A stretch of DNA of 44,386 bases. It comes from Desulfobacterales bacterium (GTDB taxonomy: Bacteria > Desulfobacterota > Desulfobacteria > Desulfobacterales > UBA5616). Each line of letters begins with the position of its first letter. Positions within the stretch are counted from its first letter, which is position 1. This document shows positions 1 to 44,386 of this stretch, in pieces. The DNA is taken from positions 1-44,386 of the forward strand of contig JAWODC010000073.1 in NCBI GenBank assembly GCA_046483495.1, given 5' to 3'. The notes under the pieces are model-generated. The model had not been told where the DNA came from. It saw only the letters and a program-made list of their open reading frames with translations, and made no database searches. Made by a program: the position numbers and the translations under genes.

Positions 1-1066
1 GGAACAGATACAAGATAAAAACCAGCATCACGATACAGAACGCCGCAAGGGTTCGATTATACGACATCCCAAAAAACATTTCCCCTTCACCGACATTCGG
101 CAGCTTCGAAGGACTTACAGGCAGTCCGTAGAGTTCTGCCAGAATGTTGATGTTCGTCATGTGAATGATGGGAACATCCTTACGGGCAAAACGGGTCATA
201 ACACTGTCGAACTTGAGGGCCGAGGCACGGACTTTTTTATTGAGTCCTGATAAATAACGGCTTTTTCCGATCCGATTGCCGGCTGATATGCTGCTCCCGC
301 CGATATTGACGTAGACGGCTGCGAAATTGCCGGCGGACATTTCCCGGTATAGGGACATCCTGGCATCGATATTGTCTGTACGGTTGTCCAATGAAATATA
401 GGGAACCCGGTTTCGATCGATGATATTCTCGATCAATTGACGGTTCTTCGATGATTGAATGAGAATGTCATCCTCGTTTCCACCCAGTGAAACAGCCGCG
501 GATCGCGTTGAAATAACGCCCTTTTCGACCAAAAGGCGCTCCATGTCAAGCCACGTAAACTCGGGAATATTCGCTCCCCATGTCGAAGCGGTGATGCTGC
601 TTACGGCAATAATGTTCAACCCCAACGTTTCCGCCGCGCAAATAGCGGCAAGGTTAATGGCTGGAAATGATCCGGAAAATCCCATGGCCACGACATCCCC
701 TTTTTTTACCCCGGCTTTCTTATAAAGGTGCACCATAACGGCAGCCCAATTCGGATTAATCGTGGTGCGCTTCGCCTCGAGATATCCGGAAACGCTGGTA
801 ATCGGGGAATGTGCCGTTCCGATCATCCCGGAGCCGGTGGGGTCGGCTTCATGGTCAACAGGCTGAACGTGTTTTACGCGATATTCCCTGAGGGTTTCCA
901 TAGCCTTTTTCATTTGCCGGGCTGCCTCGATCTTTTCCTCGTAATAGGGCTGCTTCTTTTCAACCCGGAACACCTCTACCGAAACCATGGCAAGGACGGC
1001 CAAAATGGCGATAATGACCAAGACGGACCTCGGAACTCTGCTCGGGCGCCAGTAAATGCCTTTCAT
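1..1066 (-). CDS. pgsW: Poly-gamma-glutamate system protein PgsW-like, 3' end outside the window
   Basis: Not in the ORF track because it runs off the edge. Translated by hand from ATG at 1066 (ATGA overlap with the pgsC stop): MKGIYWRPSRVPRSVLVIIAILAVLAMVSVE...EAKRTTINPNWAA...GFSGSFPAINLA...STWGANIPEFTWLDME...YVNIGG. It has an N-terminal TM helix and sits directly after pgsB-pgsC. Confidence 0.85.
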   Translation of the reverse strand, partial: MKGIYWRPSRVPRSVLVIIAILAVLAMVSVEVFRVEKKQPYYEEKIEAARQMKKAMETLREYRVKHVQPVDHEADPTGSGMIGTAHSPITSVSGYLEAKRTTINPNWAAVMVHLYKKAGVKKGDVVAMGFSGSFPAINLAAICAAETLGLNIIAVSSITASTWGANIPEFTWLDMERLLVEKGVISTRSAAVSLGGNEDDILIQSSKNRQLIENIIDRNRVPYISLDNRTDNIDARMSLYREMSAGNFAAVYVNIGGSSISAGNRIGKSRYLSGLNKKVRASALKFDSVMTRFARKDVPIIHMTNINILAELYGLPVSPSKLPNVGEGEMFFGMSYNRTLAAFCIVMLVFILYLF

Positions 1067-1521
1067 AGCACCATTTCTCCACCGTAAATCAGTATAAGGG
1101 TCAACCTTACGATCACCCCGGCAATGATCAAGGCTGAAAAACTTTCGACCACCCCCTGGCGGTCGATCCATATGGCGATCAATCCCGGGATAATATATCC
1201 GACGACCGTGAGATCGATCGATGCCGCCGGAAATTCCACCGGACCGAAAAAACGCATCAAAGCGCCGATGGTAAAACCGATGATAATCATCAAGACGGTT
1301 CTTCTGCGCCCGTAGATGATCATAACGGTCCCCATCGAATGAACGATGAAGTAGGTAAAATAGCTGGCCGTCAATGTAAAAACAATGATCAAGGGGCTGT
1401 CCAGAAAAAGGGCGACGTATCCGGGGACCACCATTCCGCCTGCAGCAAGGCCGAACAGTTCCGAAAAGGCCAGGCTGATAACCAATCCGATGCCGATGGA
1501 CAGTGTAATCAACTCTTCCAT
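1063..1521 (-). CDS. pgsC: Poly-gamma-glutamate biosynthesis membrane protein PgsC/CapC
   Basis: 152-aa hydrophobic protein with GLAAGGMVVPGY, YGRRR and GYIIPGLIA motifs; downstream of pgsB. Confidence 0.93.
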   Translation of the reverse strand: MEELITLSIGIGLVISLAFSELFGLAAGGMVVPGYVALFLDSPLIIVFTLTASYFTYFIVHSMGTVMIIYGRRRTVLMIIIGFTIGALMRFFGPVEFPAASIDLTVVGYIIPGLIAIWIDRQGVVESFSALIIAGVIVRLTLILIYGGEMVL

Positions 1522-1532
1522 GCCGTTTCCCT

Positions 1533-2714
1533 TTACAGAAGCGTTGCCCGATTCTCAAAATAGTTGACCAGCTCGAGCCCCTGCCCGGCGATGTTTCCAA
1601 TCCCCATGACCATGGCCGATTTATCGGCAAGGCCGATAATTTCCTCGAAAATACGGCTGACCGGCATACCTTCGGCATATAAGAATTTAGAAGGCTCCAT
1701 ACCCCTGGAAACAGCGGTTCTCAAAAGGATATAGACGCCCGTGCCCATCAGGACATACCGGTATGCCTCGGGCCAAGTTTTCAGGGCCTCTGCCAACTGT
1801 ATCGACCTGTCCGGCCGGTCCGACCGGGAATTGATCACCATAATTCTGCGGGAAAATGCCGAATGATGCTCGATGGCCATCTGCCAGATGCGCTGAGACG
1901 ATTCGGGGTCGTTTGCAGCGAATCCATTGATAAAAACAATTTTGCGGCCAAAAAAATCGATGACATATTCACTCATCGCACCGGGATCCGGCTTGGACTT
2001 CCACATTCCCCTCAAAGCCGTATCCCTGGGAATTCCGAGATTTTCACATAAATTGAGCACCAGGGCGACATTCTCCTTATGTTCCACATATCCGAATCGG
2101 CTCATTTCTTCATCCGATACCGCCGTCACCTCGGATCCCCTCGTTACAAAGAGTTCGCATTTTCGGTCTTCACACACATGACGGAACTCCGGAAGATAAT
2201 CGAGTTCGGCTGTAAACAGCTTTCCATGGAGCGGCGTTGTTCCCAGAATCGCCATCACCACATCCTGTTCGGAAGGGCCCATGATGTCCAGGTGATCCGG
2301 ACGGGTGTTCGTGATGACGCCGTGGGTGGCGCGTACGAACTTGAGGGCGGTCAGGGACTGCAGCCGAGGCTGCAGCGCCATGCATTCAATGACAAGGGCC
2401 TGAGCCCGGTTCTTCGACGCAATGGAGATAATCCTCAGCTGCTCGATGATATTGGCGCGGGCCGGCCGATAAACCGGATACTCTTTTCCGTCGGCCATGA
2501 TCATCCGGGGCAAGGTGCCCGTGGTTTTAGCGAATGTACGGATCCCATGCTCCCGCAACGCACCGGCGATAAGCCGTGTGATCGAAGATTTTCCCCGCGT
2601 GCCGTTTATATGAATTCGGATGGGAATGGCTTTGACATTTTTTAAATGAAATGCATATTCGGCGGTCAGCAAAAGTGCTATAACAGCGATGAGAATGATA
2701 TACATCCACAGCAT
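1533..2714 (-). CDS. pgsB: Poly-gamma-glutamate synthase PgsB/CapB (Mur-ligase-like amide ligase)
   Basis: IRIHINGTRGKSSITRLI P-loop, KTTGT, ECMALQP, TNTRPDHLD, NGFAANDPES and RSDRPDRS motifs. Confidence 0.95.
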   Translation of the reverse strand: MLWMYIILIAVIALLLTAEYAFHLKNVKAIPIRIHINGTRGKSSITRLIAGALREHGIRTFAKTTGTLPRMIMADGKEYPVYRPARANIIEQLRIISIASKNRAQALVIECMALQPRLQSLTALKFVRATHGVITNTRPDHLDIMGPSEQDVVMAILGTTPLHGKLFTAELDYLPEFRHVCEDRKCELFVTRGSEVTAVSDEEMSRFGYVEHKENVALVLNLCENLGIPRDTALRGMWKSKPDPGAMSEYVIDFFGRKIVFINGFAANDPESSQRIWQMAIEHHSAFSRRIMVINSRSDRPDRSIQLAEALKTWPEAYRYVLMGTGVYILLRTAVSRGMEPSKFLYAEGMPVSRIFEEIIGLADKSAMVMGIGNIAGQGLELVNYFENRATLL

Positions 2715-3114
2715 ATTTTACCCTCAACACACCTTTTACCAAACCGGAAAACGTATATGATGCCGATATCCATACCGGCATATCAATCTCCGACTCATCC
2801 GCCGAAAAGAATTTGTCCACGTTAAGAAGATCCCCTGTTCCGGGGGAAAAAAGCCGTTTTAGGGCAATCCGTGTATGAAAACGGCCTCGAAATACCGAAG
2901 TCCGTGATTTTTGCGGGGCTGAATATGGCAAAAAGAAAAGGATGTGTCAACACATTAGATGGCATGTAAGACCGGCCGGGCCACACGCGCAGGAAGCATA
3001 GACCCGGACCATTACGGCCGGTAGTGAGGATATTTAACTTGCCCTCTTTCGCAATGCAGCCGTCCACTTATCGGCATTGTAGATTTTTGAAAATCAAAAC
3101 GTCACACGGGATAT

Positions 3115-4056
3115 TCAGTGAACGATCCAAACCGCAAGCGCGTCAGACTGCTGAAGAACTTTGCTGGTAACGCTGCCCATAAAAAATTCTTTAAACATCG
3201 AGATGCCTCTTCGTCCGAGAACGATGGTGCCGAAATCGTTCGTTTTCGCGAAATTCACGATATCATTTGCCGGATTGCGGGTGCCCTCCACCACCTTTAC
3301 GGAAATGTTGTTCTCGGGAAAACCGGATTCAACGAGTATCTTCTGTGACCGCTCGATATAAGGGGTGATTTCTTCTCCGGCTTTTTTGCGCCAGGTTTCT
3401 TCTACATCAGGCGCTTCCTTAAGTATTTCCGAGGGGATGAACCGGCCGATATTCCGAATCGTGTGAAAGAGCATAACTTCACAATCGGTTCCGGAAAGCA
3501 TGAAGCCGGCGTGCCCGACGGCTCTCAAGGCATTATCCGATGCGTCCAGGGCAACGAGAACCTTTTTGGAGGTAACGCTTCCACCGATGATCCAGACCGG
3601 AACCTGCTGGCAGTATTCTACGAAATTTTTTGAAATTTCCCCCATGAACAAGTCTTTGATTTCTGTTTTTCCACGCCGCGTCAACACAATGGTATCCGAC
3701 CGCCGGCTTTCCGCATAATAGCATACGTCCTTGGTGACGCTTCTCTGTTTTTTCTGGTAAAGGGTTTGGACGCGATCCTCCGGAAAGCCTTTCTCCAGCA
3801 TTTTGGCTTTGGCTTCGGCCATTATTTTTTCGGCAAGTTCGATATTCTTCCGTTCGATCGATCTCAACCGGGCACGCTCCTCCCGCGTCAAATCCGAATC
3901 CCCTTCGAAAATCATGGGCAAAGAGGGAAGGATATAGCAGATCAAAATCTTGACATTATGTTCAGGCCCCAGGATATTTTCTACATAATCCAGAGCCTTG
4001 AAGGAATTCTCGGACCCATCCACCGGGATGATGATGCTCTTTTCAAGTTGTCTCAT
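3115..4056 (-). CDS. Tandem-domain universal stress protein
   Basis: Two USP repeats: IIIPVDGSENS...VLTRRG...FMGEIS and VLVALDASDNA...VLGRRG...MGSVTSKVL. Confidence 0.9.
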   Translation of the reverse strand: MRQLEKSIIIPVDGSENSFKALDYVENILGPEHNVKILICYILPSLPMIFEGDSDLTREERARLRSIERKNIELAEKIMAEAKAKMLEKGFPEDRVQTLYQKKQRSVTKDVCYYAESRRSDTIVLTRRGKTEIKDLFMGEISKNFVEYCQQVPVWIIGGSVTSKKVLVALDASDNALRAVGHAGFMLSGTDCEVMLFHTIRNIGRFIPSEILKEAPDVEETWRKKAGEEITPYIERSQKILVESGFPENNISVKVVEGTRNPANDIVNFAKTNDFGTIVLGRRGISMFKEFFMGSVTSKVLQQSDALAVWIVH

Positions 4057-4094
4057 GGTTATTTTCCTTTATGATAACGCAAGTTGGTCGAGAC

Positions 4095-4409
4095 TTATGT
4101 CTTGATCATTAAACCCCGCAAAAAGTTCCGGATAGCGGTGTAGTGTGTTTTCTTCAGTCTTTTCAACAATCTGTTGATTTTTTCCCTGTTATACCCAATG
4201 ACGACTTCATCCTCGACAACGAGGGTCGGGAAGGACAGCTTGGGATTATATTCCTTCAAAGTAGTGAAGATTTCCTGCCGCTCGTGTTCTCCAAGCCGAT
4301 CAACCTCGATTGTCTGGAACGTGATTTTCAATTTTTCCAGTTCTTTTTTCAGTTCCTTGCACATGCTGCATGTGCTGAGAGAATAAAGCCACACCGGCCT
4401 TTCTGTCAT
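4095..4409 (-). CDS. Glutaredoxin/NrdH-like redoxin
   Basis: LYSLSTCSMC (CxxC) and SFPTLVV...VIGY cis-Pro motif; 104 aa. Confidence 0.88.
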   Translation of the reverse strand: MTERPVWLYSLSTCSMCKELKKELEKLKITFQTIEVDRLGEHERQEIFTTLKEYNPKLSFPTLVVEDEVVIGYNREKINRLLKRLKKTHYTAIRNFLRGLMIKT

Positions 4410-4443
4410 GGTAATGCATTCCCCCCCTTTTTTGTATTCAGGA

Positions 4444-5292
4444 TCAGAGCCGATCGCTTATTTCATCCGACTCGTACGTCTCCTGTTTGATCGACAATTC
4501 CAGGTTTGTGATCAGTCCGGCATGTTTTTGGGTTTCCTCTGCGGCCAGAAGATCGGAGTGCTGTTTGCGGGTATCGGCCAAACTTTCGAGGGTGTGCCTC
4601 AGGGCTGTGCCGACAGCGGAGGAAAACCGGATTTGTTTTACATCGAATCGGGGTTCGAATCCATTTTCCGCAACCGGTTCCGCAAGGTGGGCCAGCTGCT
4701 TCATTTTTGTCATCGAAAAATCCATGATTTGCCATCCCAGCATGGCATCCTTTTGAAATACCCAAGAATCCCGAATACATTGAAGCATTTGATTGTATTT
4801 GGCAGAAACCGCCTGCTGAACGGCCTCCACAAAGGCCGTAGGAAGCTCGTTTTCCTCTTCCGGAAGCTGATTCGCCTGCTCAGGTGTGAGTTTGGACAGA
4901 ACCTTTTTAAACTTGACGGCATGCATTTCAGACTCCCATGCCTCGCGCTGCAAAACGCGTTTGATATGGGGATCGGCTGTCTTTTCCGCCTCACCCATGT
5001 AATGGGGAATCAGCTTTTCTTCATACCTCACATAGGACTCGAACAGGGTTGCGCGATTGGTGGGATCATGAGGGTACGGCGCCGGTTTCATTTCCGGTTC
5101 ACCGCCCAATCGGCCGATGATCATTCCCAGCCAGTGCATATGCCACATTTCCTCACGGGATCGCGACAGCAGACCCGCCCCAAGGGGCGTATCTTCACCC
5201 TCCAGGTAAGCATGGACGAGATAACGGATAATGGCGGCATGTTCGTCTGCAAGATCCCTGTTCAGCATGGAAATGAGTTCCTGGTCATTCAT
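4444..5292 (-). CDS. Ferritin-like (bacterioferritin-related) two-domain protein
   Basis: LNRDLADEHAAIIRY, EEMWH, EE and ESEMH di-iron-type motifs, then a second degenerate ferritin-like repeat. Start moved to ATG 5292, which has an AGGAGG RBS upstream. Confidence 0.8.
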   Translation of the reverse strand: MNDQELISMLNRDLADEHAAIIRYLVHAYLEGEDTPLGAGLLSRSREEMWHMHWLGMIIGRLGGEPEMKPAPYPHDPTNRATLFESYVRYEEKLIPHYMGEAEKTADPHIKRVLQREAWESEMHAVKFKKVLSKLTPEQANQLPEEENELPTAFVEAVQQAVSAKYNQMLQCIRDSWVFQKDAMLGWQIMDFSMTKMKQLAHLAEPVAENGFEPRFDVKQIRFSSAVGTALRHTLESLADTRKQHSDLLAAEETQKHAGLITNLELSIKQETYESDEISDRL

Positions 5293-5559
5293 GGTCGGCC
5301 TCCTTGACGCATCAGTGATGGATTTTATAAAATTGCAATTTACAAAAACCTTCGATAATATGGCAGCCTTGAAATTCGAGATCATACTACCAAATTGTTC
5401 CGGTTAGGGTCAACCGAATAGTGGAAGGAATTGAGTGAATTTACAACAGATTCGAATTATATTGACACAACGCCTTTTTTATGGTTTCCCCAGAATCGCT
5501 TTTTTGAACCCCCGTTGGGTTGCCTTTATAAAGGAACAAACGGAAAAGGAGATTAACCG

Positions 5560-6030
5560 ATGAAACAAAAGTATATCGTCTCTAAAAGCGAGAGCGGCAA
5601 ACAGCTGATCATTAGAGAGTTTGCGGAAATCGATAAAGATATTTTTTCTCAGATGTGCGAAGTCAGTTATGATTTCGAGGCGGTTCGATCCGCTATCCTA
5701 TCGGGATCGGATCACTTTGCAAGTGTCATTCGAAACCGTAATTTCTTTCCACCCATTACAACGGTGCAGCAGATATTCGCTGAGATGGACGGCATCAGCG
5801 GACTGAACCAAAATGAGTCCATCGAGATTTTTACCGATGACACCGATATTCTGGCCGAACAGGGAGAGGCCTATGACCTTCTCGACGATTTGGAGGAAGA
5901 TACGGATAAGCTCGACGAACTGCTGGAAGATGAGGTTGACGTTTATGATGAAAATATTTCCGTAAAAAAAATCAATTCATCCTTGAAAGTGGATGATGAT
6001 GAAATCGCCGACGATAACGGCGAGATGTAA
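5560..6030 (+). CDS. Hypothetical protein with a very acidic C-terminus
   Basis: 156-aa ORF with an AAGGAG RBS, first gene of the apbE-rimO run; Asp/Glu-rich tail. Confidence 0.7.
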   Translation: MKQKYIVSKSESGKQLIIREFAEIDKDIFSQMCEVSYDFEAVRSAILSGSDHFASVIRNRNFFPPITTVQQIFAEMDGISGLNQNESIEIFTDDTDILAEQGEAYDLLDDLEEDTDKLDELLEDEVDVYDENISVKKINSSLKVDDDEIADDNGEM

Positions 6031-7053
6031 TTGCCCGTGAATAAGAAATACCGATATTTTATCTTTCTGATTCTGATTTTTTTGCCTTTGGGCTGCCGGT
6101 CTCCGGAAAATGAGCATGTTATTTCCGGCCGAACCATGGGCACCACGTATCATGTAAAGGTTGTCGCCGGATTGCCGGACGGCACCGACCGGTTGAAAGC
6201 CCAAATCGATGAGAAACTCGAGACGCTCAACCATCGCTTTTCAAACTTTATACCCGAAAGCGACATCAGCAGGTTCAATCGATCGGCCGACACCGAGACC
6301 GAATGCGCCTTATCCCCCGACTTTTTTTATGTGATGGTACAGGCAAAGCAAATCCATAAATTGAGCCACGGCGCATGGGACGGCACGGTAAAGCCTCTGG
6401 TGGAATTGTGGGGGTTCGGATCCGATGACGCATTAAAAAGCCTCCCGAGCCGTGAAAAAATAGGAGAAATACTGAAAAGAACCGGGTTTGATCGCATTGA
6501 ACTGAAAAAAGGAGGTCTTCTTCGGAAAACCCATCCGCAAGTGACGCTCGATCTGGCTTCGATTGCCAAGGGATACGGAGTGGATGCCGTTTCGGAACTG
6601 CTCCGATCCAACGGCTATCACAATTTCATCGTCGAAATCGGAGGCGAAGTCTATGCGTCCGGTGTTCGGAAGGATAAAAACCTGTGGCGTGTCGGCGTAA
6701 ATACACCGCATAAGGATGCCGCGTTCGATGACATACATCTGACGGTTGAATTGAAAAACAGGGCCATGGCCACCAGCGGCGATTATCGCAATTTTACCGA
6801 GATCGGCGGAGTCCCTTTTTCACATATTATCGACCCCCGAACAGGATATCCGGTAAAAAACGGTGTTGTCAGTGCATCCGTGATATCGGGCAACTGCACC
6901 CTCGCCGATGGGCTTGCAACGGCGCTTATGGTGATGGGGCCGAACGCCGGAATCGAAATGATCGACCGAATCACGGATACCGAATGCCTGATCATTGTCC
7001 GAAACCCGGATGGATCCCTCACGGATCATTATTCCAAGGGATTCCCGCATTAA
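6031..7053 (+). CDS. apbE: FAD:protein FMN transferase (ApbE family lipoprotein)
   Basis: Lipobox-like LPLGC, TMGTTY, DLASIAKGYGVD, EIGGE, ATSGDYRN, HIIDPRTGYP and ADGLATA motifs. Start is TTG 6031 or GTG 6037. Confidence 0.95.
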   Translation: MPVNKKYRYFIFLILIFLPLGCRSPENEHVISGRTMGTTYHVKVVAGLPDGTDRLKAQIDEKLETLNHRFSNFIPESDISRFNRSADTETECALSPDFFYVMVQAKQIHKLSHGAWDGTVKPLVELWGFGSDDALKSLPSREKIGEILKRTGFDRIELKKGGLLRKTHPQVTLDLASIAKGYGVDAVSELLRSNGYHNFIVEIGGEVYASGVRKDKNLWRVGVNTPHKDAAFDDIHLTVELKNRAMATSGDYRNFTEIGGVPFSHIIDPRTGYPVKNGVVSASVISGNCTLADGLATALMVMGPNAGIEMIDRITDTECLIIVRNPDGSLTDHYSKGFPH

Positions 7054-7056
7054 ATC

Positions 7057-8376
7057 ATGAATGTTTATTTCGAAAGTCTTGGGTGCGCCAGGAATCAGGT
7101 GGACAGCGAGATACTGATCGGCCGTTTGATAAACGCCGGCTGCAGGATATCCGAATCCCCGCAGCATGCCGAGGTGATCGTCGTGAATACCTGCAGCTTT
7201 ATTGAAGATGCCGCCCAGGAATCCATTGACGCCATTTTATCACTGGCCGCCTATAAAGCACTTGGAGCCTGCCGCTTTCTCATCGTCATCGGATGTCTGC
7301 CTCAACGTTATCAGAAAGATATTTCAGAAAGCTTACCTGAAGTCGACCTGTTTCTCGGAACCGGTGCCTTCGCGCATCTTTTGCCGGCGGTGCTGAATGT
7401 GCCGCATACCTCAGGCGCTTTATTTCCGAAACCGGACCGGCCCGGGCTTCTCGATTGTTCTCTTCGCACCCGGCTCGATTCAAAACCTGCAGCTTATATA
7501 AAAATCGCCGAAGGGTGCGATAAGCATTGCACCTATTGTATTATACCGAAACTTCGCGGACGACAGAAAAGCCGACCCCCGGCCGACATCATTCGCGAAG
7601 CCCGTGGGCTGATTTCAGCCGGGATCAAGGAACTGGTTCTGGTGGCTCAGGAAACAACATTTTACGGGAATGACTTCACACCGAAAATGGATTTGTCCCA
7701 CCTTCTCGCCGAATTGGCCGTGCTTGAAGGCGATATTCGGATCCGCGTTCTTTACGGCCATCCCCTGAGCATGAGCAATGACCTGATTAAAACCATTGCA
7801 TCCCATTCCAAATTGTGCTCATATTTCGATATGCCGATTCAACATGCCAGCGATCGCATTCTAAAACAGATGGGCAGAGGTTATACATCACGCGATCTAT
7901 ACGACACCATTGAGCAAATTCGCCGTCATATCCCGGATGCCGCGCTCAGAACCACGGTAATCACCGGTTTTCCCGGAGAATCCGATTCCGATTTCCGCAA
8001 ATTGACCGATTTTCTCGAAGATGTCCGGTTTCATCACCTCGGGGCGTTTACATACTCGGATGCCGATGATTTGGCCGCCCACCGCCTTCCGAACAAGGTA
8101 CACCCCAAAAAAGCATCCCGCAGGTATGACCACATCATGTCTCTTCAGCAACAGATCTCCGAAGACATTCAAAAAACCTGTATCGGATCGAAACTCCGGG
8201 TGCTGATCGAGGAAAAACCCGAAAAAGGCCTGTTTGTCGGAAGGACGGACTTCCAGGCTCCGGAAGTCGATGGGGTAGTATACATCGACACCGGAAAGCA
8301 ACTGTCCGTGGGAGATTTTGCCGACATCAGAATTGTCGATGCGCTCGAGTACGATCTAATGGGAGAACCGGCATGA
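7057..8376 (+). CDS. rimO: Ribosomal protein S12 methylthiotransferase
   Basis: SLGCARNQVDSE, NTCSFIEDA, EGCDKHCTYCIIP radical SAM motif, QAPEVDG and a C-terminal TRAM domain. Confidence 0.95.
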   Translation: MNVYFESLGCARNQVDSEILIGRLINAGCRISESPQHAEVIVVNTCSFIEDAAQESIDAILSLAAYKALGACRFLIVIGCLPQRYQKDISESLPEVDLFLGTGAFAHLLPAVLNVPHTSGALFPKPDRPGLLDCSLRTRLDSKPAAYIKIAEGCDKHCTYCIIPKLRGRQKSRPPADIIREARGLISAGIKELVLVAQETTFYGNDFTPKMDLSHLLAELAVLEGDIRIRVLYGHPLSMSNDLIKTIASHSKLCSYFDMPIQHASDRILKQMGRGYTSRDLYDTIEQIRRHIPDAALRTTVITGFPGESDSDFRKLTDFLEDVRFHHLGAFTYSDADDLAAHRLPNKVHPKKASRRYDHIMSLQQQISEDIQKTCIGSKLRVLIEEKPEKGLFVGRTDFQAPEVDGVVYIDTGKQLSVGDFADIRIVDALEYDLMGEPA

Positions 8377-9356
8377 GCGATCTGAAAACCATGCTCCTGG
8401 AGTGGGTGCGCCCTGATCTCGAACAAATCGAAGCTTCCCTCAGACGCCATTTGGTAACCAACTTCGATCTGGTTTCGAAGGTTGCCTCCCATCTCCTGTT
8501 CAGCGGCGGCAAACGGCTCAGGCCTTTGCTGCTTATCATGTCGGCGAGGATTTGCGGCTACCGCGGCGGAGTTGACGTGGACCTCGCCACTGCATTTGAA
8601 TACCTTCATACGGCGACACTGCTTCATGACGACTTGGTTGACGGGGCGGGTTACCGGCGGGGCAGACCCGTAGCCCATCAACTATGGGATAATCCCACGG
8701 CGGTTCTGGTTGGTGATTATCTCTTCGCCAGGGCCAGTTCAATTGCCGCTGCTACAGAACATCTCGATGCCATTAAAGTACTTGCGGAAGTGACCCAGGA
8801 GATGTCCCAGGGCGAACTGTTCCAGCTCACGAAAAAAGGCAATATCGATCTCACGGAAGACGAATATCTCGAGGTGATCCGTCGAAAAACAGCCGTTCTG
8901 TTTCAGGGCGCCTGCAGAATCGGGGCCAGTCTTCATGACGCGGGAAATGAAAGAAAATCCGCTCTCGATGCATACGGGCTGCACCTCGGACTGGCGTTTC
9001 AGATGGCGGATGACATGCTGGATTATCTCCAGCAGGATATCGAAACGTTGGGAAAAGCGGCAGGCGCCGATTTGCGTGAAGGGAAAGTGACATTGCCGGT
9101 GATTCACACGCTCAGGCAGGCCGCACCCTCCGATAAAGCCGCGATCAAATCGATTCTGGCACAACCCGATTTTACCACCAAAGACTTCAAGCGGATTATG
9201 CGGCTGATGGAAACCTACGGCGGGATGGCCTATACCCGTAAAAAGGCTGAAGAGCACTCGGAGACGGCAAAAGATGCACTATGCGTCTTTCCTCAATCGA
9301 AAACACGGGAAATTATGACGGCGCTTGCCGATTATGCGCTGATCCGAAAAGCCTGA
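8373..9356 (+). CDS. Polyprenyl diphosphate synthase (IspB/HepT-like)
   Basis: GGKRLRP, LLHDDLVD..RRG (first Asp-rich motif), KTA, FQMADDMLD and DLREGKVTLP. Confidence 0.93.
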   Translation: MSDLKTMLLEWVRPDLEQIEASLRRHLVTNFDLVSKVASHLLFSGGKRLRPLLLIMSARICGYRGGVDVDLATAFEYLHTATLLHDDLVDGAGYRRGRPVAHQLWDNPTAVLVGDYLFARASSIAAATEHLDAIKVLAEVTQEMSQGELFQLTKKGNIDLTEDEYLEVIRRKTAVLFQGACRIGASLHDAGNERKSALDAYGLHLGLAFQMADDMLDYLQQDIETLGKAAGADLREGKVTLPVIHTLRQAAPSDKAAIKSILAQPDFTTKDFKRIMRLMETYGGMAYTRKKAEEHSETAKDALCVFPQSKTREIMTALADYALIRKA

Positions 9357-9411
9357 GCCGTCGCGAACCGAATCATTCGCCCGAAAAGGCCCACAAAGAG
9401 AAGAGACCGAC

Positions 9412-10629
9412 ATGAAACGTATTGCCTTGTTTTATTTAAATTTTTTGATTGTTTCAGTCACTTCGTTGCTGCTAGTTTTTACCGGTTTTTCGACCGCTCA
9501 CGCCGAGGAACTCGAATCCCCGGATGTGCGGACCGTCCGCATCATCGGGTGCGGAACGGTTGTTTCTTCAAACGTCGCCAAGGCAAGAGAAACCGCGGTT
9601 TCAAACGGCCTTGTTGCAGCCGTGGGTCAATTAACCGGGGAACTGCTGCCGGCTGACGGTATCATCGATCATTTTCAGGAAATCAATCAGACCATTTTCG
9701 GCGATTCGAACACGTTTGTCCAAAGTTACAAGGTACTGGCAGAATCCACGGACGGCAACTCCTACCGGGTCGTTTTGGAAGCCGCCATTTCCGTCGGCAA
9801 CCTGAAAAACAAGCTTTCCAATGCGGGGTATATACGGACTCAGCACAATTTACCGAAAGTGCTTTTTCTCATTTCAGAACGGTTGAATCCCGAAGCCCCG
9901 GCACGTTTCTGGTGGGGAGACCAGGATTCCATATTTTATACCGCAATTTCCGAATCCGCCATGATGCAGGTCATGAATGAATCCGGATATACCATCACGA
10001 GCCATCAGAACCCCGAAATCCTGAGTCAGCCGGCCTCTTTTCCGTGGGATACCCAATTGAGCGATGAAGATGCCGTGCTGATCGGACGAAATACGGACGC
10101 CCAGCTTCTGATTGCCGGGGAATCCTGGGTGGATACGTCACCGGGGATTATGGGGAGCGAAAAACGGACATTCAAGGCGACCGTTTTGGTACGTGCCATC
10201 CGCATCGATACAGGCGAAGTAATCTCCCGGATTCGCCAAACCGCCATATCGGTAGGTTCGGAAACGTCCAACCCGGGCCAAAAAGCCCTCTCACAGGCGG
10301 GAAACCTGGCCGGAAAAACCATGGCGAATCGCATCGCCGCTGTCTGGAGAACCGATCCGACCCATCCCGGCCAGATATACCTGTGGATTGAGGGGACCAA
10401 CAATCTGGGGCATTTTGTTTCCTTTCGCCATTCCTTAAAAGACATCGTGGGCGTCAACAGCATTTCCATCAAAGAAATGAAGTCCGACACATCCGTCATT
10501 TCGGTCGATTACCAGGGGACGCCGGAAGAGCTTGCCGATGCATTGATGGTTGAAAACTTTACCGGCTTCAGCATCGACACTTACAGCGTCGGCCCGGACG
10601 GGCTCAATATACGGCTGATCGGAAACTGA
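9412..10629 (+). CDS. Exported hypothetical protein, possibly FlgT-N/curli-assembly-like fold
   Basis: Signal peptide ending AHA-EE; the AKARETAVSNGL...FVQSYKVLAE pattern resembles FlgT N-terminal domains. The ORF is solid, the function tentative. Confidence 0.55.
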   Translation: MKRIALFYLNFLIVSVTSLLLVFTGFSTAHAEELESPDVRTVRIIGCGTVVSSNVAKARETAVSNGLVAAVGQLTGELLPADGIIDHFQEINQTIFGDSNTFVQSYKVLAESTDGNSYRVVLEAAISVGNLKNKLSNAGYIRTQHNLPKVLFLISERLNPEAPARFWWGDQDSIFYTAISESAMMQVMNESGYTITSHQNPEILSQPASFPWDTQLSDEDAVLIGRNTDAQLLIAGESWVDTSPGIMGSEKRTFKATVLVRAIRIDTGEVISRIRQTAISVGSETSNPGQKALSQAGNLAGKTMANRIAAVWRTDPTHPGQIYLWIEGTNNLGHFVSFRHSLKDIVGVNSISIKEMKSDTSVISVDYQGTPEELADALMVENFTGFSIDTYSVGPDGLNIRLIGN

Positions 10630-10745
10630 TTCGTTATCCCTCTCTGCACGGCCCTGCGGTTCGGAGGCATGGTGCAGACCATGCCTGGAAGAAACAGTGC
10701 CGAAAAGGAACGGATGTTCAGGCCCCGTGTGCGGCCTCATTTTTC

Positions 10746-10774
10746 TTGACAGCTTATAGGAGAGGTGCTAACCA
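10746..10774 (+). promoter_or_regulatory. Probable sigma70 promoter of tRNA-Val
   Basis: TTGACA (10746-10751), 17-nt spacer ending TGC, then TAACCA as a weak extended -10, about 14 nt before the tRNA. Confidence 0.5.
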
Positions 10775-10788
10775 CGATAAACGATTAG

Positions 10789-10863
10789 AGGCACGTAGCT
10801 CAGGGGGAGAGCGCTACCCTGACACGGTAGAGGTCGTTGGTTCAAATCCAATCGTGCCTACCA
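10789..10863 (+). tRNA. tRNA-Val: tRNA-Val (anticodon GAC)
   Basis: Acceptor stem AGGCACG/CGTGCCT, D-arm TAGCTCAG..GAGC, anticodon arm CTACC-CTGACAC-GGTAG, T-loop GGTTCAAATCC, encoded CCA; 75 nt. Confidence 0.97.
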
Positions 10864-10871
10864 GAAATGAC

Positions 10872-10911
10872 AGGGGTTTGCGGAGATCAGGTTCTGCAAA
10901 CCCTTTTTTTT
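10872..10911 (+). terminator. Rho-independent terminator after tRNA-Val
   Basis: GGGTTTGCGGA/TCTGCAAACCC stem followed by a run of 8 T. Confidence 0.85.
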
Positions 10912-11079
10912 GGGATTTGCACCAGGTATGCGCAAAATTTAACTTTCAGGTCCTCCTCAGGCAATTTCATCGGCAATCTATTGACTCTTTTCTAATTGAA
11001 GGCAAACTGATAACATGAAATTATTTCGTATCATGAGACCGCATACCTTCAACCCAATTAGATGCGTAGGAATTTATAA

Positions 11080-12933
11080 ATGTATCCTAAGGCGCCCATG
11101 AAAAAAAAAGATCATTCCCAAAGCCTTCCGTATATCCTCAACGCAATGGAAGATGGTATTTATATCATCAATGATCAATATATTATTGAATTCATGAACA
11201 AAGTGATGATGGATGAATTCGGCAAAGGAGTGGGGAAGAAATGCTATCAGATCATCGGAAAGCGGGACACGAAATGCTCGTGGTGTATGGCCGAGGATAT
11301 ATTTAAAAAAGAGAAAACCCTTCACCGGGAGAATTACCTTTCTTCGGTTAAGAAGACCTACAATATAATTGAAGTGCCTATCCGAAATTTCGATGGATCA
11401 AAATCTAAATTAAGCCTTTTCAGGGACATTACGGAGGATAAGGAAAAAGAAAGCCGTTTAAAAGAGAGCGAACAGGATTATGAAAGGTTGTTTGAGCATG
11501 TCGGATCCGGTGTATACATCAGCAGCAAGGAAGGAAAATTTATCAATGTTAACCGGGCGCTTGTGGATATGCTCGGCTACGACACAAAAGAAGAGCTCCT
11601 GCAGATCGATATATCGAAAGATTTATACCTGCATCCTGAAGACCGGTTGAACTTTATGCGACTGATCGAAAAAGAAGGACGGGTTGTAGATTACGAGGTA
11701 AATTTCAAGAGAAAAACGGGCGACACAATTCCGGTTTTGCTTACAAGTCATGTACGTTATGACATGGAGGGGAATATCGCCGGATATGAAGGCATAGTGG
11801 TCGATCTGTCACATCGAAAAAAGATGGAGAAGGATCTGAAGTCAGCGCGTGATTTTTTAAACAACATTATTCATAATTCCCCAAATGCCGTTATGGCGAG
11901 CGATCTAAATGGGAATATCATTCTTTGGAACAGGGGCGCGGAGCAAATCTTTGGTTACAGGATCGAAGAGGTAACCGGGAAAATGACCTTCAGCCAGGTA
12001 TTTCCACCGGGAATCGGCAAGCAGATGATGCAGATGATGCGTAGCTCACAATATGGCGCCCCCGGTGAATTAAAGCAGTATCCCATTGTATTTTATCAGA
12101 ACAAAAGATTTATCGAAGGAAATATTTCGGCATCCATTATTTTTGATGAAAACGGGAATGAAATCGCATCGGTAATTATTTTCGTGGACTTGGGAGAACG
12201 TCTTTCCGTAGAGCGGGAGTTGAACAAGACGCAGCAGCAGTTGCTGCAATCCGAAAAATTGGTGGCCATGGGTCGCCTGACATCGCAAATCGCCCATGAG
12301 ATCAACAACCCTCTTTATGGAATTATGAATACCCTCGAATTGATGAAGACGGAAATTCGACCGGGCAATCGTCGGAGAAAACTGTTGGACATGTCCCTCT
12401 CGGAAACCGTTCGTTTGGCGGATATGATCAAGAAGATGCTTTCTTTTTCGAAACCGGACCAGGAAGTTCGGGATTGGGTGGACATTAACGTGCTGATTGA
12501 CGAAATTCTGCTTCTTTATGAAAAACAACTATTTGAAAATACCATTAAGTTAAAGAAATCCTTATCGGAGGAACCCTGTCCGGTTTTTGCTTCAAGAAAT
12601 CAGCTGAGGCAGGTTTTTCTGAATATCATATCCAATGCAACAGATGCCATGATCGATGGCGGCACATTGACCGTAAAAACAGAAGCCGATGATCAGAATG
12701 TCAGGATTGTTTTTTCCGATACGGGAATGGGGATTCAAAAGCATGATTTAAACAGGATTTTCGATGCGTTTTTCACCACAAAAGACAGTGTCAAAGGTGT
12801 AGGGCTGGGGCTTTCTGTCTGCTATGGTTTTATTAAAGACCATGGAGGGGATATAAAAGTCGTGAGCACGCCCGGGCAAGGGTCGACATTTACGATCCTG
12901 CTTCCTACCGCCGCAAATCCCAATCCAATTTAG
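11080..12933 (+). CDS. Cytoplasmic multi-PAS sensor histidine kinase (NtrB-like)
   Basis: Three PAS-like segments, H-box IAHEINNPL, N-box QVFLNIISNA, DTGMGI, FFTTK and GVGLGL; no TM helix seen. Confidence 0.93.
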   Translation: MYPKAPMKKKDHSQSLPYILNAMEDGIYIINDQYIIEFMNKVMMDEFGKGVGKKCYQIIGKRDTKCSWCMAEDIFKKEKTLHRENYLSSVKKTYNIIEVPIRNFDGSKSKLSLFRDITEDKEKESRLKESEQDYERLFEHVGSGVYISSKEGKFINVNRALVDMLGYDTKEELLQIDISKDLYLHPEDRLNFMRLIEKEGRVVDYEVNFKRKTGDTIPVLLTSHVRYDMEGNIAGYEGIVVDLSHRKKMEKDLKSARDFLNNIIHNSPNAVMASDLNGNIILWNRGAEQIFGYRIEEVTGKMTFSQVFPPGIGKQMMQMMRSSQYGAPGELKQYPIVFYQNKRFIEGNISASIIFDENGNEIASVIIFVDLGERLSVERELNKTQQQLLQSEKLVAMGRLTSQIAHEINNPLYGIMNTLELMKTEIRPGNRRRKLLDMSLSETVRLADMIKKMLSFSKPDQEVRDWVDINVLIDEILLLYEKQLFENTIKLKKSLSEEPCPVFASRNQLRQVFLNIISNATDAMIDGGTLTVKTEADDQNVRIVFSDTGMGIQKHDLNRIFDAFFTTKDSVKGVGLGLSVCYGFIKDHGGDIKVVSTPGQGSTFTILLPTAANPNPI

Positions 12934-13155
12934 TTCAATTCAAACCTTTTTTCTTCGAACAGTTTTCCTGATCCGTAACATTGGTTTAGTTATTATAGTT
13001 ATTCAAGTTTTTATAATTTCCTTAAACTCATTGTAAGTAAAAATAGTTTAAAAATAATTCATAATTTCAATTAAATAAAAAAAATTGTTTTTTTCCTTGA
13101 CAATTTAAAATTTATAATAAATAAAATAAATAAAATTCATGAATGGGGGTGCGTT

Positions 13156-13731
13156 ATGGAAATGGATAAAGTCATGACCGTTTATGAAGCCAGCAAGTAC
13201 TGCAACGTATCATCCAAGAGCATTATCAACTGGGTGGAATCCGGCCATATCAAAGCCTATAAAACGGTCGGGGGCCATCGCCGCATCAATAAAACCGACC
13301 TCATCGACTTTATGGAAAAGCATGGTATCCCTCTCCCGGAAGCTGAACAACGATCTGAACGGAAAAAGATTTTGGTGGTGGATGATGACCCGATCATTGT
13401 GGAAACCATCGTACAGGCCTTGGAAGAAGATGAGAACGGATATGACGTAATTTCCGCCTCTGATGGTTTTGAAGCGGGCCTTCAGGTGAGACATTTCATT
13501 CCGGACCTCCTGATATTGGACATTATGATGCCGGATATCAAAGGATTTGAGGTATGCAAAACCATAAAAGCCAATCCGCAGACGAAGCATATAAAAGTCA
13601 TTGTATTATCGGCATATCTCGATGACGAAAAGTTCGAAAAAATGAAAGAGAATGGTGCGGACATCTGTTTTTCCAAGCCGTTGCCATTGCCGCAACTGAA
13701 GGAAGAGGTGGCCCGGCTTTTAGGGCTTTGA
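13156..13731 (+). CDS. Response regulator with N-terminal excisionase/MerR-like HTH and C-terminal receiver domain
   Basis: MTVYEASKYCNVSSKSIINWVESGHIKAYKTVGGHRRI (Xis-like HTH), then ILVVDDD...LDIMMP...SKP. Confidence 0.9.
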   Translation: MEMDKVMTVYEASKYCNVSSKSIINWVESGHIKAYKTVGGHRRINKTDLIDFMEKHGIPLPEAEQRSERKKILVVDDDPIIVETIVQALEEDENGYDVISASDGFEAGLQVRHFIPDLLILDIMMPDIKGFEVCKTIKANPQTKHIKVIVLSAYLDDEKFEKMKENGADICFSKPLPLPQLKEEVARLLGL

Positions 13732-13782
13732 AAAAAGGCAACGTTCAAATGGTGACGTGCAATCGACGCAAAGGAGGTCATC

Positions 13783-14658
13783 ATGAAATTACGTGATGCA
13801 TTGGAAAGAAAAAGATTCATCGTTACCTCTGAAATACATGCGCCACCGGAATTATCGTCCGTCTCTTTGATTAATGACCTGAAAAAAGTCAGAGGCAGAG
13901 TAGATGGGTTTTCCGTTTGTGACATGGAATTGGAAGGCATAGTAGGAGATTCCCTCAAGACCTGCGAATTTTTGCGCCAAAATCGCTTTGAAGCAATCTA
14001 TCAGACCACCACGCGCGAAAAAGACCGTTTGACGCTCCAGAAAGATTTGCTTTCTGCACATAACGCCGGTGTTGAAAATCTTCTGGTTTTTACGGAAGAC
14101 TACCGAATAACCGGAGACAGCCTCCAGGAAATGATGTTTTTTCATGTGGATTCCGGCAAGCTGTCATCCGTTCTTGAGCATTTGAAAAACGGGAGTACCG
14201 TGGAAGGCAAAGAAATCGCAACCCGTCCGGAGTTTTTTCTTGGTTCCGGGGTTGAATCTTCATGGGGGAAAAATATTCCGGATCTTGAACTGAAGGAAAT
14301 GGAAACCTTAACCGAAATGGGAACCGGTTTTTTCCTGAGCACACCCGTTTTTGATACGTCGCAGTTTGAAAAATATCTGAAGCAGGTCAATACCTTCGGC
14401 ATCCCCATTATTGCGGAAGTCTTGATCTTGAGAACAGCGGGTATGGCCCGCTTTTTGAATCGGCACCTGAAATCCAACTTGGTGCCGGACTGGGTTATTC
14501 AGAAACTGTCACGCGCCAATGATAAGCAAAAAGCCAGCATTGAACTCTTTGCCGACATCGTATCGGAACTCAAACATCTCTGCCGGGGCATTCATATCAT
14601 CTCCATGGGAGGAGAGGAAAAATTGAAACCCTATTTTGATGCAGCCAATTTAAGATAA
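13783..14658 (+). CDS. Divergent methylenetetrahydrofolate reductase-like protein (MetF paralog)
   Basis: Aligns by eye with the MetF at 21721 (FIVTSEIHAP vs FAFTGECGPP; TREKDR vs CRDRNR; GIHIISM vs GVHLMAI), with several motifs altered. Confidence 0.75.
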   Translation: MKLRDALERKRFIVTSEIHAPPELSSVSLINDLKKVRGRVDGFSVCDMELEGIVGDSLKTCEFLRQNRFEAIYQTTTREKDRLTLQKDLLSAHNAGVENLLVFTEDYRITGDSLQEMMFFHVDSGKLSSVLEHLKNGSTVEGKEIATRPEFFLGSGVESSWGKNIPDLELKEMETLTEMGTGFFLSTPVFDTSQFEKYLKQVNTFGIPIIAEVLILRTAGMARFLNRHLKSNLVPDWVIQKLSRANDKQKASIELFADIVSELKHLCRGIHIISMGGEEKLKPYFDAANLR

Positions 14659-14776
14659 CAATTCCTCGGGGACCGTTCCCTTACACCACACCTAACGCTG
14701 CACGTCCCCTCAATTTGCCGTCCGGGATTCCGAAGGCTGAAAGGCATTGGAGATCCTGTCTACAAGGAGGCAATCA

Positions 14777-16063
14777 ATGAAACCAGCCATTGAATTGGAT
14801 GATTTCAGGCCTGAACTAAAAGACCTCATTAATGAAAACGTTCCCGGTGCCAATCTGGATTTATGCCTGACATGCGGCACGTGTGCCGGGGGTTGTCCAG
14901 CCACCGAGCTGATGGGTATGGATCCAAGGAAGTTTTTGCGCATGCTTCTTTTGGGCATGGACGACGTCGTGATGAAAAGCAATTGGGCATGGGTGTGCAC
15001 GATGTGTTCGCGCTGCATGCACGGCTGTCCGATGAAAATCAACATTCCCAAAATGGTATACACAATTCGATCGATGTGGCCCCGTGAGAAACGCCCAAAG
15101 GGGATTCTGGGCTCCTGTGATCAGCATATCCGCACCGGCAATGCCATGGGCGTTCCCAAGGATGATTTCATATGGACGGTGAAAGATGTCGCCGAAGAAA
15201 TAAGGGAAACCGATGAACAGTTTAGAGATCTCAGTGTCACAGTCGATCGACCGGGAGCCTATATAGCCCTGAATCAGAATTCCCGAGAGCCGGTGACCGA
15301 ACCGGACGAACTCGGACCGCTTTGGAAAATACTCCATATCGTTGGTGCGGACTGGACCTATCCGTCCATCATGTGGGCCGGGGAGAATTATTGCATGTTT
15401 CTGGGGGATAATGAAGGCTGGCGGTATATCCTGGAGGAGTTTGTCAATCATATCGACCTCACTCTCGGCAGCAGACTGGTGGTAAATACCGAATGCGGCC
15501 ACTCTCATTATGCCATTTGGGAGGGATTGCAGAAATTCAAGATTCCCCACAGATTCGAATACAAGAGCATTATGGAACTTTATGCGCAGTGGATACGCGA
15601 AGGCAAGCTGCCGGTTTCTTCAGAATGGAACAAGGAAAAAAAAATAAAATTTACCCTTCAGGACCCGTGCAATATCGTTCGAAAATCCTATGGAGATAAA
15701 ATGGCGGAGGACTTGAGATTTGTTCTGAAACATACGGTTGGTGAGGAAAATATCATAGAGATGATTCCCAATCGGTCCAACAATTTCTGTTGCGGCGGCG
15801 GGGGTGGCGCTTTGCAGGCTGGATTTCCTGAAGAGCGAAAAGCCTACGGAAAGGTAAAATTCGATCAGATCCGGGCTACCGGCGCCAAATATGTCGTTGT
15901 TCCTTGCCATAACTGCCATTCCCAGATCCTGGATTTGGCAAAGGTGTACGGCGGTGATTACCACGTGGTTCACTACTGGACGATTATTTGCCTGGCCATG
16001 GGGGTCCTTGGGGAAAATGAACGGGAATACCTTGGTCCGGACCTGAAGAATATTATGCAATAA
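14777..16063 (+). CDS. HdrD/DsrK/HmcF-like Fe-S oxidoreductase (2x[4Fe-4S] plus CCG domain)
   Basis: CLTCGTCAGGCP and [34 protein letters not shown] and PCHNC. AGGAGG RBS before ATG 14777. Confidence 0.85.
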   Translation: MKPAIELDDFRPELKDLINENVPGANLDLCLTCGTCAGGCPATELMGMDPRKFLRMLLLGMDDVVMKSNWAWVCTMCSRCMHGCPMKINIPKMVYTIRSMWPREKRPKGILGSCDQHIRTGNAMGVPKDDFIWTVKDVAEEIRETDEQFRDLSVTVDRPGAYIALNQNSREPVTEPDELGPLWKILHIVGADWTYPSIMWAGENYCMFLGDNEGWRYILEEFVNHIDLTLGSRLVVNTECGHSHYAIWEGLQKFKIPHRFEYKSIMELYAQWIREGKLPVSSEWNKEKKIKFTLQDPCNIVRKSYGDKMAEDLRFVLKHTVGEENIIEMIPNRSNNFCCGGGGGALQAGFPEERKAYGKVKFDQIRATGAKYVVVPCHNCHSQILDLAKVYGGDYHVVHYWTIICLAMGVLGENEREYLGPDLKNIMQ

Positions 16064-16078
16064 CGAAAGGATGTGGCC

Positions 16079-19000
16079 ATGACAAAACACGCTGAAGGAT
16101 CGGTAATGGTAGTCGGTGCCGGGATATCCGGCATTCAGGCTTCCTTGGATCTGGCGGATTCCGGGTACTTGGTTTATCTGGTAGATAAAAAATCCGCGAT
16201 CGGTGGGGTAATGGCTAAACTCGATAAGACATTTCCGACCAATGACTGTTCGATGTGCATCATTTCTCCCAAACTCGTGGAAGCGGGGAGGCATTTGAAC
16301 ATCGAGCTTCTGACACTTAGCAGTGTCGAGGAGATCTCCGGAGAACCGGGCAACTTCACGGTAACCATTTCTGAACAGCCGCGCTACGTGGATATGGAAA
16401 GATGTACGGCGTGCGGAGAATGCATCAAGGTCTGTCCGGTGGATACTCCAAATATTTTCGATGAAAACCTCCGCCTGAAAAAAGCGGCTTTCAAGCTCTA
16501 TCCTCAAGCTATGCCTGGGGCATATGCCATTGAAAAAAAGGGGGTTGCGCCCTGCAAGTCTGCATGCCCGGCGCATCCCGGGATTCAGGGATTCATCGCC
16601 CTTTCACAGCAGGGAAAATTCCAGGCGGCACTGGATCTCTTCAGGCGTGACCACCCGTTTCCCGGCGTATGCGGACGGGTTTGCCACCACCCCTGTGAAG
16701 GCATCTGCACCCGGGACCAGGTAGACGCCCCAGTCGCAATACGTTCGCTTCATCGATACCTGTTCGACAAGGAATATAAAACATCGCATCGATTTGTCCC
16801 CGAAAAAAAACAGATCCGGGAGGAAAAGATTGCAATAATCGGCGCCGGACCCGCCGGACTCACCTGTGCCTATTTTTTGGGCATTGAGGGGTATCGCGTA
16901 TCCGTATTCGAAAAGCTTCCCCTATTGGGCGGCATGCTTAGTGTCGGCATACCCTCTTATCGGCTGCCCCGGGATGTGATCGGCTACGAGGTCGAGGTTA
17001 TAAAAGAACTCGGGGTTGAATTTGTCACCGGTGTCGAAATTGGAAAAGACATTACCATCGGCCGTTTGCGTGAGCAGGGATTCGCGGCCTTTTTTATAGG
17101 TATAGGTGCTCACGAATGTAAAAGATTAGGTATCGAAGGCGAGGGCCTCGATGGGGTATATTCCGGTATTGAGTTTTTAAGAGAGTTCAATCTCGGTCAT
17201 CCGATAGCCCTGAAAAACCGGGTGGCCGTGATCGGCGGTGGGAATGTGGCCATCGATGCGGTCAGAACGGCCCTTCGTACCGGTTCTGCAAAACCAATGG
17301 TCATTTACAGGCGCAGTGAGGCGGAAATGCCGGCCGATCCTCAGGAGATAAGGGAATGCCGGGAAGAAGGCATCGAGATCCTTACTCTTACCAATCCGGT
17401 GCGCATACTCGGGGAAAACGGTAAAGTTACAGGGCTCGAATGCATCAAAATGGAACTCGGAGACCCCGACGATACCGGTAGACGGCGGCCGGTGCCGATC
17501 ACCGGCACCGAGTTCGTTATTGACGTGGATAACGTCATAACGGCGATCGGACAGGAATCCGATTGGGCCTGCCTCACTGAGGAGTGCGCTTGCAGTTTGA
17601 ATGAATGGCGAACACTTAGCGTGGACCCCGTCACTTTCCAGACCGATGATCCCGACATTTTTTCAGGCGGAGATGCAGTAACAGGCCCGGCAACTGTAGT
17701 AGACGCCATTGCTGCGGGCAAAGAGGCCGCCATCTCCATCGACCGGTTCGTCCAAGGCCGGGATCTGCACAAGGGCAGATCCCGAAGTTCAGATATAGCG
17801 GCAAACGTAAATACGGAAGCGGCGAAACCAATCCAAAGGCAGGCCATGCCTCTTTTATCCGAGAAAAAACGGATAATTAATTTTGACGAAGTTCAGCTCG
17901 GTTTCGATGACGCTAAAGCCCGTCTGGAGTTGGACCGCTGCCTTTCATGCGGCGTATGTTCGGAATGCTATGAATGCGTTACAGCTTGTCTGCCGCAAGC
18001 GATCGATCATGATATGACGGGAAGAAAGCATACGGTCAACGTGGGGGCTGTTATACTTGCACCGGGATTCAAACCCTTCGATCCTTCTGTTTGTGAACCC
18101 TATGGATACGGGACCCACCCCAACATTGTCACCAGTTTGGAATTCGAGCGGATGCTTTCCGCTTCCGGACCTTATGAAGGCCATCTCATCCGTCCGTCTG
18201 ACCGAAAACCGCCGAGTAAAATCGCCTGGCTACAGTGCGTCGGTTCCCGGGATATCAACCAAGCCGATCATAGTTACTGCTCCTCTGTCTGCTGCATGTA
18301 CGCCACCAAGGAAGCCGTGATTGCTAAAGAACACAGCCAAATTCCGCTTAATACTACGATATTTTTTATGGACATGCGGACGTTCGGAAAGGAATTCGAG
18401 AAATATTACATGCGGGCCGAAGAAGAAAGCGGGGTGCGTTACATTCGATCCCGTGTTCATTCCGTATTTCCTTATGACGAAAACCAACTGCGTATCGTAT
18501 ATACGACCGAATCCGGCACCAGCGTGGAAGATGTATTTGACATGGTCGTCCTTTCCATCGGTATGTCGCCCGCGGATGATGCGGTGGATCTGGCAAATAA
18601 AATGGGAATCGATTTGAATCGTCACGGTTACGTCCGAACGGAAAGTATGAAACCGGTCTCAACGAGCAGGGACGGCATTTACGTGTGTGGAACATTTCAG
18701 GAACCCAAGGACATTCCACAGTCCGTGACGGAAGCCTCGGCCGCCGCGGCTGCCGCCGCCGAACCCCTTTCAGATGCGCGATGGTCATTGACCCGTGAAA
18801 AGCAGGTGCCGCCCGAAATAGATGTATCTGGGCAGGAACCGCGGATCGGCGTATTTGTATGCAACTGCGGGATAAACATCGGCGGCATCGCTGATGTTCC
18901 TGCGGTCAGTGATTACGCTCAGACCCTTCCCAGTGTAGTGCATGTGGAACAGAACCTCTTTACCTGTTCCCAAGATACCCAAGATCACATGAAGCAGGTC

Positions 19001-20527
19001 ATTCGGGAAAATGGGATCAATCGTGTTGTGGTGGCATCCTGCTCTCCACGGACTCACGAATCCCTTTTTCAAGACACCATTCAGGATGCGGGATTAAACC
19101 GGTACCTATTTGAAATGGCCAATATTCGAGACCAGAATACATGGGTCCATATGAATGAACCCAAAAAGGCAACCCAAAAAGCAAAGGATCTGGTCCGTAT
19201 GGCAGTGGCCAAAGCCGCTTATGTAGAGCCTCTTTACCAGGAAAAATTGGACATTTGCCAGTCTGCTCTGGTGGTGGGCGGTGGAGTGGCCGGCATGGAG
19301 TCGGCACTTTCAATTGCAGACCAGGGATTTGATGTGCATTTAGTGGAAAAAACAAAAGAGTTGGGCGGAATCGCCAATGTTTTACGGACTGCATGGCAGG
19401 GCGAACCCGTAGGCCCTTATCTTGCCGATCTGAAAAACCGCACCATTAGCCATCCACGCATTTCGGTTCACCTGAATTCCCAAATCACCTCCACCGGCGG
19501 CTCTGTCGGCCGGTTTGCTACAACCATTCGTTCCGAAGAAGGTTCGCCGAACACCATGGAACTACTGCATGGCATTACTGTATTAGCCACCGGCGGAAGG
19601 GAATATCAACCCAAGGAATATTTATATGGACAACATCTCGATATTTTGACGCACCTTGATCTGGATGCGGCTTTTTCGCGAAACGACAATCGTTTGTGCA
19701 GAGCCAAATCCGCAGTGTTTCTCCAATGTGTGGGTTCCCGAATATTGGAGAGACCTTACTGCAGTAAGGTTTGCTGTACGCATAGCCTGAAGGCTGCCCT
19801 TGCCCTGAAGCAACTCAACCCCCGGATCAAGATTTTCATTCTGTATCGTGACATACGGTCCTTCGGATTCAGGGAGGATATTTATAAGGAAGCCAGGGAG
19901 AACGGCATTCTTTTTATTCGCTATGACCTTGAAAATCCGCCGCAACTGGAAAACGAGGAAGATGGCAGTCTGCTTCTGAAAATTACGGATCATGTTCTTG
20001 GCATGCCGATTCATTTGCATCCGGATCTCGTGATACTGGCTTCTGCGGTTTTGCCGGCGGAAAACAAACATCTATTCGAACGCTTTAAAGTGCCTGTAAA
20101 TTCCGAAGGCTTTCTGGTGGAAGCACATGCCAAATTAAGGCCGGTCGATTTCGCTTCCGACGGAATATTCTTGGCCGGTCTGGCTCATTATCCCAAGCCT
20201 TTAGAGGAGTCTATCGCCCAAGCGAAAGCTGCAGCGGCCCGGGCAATGACAATCTTATCGAGGGAGTCTATTCTGGTGGGCGGCATCGTTTCTACAGTGG
20301 ATCACGACCGCTGTGCCGCATGCCTTACCTGCGTGCGGACATGCCCTTTTGGGGTTCCCTATATCGGGGATCAGGGTTATGCCGTTATCAATGCTTCTGA
20401 ATGCCATGGGTGCGGTATATGCGCGGCGGAATGCCCGGGGAAAGCCATTACTTTAAAACATTTCACCGATTTCCAAATTATGGCGAAAGAATCGGCTTTG
20501 TTTCAAGAGGAAACTCCCGTGACTTGA
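16079..20527 (+). CDS. hdrA: Large heterodisulfide reductase A-like flavoprotein (HdrL type) with two HdrA-like units and an inserted GltD/NfnB-like pyridine nucleotide oxidoreductase
   Basis: VVGAGISG...LDKTFPTNDCSMC (HdrA N-terminus), CTACGECIKVCP, CGRVCHHPCE, IGAGPAGL, GGGNVA..YRR, LQCVGSR...YCSSVCC, GVFVCNCG, a second VGGGVAG, a second LQCVGSR...YCSKVCC, and a C-terminal 2x[4Fe-4S]. Confidence 0.9.
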   Translation: MTKHAEGSVMVVGAGISGIQASLDLADSGYLVYLVDKKSAIGGVMAKLDKTFPTNDCSMCIISPKLVEAGRHLNIELLTLSSVEEISGEPGNFTVTISEQPRYVDMERCTACGECIKVCPVDTPNIFDENLRLKKAAFKLYPQAMPGAYAIEKKGVAPCKSACPAHPGIQGFIALSQQGKFQAALDLFRRDHPFPGVCGRVCHHPCEGICTRDQVDAPVAIRSLHRYLFDKEYKTSHRFVPEKKQIREEKIAIIGAGPAGLTCAYFLGIEGYRVSVFEKLPLLGGMLSVGIPSYRLPRDVIGYEVEVIKELGVEFVTGVEIGKDITIGRLREQGFAAFFIGIGAHECKRLGIEGEGLDGVYSGIEFLREFNLGHPIALKNRVAVIGGGNVAIDAVRTALRTGSAKPMVIYRRSEAEMPADPQEIRECREEGIEILTLTNPVRILGENGKVTGLECIKMELGDPDDTGRRRPVPITGTEFVIDVDNVITAIGQESDWACLTEECACSLNEWRTLSVDPVTFQTDDPDIFSGGDAVTGPATVVDAIAAGKEAAISIDRFVQGRDLHKGRSRSSDIAANVNTEAAKPIQRQAMPLLSEKKRIINFDEVQLGFDDAKARLELDRCLSCGVCSECYECVTACLPQAIDHDMTGRKHTVNVGAVILAPGFKPFDPSVCEPYGYGTHPNIVTSLEFERMLSASGPYEGHLIRPSDRKPPSKIAWLQCVGSRDINQADHSYCSSVCCMYATKEAVIAKEHSQIPLNTTIFFMDMRTFGKEFEKYYMRAEEESGVRYIRSRVHSVFPYDENQLRIVYTTESGTSVEDVFDMVVLSIGMSPADDAVDLANKMGIDLNRHGYVRTESMKPVSTSRDGIYVCGTFQEPKDIPQSVTEASAAAAAAAEPLSDARWSLTREKQVPPEIDVSGQEPRIGVFVCNCGINIGGIADVPAVSDYAQTLPSVVHVEQNLFTCSQDTQDHMKQVIRENGINRVVVASCSPRTHESLFQDTIQDAGLNRYLFEMANIRDQNTWVHMNEPKKATQKAKDLVRMAVAKAAYVEPLYQEKLDICQSALVVGGGVAGMESALSIADQGFDVHLVEKTKELGGIANVLRTAWQGEPVGPYLADLKNRTISHPRISVHLNSQITSTGGSVGRFATTIRSEEGSPNTMELLHGITVLATGGREYQPKEYLYGQHLDILTHLDLDAAFSRNDNRLCRAKSAVFLQCVGSRILERPYCSKVCCTHSLKAALALKQLNPRIKIFILYRDIRSFGFREDIYKEARENGILFIRYDLENPPQLENEEDGSLLLKITDHVLGMPIHLHPDLVILASAVLPAENKHLFERFKVPVNSEGFLVEAHAKLRPVDFASDGIFLAGLAHYPKPLEESIAQAKAAAARAMTILSRESILVGGIVSTVDHDRCAACLTCVRTCPFGVPYIGDQGYAVINASECHGCGICAAECPGKAITLKHFTDFQIMAKESALFQEETPVT

Positions 20528-20618
20528 TTGATGGGGCGAATAGATGGTGACAGGCTGTCGTAATTACATGAAATCTATAGTTTGCTTGCCTTGAACGCAG
20601 GAAAAAGGAGGTGCGCCG

Positions 20619-21044
20619 ATGGCACATGAATTCGAACCCCGAATCATAGCCTTTTGCTGCCGGTACTGAGCCTATGCCTCAGCGGACCTGGCAGGTTCCA
20701 TGCGGTTGTCCTACCCGGATAATGTTAAAATCATCCAGGTGCCCTGCACCGGCAGGGTGGATATTATCCATCTGCTCAGGACGATTGAAGACGGTGCCGA
20801 CGGCGTTTTTGTTGCCGGGTGCCTGGAAGGAGAATGCCATTACATGAACGGAAATGTAAAGACCAGGAAAAAGGTCGCATACGTTCAGCAGGTATTGCAA
20901 CAAATCGGCATGATTCCGGAACGGGTCCAAATGTTTAACCTTTCATCTGCAATGGCCACGCGGTTTGCCGAAATCGTTCGGGAAATGACGGAAAAAACGA
21001 GAAGAATGGGACCAAGTCCTCTAAACAAACATAAGGCTGCATAA
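20619..21044 (+). CDS. mvhD: MvhD/FlpD-like [2Fe-2S] subunit, selenoprotein (Sec17 encoded by TGA 20667-20669)
   Basis: AGGAGG RBS and ATG 20619 give MAHEFEPRIIAFCCRY-TGA-AYASADLAGSMRLSYP...VPCTGRVD...GADGVFVAGCLEGECHY, in frame with the track ORF at 20700. The TGA falls at the Cys of the MvhD FxCxxCxYxxADLAG motif. Confidence 0.92.
20670..20703 (+). promoter_or_regulatory. Candidate bacterial SECIS hairpin
   Basis: GGACCT-GGC-AGGTTCC hairpin (20684-20699) with a G-containing apical loop about 20 nt after the in-frame TGA. Confidence 0.6.
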
Positions 21045-21055
21045 CGAGGTGCCTC

Positions 21056-21721
21056 ATGATTATCGCAAATAGGAAACCTCTCGAAGAAATACTTGAGATG
21101 ATAAAGAATTGCAAGAAAGTACTCCTTCTCGGATGTCGTGGATGTGTGACCGTATGCAATGTCGGCGGAGAAAAGGAAGTAGAGATTCTGGCCGCTACCT
21201 TGAGAATCGCCCGTAAAAAAGAAAGCGATGAACTGGAAATTCACGAAAAATCTCTCGAAAGGCAATGCGACCCCGAATACATCGAACAGATAAAAGATAC
21301 GGTTAAAAACTTTGATGCCGTCCTTTCCATGGCTTGCGGCGTTGGACCCCAATTCCTCTCCGAATGTTTCCCGGAACAGCGCTTCTATCCAATGGTGAAT
21401 ACAACCTTTATGGGTGGTGGGGTGGCTCACGGCATTTGGGAAGAGCGCTGCGCCGGCTGCGGGACTTGCATCATACATTACTATGAAGGTATGTGTCCCA
21501 TTGCCCGATGCGCAAAAAGCCTTCTGCACGGCCCATGCGGCGGGTCGGCAGGTGGAAAATGCGAAATTGACAACCAGGTCGTTTGTATATGGAATGAGAT
21601 CGTGCAAAAGAAGATGGAGCGGGGAAGGCTGGAGGAATTGCTGGAATTAAAGCCCCTGAAAGACTGGAGAACCGCGCGGGACGGAGGACCCCGTAAACGG
21701 GCAAAGGAGGAATTGGCGTAA
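21056..21721 (+). CDS. metV: Methylenetetrahydrofolate reductase small Fe-S/Zn subunit MetV
   Basis: GCRGCVTVC, ERQCD, ACGVG and ERCAGCGTC...CPIARCAKSLLHGPCGG...CE...CIW; directly upstream of metF. Confidence 0.9.
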   Translation: MIIANRKPLEEILEMIKNCKKVLLLGCRGCVTVCNVGGEKEVEILAATLRIARKKESDELEIHEKSLERQCDPEYIEQIKDTVKNFDAVLSMACGVGPQFLSECFPEQRFYPMVNTTFMGGGVAHGIWEERCAGCGTCIIHYYEGMCPIARCAKSLLHGPCGGSAGGKCEIDNQVVCIWNEIVQKKMERGRLEELLELKPLKDWRTARDGGPRKRAKEELA

Positions 21722-22653
21722 TGGAAACTTACAAATCCGGAAGCCGATTGGAAAAAGTACTGAGATCCGGACAATTTGCTTTTACGGGTGAGTGCGGCCC
21801 GCCAAAGGGCTCCAATGTATCACATCTAAAAGAAAAATTTTCCCATCTGAGGCAGATTGTGGATGCCGTAAACATCACCGACAACCAGACCGCAGTTGTC
21901 CGGATGTCAAGCCTGGCTGCATCAGCCATTCTGGTATCCGAAGGGATGGAACCCAATTACCAACTGGTCTGTCGAGACCGTAACCGCCTGGCTTTAATGA
22001 GTGACATTCTAGGTGCGGCTTCATTAGGCATTCGAAACATGCTGTGCCTCTCCGGAGACCATCAGAAATTCGGAAATCACCCTGAATCCAAAAATGTATT
22101 TGATATCGATTCCATGCAGCTTATCGCATTGGTAAAAACGATGAGAGATGAAGGCCTTTTTCCAAATGGCGAAAACATTGATGAGCCTCCCAAACTGTTT
22201 ATCGGTGCGGCTGCCAACCCATTTGCGGATCCTTTTGACTACAGGATTTGCCGACTTGCCGCAAAAGTGGCCGCCGGTGCGGATTTCATCCAGACTCAGT
22301 GCATTTACAATATGGACAAGTTCAGGACCTACATGAAAATGGCAGTGGACATGGGGCTCACGGAAAGATGCTACATCCTTGCCGGAGTTACTCCGTTAAA
22401 AAGCTTTCGGATGGCCCAATATATGGCTGCCAATGTTCCTGGAATGGATGTCCCGGAGACTGTGTTAAAACGTATCGAAGGTGCGGGCAAAGGCAACTAT
22501 GCTGAAGAAGGAATCAAAATAACCCTCGAGCAAATTGAAGAGTTCAAAGAAACGAGAGGTGTTGCCGGTGTTCACCTCATGGCGATAGAATGGGAGCATC
22601 GGGTGCCGGAGATAGCCCAACGCGCTAATTTGGTCCCCAGGCCTGAAGTCTAA
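21721..22653 (+). CDS. metF: Methylenetetrahydrofolate reductase MetF (MetV-associated type)
   Basis: TGECGPPKG, NITDNQTA, CRDRNR, LSGDH, GADFIQTQ and GVHLMAIEWE. Confidence 0.93.
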   Translation: METYKSGSRLEKVLRSGQFAFTGECGPPKGSNVSHLKEKFSHLRQIVDAVNITDNQTAVVRMSSLAASAILVSEGMEPNYQLVCRDRNRLALMSDILGAASLGIRNMLCLSGDHQKFGNHPESKNVFDIDSMQLIALVKTMRDEGLFPNGENIDEPPKLFIGAAANPFADPFDYRICRLAAKVAAGADFIQTQCIYNMDKFRTYMKMAVDMGLTERCYILAGVTPLKSFRMAQYMAANVPGMDVPETVLKRIEGAGKGNYAEEGIKITLEQIEEFKETRGVAGVHLMAIEWEHRVPEIAQRANLVPRPEV

Positions 22654-22898
22654 TATTCGAAACTGAGATGCGTCCATTTGATTGTGCCACGTTTTGTGTC
22701 TCGTACAATAATGTGTGACATGAGGTCTGCACTTTTTCGTTTTCGTTCACTTTCCATCGTTCCAATTGCATAACATGTTCGTAACATTTCCTGGTTCAGT
22801 TGTCATCCGCTACCCTCCTTGTCGTACATAGCATTCTTCTATTTTAAAGAAATATATACGGTGACTTCCTTTACAAATCTACGTAAAAATGCTAATGG

Positions 22899-24539
22899 AT
22901 GAACTTAAAATATATTTTGAATGCAATTAACAGGATGAATACTATCATGCCCATTTATTCGAGGGGGTGGCTCAAGGTTGCCTTACCTGCGGTAGCAGGT
23001 TTTTTTTTGGTCGTCACCGGATGGGCGGTGACAGAAATAAAAAAAAATGAATCTTATGAATCGGGCGATATCCTTATTCAATCGGTAAAGGAGTTTGCAC
23101 CACTGGAGCGGGCGGCGGTGGTCTTCCACCACGATCGCCACACCGATGTTCTCGAAGCACATCAAAAAGGCTGTTCGACCTGCCATTTAACCCATGAAAA
23201 CCGGCTTTCCCTTAAATTCAAGCGGCTGGAAGACAAAGGCAGGCAGTTCCTCATGGAAACGTATCATACCAATTGTATCGGATGCCATCGGGAATTGAGG
23301 GGAAAGCAGCAAACCGGAGGTCCGTTGACATGCGGTGAATGTCACCGGGAGCCTGTGCCTGAGATCGATCGGGACTCCATGTCCTTCAATCATTCCCTGC
23401 ATTACAGGCATGTAAAGGCTGCCGACAAAGAATGTGGTCTGTGCCACCACGTTTATGACAAAGAGGCCGAAAAAACCGTCTACGCTAAGGGAGAAGAGGG
23501 GTCCTGCCGGTACTGCCACAAGCAGGAGGACAGCGACACGGGCATGTCGTTCCGGAAGGCCGCCCACATGTCCTGTCTGTTCTGCCACATGGAAAAACAG
23601 GCGCAAAACCAGACCGCCGGTCCGGTCAAATGCCGGGGATGTCATGATCCGGGGGAAAAGCAGGCCATCAAGACCGTTAAAGACGTGCCGCGGATCGAGC
23701 GGAATCAACCCGATGTCGGGTTTGTCGAACGTTATCCAAAAAATCCTGAGATGACGGCCTCGGATTACCGAATGGGCCTTGTGCCGTTCGATCACCGTAA
23801 TCATGAAACGCAGGAAGACACATGCCGGGTCTGCCATCATGAAAGCCTCGACACGTGCAGCCGATGCCACACGGTCAAAGGAGCTAAAGAGGGGAATTGG
23901 GTAACGCTCGCTCAGGCCATGCACCAGGAGGGCGAACAGAAGAGCTGCATCGGCTGCCATTTACGAAAGACGGAGAAAACCTCCTGCGCCGGATGCCACG
24001 GCGTGAAGCCGGCCCGGAAAACGGAGGATTCCGATTGCTTGCGATGCCACTTGGCAGCTGTTGGAAAGGATGACCTGCCGTCGGCTGTTGTCGCAGACAG
24101 CGGTCTTGCGGAAAGAATGCTGAACCGGGCGAAAAAGGGCGCCGAAACCCCGAATTGGGAAAGTCCTCCCGAAACGGTGAAAATCGACGCATTGGAGAAA
24201 ACATACGGCCCGGTCGATTTGCCTCATGGAAAAATCATTTCGGCATTAAAGAAAGGGGTTGCAGAAGACGGTCTGGCGCAGTATTTTCATAATGGCGATG
24301 AACAGTTGTGCCGGGGATGCCATCACAACAGCCCCCCCAGTGAAAACCCCCCCCGATGCGGAAGCTGCCATGGAAAACCCTTCACCGGCAAGGATCCGCA
24401 CACACCGGGATTGATGGCGGCCTATCATCAGCAGTGCATGGGGTGCCACCGGGAAATGAATGTATCCAAACCCCCGTCAAATGACTGCACAGCATGCCAT
24501 AAAGAAAAAGGAAAAGAAATCGTTTCGGCATTCCGATAA
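22899..24539 (+). CDS. hmcA: High-molecular-weight 16-heme cytochrome c HmcA
   Basis: 16 CxxCH motifs counted and an N-terminal hydrophobic signal; first gene of the hmc cluster. The true start may be a downstream Met. Confidence 0.92.
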
Positions 24540-24583
24540 GCAGGAATGCAAAGCCCATCCGGTATGAGATTCCAGGTGACTGC

Positions 24584-25618
24584 ATGACACTATCACGACG
24601 AAAATTTTTAGGGTGGTTCGGCGCCACAGCCGGGTCGATGGCAGCGGCGGCAAAAAAGGGTGAAGGGGCTTCGGCGGGACAGTTCGCCGGATATTCCGAC
24701 AGCATCGGCATCTTGCACGACACCCGTTTATGCATTGGATGCCGCCGGTGTGAAGACGCCTGCAACCGGGTGAACTCGCTTCCGGCCCCTGAAAAACCGT
24801 TTACCGATTTGTCCGTTCTGGAACATTACCGCAGAACCACGGCCGAGGCCTTTACCGTCGTCAACCGTTTTGACGGCCCGGATATGGAAATCAGGCCGGT
24901 ATTTGCAAAAAAACAGTGCAACCACTGCCTCGAACCGGCTTGTGTATCGGCGTGTTTCGTCAAGGCGTTGAAAAAAACACGGCAGGGCCCCGTAATCTAT
25001 GATGCGTCGGTATGCGTCGGATGCCGTTACTGCATGATCGCCTGCCCATTTGAAATTCCGGCTTATGAATACGACAATGCCTTTACGCCACGGGTAATGA
25101 AATGCACCATGTGCTACCCGAGAGTTCAGGAAAACAGGCTTCCCGGATGCGTGGAAGCCTGCCCTACCGAAGCCTTGTCATTCGGGAAGCGAAAAGATCT
25201 CATCCGTATCGCCGAAGAAAGGATCGCAGCTAATGGCGGCACGTATGTGAACCATATTTACGGGGAGCATGAGATGGGCGGGACCGCCTGGCTGACCATT
25301 TCAGCAGTGCCGTTTTCCCGGTTGGGAATGCGGGAGGATCTGGGGAACGTCCCGGCTCCGCTCTTGACGTCCGGGGCATTGAGCGGCGTTCCGATCGTCG
25401 CCGGGCTGTGGCCGGTCCTCCTGGTGGGGATTTACGCTATATCCAGGCGAAAGGACCGCATCGCTGAGGAGGAAAAACGAATCGCCGTTGCCGAAGCGGT
25501 GGAAAAAGCCGAAACAGCGGCTGCCGAAAAGCATGCGCAAACTCTGGAAAAAATGCGGCAGGAAAACAAGACGGAGATCGAACGGGAAGTAAAAAAAGCC
25601 CTGGAAAAGGCGAACTAG
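24584..25618 (+). CDS. hmcB: HmcB periplasmic 4Fe-4S protein
   Basis: Tat signal [42 protein letters not shown] and KCTMC; C-terminal TM helix. Confidence 0.9.
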
Positions 25619-25761
25619 TGTTCATCCAGAAATAGGCAATTTCGCGTGAGTTGAAGGCGGGCGCAAGATCGAAGCCGCAGGAATAGTGTGCTATTTTGAG
25701 GATTTCGATTTTGCGCCCGACGCAGAAATCGCGTGAAAGGGCCGTTTATGGATGGACACGA
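25616..25761. repeat. 146-nt palindromic intergenic element, copy 1 (MITE/REP-like)
   Basis: Imperfect terminal inverted repeats TAGTGTTCATCCAGAAAT / GTTTATGGATGGACACGA with nested internal stems; homologous to 27139-27284. Confidence 0.8.
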
Positions 25762-25795
25762 ACTATCCTCCATCCGGAAATATGAAAGGAGATCG

Positions 25796-26974
25796 ATGGC
25801 CGACTACACGGACAACGCCGCCGGAAAAGGGTGGCTTACCCCATTTAATATCACAGCCGCTGTCATTATTATTCTCGGTCTGATCCTTACGGTGATCCGA
25901 TTTACCCGGGGACTCGGGGCCGTGACCAACCTGTCTCACGACAACCCCTGGGGAATCTGGATCGGGTTCGACCTGCTGGTGGGCGTGGCCCTGGCCGCCG
26001 GGGGATTCGTCACCTCTGCGGCCGTGTATATCTTCGGCTTGAAGCGATACCATTCGGCGGTCAGGCCTGCGATTCTGACGGGATTTTTGGGGTACGCCCT
26101 CGTCGTTGTGGCCCTTACCTATGACGTGGGCCGTGGATGGCGCCTGCCGTACCCCTTTTTCGTCAGCCAGGGAACAACCAGCATATTGTTCGAAGTCGCC
26201 GCCTGTGTGGCCCTCTACCTGACCGTCCTTTTTTTGGAATTTTCTCCCGCGGCCCTGGAATGGCTTGGATTGAAACGGCTGAGAAATCTCATTGTAAAAC
26301 TCACTCTGGTGCTTACCATATTCGGTGTGGTCCTGTCGACACTGCATCAGTCATCATTGGGTGCGCTGTTTCTCATAGCCCCGTCCAAACTCCATCCCTT
26401 GTGGTATACCCCGTATCTGCCGGTGTACTTCTTCGTCACAAGTATCGTCGCAGGGCTTTCCATGGTAATCGTGGAAAGCGCCCTTACCGAAAAGTACTTC
26501 TCTCGACAGATGGATGAAACTCACCGGCTGGAAAAGGAAAACGTGGCATTCGGCTTCGGAAAAGCGGCGTCTTTCATTTTGGCAGGATATGTCTTTATCA
26601 AACTTATCGGAATTTCCACGGACAACGAATGGCGCCTGCTGTTCACGCCTTACGGGGCATGGTTTTTGATCGAACTGGTCGGTTTTGCGGCCTTGCCGTC
26701 GTTTGTCTACGCCCTCGGCGTCCGTGAAAAGCGGATCACTCTCATACGAATCGCCGCGGCATGGTCCGTCCTGGGAATTGTCGTTAATCGGTTCAATGTC
26801 AGCCTGATTGCATTCAACTGGCACTTGCCGGCTGAAAGCCGGTATTTTCCGCACTGGATGGAGATCGGGATTTCCGTATTTCTGGTCACAGCCGGCATCC
26901 TTGTTTTCCGCTTTATCGTTTCACGCATGCCGGTGGTCTACGAGCATCCGGCGTATAAACATGAACTGAAATAA
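25796..26974 (+). CDS. hmcC: HmcC, NrfD/HybB-like integral membrane subunit
   Basis: TNLSHDNPWGIWIGFD, DVGRGWR, STLHQSSLG and KLHPLW. Start set at ATG 25796 after an AAAGGAGA RBS. Confidence 0.9.
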   Translation: MADYTDNAAGKGWLTPFNITAAVIIILGLILTVIRFTRGLGAVTNLSHDNPWGIWIGFDLLVGVALAAGGFVTSAAVYIFGLKRYHSAVRPAILTGFLGYALVVVALTYDVGRGWRLPYPFFVSQGTTSILFEVAACVALYLTVLFLEFSPAALEWLGLKRLRNLIVKLTLVLTIFGVVLSTLHQSSLGALFLIAPSKLHPLWYTPYLPVYFFVTSIVAGLSMVIVESALTEKYFSRQMDETHRLEKENVAFGFGKAASFILAGYVFIKLIGISTDNEWRLLFTPYGAWFLIELVGFAALPSFVYALGVREKRITLIRIAAAWSVLGIVVNRFNVSLIAFNWHLPAESRYFPHWMEIGISVFLVTAGILVFRFIVSRMPVVYEHPAYKHELK

Positions 26975-27002
26975 GGGGGTACCCCGTCATGAAAGGAAAA
27001 TG

Positions 27003-27137
27003 ATGGACTCGGTTTACAATACGCTTCATGAATTTATGGCCCATGCCGAAGGGGTCACTTATATCCTGGTGGTAGCGACGCTCATCGGTATCGCCTTTTT
27101 CTGGCGGTTTTTGAACGGCCGCGATGAAGACAACTAA
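27003..27137 (+). CDS. hmcD: HmcD small membrane subunit (44 aa, below the ORF-track cutoff)
   Basis: MDSVYNTLHEFMAHAEGVTYILVVATLIGIAFFWRFLNGRDEDN; AAGGA RBS; single TM helix; lies between hmcC and hmcE. Confidence 0.85.
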   Translation: MDSVYNTLHEFMAHAEGVTYILVVATLIGIAFFWRFLNGRDEDN

Positions 27138-27138
27138 A

Positions 27139-27284
27139 TAGGTCCATCCGGAAATGAGAACATTCGACTCGGTTCAAGGCAGCCGGGAAATTTAAAATTC
27201 ACGAATACATTGAGTATTTTGAGGCTTACAATTTCCCGTCCAACGCCGAAATAGAGCGAATCAGCCATTTCTGGATGGGCACTA
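27139..27284. repeat. 146-nt palindromic intergenic element, copy 2 (MITE/REP-like)
   Basis: Terminal inverted repeats TAGGTCCATCCGGAAATG / CATTTCTGGATGGGCACTA; same architecture as copy 1. Confidence 0.8.
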
Positions 27285-27305
27285 AATCAGGCTGCGAGGC
27301 TTCAC

Positions 27306-27983
27306 ATGTATGAATTTCTAACCGGACCCATGGCATGGTTGGCGTTCGGCGTCTTTTTTGCGGGGATGATTCTCAGGGTCGTTCTTTATATCATGGGGCT
27401 GGACTGGCGCACGGACAGAGTGACCTACACCCGGAACATCCTGCACGGCATCAGGGGCGCGCTTCGGTCCGTAGTCTTATGGCTGGTACCCTTTGGAACG
27501 AGGTCATGGCGAAAAAATCCGGCGTTTACGGCTGTCGTGTTCGTATTCCACATACTACTGCTGATCACCCCGATGTTCCTTCAGGCCCATCAAATACTTC
27601 TTAATGACGCTTGGGGTTTCCGATTCTATGCGCTGCCCGAGGGCATCGCCGATCTGTTTACACTCGGGGTGATTCTAACGGCTTTCCTGTTGATCCTCCG
27701 CCGCATCAGCGCGCCCGAAGTGAGGAGGCTGACGAATATGTACGATATGTTGGTTATCGGGATCGCCGTTCTGCCCTTCATCACCGGATTCTTCGCCCGA
27801 CACCAGACGGGTTCCTATTCATTTTGGCTGTATACCCATATTATCAGCGGTGAAATAATGCTCATGGCCGTTCCGTTTACAAAACTTTCCCATTTCGTAT
27901 TGTTCTTTCTTTCACGTGCGCAGCTGGGCATGGATTACGGTATCAAACGAGGCGGCATGAAAGGGAAGGGAATGGCATGGTAG
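27306..27983 (+). CDS. hmcE: HmcE, NarI-like cytochrome b membrane subunit
   Basis: About 5 TM helices with His in FVFH, QAH, YTH and TKLSH; position in the hmc operon. Confidence 0.88.
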   Translation: MYEFLTGPMAWLAFGVFFAGMILRVVLYIMGLDWRTDRVTYTRNILHGIRGALRSVVLWLVPFGTRSWRKNPAFTAVVFVFHILLLITPMFLQAHQILLNDAWGFRFYALPEGIADLFTLGVILTAFLLILRRISAPEVRRLTNMYDMLVIGIAVLPFITGFFARHQTGSYSFWLYTHIISGEIMLMAVPFTKLSHFVLFFLSRAQLGMDYGIKRGGMKGKGMAW

Positions 27984-28021
27984 AGCGGTACGTGAATCGA
28001 AATAAAAAGATCAGGAAATAG

Positions 28022-29407
28022 ATGATGCCTCAGGGTAGACTCTGCAATAAAAAACCGGTCTCAACGGAAGAAGAACTCCGGGAGCTGCTGGCGGACAAGG
28101 GCGGAAAATCCTATTATGAAGAAATGGCGTCTCTTAACGTTGACGCGTCTGAAATCCAGGGTCTTCTGAAGAAGACTTTCAAGTCGAGAATGAAATGCTG
28201 GCTTGAAATCTGCACGCATTGCGGTCTTTGCGCCGACACCTGTTTCTTTTACCTGGCCAACGGTAAAGACGCTGGACAGGTGCCCTCCTATAAGATTCAA
28301 TCCACACTGGGCGAATTGGTCAAACGCAAGGGCCGGGTGGATAATGACTTTATGCGGATGGCTATGGACACGGCATGGTCGAAATGCACCTGCTGCAACC
28401 GTTGCGGCATGTATTGCCCTATGGGGATCGATATGGGCGTGATGTTCAGCTATTTGCGCGGGATCTGCTTTTCCCAGGGATTCGTTCCATGGGAACTGAA
28501 GATCGGCTCCGGGATGCACCGCATTTATCACGCTCAGATGGATATCACCACCGAAGACTGGGTTGATACCTGCCAATGGATGGCGGAAGAATATGAAGAG
28601 GACTGGCCCGGCCTCGAGATCCCCGTGGACAAAGAAGGTGCGGACATACTCTACACGGTTAACGCCAGGGAACCGAAGCACTATCCGGAAGACCTGGCAG
28701 AGGCCGCCATTCTGTTTCGTATCGCCGGCGAAAACTGGACCGTTCCCAGCCGGGGCTGGGAAGAAACGAGCCTTGCCATGTTCGCCGGGGACTGGGAAGG
28801 CTGCCGTATTCAGGTGGAATCCGTATATGACGCCATGCGGCGGTTGAAGGCAAAGCGGATGGTGGTGACCGAGTGCGGGCATGCCTACAGGGCAACGGTG
28901 ATCGAAGGGCCCTACTGGGCAGGGCTGACCTCAGGAAAGACACCCATTGAAACCCTTCACTATGTCGAGTGGGTCGCCGAGGCGCTGCGCAACGGAAAAT
29001 TGAAAATAGACCCAGCCAAAAAGATTAAAGAGCCGGTAACCTTTCAGGATTCCTGCAACTACATCCGAAACGGCGGTCTGGCCCATATCGGCAGAGAAAT
29101 TATGCAGTACATAGCGGAAGACTTCCGCGAAATGAAACCCTGCCGGGAGCATAATTTCTGCTGCGGCGGCGGCGGCGGATTGAATGGAATCGGGCGCTAC
29201 CGTGAGCAGCGGAATATCGGGCTGAAAATCAAACGGGACCAGATTCTGGCCACGGGGGCGAAACTGGTCATTACGCCGTGCCACAATTGCTGGGACGCCG
29301 TGCGGGACCTGGAAGACGTGTATGGAATCGGCATCCGGTGGTCTTTTTTAAAGCCGATTCTGTTAAGCATGGTGGAAGTGCCCGCTCACATGCTGCCGAA
29401 CGAATGA
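28022..29407 (+). CDS. hmcF: HmcF cytoplasmic Fe-S/CCG protein
   Basis: [45 protein letters not shown] and PCHNC. Confidence 0.9.
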
Positions 29408-29467
29408 ACGGCGCCTGCCAAAAACCGGCTCTGAAACCAAAAAAAATGGCGCTGTCGGGATAAGCCG

Positions 29468-30016
29468 ATGAATGTCGTAACCCTTGAAACAAGCGGCTCA
29501 CTTTACTGCGGAAAGTCCGCCGTTGAGGATCCGCTGGCTTGCCTGGGGCACCGTGTCTTTTTAACACCCGGATACCTTCTTCGAAGTTTCTTCATGGTAT
29601 TCGAGCGGTATCCGGTGCTGAAGCGGCTCAATCCTCTCTTCCGGGGCCGGGGAACAGAGCCGGTTTGGCAGGATTCCGGCATCGAGGCGCATTCGGCCGC
29701 TTTAAGCTGTCTGGAATTGACAAAAACGGTGGAATTGGTCGGGTTTCCGGGGCCGCCGAAAATTGATTTATATGTGACTCTGCAGGGAATGCAGGAAACC
29801 ACACCGGTCGACATCAAAGGGTATGGTACGGCCGAACTCATTGATGTTCCGATTCGTTTGGGAAAAATAAAGCACATCGTGTTCGGGGATACGGTCGACC
29901 GTCTTGAATGTGACGCGGTGTTTTCCTTGTTTGAAATTTTGGATGGCATTTTATGGGAGCTCGGATTTTGTGCCGAATCCCGAACGTGCGACATAGAAAG
30001 GCCGACTGATGTTTAA
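29468..30016 (+). CDS. Hypothetical protein
   Basis: 182-aa ORF co-oriented between hmcF and a USP gene, overlapping the latter by 8 nt. Confidence 0.6.
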   Translation: MNVVTLETSGSLYCGKSAVEDPLACLGHRVFLTPGYLLRSFFMVFERYPVLKRLNPLFRGRGTEPVWQDSGIEAHSAALSCLELTKTVELVGFPGPPKIDLYVTLQGMQETTPVDIKGYGTAELIDVPIRLGKIKHIVFGDTVDRLECDAVFSLFEILDGILWELGFCAESRTCDIERPTDV

Positions 30017-30929
30017 AAAAATACTTTTTGCCACAACCGGGACGCCGGTCTGCGACAATGCCGCCCATGTGGCATTCGATATCGCCGGCAAGTACGCCTC
30101 GCACCTTGTCCTTTTTCATGTACTGGGGCTGCCCCCGCACGGTTTCAGCACACTGGTCAGGGACGTGCGCACCGGGGAGGAGGAATATTACGACACCGAT
30201 TACATCCAGTGGGTCCGTGAAGAATTGAAAAACACCTACAGCCGACAGCTCGAGGGGTACCCGAACGTGGACATCGTCTCGATTGCCGGCGTTCCCCACA
30301 CGGAGATACTGCGAATCGCCCGCAAAGAGAACGTCGACCTCATTATCATGGGGGCCCATTCCAGGCAGGAAGAGACCGGCGCCATGCGATACCGAAACGT
30401 AGTGGGCAGCAATATGCAGAAAGTCGCCAGGGGGGCACGGTGCCCCGTTCTGATCGTCAGCCGCCCCTGCACTACGTGCCTCTGGTACTTTTCCGATATT
30501 GTCTTTTGCACGGACTTCAGCAAAGCGGCCTACGCCGCATTCCTCTTCGCTCGAAAGCTGGCCGGGGAAATCGGCGCCAGACTCCATATTTTTCACGCCT
30601 TGGACGTCAGCCGAATTCATACGGGAAAAGTGCTGCCCCAGGAGGACATCGAAGCGGATATCGAATCGGCAAAAGAAAAGATCAGGCACACTTATCTGAC
30701 CCAAATGGGGGAATACGACAACGTCGATATCGATGTCTGGGAAGGGGTGGCTTATATTGAAATTTTGAAGTACACCCGGGAAAAAGGCGGAGACCTTATC
30801 GTCATGGCCCACCACACCCGTGATATGGATCCCGAATCGGCCCTGTTGGGCAGCACCGTGGAGCAAGTTGTTTTGCGGGCCTCATGTCCAGTGGCCAGCG
30901 TAAACCGCCCCGATAAAGTTGACGCATGA
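30009..30929 (+). CDS. Tandem-domain universal stress protein
   Basis: MFKKILFAT, DLIIMGAH...GSNMQKV...CPVLIV, then IVFCTDFS...DLIVMAHH...LGSTVEQVV. Confidence 0.9.
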   Translation: MFKKILFATTGTPVCDNAAHVAFDIAGKYASHLVLFHVLGLPPHGFSTLVRDVRTGEEEYYDTDYIQWVREELKNTYSRQLEGYPNVDIVSIAGVPHTEILRIARKENVDLIIMGAHSRQEETGAMRYRNVVGSNMQKVARGARCPVLIVSRPCTTCLWYFSDIVFCTDFSKAAYAAFLFARKLAGEIGARLHIFHALDVSRIHTGKVLPQEDIEADIESAKEKIRHTYLTQMGEYDNVDIDVWEGVAYIEILKYTREKGGDLIVMAHHTRDMDPESALLGSTVEQVVLRASCPVASVNRPDKVDA

Positions 30930-31336
30930 CGAGTGTCCTGTTTGTCGAAGACGAGCTCGATATGCGGCTGTACATATCGACCATTCTCAGGGCCCATGGC
31001 TATAATGCCGTTTCCGCCAGGGACGGAAAAGAAGGATTGGCACTGGCGGCGGCATACCGTCCTGACGTGATTTTACTCGACGTCATGATGCCTGAAAGCG
31101 GAGGGGTTTTTATGTACGGCCGATTGAAGGCGGATCCGGCCTTGAACGCCATCCCGGTGTGCATCATTACAGGAGTAGCCGAACCGTCCTTCCGGCACTT
31201 CTTGAAAATGACCCATGTGAATCCGAATGAGGCATTGCCGGAACCCGATGCCTACCTGGAAAAGCCGTTCGAGCCTGTGGATTTGGTGGATATTCTCAGG
31301 CGGCTGGCGCCAGGGAGAGTTAACGGTGAACGGTGA
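30926..31336 (+). CDS. Single-domain response regulator
   Basis: VLFVEDE, LLDVMMP, ITG and EKP; no output domain. Confidence 0.88.
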   Translation: MTSVLFVEDELDMRLYISTILRAHGYNAVSARDGKEGLALAAAYRPDVILLDVMMPESGGVFMYGRLKADPALNAIPVCIITGVAEPSFRHFLKMTHVNPNEALPEPDAYLEKPFEPVDLVDILRRLAPGRVNGER

Positions 31337-31510
31337 ACAGTCAGTGGATTGGGTCTGTTTATAAATGAGTGGTTACGTGGGAAGGTTGTTAAATGGTTAG
31401 GTGATTAGGTGTCCGGGTGGGGGCGCGCGCAGGATGAGTGGAGCGGATCAGCACCTTCTTATTTTTATTTTAAGGCACGGAATAAAACTAAATCGGATAG
31501 GCCCCTCCAC

Positions 31511-31575
31511 ACCTATTACCTATAACATATAACATAACCTATAGCCTATAACCCATAACCCATAACCCATAACCC
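31511..31575 (+). repeat. Degenerate heptamer tandem repeat (ACCYATA)n
   Basis: ACCTATT ACCTATA ACATATA ACATA ACCTATA GCCTATA ACCCATA ACCCATA ACCCATA, ending just before the next ATG. Confidence 0.85.
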
Positions 31576-31583
31576 CTCTTTCC

Positions 31584-33050
31584 ATGAGCGAAACCATCCT
31601 AATCGTCGACGACGAACCCGGTATTCGAAAAATGCTCGGCATCGCCCTTGCCGATAAAGGCTATAGGGTAATGACGGCCCGGGGAGGCGCGGAGGCGCTC
31701 GAGATGCTAAAACACGAAGCGCCTTCGATTGTGCTGACCGATATCCGCATGCCCGGCATGAACGGCATCGAGCTGCTGAAACGGATCAAAGCGGCGCACC
31801 CGGATACGGAAGTGGTGATGATCACCGGACATGGGGATATGGAGCTCGCCATCGAGAGCCTGAAGGCCGATGCGGCGGATTTCATCACCAAGCCGGTAGA
31901 CGACAGAATTCTGGCATATGCATTGAGCCGGGTCTGTGAAAAGCAGCGGCTGCGCCAAGCCCTTAAGGCGTACACGGCAAATCTCGAAGACCGGGCGGTG
32001 CGCATCCATCAGCGATACCGGCTGCTTTTCAATGAATCCCCATGCTACATTTCCGTTCAGAATCGTCATCTGACGGTGGTGGACGCAAACCGGCACTTCA
32101 AGCAGGAATTTAACTGGCAAACGGGCGGCAAGTGCTACCGGATTTACAAGGGCCGGAACGGCCCCTGTGAGGAATGCCCGGTGCTGAAAACCTTCGAAGA
32201 CGGCAGTTCCCACTCGTCGGAAATGATAGTGACGTCAAACGCCGGGGACGAGATTCATTTGTTGATTCGCACCGCCCCTATCACCGGTCGGGGCGGTGGT
32301 GTCGACCAGGTGATCGAGATGTCCACGGATATCACTCAGATTCGTCGGCTCCAGGACCGGCTTGCATCACTGGGCCTCTTGATCGGCTCCGTCTCCCACG
32401 GCATCAAGGGCCTGGTCACCGGGCTGGACGGCGGCCTTTACCTGCTTCGGCGGGGTATCGACAAGAACCTGGCCGCCGACATCGATGAGGGTATGGAAAC
32501 CGTCGCCATGATGGGTGACAGGATGAAAAAGCTTGCCCTTGACATCCTGTTTTATGCCAGGGAAAGAAAGTTGAACCTCGACCTTGTGGATGTATTCGCG
32601 CTTGCCCGGGATGCGGAGGAGGTGGTCCGAAAAAAAATCAAGACGGGCGGCGGCGTTTCCTTTAAATGCCGGTTGGACCCGATGATCGGGACCTGTATGA
32701 TGGATGCCGGCATTGTCCTCACGGCCTTGATCAACCTGCTGGAGAATGCCTTCGAGGCCGTGCGGCGGGACGGCTCGAAACAGGCCCACGAGATCCTCTT
32801 TGAAATGTATGGAAAAGGGGAATGGGTAATATTCGCCATAAAAGACGACGGGATCGGCATGGACAAGGACATGCTGAACCGCCTGTTCACCCTTACCCTC
32901 GCTTCCGGTGAAGTGTCGGGGGCAGGTCTGGGCCTTTTCGTTGCCAATGAAATCATTCGCGACCATGGCGGCCGCATCGAGGTCGCCTCCGAACCGGAAA
33001 GGGGATCGCAATTTACCGTTTACCTGCCATTGAAGGAGGTTGTCGTATGA
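31584..33050 (+). CDS. Hybrid histidine kinase (REC-PAS-HK)
   Basis: N-terminal receiver (VDDE, TDIRMP, TKP), PAS-like middle, SHGIKG H-box, NLLENA, DDGIG and GAGLGL. Confidence 0.9.
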   Translation: MSETILIVDDEPGIRKMLGIALADKGYRVMTARGGAEALEMLKHEAPSIVLTDIRMPGMNGIELLKRIKAAHPDTEVVMITGHGDMELAIESLKADAADFITKPVDDRILAYALSRVCEKQRLRQALKAYTANLEDRAVRIHQRYRLLFNESPCYISVQNRHLTVVDANRHFKQEFNWQTGGKCYRIYKGRNGPCEECPVLKTFEDGSSHSSEMIVTSNAGDEIHLLIRTAPITGRGGGVDQVIEMSTDITQIRRLQDRLASLGLLIGSVSHGIKGLVTGLDGGLYLLRRGIDKNLAADIDEGMETVAMMGDRMKKLALDILFYARERKLNLDLVDVFALARDAEEVVRKKIKTGGGVSFKCRLDPMIGTCMMDAGIVLTALINLLENAFEAVRRDGSKQAHEILFEMYGKGEWVIFAIKDDGIGMDKDMLNRLFTLTLASGEVSGAGLGLFVANEIIRDHGGRIEVASEPERGSQFTVYLPLKEVVV

Positions 33051-34510
33051 ACCTTCTGAAGGATGATGTGCAGCAGCTGTTCGAAACCGTTCCCTGCACG
33101 ATATCCGTTCAGGACCGGGATTATCGGCTGGTTCGATACAACCGGGCATTTGCGGTGAAATTCAACCCGGAGCCGGGGGATTTCTGCTACCGCGCCTACA
33201 AAGGCAGGACATCGAAGTGCGAAAACTGCCCGGTTGAAAAGACATTTGCCGACGGAGGTGTTCATTACAGCGAAGAGCAGGGCTTGGACAAGGACGGCTC
33301 CCTGGTGTACTGGATCGTGAAGACATCCCCCATTTACAATGACGGCGGGGATATTATCGCGGCCATGGAAATGTGCATCGACATCACCGAGAGCAAGCTT
33401 CTCGAAGACAAGCTGAAAAAAACAGAGAAGAAATACCACGCAATCTTCAACACCATTCCAAACCCCGTGTTCGTCCTGGACCGGAAGTCTTTAGAGATTC
33501 TGGACTGTAACGCCAGTGCCCCCGTGGTTTACGGGTGTAACAGGACCGCCATGTTGAACCGGTCTTTTATGGATTTTTTCGTGGATTCGGAAAAGGCACC
33601 CTACCGCAGTCGACTGCAGCACGATTCGGCAATAAACCGGGTGCGTCATATCGGCGGCGATAACAGGACCGTTTACGTCGACATCCGGGTGTCGGCCCTC
33701 GACTATCCCGGCCGGAATGTATTGCTTGTCACGGCCAACGACATTACCCATCGCCTGGAAGTAGAGCAGCAGCTCATACAGGCGGGGAAGATGGCCACCA
33801 TCGGGCAGATGGCAACGGGCGTAGCCCATGAATTGAACCAGCCGCTGTCGGTGATTAAAACCGCCGGCACGTTTCTGATGAGCAAAATCGAAAAAGGTCA
33901 ACCGATTGACCCTGATATTCTCCACGAAGTCGTCTACGAAATGGATCAAAATGTCGACCGGGCGGTAAAAATCATCAACCACATACGACAGTTCGGAAGA
34001 AAATCGGATCTGGTTTTCGGCCCGGTCGATGTCAATCGCATTTTATCCCGTTCGGTGGACATCTTTTCCGAACAGCTCAGCGCCCGGGGCATTCACCTGC
34101 AATGGGAAATCGAAGAACATCTTCCCGAAATTCTAGCAGATCCGGACCGACTGGAGCAGGTGTTCATCAATCTTCTGGTCAACGCCAGGGACGCGCTCGA
34201 GGAAAAGTTCGGCCGGCGCCCTGATGCGGACACCCGGCAGGAGATCATCTTGCGGTCTTGCCGATCGGCGGATGCCGTCATCATCGAGGTCTGCGACAAC
34301 GGTATCGGCATTCCCGAATGGGCCGCCGAAAAAATTTTCGAACCGTTTTTCACGACCAAGGAGGCCGGAAAAGGCACGGGATTGGGCCTGTCCATCAGCG
34401 ACCGCATCGTCAAAGAATGCGGCGGAAAAATATTCGTCAGCTCCGAGCCGAGCAGGGGCACCGTCGTTCGGATTGCCTTTTCGATAAACGAGGAAGCAAA
34501 TGGCCGATGA
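33047..34510 (+). CDS. PAS-PAS sensor histidine kinase
   Basis: Two PAS-like regions, VAHELNQPL, NLLVNA, DNGIG and FFTTKEAGKGTGLGL. Confidence 0.92.
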   Translation: MNLLKDDVQQLFETVPCTISVQDRDYRLVRYNRAFAVKFNPEPGDFCYRAYKGRTSKCENCPVEKTFADGGVHYSEEQGLDKDGSLVYWIVKTSPIYNDGGDIIAAMEMCIDITESKLLEDKLKKTEKKYHAIFNTIPNPVFVLDRKSLEILDCNASAPVVYGCNRTAMLNRSFMDFFVDSEKAPYRSRLQHDSAINRVRHIGGDNRTVYVDIRVSALDYPGRNVLLVTANDITHRLEVEQQLIQAGKMATIGQMATGVAHELNQPLSVIKTAGTFLMSKIEKGQPIDPDILHEVVYEMDQNVDRAVKIINHIRQFGRKSDLVFGPVDVNRILSRSVDIFSEQLSARGIHLQWEIEEHLPEILADPDRLEQVFINLLVNARDALEEKFGRRPDADTRQEIILRSCRSADAVIIEVCDNGIGIPEWAAEKIFEPFFTTKEAGKGTGLGLSISDRIVKECGGKIFVSSEPSRGTVVRIAFSINEEANGR

Positions 34511-35630
34511 TATTTTGCTCGTGGACGATGAACCGGGCATTCGCAAGATTATCCGCATATCCCTGGAGGATTTGGGGTATTCGGTGCTTGAGGCGGAACA
34601 TGGAAAAGCCGCGCTGAACCTTTTTTTGGAGCGGCGCCCGGCCATTGTGTTGACGGACATCAAGATGCCGGAAATGGACGGCATAACGCTGCTCGACAGG
34701 ATCAAGCGAGTGGACCCCGAGACCGAGGTCATTCTCTTCACCGGCCACGGTGATATGGATGATGCCATTCAAAGCCTGAAGTTCGATGCCACTGATTTCA
34801 TCACCAAACCCATCGATGTAAAGGTGCTGCAGATCGCCTTGAAACGGGCCAAGGAGAGAATCGTACTGCGCAACCGCCTTCGGGAATACACGGAAACGCT
34901 GGAAAAATTGGTGGCGGAAAAAACCGGGAAGCTGATCGAGGCAGAGCGGCTGGCCGCCGCAGGAGAAGTCGTGGCGGGCCTGTCCCATACCATCAAGCAT
35001 ATCGCAACCGGCCTCAAAGGCAGCATCTATGTGTCTGAAGATGCGCTGGCCCGGGACGACATAGACCAGGTGCGACAGGGCCTGGACATGATCAAGGAAA
35101 ACGTGGACAAAATCGCCGGCCTTTCCATGGACATGCTGAATTACCGAAGATATGCCGGCATTCACCGCCGAATGGCGGACCCCAATGAAGCGGCAATGGC
35201 GGTGTTGAATCTAGTAAGTCCCAGAGCTGCCTCCCGCGGCATTGCATTGAGAACATCGCTTGCGCAGCACCTCTCCCCCGTTTCAATGGACCCGGACAGC
35301 ATTCACTGCTGCTTGCTGAACCTGTTGACCAATGCCATGGACGCCTGTGAATGCAGGAAACCGGAAGGGGAAAAAACGATTGAGTTTCAAACCCTGCCGT
35401 ATGGCCAGCGCGGCGTTGAATACCGCGTGGCGGATAACGGCTGCGGCATGAGCCGCAGCATTCGGCAGCGGGTGTTTGCGGAATTTTTTACAACCAAGGG
35501 ATCGCGGGGAACCGGTCTGGGGTTGAAAACGGCAAAACATATTGTCGACCTGCATGGGGGAGAGATCGGTTGCCATACCGACGAGGGCAAAGGGTCCGTT
35601 TTCTTTATCCGGTTGGACGTACACGGCTGA
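34500..35630 (+). CDS. Hybrid histidine kinase (REC-HK)
   Basis: Receiver VDDE/TDIKMP/TKP, LSHTIK H-box, NLLTNA, DNGCG and FFTTKGSRGTGLGL. Confidence 0.9.
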   Translation: MADDILLVDDEPGIRKIIRISLEDLGYSVLEAEHGKAALNLFLERRPAIVLTDIKMPEMDGITLLDRIKRVDPETEVILFTGHGDMDDAIQSLKFDATDFITKPIDVKVLQIALKRAKERIVLRNRLREYTETLEKLVAEKTGKLIEAERLAAAGEVVAGLSHTIKHIATGLKGSIYVSEDALARDDIDQVRQGLDMIKENVDKIAGLSMDMLNYRRYAGIHRRMADPNEAAMAVLNLVSPRAASRGIALRTSLAQHLSPVSMDPDSIHCCLLNLLTNAMDACECRKPEGEKTIEFQTLPYGQRGVEYRVADNGCGMSRSIRQRVFAEFFTTKGSRGTGLGLKTAKHIVDLHGGEIGCHTDEGKGSVFFIRLDVHG

Positions 35631-35642
35631 GGATCGATCGAA

Positions 35643-35993
35643 CTACCCGATGGTGCTTTTGACGATGCCGAGAAGCTTCTCCGGGTCGAAGGGTTTGCGG
35701 ACAAACGCCCTTGCGTTCCGAATGGCGTGATCGCCGTCAATCCCGCTGATGACAATGACCGGAATATCTCTTAGCGCCGGGTCTTTGCGCAGTTTCCGGT
35801 ACAGCCTTGGGCCCCACTCCCCGGGCATTTGAAGATCCAGGCATATCAAGTCGGGCATATCCTCGAGAATCCGGGCGAAAGCTTCTTTTGAACAGGCGGC
35901 ACCCTTGGTAGTATACCCGTTATCCTCAAAAAGTGCGATGAGGTATCGCACCACGGTCGGATCATCATCTACAATGAGAATTTTCTTGGACAT
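35643..35993 (-). CDS. Single-domain response regulator (DivK-like, resembles the DVU0259 family)
   Basis: ILIVDDD, CLDLQMPGEWGPRLYRKL and RKP; 116 aa. Confidence 0.85.
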   Translation of the reverse strand: MSKKILIVDDDPTVVRYLIALFEDNGYTTKGAACSKEAFARILEDMPDLICLDLQMPGEWGPRLYRKLRKDPALRDIPVIVISGIDGDHAIRNARAFVRKPFDPEKLLGIVKSTIG

Positions 35994-36365
35994 GGCTGTT
36001 CAGGATTGAGACAGGTAAAGTGTAATCAAAGAAGCACGCGTCATGAATCATTTCTATCTGCGTGGAAATTCCGGTGCCTTCCATTTGTTGGTTTCAATTA
36101 CATTAATTATAATTAAATTTCCGGTTTTTCAAGCCTAAATCACCCGGAATTGTAAGGAGCGCCTGATTAATTCGCCCCCGATCATCCCGGCAGGTGAACC
36201 GATGGCGACCTTGACTCCGGAATGCGGGATCATCATTGGGCTTTTCAAACAACCCAACCTGGAACGCGTAAGCGTTATCGTAATTACCTATATTTCGGAA
36301 TCGCTAAAATATGCGGCGGAATGGTGCAGACTGAGTCGGCAGGATTCAGCAGGTTGGATTATCGA

Positions 36366-37115
36366 TTAATCGGCAACGAACTGAAGTGCCGCCCCTAAAG
36401 CTCCAACCATCTGGGGATCGGCGGGTACATGTATCCGCCGCCCCAATCCTTTTGTAAGAAGTTGATTGATACACGGATTTTTGGCGACCCCACCGGTAAA
36501 AACGATATCGCCGGATGAAGAAATGCGGTTGATCATTCCCGTAATCCGGCTGATGGCGGAAGCATGAAGACCAAAAGCAATATTTCGGCGATTTTGCCCT
36601 CTGGCAATCAATGAGGTGACTTCGGATTCGGCAAATACCGCGCACATACTGGATATGTGAAGCTCTTCATCCGCCAAAAGGGCCTCTTTTCCAAAATCAT
36701 CGATAGTAAACCCAAGCGTTTTAGCCATAATTTCAAGAAATTTTCCTGTTCCGGCAGCACAGCGATCATTCATTTCGAATTTCTTTACCCTTCCCCTTTC
36801 AAACATGGAAATGGCCTTGCTGTCCTGTCCGCCTATATCTAAAATGGTGTGGTGAGTGGGGAATAAAGCCCGCGCACCCCTTGCATGAGCTTTAATTTCG
36901 GTAATTGTCGGTGCGTTAAACGTTTCTTTGAATAGAAGCCTGCCGTAGCCGGTAGCAACGATGCTGTCACAGATTAGTCCGTCCATCAGCTTAGATGCCT
37001 CCGTTATAGGATCATAACCGGTGTCCGTTCGAAGATTGAAAAGAACATTGCCGGCACCGTCCACAACAACCAGCTTTATCGTTCGTGATCCGATATCAAT
37101 TCCTGCGAAACGCAT
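36366..37115 (-). CDS. ATP-dependent [4Fe-4S] activator/reductase (HgdC/BcrAD-type ASKHA ATPase; DCCP-R-like)
   Basis: GIDIGSRTIK, ATGYGR, TEIKAH, LDIGGQDSK, MNDRCAAGTGKFLE, SSMCAVFAESEV and TGGVAKN. Confidence 0.92.
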   Translation of the reverse strand: MRFAGIDIGSRTIKLVVVDGAGNVLFNLRTDTGYDPITEASKLMDGLICDSIVATGYGRLLFKETFNAPTITEIKAHARGARALFPTHHTILDIGGQDSKAISMFERGRVKKFEMNDRCAAGTGKFLEIMAKTLGFTIDDFGKEALLADEELHISSMCAVFAESEVTSLIARGQNRRNIAFGLHASAISRITGMINRISSSGDIVFTGGVAKNPCINQLLTKGLGRRIHVPADPQMVGALGAALQFVAD

Positions 37116-37136
37116 TTTTTATTCCAATCAAGCCGC

Positions 37137-38414
37137 TCACCGGAGCTGTTCGATGAATGCTTCAACCCGTGTTTTCAACTGCCCCATATCTTCCAATCCA
37201 TAATCGGTTTCAATGCGTAAGCAGGGAATGTTTTCTGCTTCGAGGGCTTTTTCAATCGGAATTGATTCCATGAGATAGGGTTGACAGAACTGCAAGCCAT
37301 AAAGGATGACGCCATCCGCTTTGTAGGCATTTGCCATTTCATGTATATGCCCTAGTCGTTCGGTATTGGGTGTGAAAATAGCGCAATCAATTTTGAAGTA
37401 ACGGTCTGCAATGGCTTCCATCATTTCTTCGATTGTGCTGCCTGAATCATCTGTGAGGTTTCGAGTGCCGCGCTCTCCAACGCACGATTCCTCACCTATG
37501 ATTACCGCTCCGGAAGCTTCCACGATAAACGGCAACTTCCAATTGGGAACTGCCTGGGGGCAGCCGGACACAAGGATTCGCAGCGTCTTTTCCGGAAAGG
37601 CGCCTTGTATTCGTTCAATTCGCTTTTCCAGTTCATCGCATATGGTGTTTACCGATTCCGTAAATCGAGAGGCGTCGTCGTAAAAGGAAGCCTGATTGAC
37701 CAACAGGGCGTCCAGTCCCGATACAGGTGCAGGATCAGCTTTTCTCATTGAATTGAGCCGATGGATTGCCGAACGTTTGTCGTTTACGGTCCTGATGGCT
37801 TTTTTTAAGGATGCGCCTGTGATTCTAAAACCAGTGAGCTGCTCAACAGCGGATTTAAACCGCTGGTATTCGGTTATTAAAAGAGATTTTCCAATATCGG
37901 ATTTGACTTGGGGAAGATCCATTATATAAAGGTTCTCAACCCAATCTTTTAAAGTCTCATAGGCTTTTTTCTTGCCGTCGCAGGTGTTTTCTCCCACAAC
38001 CATATCCGCACTTTCCAGATACGGACAGACATTTCCCAATTTAAAGCCGAAGGCGGATTTTATAAGGGCGCACGTATTTCGGGGCAAGAGCCTTTCAACC
38101 GCTTCAGTTGCAAAATCAGCACCGGAACACAAACCAACCAGGGTTGCATCGGCGGCAAGAACGATTTCTTCCGGAACGAAAACACAGTAGCTGCCGATGA
38201 TTTTGCGTCCGGCCTCTTTTTCATCCAGCAGTTCTTTGATACGCTGGCCATGTATTTCACTCATAACGAAATCGAAATATCCCATCCCCTTAGGCCGATT
38301 TTTCTGAGAAAGATAAATATCTTTATAGGATTTTTGAAGTGCACTTAAAAGAGCGTCGTGGGCATCCAAATCCAAACCCAAATCGGTCCACATGGAACGG
38401 CATTCAGCGGTCAT
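37137..38414 (-). CDS. 2-hydroxyacyl-CoA dehydratase-family protein, double-cubane cluster protein (DCCP) type
   Basis: Single chain of about 425 aa with GSYCVFVPEE, GLC, NTCALIKS, CPY, NTCDGKKK, SGCP, EESC, DCAIF, QFC and ETDY...GQLKTRVEAF. Start at ATG 38414 after a GGAAGGA RBS. Confidence 0.8.
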   Translation of the reverse strand: MTAECRSMWTDLGLDLDAHDALLSALQKSYKDIYLSQKNRPKGMGYFDFVMSEIHGQRIKELLDEKEAGRKIIGSYCVFVPEEIVLAADATLVGLCSGADFATEAVERLLPRNTCALIKSAFGFKLGNVCPYLESADMVVGENTCDGKKKAYETLKDWVENLYIMDLPQVKSDIGKSLLITEYQRFKSAVEQLTGFRITGASLKKAIRTVNDKRSAIHRLNSMRKADPAPVSGLDALLVNQASFYDDASRFTESVNTICDELEKRIERIQGAFPEKTLRILVSGCPQAVPNWKLPFIVEASGAVIIGEESCVGERGTRNLTDDSGSTIEEMMEAIADRYFKIDCAIFTPNTERLGHIHEMANAYKADGVILYGLQFCQPYLMESIPIEKALEAENIPCLRIETDYGLEDMGQLKTRVEAFIEQLR

Positions 38415-38631
38415 TTTATATTCCTTCCCATACAATTGCCTGATCACAACGTTTTTCATTCTGGCTCCCAGCCTATATTATGCTCCTCTATCCTATAAAA
38501 AAATACAATAAGTCAAATTCATAATATCAATAATGATGGAAGGTTTTATTTTTACAAGCTATAGGCTTTTACAAGCACTTGAACATTCGGATTAGACTTC
38601 AATCACTAAAAACAAACTCTTGGATATGATC

Positions 38632-38674
38632 AGAAAGATAAGGACCCTGCAGCGTTAATAACGCTGCAGGGTCC
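38632..38674 (-). terminator. Terminator-like perfect hairpin downstream of the DUF3617-like gene
   Basis: GGACCCTGCAGCGTTA-A-TAACGCTGCAGGGTCC (38642-38674), followed on the minus strand by TTATCTTTT. Confidence 0.75.
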
Positions 38675-38698
38675 GTCTCATCCCTATGTTGGCACCTT

Positions 38699-39298
38699 CT
38701 ATTTAAAAAACTTGTCGAAAACGCTTCTAACCCCGCTGCCGACCTCATCCACAAAGTTTTGCTCGGATTCGTCTTCGATCGTTTTCTCCGCATCCGCCGC
38801 ATCATCGACTCCGGGATCTTCTTCAGCGCTGCCGAACAGGTCTTTCTGAGGTGTCGGATCGGAGGCGTTCATTGCTGCACCGGAATCCGAACCGTCGCAA
38901 GGGCCGATACGATGCCCGGAAAAGGTGTTGGTCATCTGAAAGCCCTGTGAGGCCATGGTCATGCTCATGGTGCCGCTCATATCATCTCCGGTGTAGGTTA
39001 CTAATCCAGACCCGTTCATTTCACCCCCCTGTCCGTCGCAGGAAATTTTCCATGAAACGGTGTTTCCGTCGTAAACGACATCCGTCACCTTGCATTCCTG
39101 GGAGGTGTCCCGGTTCATCGGTACAAGATCCTCACGTGTGATGCACTGGGTATGGGTAAAGGATTGGGGCGGCATACCCGCCATTTCCGTCTTCGTCGTA
39201 ATTTCCCATTTTCCAGGATTCATCAGGGGTTCCGCCCAGACCGAAGCAACCGTTAATGCCACAATACCGATAACGCCGATCAACATTTTTCGTCCCAT
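38699..39298 (-). CDS. Exported DUF3617-like protein
   Basis: Signal peptide (ASVWA-E), PGKWEIT, TQCIT, C...C and GHRIGPC; acidic tail; AGGAG RBS before ATG 39298. Confidence 0.75.
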   Translation of the reverse strand: MGRKMLIGVIGIVALTVASVWAEPLMNPGKWEITTKTEMAGMPPQSFTHTQCITREDLVPMNRDTSQECKVTDVVYDGNTVSWKISCDGQGGEMNGSGLVTYTGDDMSGTMSMTMASQGFQMTNTFSGHRIGPCDGSDSGAAMNASDPTPQKDLFGSAEEDPGVDDAADAEKTIEDESEQNFVDEVGSGVRSVFDKFFK

Positions 39299-39477
39299 GT
39301 TCAGCTCCTCTTTCTGTTTCAGGTTCACCATTTTCAATGCCGGTTTTCGCGGCAATCCGGAATCTGTGGGTAGATACCATTTCGGGCGGCAATATGGCAA
39401 GAAGTTTGCCCGTAGGGCAAAAAACGGTTTTTTTGTTAACCCGTATCGGCGTGCACATTCTGAGCACAGGCATTCTC

Positions 39478-40266
39478 TTAAAGGTTATCTACTTTCATGA
39501 ATGCGTAAGGGAAAAACTCCGTTTGGTCGACTTCCGCCACGACAACGCCCGGAAGCATGGTGTTGTCGCCGGTCGCGTACACAGCTCCGAGTACACGGAC
39601 GATTTCTACCTCAACCCAGGGATCATGCTCCGATGACCTCAGGGTAATCTCGGCTTTTCCCATTTCGGTCGTTTTGGGGCGGCGGGTTACAATCTCTCTT
39701 ATCAGGCGGGGGTTGAAGTCGAAGCCTCCGCCTTCAGGTGCGGGGAAATGCTTGAAGTTGTACACCACAACATCGGAATCGGGCGCCATGTTTTCCAACA
39801 TAAGTTGTTGGAACGCTGTATCATTGAATTTCCCGGTGAGTTGCGCCTCGATCTCCACGAAGCGTATACCGTGGCGCTCCGTCCATCCTTTGACGGTCGC
39901 CCCCTCCTTCTTCACATCGATTTTTGCCATTTTTTTGGGATATCCGAACACCTCCCGGCCGCCGATCATCGCCATATCGTCCGTTACCGGCATGGCAAGG
40001 AAAAATATGCCTTCGTCCCCATTATGCTGTGCCGTTAAAAAAAGCGCACTCTCCAAGTAGCTGACGCCGAAATTGGTCTTGGGATAGTTCGCCACGAAGA
40101 TTCCCCCCACAGGTGCAATGGAAGGGCGAAGGGGCGGGGGAAGCAGTCGATTGACAACGTCGTCTCGGGTTTCAAAATATACCATCAGGACCTCTGCATC
40201 ATAAAAATCCGCCGATCGTGAAATCCGTTTGGCTATTTCTTCATCGGTTTTGATAAATCCCATCAT
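39478..40266 (-). CDS. Acetoacetate decarboxylase-like family protein
   Basis: LLPPPL, YLESAL and GGREVFGYPKK with the Schiff-base Lys motif. Confidence 0.85.
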   Translation of the reverse strand: MMGFIKTDEEIAKRISRSADFYDAEVLMVYFETRDDVVNRLLPPPLRPSIAPVGGIFVANYPKTNFGVSYLESALFLTAQHNGDEGIFFLAMPVTDDMAMIGGREVFGYPKKMAKIDVKKEGATVKGWTERHGIRFVEIEAQLTGKFNDTAFQQLMLENMAPDSDVVVYNFKHFPAPEGGGFDFNPRLIREIVTRRPKTTEMGKAEITLRSSEHDPWVEVEIVRVLGAVYATGDNTMLPGVVVAEVDQTEFFPYAFMKVDNL

Positions 40267-40835
40267 TCACCTTCCTTTCTGTCACGGTGATCCCATTTTG
40301 GTTTTCATATCAACGGCCGATGGTTACGGAATGGAAACGGGCCGTTTACGTATGCCTGACGACCTAAGCCGAATGTGAGCAACGGGGAAAAGAATCAGCT
40401 TTGATTACTCTGAAAACGGCGAGCTCTGTTGGCTTACTGCGATGTTATAGAAAAGGAAGTCTGCCTGCACCAAGGACCGGATAAATGCCTACCGATGTGG
40501 AGAAAGTTTCCTTTTGAAACAGTGATGAAAATGAAAATGAGAAACGATTCGGGCGAGCGAATTAGGATCGGGTTTCTGCTGAGAATCGACCTGAATTTTT
40601 TGCCTTGTTTTGTGTCCCCCCCTTTTAGACAGAAGATGTGTGAACTCTATTAAGCCGAAACAGGCCCTTTCAGTCAATAAAAAATATGATTTTTTTGATG
40701 CCATACATAGGCTTATCGGCGTAATGATCTTTTGCCGGCCTCATTCACTCGATGATTCATCAGCTCCGGTTTCATCGGCCTCATCTATCTTAGAAAATAA
40801 TGGTCATTTTGTGAACGCTAATCGTAAGAACCGGA

Positions 40836-41528
40836 ATGAACAACGAATACACATCGCCTACCGCCTTGATCACCGGGTGCGGCAGCGGCATCGGGCGGCA
40901 TTTGACATCTGTAATGTCACGCCTGTGATATCGAATACTGGCAACCGACATCAATATCGAGGCCCTGGAAAAAAGTGCTGAAGAATCGGATTGGCCAAGC
41001 GATCGGGTAATGCTGCAGAAACTCGACGTGAGAAATGCCGCCAAGTGGAAAGAAGCCATCGGTTGCCTCGTAGGAACCTGGGACAGGCTGGACGTTTGCA
41101 TGAATATTGCCGGATTTGCCGTTCAGGGATTTTCAAATGAATTTCCGTTGGAACACATCGACCTGCACCTGGACATTAATACCAAGGGCGCCATTTTAGG
41201 GACACGGCTGGCCGCAGAACAAATGCTCGAACAGGGGTCCGGCCACATCATCAATATGTGCTCTCTTGCCGGTCTGGCGCCTGTACCCGGAACCAGCCTT
41301 TATTGTGCGTCCAAATTCGCTTTAAGGGGCTTTTCCCTGGCGTCCCATTATGAATTGAAGCCGAAGGGAATCGACATCTCCATTGTGGCGCCGGATCTGG
41401 TCAACACGAGCAAATTGGAAACCCAGCCGGCTTACAGCGATACGGCGGCCGCCATCGGTTTTTCGGCACCCCGGATACTTGAGGGCCTAACAGTAAATTA
41501 TTTTTACCCTAACACTACCCAAACATGA
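40836..41528 (+). pseudogene. Short-chain dehydrogenase/reductase pseudogene
   Basis: ATG 40836 gives ALITGCGSGIG (Rossmann motif), an in-frame TGA at 40926-40928, then NIAG, S and YCASK in the same frame. The C-terminus appears to decay into AT-rich sequence. Confidence 0.75.
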
Positions 41529-41596
41529 TTGAGATTATATCCATTCCCCAAATAAGAGGCTATTGTTAAGAAAACTTATTATTACGGGGATACATA

Positions 41597-44044
41597 ATGA
41601 AAATCGACATGCATGTTCATTCGAAACATTCCCACCGGCCGACCCAATGGGTTCTTCAGAAGATCAACTGCCCGGAAAGCTTCACGGAACCACTGATGAT
41701 TTACCAACTGGCCCGGAAAAAAGGCATGAGCCACGTCACCATCACAGATCACAACAAAATTTCGGGCGCCCTGGAAATCGCACACCTGCCGAATGCCGTC
41801 GTATCGGAAGAGATCACCACGTACTTTCCCGAAGACGGGTGCAAAATTCACGTCCTGGCATATGACATTTCAGAGTCCAGGCATGACGATATTCAAAAAC
41901 TGAGAAGCAATATCTACGAACTGGTTTCCTACCTCAGGCATGAAGGTATTTTTCATGCCGTCGCCCATCCGCTATACGCCGTCAATAACCGTTTCGGTGC
42001 AGGTCATTTCGAAAAACTGCTGATTTTGTTTAACGTATTCGAGCAAAACGGGGCGAGAAGCGGCGAACTGAATGATTTTCTGGAAACATTTTTAAAAAAC
42101 TTGACGTCGAAAGACATCGAAGCTTTGGCAGACAAACACGGCCTTTACCCATTCGGACCCACCCCCTGGAAAAAAGGCATGATCGGCGGTTCGGATGACC
42201 ACAGCTCATTAAATATAGCGCGCTACTACACGGAGGTGGAGCCCGCCGGATCGGTCGGCAATTTCTTCTCTGGAATTGCCGGCGGAAATGCAATCATACA
42301 CCGGACCGATGCCCATCCAAAGACACTCGCCCACAATCTATACGGCATCGCCTACCAGTATTACCATCATAAATTCAACCTGGATAACCGATTGGGCAGA
42401 GATTTTCTTCTCACCTTTTTGAACAGAACGCTGCAAAGCGGCGCAACCCGCAACGGCCGCGTGTCCAAATTGGCCTTTTTAAACCGGTATCGCAGCCGGC
42501 CAAACGTCAAAAAAATACCCGAATCGCTCAAGAGCATTATTCAAAAAGAGACCCTGGACCTGATTCTGAAAGACCGGAAAATATCGAGCCTTATTCGGGG
42601 CAACATCGAACAGCGAAAGCAACTCGAAAAATATTGGTTCGAGGTCGTCAACCAGGTGTCAAACAATGCAACCCATCACCTGGGAAACCAGACCCTCAAT
42701 CATCTCTTTAATGCCAATGTGTTTAAAATATTTCAGTCCCTCGGGCAGATAGGCGGCCTTTACCTGCTTTTATCGCCTTATTTCATCGCCTTCAAACAAT
42801 TCGCCAAAGACAAGACCACAAACATGCAGATAATCGATCATTTTCCGGCAATCTCTAAAAGAGCCGGGCTTGCCCGAACCCCTTTGCGCATCGCCCATTT
42901 CACCGATACATTCGATGAAGTTAACGGTGTGGCCGTGACACTGAAGCAGCAGGTCAGTGAAGCCCGCAGAAAAAATCTCGGTTACACCCTGTTAGTTTGT
43001 GCCGAACCACTTGAACGGCCGCAAAAGGGCATCGAAACCTTCCTGCCGGTCGGCAGCTATCATCTCCCCGAATATCCCCAAATCAGAATACATTATCCAC
43101 CTATCCTTGAGATTCTGGATTACTGCTACAGGGAAAATATCACCCATATCATATCCGCAACACCGGGCCCGATGGGGATCGCAGCATGGATCATTTCCCG
43201 AACCCTGAACATCACCTTTTCAGGCACCTACCATACGGCGATACCGCAGTACGTTCAATTGCTGACCGGCGACAGCACCATGGCCGATTTAAGCTGGAAA
43301 TACATGATATGGTACTATGACCAGATGGATCGGGTGCAGGTTCCCTCTGAAAGCACAAAAAAAGAATTGATGGAAAAAGGCATCAGCGGCGATAAAATTG
43401 ATCTCATCAACCGGGGCATCGATGTCAACCGGTTTCACCCCAAATATAAAAACGCCGTTTTCCAAGACTGCTACGGCCTGCCCGATAATTCGGTTAAACT
43501 GTTGTATGTCGGACGCATTTCCAAGGAAAAAAACATCGACCTCCTGGCTGATGTGTTTATCTCACTTTGCCGTGAATTCAACAACATTCACCTGATTATC
43601 GCCGGTGACGGACCGTATCTGGAGGTTATGAAACATAAACTCGAGGATTTCCCCTGCACCTTCACCGGGTTCCTCGAAGGCAACGACCTTGCCTCTGTTT
43701 TCGCGTCCAGCGATATGTTTGTTTTCCCGAGTACGACAGATACATTCGGCAATGTCGTACTCGAAGCCCAGTCTTCCGGAATTCCGGTGGTCGTTACCGA
43801 CAAGGGCGGTCCCTGTGAAAACATTATCCGAAATCAGACCGGATTTGTCGCCGCCGATAATCATGATGCATTTCGGCGATGCATCCGAATACTGGTAAAG
43901 AATGCTAAAAAAAGGCGGGAGATGGGTCTTGCGGCCAGAAAATACATGGAAAATAGAGCATTTGGAAAGGCCTTTTTAGAAAACTGGGAACAGATCGAAA
44001 AAACGACAGCCTGGTCACCCGGAATCTCGGCAGGTGTTTCATAA
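41597..44044 (+). CDS. PHP-domain / GT4 (GT-B) glycosyltransferase fusion
   Basis: IDMHVHS, ITDHN, AHP and GGSDDH (PHP metal ligands); FTDTFDEVNGVA, YVGRISKEKN and FPSTTDTFGNVVLEAQSSG (GT4). Confidence 0.9.
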   Translation: MKIDMHVHSKHSHRPTQWVLQKINCPESFTEPLMIYQLARKKGMSHVTITDHNKISGALEIAHLPNAVVSEEITTYFPEDGCKIHVLAYDISESRHDDIQKLRSNIYELVSYLRHEGIFHAVAHPLYAVNNRFGAGHFEKLLILFNVFEQNGARSGELNDFLETFLKNLTSKDIEALADKHGLYPFGPTPWKKGMIGGSDDHSSLNIARYYTEVEPAGSVGNFFSGIAGGNAIIHRTDAHPKTLAHNLYGIAYQYYHHKFNLDNRLGRDFLLTFLNRTLQSGATRNGRVSKLAFLNRYRSRPNVKKIPESLKSIIQKETLDLILKDRKISSLIRGNIEQRKQLEKYWFEVVNQVSNNATHHLGNQTLNHLFNANVFKIFQSLGQIGGLYLLLSPYFIAFKQFAKDKTTNMQIIDHFPAISKRAGLARTPLRIAHFTDTFDEVNGVAVTLKQQVSEARRKNLGYTLLVCAEPLERPQKGIETFLPVGSYHLPEYPQIRIHYPPILEILDYCYRENITHIISATPGPMGIAAWIISRTLNITFSGTYHTAIPQYVQLLTGDSTMADLSWKYMIWYYDQMDRVQVPSESTKKELMEKGISGDKIDLINRGIDVNRFHPKYKNAVFQDCYGLPDNSVKLLYVGRISKEKNIDLLADVFISLCREFNNIHLIIAGDGPYLEVMKHKLEDFPCTFTGFLEGNDLASVFASSDMFVFPSTTDTFGNVVLEAQSSGIPVVVTDKGGPCENIIRNQTGFVAADNHDAFRRCIRILVKNAKKRREMGLAARKYMENRAFGKAFLENWEQIEKTTAWSPGISAGVS

Positions 44045-44054
44045 CCATTCACAG

Positions 44055-44386
44055 ATGCATCTCATGAATTCATCACGATCGGTTTTTCCTCTTGCGTTTA
44101 AGCATTTCGTTCGAGAAAGAAACGGGGTTCCGGGCCAGCTCGTCATCCAGATCACGAACCACTGCAACGGCCGATGTCCCCAGTGCGGCATGCGGGTGAC
44201 CGAAACCTTTAAACGGACTTCGCTTTCGGTAGAGACAATCAAAAAAATCATCGACCATGCCGCAAAAAATCACGTTTCCGCACTATCCTTTACAGGAGGT
44301 GAACCCTTTCTGCTCGCCGAAAAAGTCGCAGTGCTGATCCGTTACGCCGGAGAAAAAGACATTCCATTTATCCGCACCGGCACCAA
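44055..44386 (+). CDS. Radical SAM protein, 5' part (runs off the window)
   Basis: Hand translation gives ...PGQLVIQITNHCNGRCPQCGM...LSFTGGEPFL...IRTGT (CxxxCxxC and GGEP motifs). Start is 44055 or 44064. Confidence 0.88.
   Translation, partial: MHLMNSSRSVFPLAFKHFVRERNGVPGQLVIQITNHCNGRCPQCGMRVTETFKRTSLSVETIKKIIDHAAKNHVSALSFTGGEPFLLAEKVAVLIRYAGEKDIPFIRTGT

Follow-up and report, generated by a model that had tools for sequence, protein, structure and literature searches.

Two structured elements in the hmc operon of a Desulfobacterales bacterium as probable MITE insertions with a strand-specific hairpin core

The hmc operon of a Desulfobacterales bacterium carries two conspicuous structured elements, A and B, which, with a probability that we put at about 0.8, are copies of a 142-bp miniature inverted-repeat transposable element (MITE) inserted with 6-bp target-site duplications in two of the operon's spacers; the MITE is probably mobilised in trans by a DDE transposase of the IS5 family that was not found in the assembly. 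The family is unusual in that it keeps a strand-specific hairpin core while its transposon ends are exchanged. A preliminary description of the window (the whole stretch of 44,386 nucleotides that was analysed) had proposed a non-autonomous mobile element family, and this is borne out by about 200 copies, by inverted repeats and target duplications, and by empty sites in a genome of the same genus. The members have the plain attributes of a MITE: they are short, non-coding and dispersed, they have inverted-repeat ends and a duplication of fixed length, and they are present or absent between relatives.

Element A, a member of subfamily A (33 near-full copies in the window's genome) that reads GTGTTCATCC...GGATGGACAC, occupies positions 25618-25759 in the hmcB-hmcC spacer (this and the following operon features are on the + strand). 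It lies between two identical copies of the hexamer GAACTA, at 25612-25617 and 25760-25765. Element B, which is near subfamily B and has one T missing at position 2 of its 5' end, occupies 27141-27282 in the hmcD-hmcE spacer, with TAAATA on its left (27135-27140) and TAAATC on its right (27283-27288), five of the six bases being identical. The two matching stretches had been delimited as 146-nt units; both exist, but each is 142 bp long, since the extra two bases per side are part of the 6-bp target-site duplications. The end words and loop words that they have in common, and the stems that differ and yet still pair, are as had been described, and the two elements align without large gaps (82% mean column identity over 162 columns with MAFFT). 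Directly 3' of the right duplication of element A, the stretch 25766-25789 (TCCTCCATCCGGAAAT..., with the end word CATCCGGAAAT at 25771-25781) is, judging by its letters, likely the remnant of another family copy's 5' end, and it extends into the ribosome-binding site of hmcC.

Both elements lie in sense orientation between cistrons, just 3' of the stop codons of hmcB and hmcD. The hmcB gene (24584-25618; NF045715, 500 bits for a cut-off of 420) ends on a TAG at 25616-25618 that is made of the last two bases of the duplication and the first G of element A, and its stop codon is now supplied by one of the two transposon insertions. The TAA of hmcD coincides with the first three bases of element B's left duplication. 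Downstream, hmcC (25796-26974; NF045714, 661 bits, cut-off 550) starts 36 nt after element A, and hmcE (27306-27983; NF045716, 333 bits, cut-off 275) starts 23 nt after element B. The only open reading frame of at least 50 aa that overlaps element A is a 52-aa frame on the minus strand, and none overlaps element B.

This sense placement just behind two stop codons, together with the great stability of both hairpins, could suggest that they are dedicated hmc mRNA elements that govern processing or stability and so fix the Hmc subunit ratios, which was the other proposal of the preliminary description. Stable hairpins inside operons can protect the upstream mRNA, as is established for REP elements. 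Contigs of RNA-labelled libraries also span element A and both of its flanks with 0 differences (X2, 25583-25807; X3, 25509-25721 and 25697-25970), but such contigs are no proof of transcription and cannot show transcript ends, DNA being possibly present in the libraries. Against this reading stand, in the first place, the relatives. In G001, a genome of the same genus, the hmc operon has both spacers empty (the hmcB-C gap is about 56 nt and the hmcD-E gap about 62 nt), which provides the empty sites that had been sought, and the whole genome yields a single weak family match. The hmc operon of G003 is also without either element. The target duplications, moreover, mark insertion events, and the insertions of A and B in hmc are recent. 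Among the contigs of the sequencing runs, none was found to bridge an empty site, and stretches that no contig covers count as evidence for neither state.

The distribution of the family in the window's genome bears on the same question. With blastn and four rounds of nhmmer, we found 201 distinct loci in this 4.19-Mb genome, a draft of 94 contigs, and 136 of them are near full length; the additional copies that the preliminary description had expected thus exist. They are singly dispersed and form no cassette arrays. Nearly all of the near-full copies (130 of 136) are intergenic: 38 are co-oriented and 34 anti-oriented within tandem gene pairs, 36 lie between divergent genes and 22 between convergent ones. 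These classes follow the shares of intergenic length, and copies occur in all kinds of spacer with no orientation bias with respect to the neighbouring genes; relative to GC skew, the orientation has a weak and non-significant trend (p 0.06-0.16). With some 200 other copies in unrelated spacers and hmc operons that lack both elements, we regard a tuning of Hmc subunit ratios as very improbable, and the family is likely not a dedicated hmc regulator. An incidental effect of the two hairpins on the hmc mRNA is possible.

The ends of the family are terminal inverted repeats that begin with GTGYCC and have the conserved form GTGYCCATCCRGAAAT...ATTTCYGGATGGRCAC, and 16-17 nt at the ends are kept in the 136 copies. 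The TA ends of the two hmc elements had suggested a TA target, which is partly right: six target bases of the pattern TANNTA are duplicated, and not TA alone. In the window's genome, the 6-bp register alone rises above permuted flanks (3.49 vs 2.46 identical bases, sd 0.11). The duplications are much decayed there, with 58% identity in this register: in the 75 copies with canonical ends, 11 are exact and 25 agree in at least five of six bases. At independent loci of other genomes, the duplications of the window's end class are exact at 6 bp in 8 of 9 cases.

Beyond this genome, family matches were found in 17 of the 41 genomes of an order sample and in 21 of the 201 of a phylum sample. No plasmid or phage in the collections searched matched the element. 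Matches in G006 that had looked like half elements turned out to be full copies. What is found across the Desulfobacterota is in particular a core of about 90 nt, which occurs between other ends with other duplication lengths (5 bp, 4 bp and TA). At independent loci in other genomes, 22 of 31 duplications are exact at 5 bp for the GAGACC...GGTCTC end class, and 7 of 10 are exact at 4 bp for the GAGSCN end class. The same interior is found in at least four end classes, and conservation is higher in the core than at the ends.

The whole element forms one hairpin, in which the helices P1 (the inverted repeats), P2, P3 and P4 are joined by conserved bulges and loops. Element A folds at -78.8 kcal/mol (z -9.6) and element B at -56.3 kcal/mol (z -7.1), and in neither case was any of 200 shuffles as good. 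Between the three subfamily consensus sequences, 20 of the 57 pairs differ on both sides. This count rests on the consensus fold; RNAalifold returned no structure for the 136 copies of the window's genome. In 79 diverse copies, both-sided changes are seen in 19 of 31 pairs, with 149 such cells vs 30 after shuffling, and none of 500 shuffles reached the observed number; these counts are inflated by the common ancestry of the copies, and apical conservation is there by construction, the set having been picked by a perfect match to a 22-mer from the apical part. Cells with G·T (294) far outnumber those with A·C (27), which indicates that one strand is the folded strand, and in 123 of 136 copies the better fold is that of the top strand. 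These results support the earlier proposal of stem covariation under selection on a single-stranded hairpin. Within subfamilies, changes are 2 to 4 times rarer in the junction words than in the helices, which could also reflect selection on the inserted copies.

Such a pattern invites the reading that the core is a functional RNA, either a mobile structured non-coding RNA or an RNase target, with the ends serving only as its vehicle and selection acting on the transcript. The pairing is RNA-like: of the 79 copies, 50 and 58 retain the tandem U·G pairs, in whose place others have G-C, C-G or U-A. The same excess of G·U over A·C cells and the slow change of the junction words, even within subfamilies, point in this direction, as does the precedent of the Correia elements of Neisseria, for which PMC2649163 describes roles as targets of RNase III and as carriers of promoters. 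On the other side, G·T wobbles are tolerated in folded single-stranded DNA as well, no promoter-like or terminator-like site was found in element A or B, and the copies have no preferred orientation relative to their neighbours. There is no Rfam match either (0 at E up to 1 in window positions 24500-28500), in line with the earlier statement that no named family could be assigned; searches of six loci with their relatives returned tRNAs and two chance matches to plant-miRNA hairpins, at 24-31 bits for cut-offs of 90-117. We therefore consider a functional RNA unlikely.

Sites of the attC type and IS608 ends are likewise imperfect hairpins in which bulged bases are conserved and the strands are asymmetric. 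This likeness could place the elements in a hairpin-recognising single-strand system (REP/BIME-RAYT, IS200/IS605-derived or integron attC) instead of a cut-and-paste DDE system. We hold this to be extremely improbable: copies are flanked by direct duplications of 6, 5 or 4 bp, which single-strand systems do not make, and both ends of the 5-bp class are common with an IS5-family DDE element. The inverted repeats and the variable 6-bp duplications reject an IS200/IS605-derived or REP/RAYT origin. An integron attC site is likewise rejected by the single, dispersed copies and by ends of the form GTG...CAC, as opposed to GTTRRRY core sites.

The preferred reading, that of a MITE moved in trans by a DDE transposase, calls for an autonomous partner, and the check for a transposase with the same termini succeeded for a sister class and failed for the window's own. 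For the 5-bp class (class 3), the partner is an insertion sequence of the IS5 family, 1.4 kb long and bounded by the same pair of ends, which in G036 encodes a 373-aa protein with DUF772 and DDE_Tnp_1. Among 80 metagenome relatives, both class-3 ends were found 1.3-1.5 kb apart in 41 and one end in 31 more, and these ends have the same left/right A/C difference as those of the MITE. For a duplication around the insertion sequence itself, the support is weak (4 of 35 exact at 5 bp; 2.09 vs 1.52 permuted). The insertion sequence and the MITE have only about 17 nt per end in common, so that the interior of the MITE is not a deletion remnant of this partner.

No autonomous element with the GTGYCC ends was found in the window's genome or in G006, both draft assemblies, and G000, G006 and G039 yielded no homologue of the IS5-type transposase. 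Insertion sequences may have been left unassembled in the 94-contig draft of the window's genome, in which repeats above 400 bp are few. Several candidates were set aside. Orphan ends (50 matches with at most 2 mismatches) belong to truncated copies or to minis with internal deletions; ordinary genes lie inside the seven long-range class 1 end pairs and inside one of two such class 2 pairs (C3); the sole DDE_Tnp_1 gene of G000 (C25) has unrelated ends; and the only end pair of G006 at insertion-sequence distance has no open reading frame of at least 100 aa inside.

The following mechanism can be proposed. The window's class would be moved by a related transposase whose cuts at TANNTA are staggered by 6 bp. 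Master copies may need to fold back as a single strand, either top-strand DNA or RNA, in order to spread, for instance to bring the two element ends together, and the core would be kept for this purpose and presumably not for any service of each inserted copy to its neighbour genes. The copies in hmc would be by-standers, and the polycistronic mRNA would contain their stable hairpins. More tentatively, and as a reading that we hold to be less likely than not, the strand-specific hairpin core of about 90 nt could be the selected unit, that is, a phylum-wide structured single-stranded DNA or RNA module carried on interchangeable IS5-type ends (6 bp, 5 bp, 4 bp and TA flanks) that actively promotes its own mobilisation, for example by a fold-back that lets the two ends meet or by the recruitment of a host factor. 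If this were true, the core would be a chassis common to several transposases, and not the deletion remnant of any one of them.

The family resembles the IS5-derived MITEs of bacteria, which are also small and non-coding, with inverted repeats, short duplications and many dispersed intergenic copies, and, for the 5-bp class, with ends in common with an IS5-family element. It differs from them in that its interior is no insertion-sequence deletion remnant, in that one interior is combined with four or more end classes whose duplications differ in length, and in that the core is better conserved than the ends. With the Correia elements (CREE/NEMIS) it has in common a length of 100-160 bp, an imperfect hairpin that takes in the full length, inverted repeats around a conserved core, intergenic copies by the hundred, and forms with internal deletions. 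In the Correia copies L181 and L185, the short words CAAGGCG, CCGCAG, TTTGAG and CAACGCCG follow one another as they do in copies of the window's genome. However, Correia elements have a TA duplication, as opposed to 6 bp in the window's family. Their 26-bp repeats (TATAGTGGATTAA..., PMC5039591) are unrelated to the ends of the family. A homology with Correia elements is unsupported, nhmmer giving no match and local alignment a z of at most 3, and the word-chain test gave a z of about 3 for the 136 copies of the window's genome and of about 0.9 for the 79 diverse copies. ERIC sequences, imperfect palindromes of about 127 bp in transcribed intergenic regions of Enterobacteria, are similar in kind and in intergenic location; we know of no class-specific target duplications reported for them, and an ERIC identity is rejected by the lack of any blastn match for a family copy in 5,426 E. 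coli genomes (E up to 10). With the REP/BIME mRNA stabilisers, the likeness is one of position only, a stable hairpin separating cistrons within a polycistronic mRNA in both cases. A REP is about 35 nt long, has no duplications and is linked to RAYT transposases, in contrast to units of 142 bp with inverted repeats and duplications. Our literature search returned nothing relevant on MITEs in Desulfobacter or Desulfobacterium, and the catalogue of PMC11602168 may list the family in its supplement.

For the hmc operon, these results are a caution: its two conspicuous structured elements are recent transposon insertions and not conserved regulators. In the Desulfobacterota, the family occupies up to several hundred intergenic sites per genome, and anyone who calls intergenic RNA motifs in these genomes should therefore first mask or annotate it. 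For the biology of mobile elements, the interest lies in a core that is better kept than the ends, that obeys covariation on one strand only, and that is common to elements moved by transposases with different cutting staggers. Such a pattern is not expected if MITEs are mere decaying deletion derivatives, and it raises the testable question of whether the mobilisation of a MITE depends on its own fold.

In the window, hmcA, B, C, E and F all exceed their curated NCBIfam cut-offs, and hmcC and hmcE are separated by the small hmcD. The hmcB-hmcC and hmcD-hmcE spacers each carry a 142-bp element, and the two elements align over their full length: element A (25618-25759) has a GAACTA duplication at either side, and element B (27141-27282) has TAAATA on its left flank and TAAATC on its right. 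In the hmcB stop codon TAG (25616-25618), TA closes the duplication and G opens element A; element B's duplicated target begins with the hmcD stop codon TAA. Without element A, the hmcB frame would read about 40 codons further, into hmcC, and the end of the gene has thus been reshaped by this insertion or by an earlier one at that position. The right duplication of element A is followed immediately by a stretch (25766-25789) that resembles the opening 24 nt of a further copy (CCATCCGGAAAT) and overlaps the hmcC ribosome-binding site. This resemblance suggests that the hmcB-C junction may have been hit by two insertion events, the older being mostly deleted.

The preliminary description had considered a non-autonomous mobile element, and this reading is the one that the genome bears out. 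With blastn and four nhmmer rounds on the window's genome (4.19 Mb, 94 contigs), we found the family at 201 distinct loci, and at 136 of these it is nearly full-length; the conserved unit starts with GTGYCCATCCRGAAAT and ends with ATTTCYGGATGGRCAC. When clustered at 80% identity, the copies fall into an A-type subfamily of 33, a B-type subfamily of 31 and a third of 6, besides many singletons. The flanks agree in the 6-bp register only (3.49 identical bases versus 2.46 when permuted, sd 0.11); among the 75 copies with canonical ends, the 6-bp duplication is exact in 11 and matches at 5 or more positions in 25, and the preferred duplicated target has the form TANNTA. Internally deleted forms of 28-55 bp are present too; the 28- and 53-bp minis at C72:53539-53566 and C7:214159-214211 are scarcely more than both ends, the internal hairpin being deleted. 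The window's contig ends in 744 bases (43643-44386) that also open contig C34, where they are 96% identical; this repeat at contig ends probably broke the assembly.

The sites occupied in the window are empty in relatives. In G001, a genome of the same genus whose hmc operon has 73-76% DNA identity to that of the window, the hmcB-C and hmcD-E junctions measure about 56 and 62 nt and are both free of elements; the hmc operon of a further comparison genome, G003, has none either. The elements are therefore no conserved part of hmc, and, judging from these comparisons of sequence, their insertion there is recent. Genome-wide, a single weak family match is seen in G001, versus about 200 loci in the window's genome, which points to a lineage-specific burst or retention.

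The fold of each element is a single long hairpin whose stability far exceeds that of shuffled sequences (element A, -78.8 kcal/mol, z -9.6; element B, -56.3 kcal/mol, z -7.1; 0/200 shuffles as good for each), and the words and stems first named in them are correct. The consensus fold has four helices, from P1, formed by the inverted repeats, through P2 and P3, which are variable in sequence, to the apical helix P4; the helix junctions are conserved (GTTCAAGGC with AACGCMGAAAT; AACCGCAGG with TTTGAGGATT). Between the three subfamily consensuses, 29 of the 57 pairs vary, and 20 of these have changed on both sides with pairing kept. We also aligned 79 diverse copies (the two in the window, one more from its genome, nine from relatives and 67 from public genomes, these last chosen by an exact apical 22-mer, which makes apical conservation uninformative there). 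RNAalifold gives 31 pairs for P2-P4, with both-sided changes in 19. Paired cells amount to 96.2% versus 89.2% in shuffles, and doubly changed cells to 149 versus 30 (0/500 shuffles as high), although these cell counts of compensation are inflated by the shared descent of copies; with slid partners, the paired fraction falls to 29-54%. Pairing is also specific to one strand: there are 294 G·T cells versus 27 A·C cells (182 versus 26 leaving out two apical columns), and of the 136 copies, 123 fold better as the top strand under RNA parameters and 122 under DNA parameters. Given this covariation and strand specificity, the original proposal of selection on a single-stranded hairpin stands.

The same core is found on several kinds of ends. 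A second family of the window's genome (about 144 bp, 18 copies, for example C27:155-298, C63:28575-28718 and C69:83665-83808) has GAAGTGGTTTCAAAACC ends and TA at both flanks in 14/17, with the same junction and apical words. In a same-order sample, 17 of 41 genomes match, mostly just over positions 34-122 of copy B. The apical 22-mer occurs at 125 or more loci in public genomes, and nearly all of those listed are by name Desulfobacterales or other Desulfobacterota; two (L096 and L058) lie in bins named for archaea (Methanosarcinales, Iainarchaeum) and are likely mis-binned bacterial contigs. The ends of these loci group into classes, and, counted over independent loci, each class has its own duplication length: 6 bp for GTGYCY...RGRCAC (exact in 8/9), 5 bp for GAGACC...GGTCTC, hereafter class 3 (22/31), and 4 bp for GAGSCN...NGSCTC (7/10). 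A class-3 copy is matched in 21 of 201 genomes of a phylum-wide sample (E ≤1e-6), some matches, in other families, having 86-89% identity across all 142 bp.

A transposase with the same termini had been proposed as a check, and one could be found for class 3. The comparison genome G036 (3.0 Mb, 580 contigs) has 283 class-3 end matches, or roughly 140 copies, and 13 DDE_Tnp_1 matches located on small contigs. Among the DDE_Tnp_1 genes of MITE-rich relatives, we found in G036 an element with class-3-like ends 1,459 bp apart. Its 373-aa product combines a DUF772 and a DDE_Tnp_1 domain, and the annotated proteins nearest to it (about 30% identity) are without exception named IS5 family transposases. 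Class-3 ends are present on both sides, at a spacing of 1.3-1.5 kb, in 41 of 80 metagenome relatives, and a further 31 have one end. The IS end 5' of the gene is GAGACCTTTGCAYAAC and the opposite one GAGACCTTTGAAAAAC, and the A/C difference between them is that between the right and left MITE ends. IS and MITE have only about 17 nt per end in common, and the core is thus not a remnant of the class-3 IS, whose own 5-bp duplication is weakly seen (4/35 exact; 2.09 versus 1.52 permuted). For the window's class the search yielded no partner: the class-3 transposase gave no homologue in the window's genome, G006 or G039, which hold this end class, and no long element with such ends was found, though the draft assemblies may hide one.

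The alternative put forward at the outset, an mRNA element tuning Hmc subunit ratios, is not supported. RNA-labelled library contigs identical to the window span element A and both flanks, which fits, and does not prove, its co-transcription with hmc. According to a crude gene caller written for the analysis, 130 of the 136 copies are intergenic, and their placement by gene-pair type (36 divergent, 22 convergent and, in tandem pairs, 38 co-oriented and 34 anti-oriented) tracks the shares of intergenic length. This lack of orientation bias towards neighbouring genes, the absence of promoter-like or terminator-like sites in the elements, and the empty hmc junctions of relatives argue against a host function of the individual insertions. 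Orientation shows a weak trend with GC skew (p 0.06-0.16). Rfam, where a named RNA family had been sought, and the plasmid, phage and E. coli collections gave no match. In design, Correia elements come closest, and real copies of them share four short words, in the same order, with the copies of the window's genome; neither nhmmer nor local alignment nor a word-chain test supported homology. We found no description of the family in the literature, including passages of a large MITE catalogue. Change within subfamilies amounts to 0.014-0.020 per site in the junction words versus 0.047-0.072 in P1 and P3, and its slowness at the junctions speaks for some constraint beyond master copies. The family is a MITE with a conserved, strand-specific and covarying hairpin core carried on exchangeable ends.
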